This document shows, piece by piece, positions 1 through 64,000 of a DNA stretch of 64,000 nt. Every line of letters starts with the position of its first letter. Within the stretch, counting starts at the first letter, position 1. The DNA comes from Saccostrea echinata (taxonomy: Eukaryota): positions 2,914,001-2,978,000 of the forward strand of contig NW_026889756.1 of assembly GCF_033153115.1 (NCBI RefSeq), in the 5' to 3' direction. Both the position numbers and the translations under genes were made by a program. Below the pieces are notes generated by a model. It saw only the letters and a list, made by a program, of their open reading frames with translations. It had not been told where the DNA came from and did no database searches.

Positions 1-12680: not shown

Positions 12681-14988
12681 TTAAGATTGTTTTCCGAGAC
12701 CTAAGCGACATTCCTCCTCGCTGAGGGGGCGGATCCTTTTTTGGACCCATTTCGGGGCCGCCCATGGGCAGCTCCAGGCAAACCAGGGTCCACATAAAAC
12801 AGCCAATAGGGAACACTGTACCAAAAACAGACAGACGAAGATTTGTACCGTGGACAGGTATTGGCCGAGAAAGAAAGCCATGGTGCAATGAACACCGACG
12901 TCAAAAGCAGTCCCCAGGATGGAGTCAAAATGCCACTCCTCCTTAAACTGACTAGCTGTCCAGTCCAGGGAACTCCAGCTAACAATCTGAAAAAAAAAAT
13001 CAATGACTGACTGATTTAAAGATTGGCTCAGTAACTCTTTGTGTTTTGTTGTAACATCGGATTTATTTTATATTTTATTTAAACTACACTTATGTGTAAT
13101 AACCGCAAATAACCAATTTGCTTTCGTTACAAAGTACATTAGGCCCCATCCTCACAACGTCAGGGGCCCTGAATCATTAACCCATGGGACGGCGACGTGT
13201 TCACGCAGGACCCCTGATGTTGTTAGGATAAATAAGCACAGTTCCTCGTTCTTTTCCCCCAATCTTTCCATTGCATTCAGGTCCGGTTAAACGGACCCTT
13301 TCCCAATTGAAAATTGACGTTTTTCGTTTTTTTCCCTCCAAAATTTTGGTAAAAATTCCTAAATGATAAGTAATTTTTCAGTGCTTTGATACAAAAATAA
13401 CTTGAATTTTGACATAATATTGACTCTAAAAGATGAAAATAGGGAAAAAGTCTGAAATCTAACTTTTCAGTCAACAGTTAAAGATAATGCAAGTCATCTG
13501 TATATCTAAACTTTGACATTTTTTTAACTATAATTCACAACTAAAAGGGTACAGGACCCTGTACCAAAAAGGGTCAATAAAGGCCTGAAATACAAAATGC
13601 CCTTATCAAGTTTGATCAAATCAGGGCCCCCAGGGGTAGGGTGGGGTCACAATGGACGATCAAAGTGATCATGCTTATATATTACCGAGTGTCTGTCAAG
13701 TTTGTGGATTTATTAGTCCCCTACCGGTGAAACCGGAGGGAACTATAGGTTTCCTCTGAGTCTGTCCGTCCGTCTGTCTGTCTGTCCCTCTGTCTATCTG
13801 TCAGTCTGACCCACTTGGTTTTCCGCATTTTTTCCCTAAACGCTTGCAGATATTAAGCTGATTTTTGGTATGTGAGTGTATCTTGATGAGTTACAGATCA
13901 AGTTTGCATTTCGTTTCGCTTTATTGATTTTTGACGGAATTACGGCCTTTTCAATTTTTAAGGATTTTCCACAATTATCTTCTAAATGCTTGCATATATT
14001 GAGCAGATTTTTGGTATGTAACCTAACCTTGATTTGTTATAGATCAAGTTCGCATTTCGTTTCGCTTCATTGATTTTTGACGGAATTATGGCATTTTCAA
14101 TTTTAACGGGAACCAGATTACACTTGCCGGTAGGGGACTAGTATTGCCAATGCAATATTCTCGGAATGCTTGTTAGTCCCCTACCGGTGAAACCGTAGAG
14201 GACTATAGGTTTCCTCTGAGTCTGTCCGTCCGTCTGTCTGTCTGTCTGTCTGTCCGTCCGTCTGTCCCACTTGGTTATCCGCACTTTTTTTCTAAACGCT
14301 TGCAGATATTGAGCTGATTTTTGGTATGTGAGTGTATCTTGATGAGTTACAGATCAAGTTTGCATTTCGTTCCTCTTGCAATAATTTTTGACGGAATTAC
14401 GACCTTTTCAATTTTTCAGGGTTTTCCGCAATTTTTTTCTAAACGCTTGCAGATATTGAGCTGATTTTTGGTATGTGACTTTACCTTGATGAGTTATAGA
14501 TCAAGTTTGCATTTCGTTCGGAGTCATTGACTTTTGACGGAATTATGGCATTTTCAATTTTTAACGGGAACCAGATTACACTAGGGGACTAGTATTGCTA
14601 ATGCAATACTGCTAATGCAATACTCTCAGAATGCTTGTTCAACATGACATTAATTTTATTAGAAAATCTTAAGGGTTAAACACTGTTAAATTTTCCACTT
14701 TAGCATAACTAAGGGTCCTACTTTTTTGGCGGGGCCTGTCTTCTCCCAGTAAAGGACGTAATACAGATGTTGCACTATTTGTAACAGCGCCAACCACTGA
14801 AGCCTCTGTAAGAACAGAAAGGAAGAGGAAAACACCGTCAACAAGTCAAACAGGAAGTAGAGGCGGATCCGGACCAGATCCTTCCGGGGAAGTAGTCGGA
14901 TCCGGAACAGGATGTTTAGATGACCACAGATATGGTAGCACTCCAAGAAGAACAGAAAGAATGCCGCTACATTTTCCAGATTCAGCAT
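12681..14988 (-). CDS. Uncharacterised multipass membrane protein, 190 aa
   Basis: Two coding exons, 14988-14722 and 12986-12681, joined by a phase-0 GT-AG intron (…TGPAKK|IVSWSSLDW…). An acceptor at 15002 implies an upstream non-coding exon. GC-richer than the flanks; about 5 hydrophobic segments. Confidence 0.8.
13711..14639 (+). mobile_element. Head-to-tail dimer of a HINE/DINE-1-like (non-autonomous Helentron) element
   Basis: Units ~13711-14173 and ~14173-14639. Each has a 5' subTIR AGTCCCCTACCGG with hairpin CCGGTGAAACCG, a (GTCY)n microsatellite, two ~146-bp internal repeats, a 3' subTIR and a terminal stem-loop (AGTATTGC…GCAATA). Confidence 0.85.
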
Positions 14989-17954
14989 TTTTTAAAGTTT
15001 TCTACAAAGAGAGAAGTTTATTTTTAAATACAGTGTTATCTAACTTATTTTTTGCCCTAAACGACTTTAAATTTTATCAGATACAGATATATATCTGTCT
15101 TTGTTGATTTAGCCGCATTTAGAATTCGTCTATTGATAAGGGTTAAAGGGGTCTAAAATAAAACGGTGGCAAAAATTTCCCTGTAAAAAAAACATTCAAT
15201 AATTTTCATTGAATAAAACGCTTTGTTATGTTTCAGTGTAAAAATGTTAAGAATAAGAATGTGGCATTTTTAGAGCAGAAATGTTCCAACGCCCTTCTCG
15301 AGTCTATAAGGTATACATTCCATATAAGAATTAACTCTACAATAAAGTTCGGTTTTAAATGTTCTCAATATTTTCTTCAATTATTGGATGTCATAGTTTC
15401 TAGATAAATTTGTTCTCAAGTGCAGATAGTTTATAATTATATAGATCTACAGATATGTGCCATCATTTGGGTCATATCGGGTCATGACACCAGACGCGAC
15501 CGCGACATACATGTTAAAAGTAAACAGTACATGTATGCAGGTATCTAAAGAAAACAGGTCAACGTTAACAGGCATGCACACGTGGTGAAAGAAAACTTGT
15601 GTTGACAATATCTTGAACACAATGCAATCATACATATACCATGTATACTAGTATTATATATTTCTCTGATGCCCGGACCAAATACGAAATTTTTTTTCAA
15701 AAAATCAGAGTGATTTATTATTTACATACATATAGTGTGCATTTCAATTAAGAAGTATAAGTATACAACATGCAAACTATTTAACGAAATAGAAAATATT
15801 TAAATAAAGATCAATTGGAATTTAATTAGCAAAAATTATATTTGTGTGCAAAGCGAATTTAATTTACGGTACCCCCCCCCCCCCCCAAATTATTGCCGAG
15901 TTAGTACATGTAAATAGGAATCTGCCCTTAAATATACGATAACATGTGTATGGCAAATACGCTGTTGTCATTTTTATAAAATAGAGAATCATTCTCTATT
16001 CATCTGATAAAAATTTGAATTTCCGTCCCGTTTTGCGACGTCATTGAAGGCCTATCACTTTACAATTGTAATTGTGAAAAATATCATACACAGTGTAGGT
16101 GTATTAACGTAGGTCGCGGGGTTGTTGACCTTTAAATATGTTGTTATGAAAATTAGTTATTTGAATCTCCTATTTTCGTTGTACATTCTCTGAAAATTTT
16201 ATAAAATTCGTCTGCATCGTTTTTGCGTTATTAAATCCCAAACATGCCATCGTTGTCGTAACATTTTCGACGCTATTCTATTGAATTCTATAGGAAAACG
16301 TCACTTTTGACTCGTTTTCAGGAAAGATTTCGTCTAAAAAAATATATCTGTCTTTGTTGATTTAGCCCCATTTAGAATTCGTCTATTGATAAGGGTGAAA
16401 GGGGTCTAAAATAAAATGGTGGCAAAACATGTGTTTTGTTATTCTATTATTTATTAAGTCAGACAGGTAAAGTACTAGTTATCCTTCTTTAGGATTTACC
16501 TTAGCTGTATTACTATTTATAGATCTTTTCAGTAAGTGGTCATTCTGGACTGGTCACATGATTTTTAGGAGGGAATTTTTTATTGTTCAGTATTACTGGT
16601 TTTCATGCCCAAGCGTACAGATGGGTGTGAGGGTGTTATTAGAGCTTTGAAGTTTTCTTTGAGCTGATTTTAATTTTCTTAAATTGAAAATATTTTTGGA
16701 TTAAGTGATTTTCTACAATCAGGTTAGTGTTTAATTAGTTTTTCACTATTTCTATATTTTCCCTACTTTACCTACTTTGAGTGAATGTTTGAATGTTAGG
16801 CAGTATGAGGGAGTGAATGTCTTCTGTGAGATTTGTATGAAAGCTGTAAATAATTTATGTAAATATAATAGTATTAAATATAGAGTTTATTTTATTCCTA
16901 AATAATATAATGAAATTAGAAAGGAGAAAATGAGTGCATTGAAGTTATAAAGTTTTGAAGTATACCAATTTCTAAAATATTCATTTTAATAAATAATTCC
17001 TTACTTTGAACAACATATCATTTATTTTACATTTAGAACACCATGTATTACTCAGACATCTATGCAGGTTATTTTCATACCAGACCTTTGCACCTCATGG
17101 GAGGTAAAGGTTAATTGTGTGTTGGTAGAAAAAATAAATTACCCGTTACTTTTCAATATTGATGTCACGCAAAATTATTTTTGAATTATTTAAACTCAAT
17201 TTTTCTTATTTGTCCAATTCATGTAACTTGAAAGATTTGCATGAGTGACCGGTTATTGTGAATTATTTAGTTTGTGTTCATCAGAAACTGTGAATATCAT
17301 AAGCTTATGTATAATAAGTTTATGGGAAATATTGTTGTATGAAAGGATATAGTTATTTTGGTAAATTTTGGTTTTATTTGATTTCATGACTTCTTTGCTT
17401 GTTAAAAATCTGCATGCAGAGTTATTGTTCTTGTATTTATAACTTTTAAACGCATTGCAGGGTCATAAATGAATGAATGTCATATAGAAAATCACACCAA
17501 AACTACAATAAAACCCACTTAACCAGGAATGGATTTTTGTTGTTTCACTTCCACCCCGGTTTCATAAAAATGTTAAGAATAACAATGCATGGGGCATTTT
17601 TAGAGCATAAGTGTTCCAGTGCCCTTAATTCTCGAGTCTATAAGGTATACATTCCATAATAATTAAAATTCGGTTTTAAATGTTCTCAATTTTTTCTTTA
17701 ATCATTGGATGTCATAGTTTCTAGATAAAATTGTTCTCAAGTGCAGATAGTTTATAATTATATCTATAGATATGTGCTATCATTTGGGTCATATCGGGCC
17801 ACGACACCAGACGCGACCACGACATACATGTTAAAAGTAAACAGTACATGTGTGCAGGTATCTAAATAGGTCAACAGGCATGCACACGTGGTGAAAGAAA
17901 ACTTGTGTCGACAATATCTTGAGCACAATGCAATCATACATATACTAGTACAGT

Positions 17955-18548
17955 ATTTTATTACATTTTCAACAGTGAAATACTGTGATTTATTTATTGA
18001 ATAAAAGTGATACTCTCTCACAGTGTGAAAGGATACCAAAATGATATTCTCTCACAGTGTGAAAGGATATCAAAGTAAGTAAAAAATAATTTCTGGCCTG
18101 TCATAAGATAGAGATAGTACCTAAGTATCTTGATAGAGCTAAAACTGCAAATTTCTTCATAAATATGTTGCTAAACATCCATCATCTTCGCTAGCCAAGG
18201 GTTTCCGATCCGAAATCTATTCGGATCGGAAACCCTTGGCTAGCGAAGATGAACATCCATGCTATGTAATGTTTTCAATCACACAACTGCTAAACTATGA
18301 CGTCTCAACCGCTTAACTATGACGTCAAGCCTATGACACTGTGTTAAGAAAAGACAGAGGCAAAGGGAAAATCAAAGAAAATGTAATAAACAGAAAATTC
18401 AATGTTTTGTAGATGAATATGGAATTTATTTCACTCGTGAGACAGGATTTTTTGATATTTTCACTCGTGCTTCGCACTCGTGAAAATATCAAAAAATCCT
18501 GTCCCACTCGTGAAATAAATTCCATATTCATCTACAAAACATTGATGT
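17955..18548. mobile_element. Element ending in a 147-bp fold-back palindrome (18399-18545)
   Basis: Absent from the paralogous site at ~15645-15665 in duplication copy 1; palindrome centre GTGC-TTC-GCAC. Confidence 0.75.
18183..18251. mobile_element. 69-bp perfect-hairpin MITE with 9-bp TSD (Mutator-like)
   Basis: Perfect 32-bp arms, 5-nt loop ATCTA, flanked by AACATCCAT on both sides. Confidence 0.9.
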
Positions 18549-19410
18549 ATATATTTCTTTGATGCAAGGACCAACCATGGGATTCTTTTTTTTAAAAAAA
18601 TCAGACTGATTAATTTATTACATATTTATTTATTTTACAATTAATTATTTACATATATATAAAGTGTGCATTTAAATTAAGAAGAAAAAGTACACAACAT
18701 GCAAACTATAAATTGAAAATATTTGAGTAAAGATCAATTGGGATTTAATATGCCAAAATTTCATTTGTGTGAATTATGGTATATATACGTGTACCCCCCT
18801 CCCCTTTTCGCTGAGTTAGTACATAGGAATCTGCCTTTAAATATACGATAACATGTGTATGGCATATACGCTGTTCTCTTTTTTTTTTTTTTAAATAGAG
18901 AATCATTTTCTATTCATCTGAAAAAAAAATTGAATTTCCGTCCCGTTTTGCGACCTGTAGGCGTATCACTTTACAATGTATGTGAAAAGTATCATACACA
19001 GTTTAGGTGTATTATTGATTACTTCATGTAATATTTCATCAGAACAAAATATAAACAAAGTAAAACTATTGATAATGTAGTGTAACTATATTTTTCAGGT
19101 ATGATAATAGTCATATTTTGACCATATTAACTTCATGTAGTCATAATTTAAGAAAATGTAATATACATCATATAGGTCCTTGTGGACCGTGCTTCTACGA
19201 AATTACATGTATATTTATATTAAAATATTTACATTTTCAATGTCTTTGTCCGAGATAAAATTACAAATTGTAAAAATACTTTATTTCTACATAAATCTAC
19301 TGGTTCATCGATAGGCGCGGTAATGAAAAAATCACGTGCGGGGCGGGACAAATAGAGACAGAAGCGGGGCTATTAGCACGGTAATTTGCAGAATCAGGAG
19401 CATGTAAATA

Positions 19411-19571
19411 TAAGGAATAACTGTCAGATTTTTTGGATTCATGACGATGATCAATCGATTGGCTTGCGTGATAATTTTATGCATAAACGCCTTCGGCGTT
19501 TATGCAAATTATCACGCAAGCCACTCGATTGATCACATCATGAATCCAAAAAATTAGACAGTTATTCCTTA
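19411..19571. repeat. ~160-bp fold-back palindrome
   Basis: TAAGGAATAACTGTC…GACAGTTATTCCTTA; centre CGCC-TTC-GGCG. Confidence 0.9.
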
Positions 19572-19644
19572 AATAATTTTCAAAAATCATTACGGAGTGG
19601 TTGTGTTGCACCATAGAAGCACGGTCCCAGCTGTCCACAAGAAC

Positions 19645-19919
19645 CACAGGCACCTGAAGCGTGGATCAACCCCTCACTCCACCCCCAACTAATTAAAAAT
19701 ATAAGGAGTCTTTATTTTCGCGAAAATATGTGATTTCTCCGCCAATTCTCTCTGTATACGTGTCATTCTGTGCAATTGGTGTATTAATTTTTATTATACC
19801 GTATATGGCAATTTTTAAACCAAAAAATTGCACAGAATGACATACAGATAGAATTGATGGAGGAATCACATATTTTCTAGAAAATAAAGACTCCTTATAT
19901 TTTATTAGTTATTTATTTT

Positions 19920-19950
<31 letters not shown>

Positions 19951-19978
19951 GGGTTGATCCATGCTTCATGTGCCTGTG
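19645..19978. mobile_element. Fold-back MITE with long TIRs
   Basis: CACAGGCACCTGAAGCGTGGATCAACCCC / GGGGTTGATCCATGCTTCATGTGCCTGTG; inverted symmetry extends ~140 bp; flanks CAAGAAC / CAAGGAC (7 bp, 1 mismatch). Confidence 0.8.
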
Positions 19979-21849
19979 CAAGGACCTGTGATATACATGC
20001 AGGCTCTAAAATTATGTTAAAAAATACTTTTTTGGCCAAACACACAGAAACATAAATTACACTTATTTGTGCAAAGACATGAACATGTTTAGTAGTTTTC
20101 AAGATATTATATACCACTATTCATCGCAGTGTAGGCCTAAATGCCTACGTGATGTACACCGAATAAAAAATGGACTTTGGCCTCTACAAGACTGCCAGAA
20201 ACATAAAGGTCGATTACTTGCCCCAGGGAGTAATCCTTGTATATACATTTACAACATCCATTTCCTTTCTACAGTAAATGCATGTACACACAAATAATTA
20301 ACTATTATTGATTCCTTTATAAATATATAATTAATATCCGTTTGTCTTTCACAATGTTAATTTTGGTGCTTAAGGTCAACATTCCGAAACATTGCGTATA
20401 TTGATCTTGAATGTATACTCGGTCTGACACCTATCTTGTCAGTATATTTTAACACTAATCTGTATAAATACATTTATATACTATTTTATAAGCTTATTTA
20501 ATATTAAACAGTTACAGACATACTTTGAACTATCACAAAATTAGTCACTAGACGACTAGTAAACAGATGATAGTCTATTTTTTAAGCCATTTGTTTTTAG
20601 TCTATGATGAGAAACCAGTTACCTTGCAGTTACTTTGAAAAAGACCAATACTAAACCTCGTAACTGAGAGAAAAAGAAGGCGATTAAATATCCCTTAATT
20701 CTTTACAAAAAAATCTTCCCGGGACTTAGAATACAATTCCCTACCTGCCTTTGTCTGCACGTCTGTCCCCCGAACTCCAAGTTGTAAACAAGAGTAATCG
20801 CCCGTAGCCAAGAAATGTGTAATGTTTGTTTACGTTTTGATGACCTACTTATGTAGTTACTGGCGGGAAATTTGAATTTTTTTAAATATCCTATTTTCCT
20901 CACACAGTCAACATACTTGTATACATATATAAAGATGTAGAAAAATAAATTGTTTTTTTGAGATTTGGTTTTCAAGAAAAAACAGAAATAAATATTTATA
21001 ACAATCGGACCAAGCAATTTGAATATATTTTACATATAATATATAATTATTGTTTTGTCGACGACATCTTTTCAATTCAAAATGATGTATTGTGATCAAT
21101 TTACAGCCATCAAGCAGTGTTTGAATTTTCAAATATTTATCTATAGAGAGTAAAAATTTGAACCCCGCTCAGTTGATTGATTAGTTTTTCATGTCAATTA
21201 CTCTGTAAGTCGTGTAATATATATTATACCTTTTTATATCTATCAATCATTCTCATAAATTTAAATAATTATATAGGTTCCTTTTAAGAATCAAGAGAGG
21301 TAAAACAGATAAAATTTTGAAAACTGCCACGTTTACATATTATCTTAAGCAGCATATTGTGCCAGATGTTTGAATAGCTCACTGCCCTTAAAAATGTGCA
21401 TTTAAAGGTAAACATATGGGAGATATAGTCTGTCAATGCAGACATTGAAAATGAGAAGAAGAAAAACCCTCATTAAACAGGTCAACACGTACAATACATT
21501 GATTATTATGTTACTAGGTACTATCTTCTGAGGCCAAGTGGGACATCCCTGACGAAGTTAATTAAGGAGTATTCCTCCACTACTGGACAAGTACTGTGGC
21601 AAACAGCTTATTAGGAAAGTCTATATTAACAGTAGGTTATTGTTAGCACTGTCATCCATCACAAATTGTTTATATAAAAAAAAAAGAACCATGGAAGAAT
21701 AATTCTGATCTCTGCATACATTTTACTGTTGTTTAAAATTGATAACGATAGACAATTTAGTATTAGAACTCTGAAAAAGAATTTTATTTTTACATTTCCC
21801 TTCTGTTGAGTGGTTTTCATCATGTTCATCATGAAACAAAAAAAAATTA

Positions 21850-22190
21850 AATAGAGATGTATTGATTCTCTATATAGAGTTGTTTTGATTCTCTATGTAG
21901 ATAGAGTTATATTGATTCTTTATGTATAGGTAGAGTTTTTTGATTCTCTCTATATAGATAGAGTTGTTTTGATTATCTATATATTGATAGAGATGTTTTG
22001 ATTCTCTATATGTAGATAGAGTTGATATGATTCTTTATTTATAGATTTGTTCTAATTCTCTATACATGTAGATATAAAGTTGTTGTGAATCTCCATATAC
22101 ATCTATAGAAAGAGTTATTTTGATTCTTTATATATAAATAATTAACACTTCTTTCATTTCTTTATATATAGATAGAATTGTTTTGATTTT
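21850..22190. repeat. Degenerate ~27-30 bp AT-rich minisatellite
   Basis: Recurring TAGAGTTGTTTTGATTCTCTATAT. Confidence 0.8.
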
Positions 22191-22324
22191 TCATAATATA
22201 TAATTATTGAGCTTTGAATAGCGAACGAGCCTAAAACAAGAAACACATTTGTATGGAGAAAAGTTAAGTTTAAGATAAGGATGATTCTGTGAACAGCCAG
22301 CTCATTCACAACATAACCATTCAT

Positions 22325-24205
22325 ATACAGTCCAGTGTCTACAGCTGACTACCATTAACCATAACAGAGATACTAACTAGAAAATAGGTCCAGTGTCTAC
22401 AGCTGACTACCATTAACCATAACGGAGATACTTACTAGAAAATAGGTCCAGTGTCTATAGCTGACTACCATTAAACATAACAGAGATACTAACTAGAAAA
22501 TAGGTCTAGTGTCTATAGAGCTGACTACCATTACCCACCACATAGATACTAACTAGAACAAAGTCCAGTGTGTATAGCTGACTACAATTACCCATCACAA
22601 AGATACTAACTAGAACAAAGTCCAGTGTGTATAGCTGACTACAATTACCCATCACAAAGATACTAACTAGAACAAAGTCCAGTGTGTATAGCTGACTACA
22701 ATTACCCATCACAAAGATACTAACTAGAACAAAGTCCAGTGTCTACAGCTGACTACCATTACCCACCACATAGATACTCACTATATACAAAGTTCAGTAT
22801 CAATAGCTGACTACCATTACCCATCACATAGATACTTGAACAAAGTCCAGTGTCTACAACTGACTACCATTACCCACCACATAGATACTAACTAAAACAA
22901 AGTCCAGTGTCTAAAGCTGACTATAATTACCCACCACATAGATACTAACTAGAGAAAAGGTCCAGTGTCTACAGCTGACTACCATTACCTACCACATAGA
23001 TACTAACTAGAACAAAGTACAGTGTCTACAGCTGACTACCATAACCCATCACATAGATACTTGAACAAAGTCCAGTGTCTACAACTGACTACCATTAAAC
23101 ACCACATATACCCACCACATAGATACTCACTAGAAAATAGGTCTATTGTCTACAGCTGACTACCATTACCTATCATATAGATACTAACTAGAAAATAGTT
23201 CGTGTCTACAGCTGACTACCATTACCCACCACACAGATACTCACTAGAACAAAGTCCAGTGTCTACAGCTGACTACCATTACCCACCACATAGATACTAA
23301 CTAAAACAAAGTCCAGTGTCTACAGCTGACTACCATTACCCACCACATAGATACTAACTAGAACAAAGTCCAGTGTCTATATCTGACTACCATTACCCAT
23401 CACATAGATACTTGAACAAAGTCCAGTGTCTACAACTGACTGACATTATCCACCATACAGATACTCACTAGAACAAAGTCCAGTGTCTACAACTGACTAC
23501 CATTACCCATCACATAGATACTCACTATAGAACAAAGTCCAGTGTCTACAGCTGACTACTATTACCCATCACATAGATACTCACTAGAACAAAGTCCAGT
23601 GTCTACAGCTGACTACCATTACCCACCACATAGATACTAACTATAGAACAAAGTCCAGTATCTATAGCTGACTACAATTGCCCACCACATAGATACTAAC
23701 TAGAACAAAGTCAGGTGTCTACAGCTGACTACCATTACCCATCACATAGATATTCACTAAAGAAAAAAGTCCATTGTCTATATTTGACTACCATTACCCA
23801 CCACATAGATACTTTAACAAAGTCCAGTGTCTACAACTGACTGACATTATCCACCATATAGATACTCACTAGAACAAAGTCCAGTGTCTACAACTGACTA
23901 CCATTACCCATCACATAGATACTCACTATAGAACAAAGTCCAGTGTCTACAGCTGACTACTATTACCCACCACATAGATACTAACTATAGAACAAAGTCC
24001 AGTATCTATAGCTGACTACAATTGCCCACCACATAGATACTAACTAGAACAAAGTCCAGTGTCTACAGCTGACTACCATTACCCATCACATAGATACTCA
24101 CTAGAACAAAGTCCAGTGTCTACAGCTGACTACCATTACCTTCCACATAGATACTCTCTAGAAAAAAGTCCAGTGTCTACAGCTGACTACAATTACCCAT
24201 TACAA
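22325..24205. repeat. 57-bp minisatellite, about 32 copies
   Basis: Unit AAAGTCCAGTGTCTACAGCTGACTACCATTACCCACCACATAGATACTAACTAGAAC with small indel variants. Confidence 0.95.
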
Positions 24206-38500: not shown

Positions 38501-41500
38501 CTCGTGTCAATATTTTTCATACATCTCTGAATGGTCAAAAACCAGTCAATGAATGCAAGCCTTTGGAAAAACCTTAAATTTTAGTTCTCACTTTACCCCT
38601 CATTAATTTAAATAATTCATTGATTTATTTGATTAATTTGACTACACAAGTACTTAGGCACAATATATTCATCTTCCAGGGTTGCCCAAAGACCCGGGGG
38701 CGGGGGAATTTCCCCACCTATAGTAACATAATTCCCCGGTTACTCTGGTATTCCCCCTCATTCCCCTGTAACAAACGTGTAAGGAAGAAACCCCAGACCC
38801 TTTCTACTTTTTTAATGTCCCCTTCTATTTTAATTCTTAGGGACAACCCTGATCTGAAATACATGTAATAGGGATTGGTCAGCTTAGCTAATTAAAACAC
38901 CAGGGATTGGTCAACTTACATAATTTAAACAACAGGGATATATTGGAGTGACTTGGCAGTCCAAACTCTCTTTAATAATTCAAGTCTCAATTTTTATATC
39001 TTGTACAATAAGATGTTCAGCAATCTCTCCTGTTAGAATTATTGAGGTTTAGCTATATATCGTGTTTCCCTGTTTCTTTCTTGTATTTGTTGTATACCTG
39101 GGTGACTATAAACTTGCTGAAGCGCTCTGATTTACATGGGAAGTATTGGTTTGAGTAGCTGTCTTGACTCAGGCCAAGTTTTCCATGGCGACCATCACCA
39201 AACGTGTACAACTGTCCCTTCTCTGCGATAATAAACCAAATCTTATCATCACAGAACACAATTATCACATTTATAATAGGTACAAGTTCAAACATTTTAT
39301 GTCATGAGCTCTATCTTTATCTTCATTTTAATCTCTTATAAAAAATATATAATCTTCATGTTTCAAGAAGCTGTCAATAAAATCACCATCTATGATGAAA
39401 AAATTTCTCCACTTTGTCTTATTTCACTCTGTTTATTCACCAAACAATATACATAACGGTTTTCTCATAATCATAAAAATCACCACATTATCGTCATGGT
39501 ACCTGATACTAAGGCTGTGTGGTTTTCTCCAGCAGCTATTTGGGTGACCTTAAACTTGAATTTGTGACAGAGAGGTGAAGGATACGTAAATATTCTGGTT
39601 CCGTGACCTAATTGTCCATTACCGCCCTCTCCAAAAGTGTACACCTTGCCACACTCTGAAAGATATTACTAAACATTAAATAGAACTCATAGTGAATCAA
39701 AAAAAGAATCATTACTCTGTGAAAGTTTAATTTTTGTGAATTACATGGGTAAACTATATGTATACCATGATCCTCATAAATATTGATATATGTAGGTTAC
39801 ACATACATTTTACCAGAGGAGATCTTTACATATAGTTTACAAGTAAAACTCTGTTATATTTTATTGTTCTAACCTGCCAGCATGTAACTTGTGACCTCTA
39901 ACAGTAAGACTGCGGATGATTTCTATCCACTCCATTCACCCCACCCCTCATAAAATTATACTCACCTTTAACTACAATGTGTGACCCTGGCCAACCTATC
40001 CCTCAGATCTCCAATCCCCCCCCCCCAACATTCAACCCACCCCTCCTGAAATTGTACTCACCTTTAACAATAATGTGTGACCCTGGCCAACCCATCACTC
40101 ACCAGACATTGAATTTATATCCAAAAAAAAAGTACCATATGATTATGTACTGCTGTGTGTGACCAAATCACTTCATTTCCCTCAACAGACAGACTTAACA
40201 TTCCTTAGAAGTTAATTTTAATTCTTGTTAGTGGATAAACTGTATGTGACCCCCCCCCCCCCCCCCCCTCATATGCTTCAGACTTGTTTTTTTTCCGGGA
40301 TGTTTAATTACCTGTCAATACTACTGTATGTGACCCCCCACATGCCACAGACTTGGCTTTTTCTGGGATGTCCACTTTTCGAGGTTTGTGAGCTTTCTCA
40401 TATTCATCCCCGAGTCCAAGCTTCCCTCCATCGCTCTCTCCAAAAGTAAAAACTTCACCATTGTCTACAATGTAATGTATTATCTATGACAGAAACTTTC
40501 ACCAGTTTGAAAGTCAGTATAACCTGTCTGAGAAATTCTACCAATCAGAAAAAACAGCAATAGAAAACAAAGAAAACATTGTTTTTTTTTATTCCTAAAT
40601 AAAATTTACTTCTGTTTTTATCATCTACTGAACTCACAACAATTTTCACTGAGACAGCCCTAGACAAGCCTTTATCATTATAATTAAGTAAATCTTAATT
40701 ACCAAGAAAATCAAGTACTAACAAATATAAACTAATATAAATTTTACTGCATACTTAAATCATGGAAGTAGAGATATCCGTTTTGTTTCTCACCTGTGAC
40801 AATGGCTGTGTTTCTATCTCACCTGTGACAATGGCTGTGTTTCTATCTCACCTGTGACAATGGCCATGTTTCTATCTCACCTGTGACAATGGCCGTGCTT
40901 CTATCTCACCTGTGACAATGGCCGTGTTTCTATCTCACCTGTGACAATGGCTGTGTGGTAGTAGCCACAGGCTACACTGGTCACTTTATTGTCTGTCTTT
41001 AGTAACGTGGGTTTGGAATAGTCCTCTGTGTCCCCCAGACCAAGTTGTCCCTCGCTGCCCCCTCCCCAAACATACAGGTCTCCTTCCTCTAAAATAAAAC
41101 ACACAATAAACATATCATTATGATAACTCTCCTCCGAAACATAGAGGTTTCCATCCTCTAAAATAAAACACACAATAAACATATCATTAATATCATTAAG
41201 ATAATTCTCCTCCAAAACATAGAGGTTTCCATCCTCTAAAATAAAACACACAATAAACATATCATTAAGATAATTCTCCTCCCCAAATATACAGGTCTCC
41301 ATCATCTAAAACAAACAATATGTATTCACTCAACATAATTCTCCTCCCCAAATATACAGGTCTCCATCATCTAAAACAAACAATATGTAATCACTCAACA
41401 TAATTCTCCTCCCCAAATATACATGCCTCCATCATCTAAAACAAACAATATGTAATCACTCAACATAATTCTCCTCCCCAAATATACAGGTCTCCATCAT

Positions 41501-44500
41501 CTAAAACAAACAATATGTAATCACTCAACATAATTCTCCTCCCCAAATATTAAGGTCTCCATCATCTAAAACAAACAATATGTAATCACTCAACATAATT
41601 CTCCTCCCCCTGAATGAAGAGGTCTCCATCATTTAAAGTAAATATATAAAGCATAGTAACATTTAACATTCTTGTATTAAGGCACTACACGTTACACAAA
41701 GAAAACACCAAGGTACAGTGAAAACACATAATCACCTCAACATTATAACATTCTATCTCCCTATCTAAAAATCTGCATTAACGTAGACCCAAGACTGTAT
41801 CAAACCCTGGAAAGCAAACAATCAATGCTACAGCTTACTGATACATATAAAGAAGTGGTTAATCCATCAGTACTTTATATAACAAACTACATGTACAAAC
41901 CCACTGAAAAATGACATTAAACAAATGATGCTGAAATTGTAAAAGCAGCTTGCTCTAAACTTTAAGTACAGCAGTTGTCTGCCCTTAATACAAACCTGTG
42001 AGAGCCACAGAGTGGTCTGCCCCTGCGGCTAGCGCCTTGTATTGCCGGGGCTCGCAATCGACTTTGATTGGGGAGTTACTACTTGGTATATCCTCTACCC
42101 CCAGCTGTCCGTCGCCATTAGCACCAAACGTAAACAGACTCCCAGACTCTGGAATAAACACAGTCTTTGTCAAAAAAAAATTCTGAGCTCTAACATAAAT
42201 ACATGTATGTGGACTCATTGCAGTTTACATTTATCTGTTTTAAATTACATTCAAACAAATATAAATTCTAATGTGTGTTTTGTCATTTTGATTGGCCCAT
42301 GCACTGGTGTTTTAGGCAGTTAAACGAGCATGAATGAGAGTGAAAGCTTTTGATTGTAATGCTACAATAGGATAATTCAAAACGTAACGCTTCCAGTGAT
42401 TGGGAAGGTCATCAAGGTCAATGGGACTATAGCGCAACTGTCAAAGTTTTTAATGGGCCATTTTGAAAATGAATGGGCCATCTATATATTCTGATGGGTC
42501 ATTTTAAGAAAAAAAACAAAATGACAAACGAACATCAAATATGAAAAAAAACACGTTTCTTCATTAACCAAATTTTATTTTTCACGTATGCAGTGAAGCA
42601 CATTTAAAGGAACCCGCAACAATATAATTTTCTTGTATTTTGGATCAATAACATCAAAATATCAATTAAACATTGGAAATGACTGAGTTAATGTACCTTT
42701 GTTGTCCTAATTAAAGTGCTTCATGTAACAGGAAGCAGTTTTTGTCTCATTTTAACCAATGAGATTTGTTGTGTTAAAATGACTGCATTTAAAATGAAAG
42801 TAAAACAAACAAGAAAGTCGTACGCAATATATTTCCAACTAACATCGCTAAAATTTGAATGCGCACCTTGGCGCTACAAATGATCGATTTAATGTGCCAA
42901 TTTTCACTTCAATGCGACTATGGCGCATGGCGCAAGCCCTTCCCAATCACTGCACTTCATGATGTATTTTTTTATCATAAAACTCAACAAAATAAGAGGT
43001 AAACATCAAACAAAATGCAAAAAAATTGCACTTAATTGGGAATAACTATCTTCTCATTTGTTACTTGAAACCATTAATGCTGGTTTAACAGTTGCAATCA
43101 TCTGTTTTGCCACATCCGCTTACACATTGCAGGTAACTCAGTTTGCAACTGTAAAATCAGCATTTATGGTCACAAATAACAAATGATAGGACAGTTATTC
43201 CCGAAGTATCTGTTTTTAATTACATTCCAACAAATATGAAGTAAGACAATTACTAATCACATTGATCGAGCAACAAGCATTTTACTGAATGGGCGAGATA
43301 TGGATAACTATGAAAAGTCCTCGAGTTAGTGCTTCAATCTATTAATGTACACAAAGATAAATCTATACTACAGTACTTTCACAATAACAAACCTGTTGCT
43401 ACTAAGGTGTGAATTCTCCCACAGGCCACCACTGTAGCTTTCTCTGGTTTAAGCTCTGTAAACAGAAAATATGATATACTGTAGTGGTTTTATACTAAAT
43501 ACAGTGTACTTATAAAATTGTACAGGTACTTTTGAAGTCTTCAACAGTCAACTTTCAATAATACTGTTGTATTTGTAAAAAATATTAAATCATGTGATAG
43601 GGTAAGAGTTAAAATGATGGGGAATATCATTGAGATGAAGGAGAGACAAGGGATGGACTTGGGGCATGGTGCAGCTTACTGTAGATTGCCAAATTTTCCT
43701 GACAACTTATTTTCGCAAGAAGGGTATTTGGTATTTACTAGCGAGACAAAATTTTCATGAATTCTGGTTTTTGTTGTATATAACTTATACTGTCTAATAA
43801 AAATATAAGCAAGAATAAAATTTCCGCAAGCAGACAGTCTTGCTGATTACCTGAAAAGAAAGTTCTCGAGAATAAAAAGTGATTCACAGAATGTCAGCTG
43901 ACAGACAGAGATGGCGGTCCTCAGTGCAGGCCTTATGTGTTCTAAGCACGAAGAGGACTAATTAGGTTAGAGACACACTGAATAAAACTTACTTTTCACA
44001 CAGACTGGCTTTGTGGAGACTTTGACGGAATCAATGCCGAGCTGACCCCAGTCATTAACCCCAAATGTGAAAACCCGTCCACTCTCTGAAAACAAACCAG
44101 GGATCATTTTTCTCAGTGGTAATCATTAACTAATAATTTAGCAACTGTTCAATTCTTCTTTTTAATATTTCATCTAGAAGTTAAATTCCTGCAGATTTTT
44201 CTTTTAAAAAATGGATGCCTTTTCTTATTTACCCATTCTAGTAAATGTCATATCAGTATAAGTAAATAAACATGTGAAAAAAGACCTAACAAAATTTACA
44301 ATGAAATCGTAAATTTCAATTGAAAATAAAAGTACACAATTTTCTTTCATTTCAAACATGTCAACTTTAAATCTTTCCATAGCTTAAGAGATGTTTATAA
44401 CCCTAATGGTGAATGTGTTTGACAACAAATAATATTCTCAGTTCATTATGAGGAGCATTTGTATTGTTGTCACACACAATCAGCATTACTCACTGAGCTT

Positions 44501-45865
44501 ATTAATTATGGAGGCTAAGAGACATATTTTACCTGCAATTAGTGCCGTATGTTCATCCCCACATGCTACAGACTTCACTTTATCACCTCTCACCCAGAAC
44601 TTGTTTGGTAAGTTGTCTGCAAATCGACTCTTCCCAAATGTGAAGACAGCTCCAGACTCTGTTCATCATGAAAATAATAACATTAAATGACCAGTAACAC
44701 ATAAAAAAAATTATCTTAAACATATCATAGGTCCCAATGGTTTTGTTTAACATAAGTAAATGTTTACAACAGAAATGTTTATATGGTTTATCCTTGTATA
44801 TTGAGATAAGTACCTTACTCTCTCATCAGCATAAGAAATTTGAAAAATGACTTTAAAAAGCACTCCCTTAACTCATGACAAACGTCAAACACCAAAGGCA
44901 ATTTCAGATTTTTAAAAATTAAACAAGAGTCACCTTCATGAAAAACTGGAACTCATTATGGAGTAGTAAATATTTTGCTTGCTAAAGCTACTTCAGCTTA
45001 TTTGGTTGTGCATTTAATACAAGCCAAGTGTGATGCATAGAATAGACAAGACTGTCTATTACTAGATAACCTTTTATGGAACTAAGGTATCAAAATCTCT
45101 TCAACAGGGACAGTGCTCAGTATTTATAGACAGTTCAGTCGAACTTAATTGCCTCAAAGTCGATGAGACCAAGAAAAATCTTTGAGACATCTGAGGGTTC
45201 TAGATATTGAGATTAAAAATTATAATGAAAAATTTATCACTTTAACATATCTATAGTATTCGAGACATCGATGTTCGAGATACTAAAGTTCAACTGTATT
45301 TTGTTTATGCTCTTGCTCCTGATAGAAAATTACTTTGTAATCATGACTGCCATACATGAAAGCTTGAAGGATTAAATGCTTAAAATATTATTTTATTTAA
45401 ATATTATTTATTGTTGTAATTTTTTTGTAGGTCAACACGAAAAATAATTCTAAATAGATTACCCTTTTGTACACGACCCCCCCCCCCCCCTCCCCTCTGA
45501 AGTGCACTCCAACTCCCGAGTAATACAGAAAAAAAGAGATTTCGGTCCGGTGTGGACGGCATACTAGATGAACACCTCATTTAGGACTTGATCTCACTTT
45601 GCAAATTTCGAAAGAACAAATGTTTTGAATGGTGCCAATTTACCGCGGTTTGCCCATCCCCCCTCCCTATCTCTAACTTGTAAATTCGCATTCCACGCCT
45701 TTATAACAATATTGTGTCAAAGTGCGTGGGATTTATCGCATATTGATGTCGTTCTATGTTATCAGATTCTTCTCTAACATCCCTGGTGGCACCACAAGCT
45801 CCGTTTATCGGCTGCTGGACATGTTTAGACTTACCAGGAATCTCCGAGTCGTCCCCGGCCGCCAT
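26583..45865 (-). CDS. RPGR: X-linked retinitis pigmentosa GTPase regulator homologue (RPGR), 21 coding exons, 870 aa
   Basis: Exons 45865-45835, 44658-44533, 44085-43993, 43455-43393, 42148-41996, 41088-40939, 40464-40312, 39655-39503, 39222-39098, 38486-38280, 38069-37940, 36681-36575, 34816-34757, 34000-33722, 32315-32238, 31422-31296, 30864-30695, 30086-29951, 27168-27014, 26890-26798, 26606-26583; total 2613 nt, phases consistent. N-terminus SGAVFTFGKSRFADNLPNKFW…VACGDEHTA, RCC1 repeats, TFGDGRHGKLGL, VSCGGCHM, and C-terminal SRTCTIL*. The low-complexity exons 12-20 are less certain. Confidence 0.93.
27378..29759. mobile_element. 2.4-kb non-autonomous TIR transposon with TA TSD (Tc1/mariner-like ends) in RPGR intron 18
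   Basis: Perfect 27-bp TIR CAGTCCCTGAAACGTTCTACTTTCCCA flanked by TA; arrays of (GT)GAACG motifs inside both ends; no transposase ORF. Confidence 0.9.
30473..30710. repeat. 13/25-bp tandem repeat copying the RPGR exon 17 donor site
   Basis: CTTATCCTACC(T/C)TC units, which read AG|GTAGGATAAG on the - strand. Confidence 0.9.
31820..32237. repeat. ~30-bp degenerate tandem repeat rich in CCAAT motifs, starting at the RPGR exon 15 donor
   Basis: About 12 units of AAGTCAGCCAATCAGAARTCTGAATACCCC on the - strand. Confidence 0.85.
35063..35963. mobile_element. ~900-bp MITE
   Basis: 23-bp TIR TACGCAGGTAGGTTAAGGCTTCC / GGAAGCCTTAACATAGCTGCGTA; the terminal TA may be the TSD. Confidence 0.8.
36155..36592. 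repeat. 46-bp minisatellite containing the RPGR exon 12 end and donor
   Basis: About 9-10 units of CATGTACAGAAGTCAGAG|GTAGGTCAGGGGTCAAAAGTCAGGAGGT on the - strand. Confidence 0.92.
36868..37659. mobile_element. Element with TTATAC…GTATAA ends and a terminal ~165-bp fold-back (37486-37648)
   Basis: Palindrome ATTACCCCTTATGAG…CTCATAAGGGGTAAT at the right end; left boundary inferred from the TTATAC terminus. Confidence 0.6.
40786..40956. repeat. 29-bp repeat x6 duplicating the RPGR exon 6 donor
   Basis: TCACCTGTGACAATGG at 40790, 40819, 40848, 40877, 40906 and 40935. Confidence 0.95.
41062..41635. repeat. 65-78 bp repeats duplicating the RPGR exon 6 acceptor
   Basis: Three TTTTAG|AGGA units (69 and 78 bp apart) and five 65-bp TTTTAG|ATGATGGAGACC units, plus one degenerate unit. 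Confidence 0.92.
42394..42952. mobile_element. MITE with 6-bp TSD, copy 2 (same family as 2437-3053, inverted)
   Basis: TIR CAGTGATTGGGAAGG; flanks CGCTTC / CACTTC. Confidence 0.88.
45136..45298. mobile_element. Short Tc1/mariner-like MITE remnant
   Basis: CAGTCGAACTT…AAGTTCAACTG-TA; related fragments near 1880-1950 and 47105-47163. Confidence 0.55.
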
Positions 45866-46716
45866 TACTGTATCCTAAACAACATTCCGTAAATACCCGG
45901 ATGTTTACAGTGACATTAACACGTGCGTTTGTTTATCAATTCATAGGACACGCCCACATTCAATAAAATCAACAATATGCGATTGATACAGAAATATAGC
46001 ACTGAAATACACGTATGCAATTATGTTTTAAGAAATTTTTGAGTGTTAAGACTTGGGTCTGGTTTATAAATATGTATTAATAATACCTAGTATTGATTTG
46101 TAAAAAGGAGTTTTTACATATATATCAATAGGTTATACATATTTCTAACAAGGACCCAAGTACTTGAAGGTAATATTAATCATGCTAATGTTTTTGCACA
46201 AGTCTATCATCACTTAGATATCCAAACCAATGTTGTACAAATATACACACCTCAGGAATTGCAGCAGATTTTTCCAACATATGTTTTTGACGCTAGCTGC
46301 ATATGACTGCATCTTGCTTGCCTATGTAAGTGAGTCAGGTTGGTTCTAAGCTTGATGCTCCATTTGATGCATAATTCAACAGCAAACAGTACAACCTAAA
46401 TCCTTAATTCTAGTTCAGCACAGTACCGGTATTTATAGCTTATCATATGAAATACAAACAAAACATTTTAAGTTCCATTCCAAGAAAGATTTAGATGCTG
46501 CACATAGCAAACATTTTACCCTTGAGAGGCTGTAGTAATGGACAGCATTTAGTCTATAAATAGAGCCATACAAATCAAGCATGCATCCAGTGTAAATGTA
46601 AACTTTTCTTTGTTAAACACTTTCATTGATGGATGCATTTGTTCTAAACAGTTGAACCTCAGTATCTCAAACACTAATTTAAAATATTTTGAATACCAAT
46701 GTCCATGGATATATTG

Positions 46717-47075
46717 TGTAATGGTAGAGGAGAGAAATGCAGCAGACCATACCGGGATTCGAATCTGGGCCCCTTGAATCTTGCATCAGGTGCTCTACCA
46801 AGTGAGCTATCTAGCCACCGGCAATTGCACCCATCTGACTGCCACATTCCTCCCTCCTTAAAGGTCTTTGGTTCCCATAGACAAAAACCTAGGTTTTTCC
46901 CTGGCAGGTCTTTCACCTGTCACTTCCAGGGCATGGCATGGTACCAAATGTAATGGGAGAGAAGAATGCAGCAGATCAGACCAGGATTCAATCCCACACC
47001 CCCTGAATCTGCAGTCAAGTCCTCTACCAACTGAGCTATCTGGCCACCAGAGATCAAACCCATCTGACTGCCACA
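46717..47075 (-). mobile_element. Miniature non-autonomous LTR retrotransposon (TRIM) with tRNA-like LTRs
   Basis: 5' LTR 47075-46949 and 3' LTR 46846-46717, both TGTGGCAG…CATTACA and each with tRNA A/B boxes. PBS-like TGGTACCATG 2 nt after the 5' LTR; PPT AAGGAGGGAGGAA abutting the 3' LTR; flanks ATTG / GTTG. Confidence 0.85.
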
Positions 47076-47276
47076 GTTGAAGTTATTTAAAATTTGAAGT
47101 CCCATAGATATCTCGAAGTTTTTCTTGGCCCCATGTAGTTTGAGATAACTAAGTTTGACTGTATGTTAGATGCAGTGACTCAGGAGAAAGCACCTGTTTA
47201 TCACAAGTATGATACAGAGTAAAATAATGACTTAATTGCTGGACAATATTCATGACTCAGAGCCAACATAAAAATA

Positions 47277-47389
47277 ATAGGGGTCAGGCAGGTTTGATCA
47301 CTGGTGGCCAGATTGCTCAGTTCGTAGAGCCCAGATGGTAGATTATCTGAGTTCAATTATCAAATCTTGGTTTGAAAGTTCTTGTCACA
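47277..47389 (+). mobile_element. Degenerate solo LTR of the tRNA-LTR TRIM family
   Basis: GTTTGATCACTGGTGGCCAGATTGCTCAGTTCGTAGAGC matches the TRIM LTR; ends TGTCACA. Confidence 0.6.
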
Positions 47390-48501
47390 CATTAGACAGT
47401 TATATGCATATAAGTCCTCTATGGTCAAAACAAAGAAAAAAATAAATCAATGTTAGGTCATTTAATTAACTTATTTGCACTAACCATATGACAGCAGCAG
47501 TAAGCACTTGTACAATGTACATTTCTTATACATGTATTACCATATATTCTACATTTAAATTCAAAATTTACAAGCCATTGCAGTCTATTTTTGAGGTCTT
47601 TATATACTAGTAGTTCTGATATGTTCACCCACAGTGTATAAAATGTTACCTTTTAATATAACACACATGTATATGATTCAAAATGGGACAAAGCTTTGTA
47701 AAGTTATATATCTATCAAAATTCATATAATGTAATATACTAGTAATCAATGTCATATATATGAGCAAGAACACATGCCTCTGGTACAATATTTCACTTAG
47801 TTTGCCACATGTTTAAAAAAATTATCAGATTTAATGATAATTGTCAGCTGCCACTAAATACAAGTAAATCTAATGCAGACTTGTGTGCACCATTCTCACC
47901 TCCAGCCAAAACGTAAAAAAATCAGGAATTTTGGATACATGGGAAGAAACGTGTTCATTACATAATATAAATTTAATTCACATGTATAGAAAAGGAAATA
48001 TAAAATTGATACTGCACAATGAAGGATTACATGTAAAATGTCAGAATAACAGACATAATCTTATCATGCTCATTTAAATAAAAACAAAGACATTGATTTT
48101 CCGATTGCAGAAAGCAATGAAGATGGCAGTTTATGTAAAGATTCATAATGCAGTACATAGAAAGACAAAACAATAAAACACAGACAACTGAGTATTAAAG
48201 TCATTAATAATTACAAAAAAAAAAAATTAAAAATTGCACAATGGATTTCTTTGTAAGCTTTTTTACCATACAAAAAGTTATTACATGTATTGAAAAGTAT
48301 ATACATGTATTATTAAATGTTTCCATATCATACAATAATATTTGAATGCACTGGTTCTGTATGTTTCTGTAATAAATTGTGGGATAAATGTTTCTTCAAG
48401 AAACATGTGCTTCGGATTGTATGGTAAACAAACATGGCAAAACAAACTTACGTATAAACATTTCACTGCCCTTATTTGTTTTTATAAATACAAGTCCAGT
48501 G

Positions 48502-50617
48502 TTAGCTTTTTGACTTGATAAGATACAATGATAGTAAGTCTGAGAGCTTCCTCGAAGTTCCTGTAAAATTCTCCCAAAAATCCCTGACGACCCTCAGTGG
48601 AGGGGGATCCTCCATAGACAAGTGAAGGGGAAACATCTTGGTGACAACAAAACTGATATTCTGCTGAGAAAACTCCTCCATCAGAGTGCCTGGAAGGACT
48701 ACATAACTGTCATCATTGTGTCGTGTTCTGATACTTTCGACAAGCTTTTGCATGGAGGAACCCTGAAGGTCTGTGATTTGTTCTAGAGAAGAGTTGCTAA
48801 GCAACAGAGATCTTGGAGGCATGTACGTATGGAAGAAAAGAAATTGGTCCTGATGAGTAAAAACTGCATGAGGGTTGTGTGTGTGTTTTTCTATGTATGA
48901 TAAAAGGGGAATAACTCCTCCTTGGTGAAAAACTCCATAGAAAAATGTGCAAGTGATATTAAATATACTCCACACGGAGAAAAATAAATATCTGTAACGA
49001 ACACAATGCAGAGTGGAGGCACACAGAAGAATCACTACGGGCAAAATGGGGAGGAGAAACCTTGGTTCTTGATGAGGAAACATGGACAGTATGAAGACAG
49101 GGACCATCACGAAACACAACAGGACATGACGAGGGGATGTGGACTGTCTCAAAAGGAGTCTTTTAACTTCTACAAGCATAAGCACCACAAAAGGACCAAA
49201 CAAAATGAGTAAGTTGACAACAAGATGTGTGTACAGGGGGTGTCGTCCATGGGAGGATAGATTGTTGGGGTCTGTGTTGTATTTTATAAAATTCAGGGGA
49301 GTTACAACAAACAACTTGAAAAAATCCTCCCAGCATTCAGCAACATTTTCAGAAGTCACTACACACTGTCTAAATCTGGACAGGATGTCTACCACTGTTT
49401 TTCCGCTGTAGTATTGTGTGTCAATAAGAACCATTACAAGGGAGGGAAGAACAGCTCCGAAGGTCATAAAGGTGAAACATGACATCAAACCATCCCCGGC
49501 AATCACAACTGTCATAATCAGCCACAAGACGGGGCCCACACTAAAAGCTGCAAAAGTTGGTCTATCAAATAGTCCTATAGCTGATAAAAATCCTATCCAG
49601 AAAAAAGTCATACTGGAAATGTTCGTGATATGTTTACATCCGACTGATTTTGTATTATGTTTGTTTCGGAACTCTTCTAGAGACATCCTCTGGTATCTAT
49701 CATGCTGTTCCTTCTGAGTCTCTTTAAACTCTTTATTTGCTTGTATATCTTTCACTACTTTCATCACCAACAATAACAGAAGGGAGAAAACTACAGTTTC
49801 AATGGAATTGGAGAATGTTCTTGTTAGATATGTAAGCATAATGTAGGATGACGCTAAGATAGGGAGAACAGTTTTACTCTCCAAAGAAGACAAACCACAA
49901 ACACAGGCTACCACAAAATCCACCACCAGACTGAGGAGGCAGGCATTAAGCCGTGGCAGCACCACTGCCCAGCAAGACGTCCTTAACAGGGGAATCCCCT
50001 TCATCAGATAAAATGGGGGACCTGACTGGAAGTAAATGGGTGGTACAGATCGCAGTCCTGCAGAAAATTCCCAGCTCCGCAGCACAGAAATATTCAGAAC
50101 ATCACCTAAAATAGAGAAATAAAAACATTCTTAAGGCTTTACTTAAAACATTCAATTTTCTTTAAGATGTCTATGATTTATATTTAGTCATTAAAATAGT
50201 CCAAGATGAAACTGTGTATATACATGTACATGTATATAAATGACAAAATATTTAAAAGTAGAGTTTGGTCTATGAAACCTGAAAAAGGTAAAGACAACAA
50301 ATCTGATCACATAAATTCTTTATACAGGGGAGAAAAGAAAAAAATAGATCCCTCTGAAACACCAGAGGTGGGATCAGGTGCCTAAGAGAAATAAGCATCT
50401 CAACCTGCCATGAGCCCTTGCATTAATTTAAATACATGTAACCAGTAATGAATTCCACAATTATATTTTTATAAATACCTGCTACAACTTCTGTGTTCTG
50501 GAAAAACTCATCTGGATGTATGTATCCTTGTTGTGGAAGGAAAACCAAACAGAATCGGAGTAAAACCAGACTCAACCAGATCTTGTGGGACTGAAGCCAG
50601 GCTAGGTATGGCATCAT
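48502..50617 (-). CDS. PIGZ: GPI mannosyltransferase 4 (PIG-Z/SMP3), 580 aa
   Basis: Coding exons 50617-50479 and 50105-48502 (phase 1). Motifs GYIHPDEFFQ, WEF…LRS, TRTFSNSIE, DRPTF, TPLNFIKYN, HGRHP, PHQEPRFLLP, FHQGGV and HTYMPPR. Confidence 0.95.
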
Positions 50618-62300: not shown

Positions 62301-64000
62301 TTGGTCATTTTCATAATAATTATTTGGGGTAAATTTTACTTTTCTTTCATCTCAGCCATACAAAATCTAAATGAACGCATTACATTATAAATTAGTTATC
62401 TTGAGCTGATAGTGAACTCCCTGTAAGCTTTTGAAATTCATTAAACAGAGAACGTCATTTTGACTCAAAGTGAGTGTAATTTTACCTTTAGTACACATGT
62501 ACATGATGTATGACAGTGAAACTATACCTGAAATATTTTTCTTTGGTTTAAGTGGGGAAACACTAAAGTTTGAACCCCCCCCCCCCCCGGAAAAAAAAAT
62601 GAAATTTAAAAAAGGGCCTTGATCAATTAACATTAATATTTCTTTTAAGGTTCATTTTTACCTAAAACTATTTGGAAAGCTTCTTTAAAATATTTTCCAG
62701 AACATAAAGTCTGTAATAAATGGAATAATGAGATGTCCTCATAAAATATGACATAAAAATCAAAATATAATGTGACTCTTTCTCTGCTAATATTTGGGAA
62801 TCAAGATTTCAACAATGGGCATTATACATATCCTCAACATCTGGATGCATGTAAAGGGAACTCTTATACACCGGAAATTGCCATATTTTCCCCACCTTAT
62901 CGTATTGTTTGATATTATTTCAGTAAAGTATATACACATTGTAACTTGGTATAATTTAATTTTCTTTGTATTCTAGCCTCTGATTGGTTAATATCCAAAA
63001 AGGAACACAAATTATTTCTGTATAACCTGGTTTGGTATGGGGACCCCCCCCCCCCCCCCCCCGACAACCAGCTGAATCATCTGTATCCATACAATCCTCT
63101 CATTTCCAGTCCTCGGGATTCATGGAAAATTCCAGATTAAATAAATGTACCTTTAACTTCAAACAATAATTCGATTTTACCACATGTAAACAAACAACGA
63201 GGTTGCTAGGACTATGTATCAGTTTTTACCTCCCCTCGCTTCCCATCACTTCCGTTACTATGGTTGTATTATTGAGCGGCAAATTTGAACTAATAAAAAG
63301 CAAAGAAATTTTACACCCATAATTATTTAATGATGATAATGATAATAATGATGAAAAAAATCTTAATATACAATTAACTTTCTTACTTTGCTGCAATTCT
63401 ATAATCTGATAAGAGATAAATTTCAAAGTTCTTACAATTTTATGCAATAAGTTCCTAAATCCCAACCCCCCCCCCCCCCCTTTAAAAAAGAACAAACAAA
63501 CAAACAAAACAAAACAAAATAAAAAAAAAAGCCTTAACAATGTGCAACAACAAATTTATAAGCCCTGCACAAACTGAAATCTAAAAAAACTGCAATATTT
63601 TCATATGTTCAGTTTAGCGATGTTATTTAAGATGTGTATACTGTCTATAGTGTCTACTGAGGTCAACATGTAAAAAAAAAAAAAAAAGAATAAATGGATG
63701 ATATACATTGCACGGCAATAACTTGTTACCCCTCCCCCTCTAAAAGAACACACCTAGAGAGTGATACTATGCCTAAAATCAATGTAGCTTTTGACATATA
63801 TACTACAGGTATGCTTTAGGTTAACTATTAGGTTAACATAATTTTCATGAACAGATGGTTTAAAAATATAGATAGTAATAGACATTAAATTATTGATATA
63901 ATTAGATTCATGTCAGTATTATGTTTTGGATATTTTAATGTTTCTTTCCTATGGATAGTCATGCCCTGTTATTAATTAACTTATTATTACAAAACGTGTG

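Follow-up and report, generated by a model that had tools for sequence, protein, structure and literature searches.

A decayed Helenus-1-type TRIM copy in Saccostrea echinata: evidence from sister copies for priming by tRNA-His and for a candidate Gypsy helper

Introduction

Kojima (2024; PMC10886601) gave the name Helenus to tRNA-bearing TRIMs and the name Ajax to those bearing 5S sequence. The closest described family is Helenus-1_SaGl from Saccostrea glomerata, listed in Table S1 of that paper with an LTR of 129 bp, an interior of 103 bp, a total length of 361 bp, a target site duplication (TSD) of 4 bp and a His primer. Primer and helper were inferred there from complementarity alone, and for animal Helenus elements neither the helper nor a function of Pol III was settled. 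The main text of the paper mentions neither hairpins nor 'SaGl' and refers to termination for Cassandra only; terminators and hairpins are likewise not mentioned in the available text of PMC10853983. In the accessible literature beyond Kojima 2024, Helenus was found as a name only, in PMC13570524 and PMC10946416, subscription journals and Repbase lying outside the scope of this search.

In the present work, a 359-bp element was analysed in a 64,000-nucleotide stretch of Saccostrea echinata DNA (hereafter the window), together with its relatives in the genome. The element and its family are already known and were published in 2024; with both class and family in print, the window element adds nothing to the catalogue. 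What goes beyond Kojima 2024 are modest mechanistic additions, namely primer-copy footprints, helper candidates together with a chimera, and a fold-back present in two families.

Results

Structure of the window element

Two minus-strand direct repeats of about 130 bp had been noticed in the first-pass annotation, and they were borne out by BLAST as LTRs of 127 and 130 bp (Table 1). Both start with TGTGGCAG and end with CATTACA; they are 78.6-81.7% alike (78.6% by BLAST, E 4e-24) and enclose an interior of 102 bp. An A box and a B box were found in each of them, as claimed. The TGG-starting primer site lies 2 nt past the first LTR, from position 46946, and the purine tract directly adjoins the second LTR; both features, like the short interior, had been described correctly. 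The copy is shorter than 1 kb, has two LTRs with TG...CA ends and is non-coding, only chance frames of 72-86 aa (start codon not required) overlapping it. The TRIM architecture that had been proposed is therefore upheld, with LTRs, primer site, purine tract and dispersed copies with TSDs all present.

Table 1. Features of the window element and its insertion site (positions within the window)
Feature	Position	Strand	Remark
Whole Helenus-1-type TRIM copy, decayed, 359 bp	46717..47075	-	83-86% identical to other full copies
5' LTR, 127 bp, TG...CA	46949..47075	-	BLAST
tRNA-like core of 5' LTR	46973..47045	-	Rfam
A box, 5' LTR	47038-47027	-	
B box, 5' LTR, damaged	46994-46984	-	
Primer-binding site for tRNA-His(GUG)	46937..46946	-	Two G-to-A changes vs young copies
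Predicted internal hairpin 1	46899..46931	-	Conserved in family
Predicted internal hairpin 2	46861..46882	-	Approximate limits
Polypurine tract	46847..46859	-	Near-match to that of His-primed Gypsy elements in genome
3' LTR, 130 bp	46717..46846	-	
tRNA-like core of 3' LTR	46816-46744	-	
A box, 3' LTR	46809-46798	-	
B box, 3' LTR	46765-46755	-	
Target site duplication, upstream copy, CAAC	47076..47079	-	
Target site duplication, downstream copy, CAAT	46713..46716	-	
Host MITE with terminal inverted repeats	46649..47161	.	Insertion context, not element part

The tRNA-derived nature of the LTR core was supported by Rfam RF00005, which matched the two window cores with 29.0 and 28.4 bits (E 0.004 and 0.006; gathering score 29), and by young LTRs of the family, which fold as a cloverleaf. 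Neither window LTR does so, and ARAGORN called no tRNA over the window. The element had been described as complete, which holds for its layout, whereas the copy itself is decayed and its cloverleaf fold lost. Likewise, the expected misannotation as pseudo-tRNAs applies to young copies, which ARAGORN reports, and less so to the window copy.

Rfam applied to 45000-49000 with E up to 1 gave only tRNA, and no 5S-derived sequence was found in the window LTRs. The statement that Ajax is the tRNA-derived mollusc counterpart proved wrong, since Ajax is 5S-rRNA-derived and nemertean and the tRNA-derived elements of bivalves are Helenus (PMC10886601). As a label for the window element, Ajax is ruled out by the definition in that paper together with the Rfam scan.

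Identity, decay and insertion context

Comparison with the Helenus-1_SaGl consensus was made by eye. In this comparison, the interior of one copy (L002) differed at 4 of 103 sites and the LTR of another (L036) showed 3 differences in its first 80 bases; young copies were about 4% divergent, corresponding to approximately 96% identity. The interior of the window copy carried 13 substitutions and 1 gap (89/103 = 86%). Judged by its sequence, the window element is almost certainly a Helenus TRIM of the SaGl-1 family.

Only 3 CpGs were counted in the window copy, compared to 21 in young copies. Transitions were present at 17 of 42 CpG positions, compared to 30 differences at 317 other positions, and the CpG rate was the highest among the 54 ordinary-primer units compared. 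The T runs are broken in both LTRs, including the family T5 run in the 5' LTR. The window copy is an old, CpG-decayed relic and is itself likely dead; its low LTR identity fits such decay, because CpG transitions are in excess.

The element is nested in a MITE located between two genes. At 14 of 19 other loci of this MITE, the target site is present as a single copy (at one locus, L179, the site was counted from the motif visible in the sequence), and the element boundaries are thereby fixed independently. The reported 4-bp near-TSD, CAAC vs CAAT with 3 of 4 positions matching, thereby gained independent backing. The MITE belongs to a TA-flanked family with 1198 first-look candidates in the genome.

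The two flanking genes are arranged head to tail on the minus strand, about 1.6 kb apart. The first encodes an Alg9-like mannosyltransferase (PF03901; about 48502-50704), which we take to be PIGZ-like, and the second is an RCC1-repeat gene, presumably RPGR-like, running from a probable start codon at 45865 down to about 40900. Public-run contigs 100% identical to 47457-47900 were observed, probably representing the 3' UTR of the mannosyltransferase gene. An exon-like frame at 55480-55791 (-) presumably resembles nuclear cap-binding protein subunit 2.

Other Helenus-related sequences were also present in the window. Short fragments of the window-copy LTR occur at 47283-47329 (+, 87%), about 200 bp from the element and in opposite orientation, and at 54354-54382 (+, 97%). 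At 615-755 (+), a 141-bp solo LTR of another Helenus family, Helenus-1_CGi-like by eye, is flanked by a TSD matching at 3 of 4 positions.

Copies in the genome

The genome (923 Mb) was searched with the window element, giving 1320 first-look candidates. Of these, 40 were scored and yielded 46 full or near full-length matches with 83-100% identity, including the window copy, which places the observation well outside what chance would give; those other than the window copy were 83-86% alike to it, and the LTR pairs of other copies were 90-100% alike.

Among the fetched loci, 29 whole or tandem elements retain both ends, and 22 of these carry an exact 4-bp TSD. Two more, one of them the window copy, matched at 3 of 4 positions and five at 0-1, and exact 5- or 6-bp TSDs were found in none of the 29. 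The family thus integrates with TG...CA ends and duplicates 4 bp of the target. The search thus revealed a dispersed multi-copy family with an LTR-interior-LTR layout, and the tandem arrays that were looked for were also encountered, three of them among these 29 elements. Five 'solo' rows in the TSD survey, which came from searches aimed at full elements, had no TSD and were mostly inner LTRs.

Identical flanks at different places were noted for L009/L014, for L015, L017 and L026, and for L028-L029. Such loci are either duplicated segments or haplotype copies, one holding a single unit and one a tandem. In one Helenus-1 array (L092; G000:C18, about 2643700-2644500), primer sites occur in three states, as ordinary sites, as long read-throughs of the tRNA and as 18-nt overwrites. 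ARAGORN reported three unassigned tRNAs ('tRNA-???') in it. Since young Helenus copies are mistaken for tRNA genes without an assigned type, masking them is advisable.

Priming by host tRNA-His

Six host tRNA-His(GTG) genes were examined; they were identical and had no genomic CCA. In most copies of the family, the primer site matches mature tRNA-His over 10 nt and then departs from it. An exact two-motif pattern located 99 primer sites, and in 8 of them this 10-nt match was replaced by the exact 18-nt complement of mature tRNA-His. The 18-nt overwrites rejoin the interior at one same short repeat in five cases and in register once. In retroviruses, plus-strand synthesis stops after 18 nt, before m1A58 (PMC8599865).

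A tree was calculated for 58 of 67 units (9 rows left out), with the primer part excluded and with 200 bootstrap trees. The seven perfect-site copies in the tree required 6 changes and were grouped in 0% of the 200 bootstrap trees, although only 2 of the changes are demanded by well-supported branches and the bootstrap was still unsettled. In the L020 locus, a perfect-site unit and its ordinary-primer neighbour have private changes in common. Apparently, the 18-nt overwrites arose several times independently. An association of perfect-primer copies with tandem arrays was considered and dropped, as 3 of 12 follow a preceding unit, compared to 8 of 55 ordinary ones, numbers that are too small.

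Longer copies of the primer were also found. In L089, L092 and L155, about 38 nt of tRNA-His were copied with a few mismatches, ending near position 37, which we take to be m1G; in two identical loci, the tRNA-His copy runs beyond this length. The commonest overwrite removes one arm of hairpin 1, and such copies could consequently be dead ends.

The resemblance of the primer site to the complement of the tRNA-His 3' end, described as loose in the first-pass annotation, was thus strengthened by the 10-nt match and by the exact 18-nt copies of the mature tRNA in sister copies. On these footprints, Helenus-1 is very probably primed by tRNA-His.

Several loci (L042, L070, L088, L107, L171 and others) consist of an LTR-like end and an 18-19-nt copy of tRNA-His, followed by unrelated DNA. 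These pieces are possibly strong-stop cDNA captured in the genome.

Candidate Gypsy helper

Perfect His primer sites numbered 92 in the genome, and 16 of them belong to one Gypsy family, in which they separate LTR from interior. Three copies of this first family were examined, having lengths of 8.7-9.0 kb and LTRs 99.4-99.8% alike. Their gag (446 aa) and pol (about 1308 aa, with protease, RT, RNase H and integrase) are both open; no match to an envelope family was found in them. The TSD was 4/4 in two of the three copies and 3/4 in the third. The family uses the same primer as Helenus, and its purine tract differs by one base.

A second Gypsy family, with pol 69% identical, matches equally well in the purine tract and better at the LTR end, its last 10 bases being the same as those of the Helenus-1 LTR. 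A third family (47% identical) matches more poorly. Because the second family matches as well as the first, the helper is narrowed to a clade and not to a family. Apart from the primer site and the purine tract, no similarity was found between the Helenus and Gypsy interiors. Young His-primed Gypsy elements of at least three families were seen at L099-L101, L166, L170 and L208, the similarity within their LTR pairs reaching 100%.

One chimeric locus (L165; G000:C54, about 16810200-16811800, -) combines a Helenus-2-type LTR, a perfect primer site and about 690 nt of the gag start of the first Gypsy family (86-94%). At a 13-nt word that gag and the Helenus purine tract have in common, the sequence switches to a Helenus-2 LTR, interior and LTR. 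One LTR is split by an inverted-repeat element of GC-rich repeats, approximately 360 bp long, and the gag part carries a further insertion, about 170 bp in length. The gag segment is entered and left at the two priming signals, which agrees with template switching inside a common particle; recombination at the DNA level is possible as well, because the chimera is a single copy, belongs to the sister family Helenus-2 and not to Helenus-1, and has no matching TSD. A second candidate chimera (C16:12452754) turned out to be a whole Gypsy copy whose gag holds the shared word.

The proposal of a Gypsy-type partner thus gained candidates, namely His-primed Gypsy elements with the same primer, a nearly identical purine tract and a 4-bp TSD, together with one sister-family chimera. 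These shared signals suggest that a His-primed Gypsy helper probably moves Helenus.

Transcription and RNA folding

From base 22, the young LTR folds into the full cloverleaf, with acceptor, D, anticodon and T stems; its anticodon loop has 8 nt, and T5 comes directly after the cloverleaf. The interior is free of T runs above T3 in 41 of 52 copies, and T5 follows the tRNA-like core in 46 of 52 5' LTRs; no such T run was seen by eye in the published oyster family Helenus-1_CGi. T4-T5 runs are only partial terminators in human cells, where structure close by aids termination (PMC5725217; bioRxiv 2020.09.11.294140). Since T5 precedes the primer site in the 5' LTR, full-length RNA needs either read-through or Pol II read-in. 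Contigs from four public runs, guessed to be RNA, contained pieces of the family, a few of them running from LTR to interior or from interior to the following LTR; none spanned the window copy with its flanks, and no empty allele of the locus was seen in contigs that left these flanks uncovered. Such contigs give no strand, start or end and thus speak neither for nor against transcription.

Folding of the purine tract with the LTR was compared with shuffled sequences, giving z of -4.69 and -5.64 in two families, with 0 of 200 shuffles as low in each. The first 27 LTR bases are predicted to pair with the tRNA 3' arm: none of 1000 shuffles was as low for L008, and 0-5 of 500 were as low for Helenus-2 (9 parsable of 14 copies), compared to 87 of 1000 in the control, a real tRNA-His gene. 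One mis-parsed locus in this test yielded 900 of 1000. The paired letters differ between the families (G-C and C-G vs A-U and U-A), and in the predicted full RNA the pairing joins the 3' purine tract to the 5' LTR end. Selection on the fold-back is likely, although matched changes could also come about through fold-back copying in its absence.

The interior alone folded no better than shuffles (z -0.6 to -1.7). Hairpin 2 shows a C-G / U-A double change, in 11 vs 7 of 19 copies, which may be one event.

These features bear on the origin of the transposition template. With the same element and the same helper, the template could be a Pol II product, arising by read-in from a host gene or from an LTR promoter, the tRNA-like core then giving only short terminated Pol III RNAs or serving as a structural signal. 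Such a template would be consistent with the position of T5 upstream of the primer site and with the fold-back, which uses the first 27 LTR bases, a segment that a Pol III transcript would contain in the 3' LTR only; Pol III function is, moreover, described as not validated by Kojima (PMC10886601). However, young copies retain the A and B boxes, the cloverleaf and the terminator as a set, long T runs are avoided in the interior, and the related Cassandra has been reported to be transcribed by Pol III from LTR to LTR (summarised in PMC10886601). A Pol II template is consequently regarded as unlikely, and the design of the young LTRs makes it rather likely that Pol III produces the template.

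It is very improbable that the LTR tRNA mimic acts as the element's own primer or as a working tRNA. Although young LTRs keep all four tRNA stems, the 8-nt anticodon loop and the failure of ARAGORN to assign the tRNA argue against a working tRNA, and a role as primer is contradicted by the primer site, which matches host tRNA-His, and by the copied 18 nt, which correspond to tRNA-His and not to the mimic.

Finally, two tRNA-derived SINEs or pseudo-tRNAs lying side by side, or a local tandem duplication, would account for two tRNA-like repeats only about 80% alike in the window copy, but this explanation is refuted by the LTR-interior-LTR layout shared by dozens of dispersed copies with TG...CA ends and exact 4-bp TSDs and by LTR pairs up to 100% alike, with the copies having no poly-A or repeat tails, the primer-copy footprints, and the fit of the low window LTR identity to decay further opposing it.

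Discussion

Taken together, the window element is, with good probability, a copy of Helenus-1_SaGl that was primed by tRNA-His, likely transcribed by Pol III and likely moved by proteins of His-primed Gypsy elements.

The proposed cycle would begin with Pol III initiating at the tRNA-like promoter that the 5' LTR contains. T5 just behind this promoter would end most transcripts; a read-through fraction would continue to the T5 run of the 3' LTR and yield an RNA of about 320 nt carrying the tRNA-like part at both ends. Used twice in this manner, the leaky stop would provide both a short tRNA-like RNA and the full template. The RNA would then be packaged in Gypsy particles, the two small internal hairpins being candidate signals. 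In the third step, shown by the footprints in sister copies, mature tRNA-His primes reverse transcription, and plus-strand synthesis copies 18 nt of it. The purine tract and the LTR start are predicted to pair with the tRNA 3' arm and the LTR end, which would hold both RNA ends together for strand transfer. The cycle ends with integration, which is shown to leave the TG...CA ends and 4-bp duplications.

A broader reading, offered tentatively and considered doubtful as a whole, is that oyster Helenus RNA is a structured stowaway of a His-primed Gypsy clade. The purine tract and LTR start would be selected to pair with the 3' arm of the mimic; this pairing would bring the RNA ends together for strand transfer and shield the mimic from nucleases that process tRNA. 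The leaky T5 terminator would determine how much short tRNA-like RNA is made relative to full template. The primer copy would sometimes be inherited, as in retroviruses and unlike Ty1 and Ty3. The mismatched primer site would persist because hairpin 1 is usually lost on overwriting.

Young Helenus copies, young His-primed Gypsy elements with a matching purine tract, the chimera and the footprints all occur in one genome, and so both questions left by Kojima, Pol III function and the helper, are testable in one animal.

When compared with described families, the element agrees with Helenus-1_SaGl in its sizes (LTR 129-130 bp, interior 102-103 bp, about 361 bp in total) and LTR sequence, as well as in its 4-bp TSD, degenerate tRNA-His primer site and purine tract. 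A difference was noted at the terminator, where the consensus has T4 and most copies in this genome have T5. Helenus-2_SaGl and Helenus-2/2B/2C_CGi (PMC10886601) have the His primer site, purine tract and internal hairpin layout in common with it; they differ in the LTR start and acceptor region, the fold-back being kept with other letters. A Helenus-2-type family is abundant in this genome, with 1761 candidates, 40 of them scored, and 4-bp TSDs.

Ajax of nemerteans and Cassandra of plants are likewise described as non-coding TRIMs with a Pol III-type promoter in each LTR, derived in their case from 5S and not from tRNA; Ajax further differs in its 5-bp TSDs and tRNA-Leu primer (PMC10886601). 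The biv-TRIM described by Satovic et al. (2019; PMC6934838) likewise comes from bivalves, forms tandem arrays and contains internal inverted repeats. In contrast to Helenus-1, its account gives repeats of 202-218 bp, an interior of 77-80 bp and no clear primer site, and no tRNA-like LTR core is mentioned in the available text.

With respect to the primer site, a parallel is provided by ETn/MusD of the mouse, as presented by Cullen and Schorn (2020; PMC7472051). These elements are also non-autonomous and have a mostly mismatched primer site with scattered reversions to a perfect one, ascribed there to copying of the primer tRNA; they differ in belonging to a retroviral system in which the ETn LTRs are common to the helper. 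The same authors suggest that mismatched primer sites escape silencing by tRNA fragments. According to their account, the primer copy is inherited by retroviruses and not by Ty1 and Ty3, whereas the Gypsy-linked Helenus inherits it in a minority of copies.
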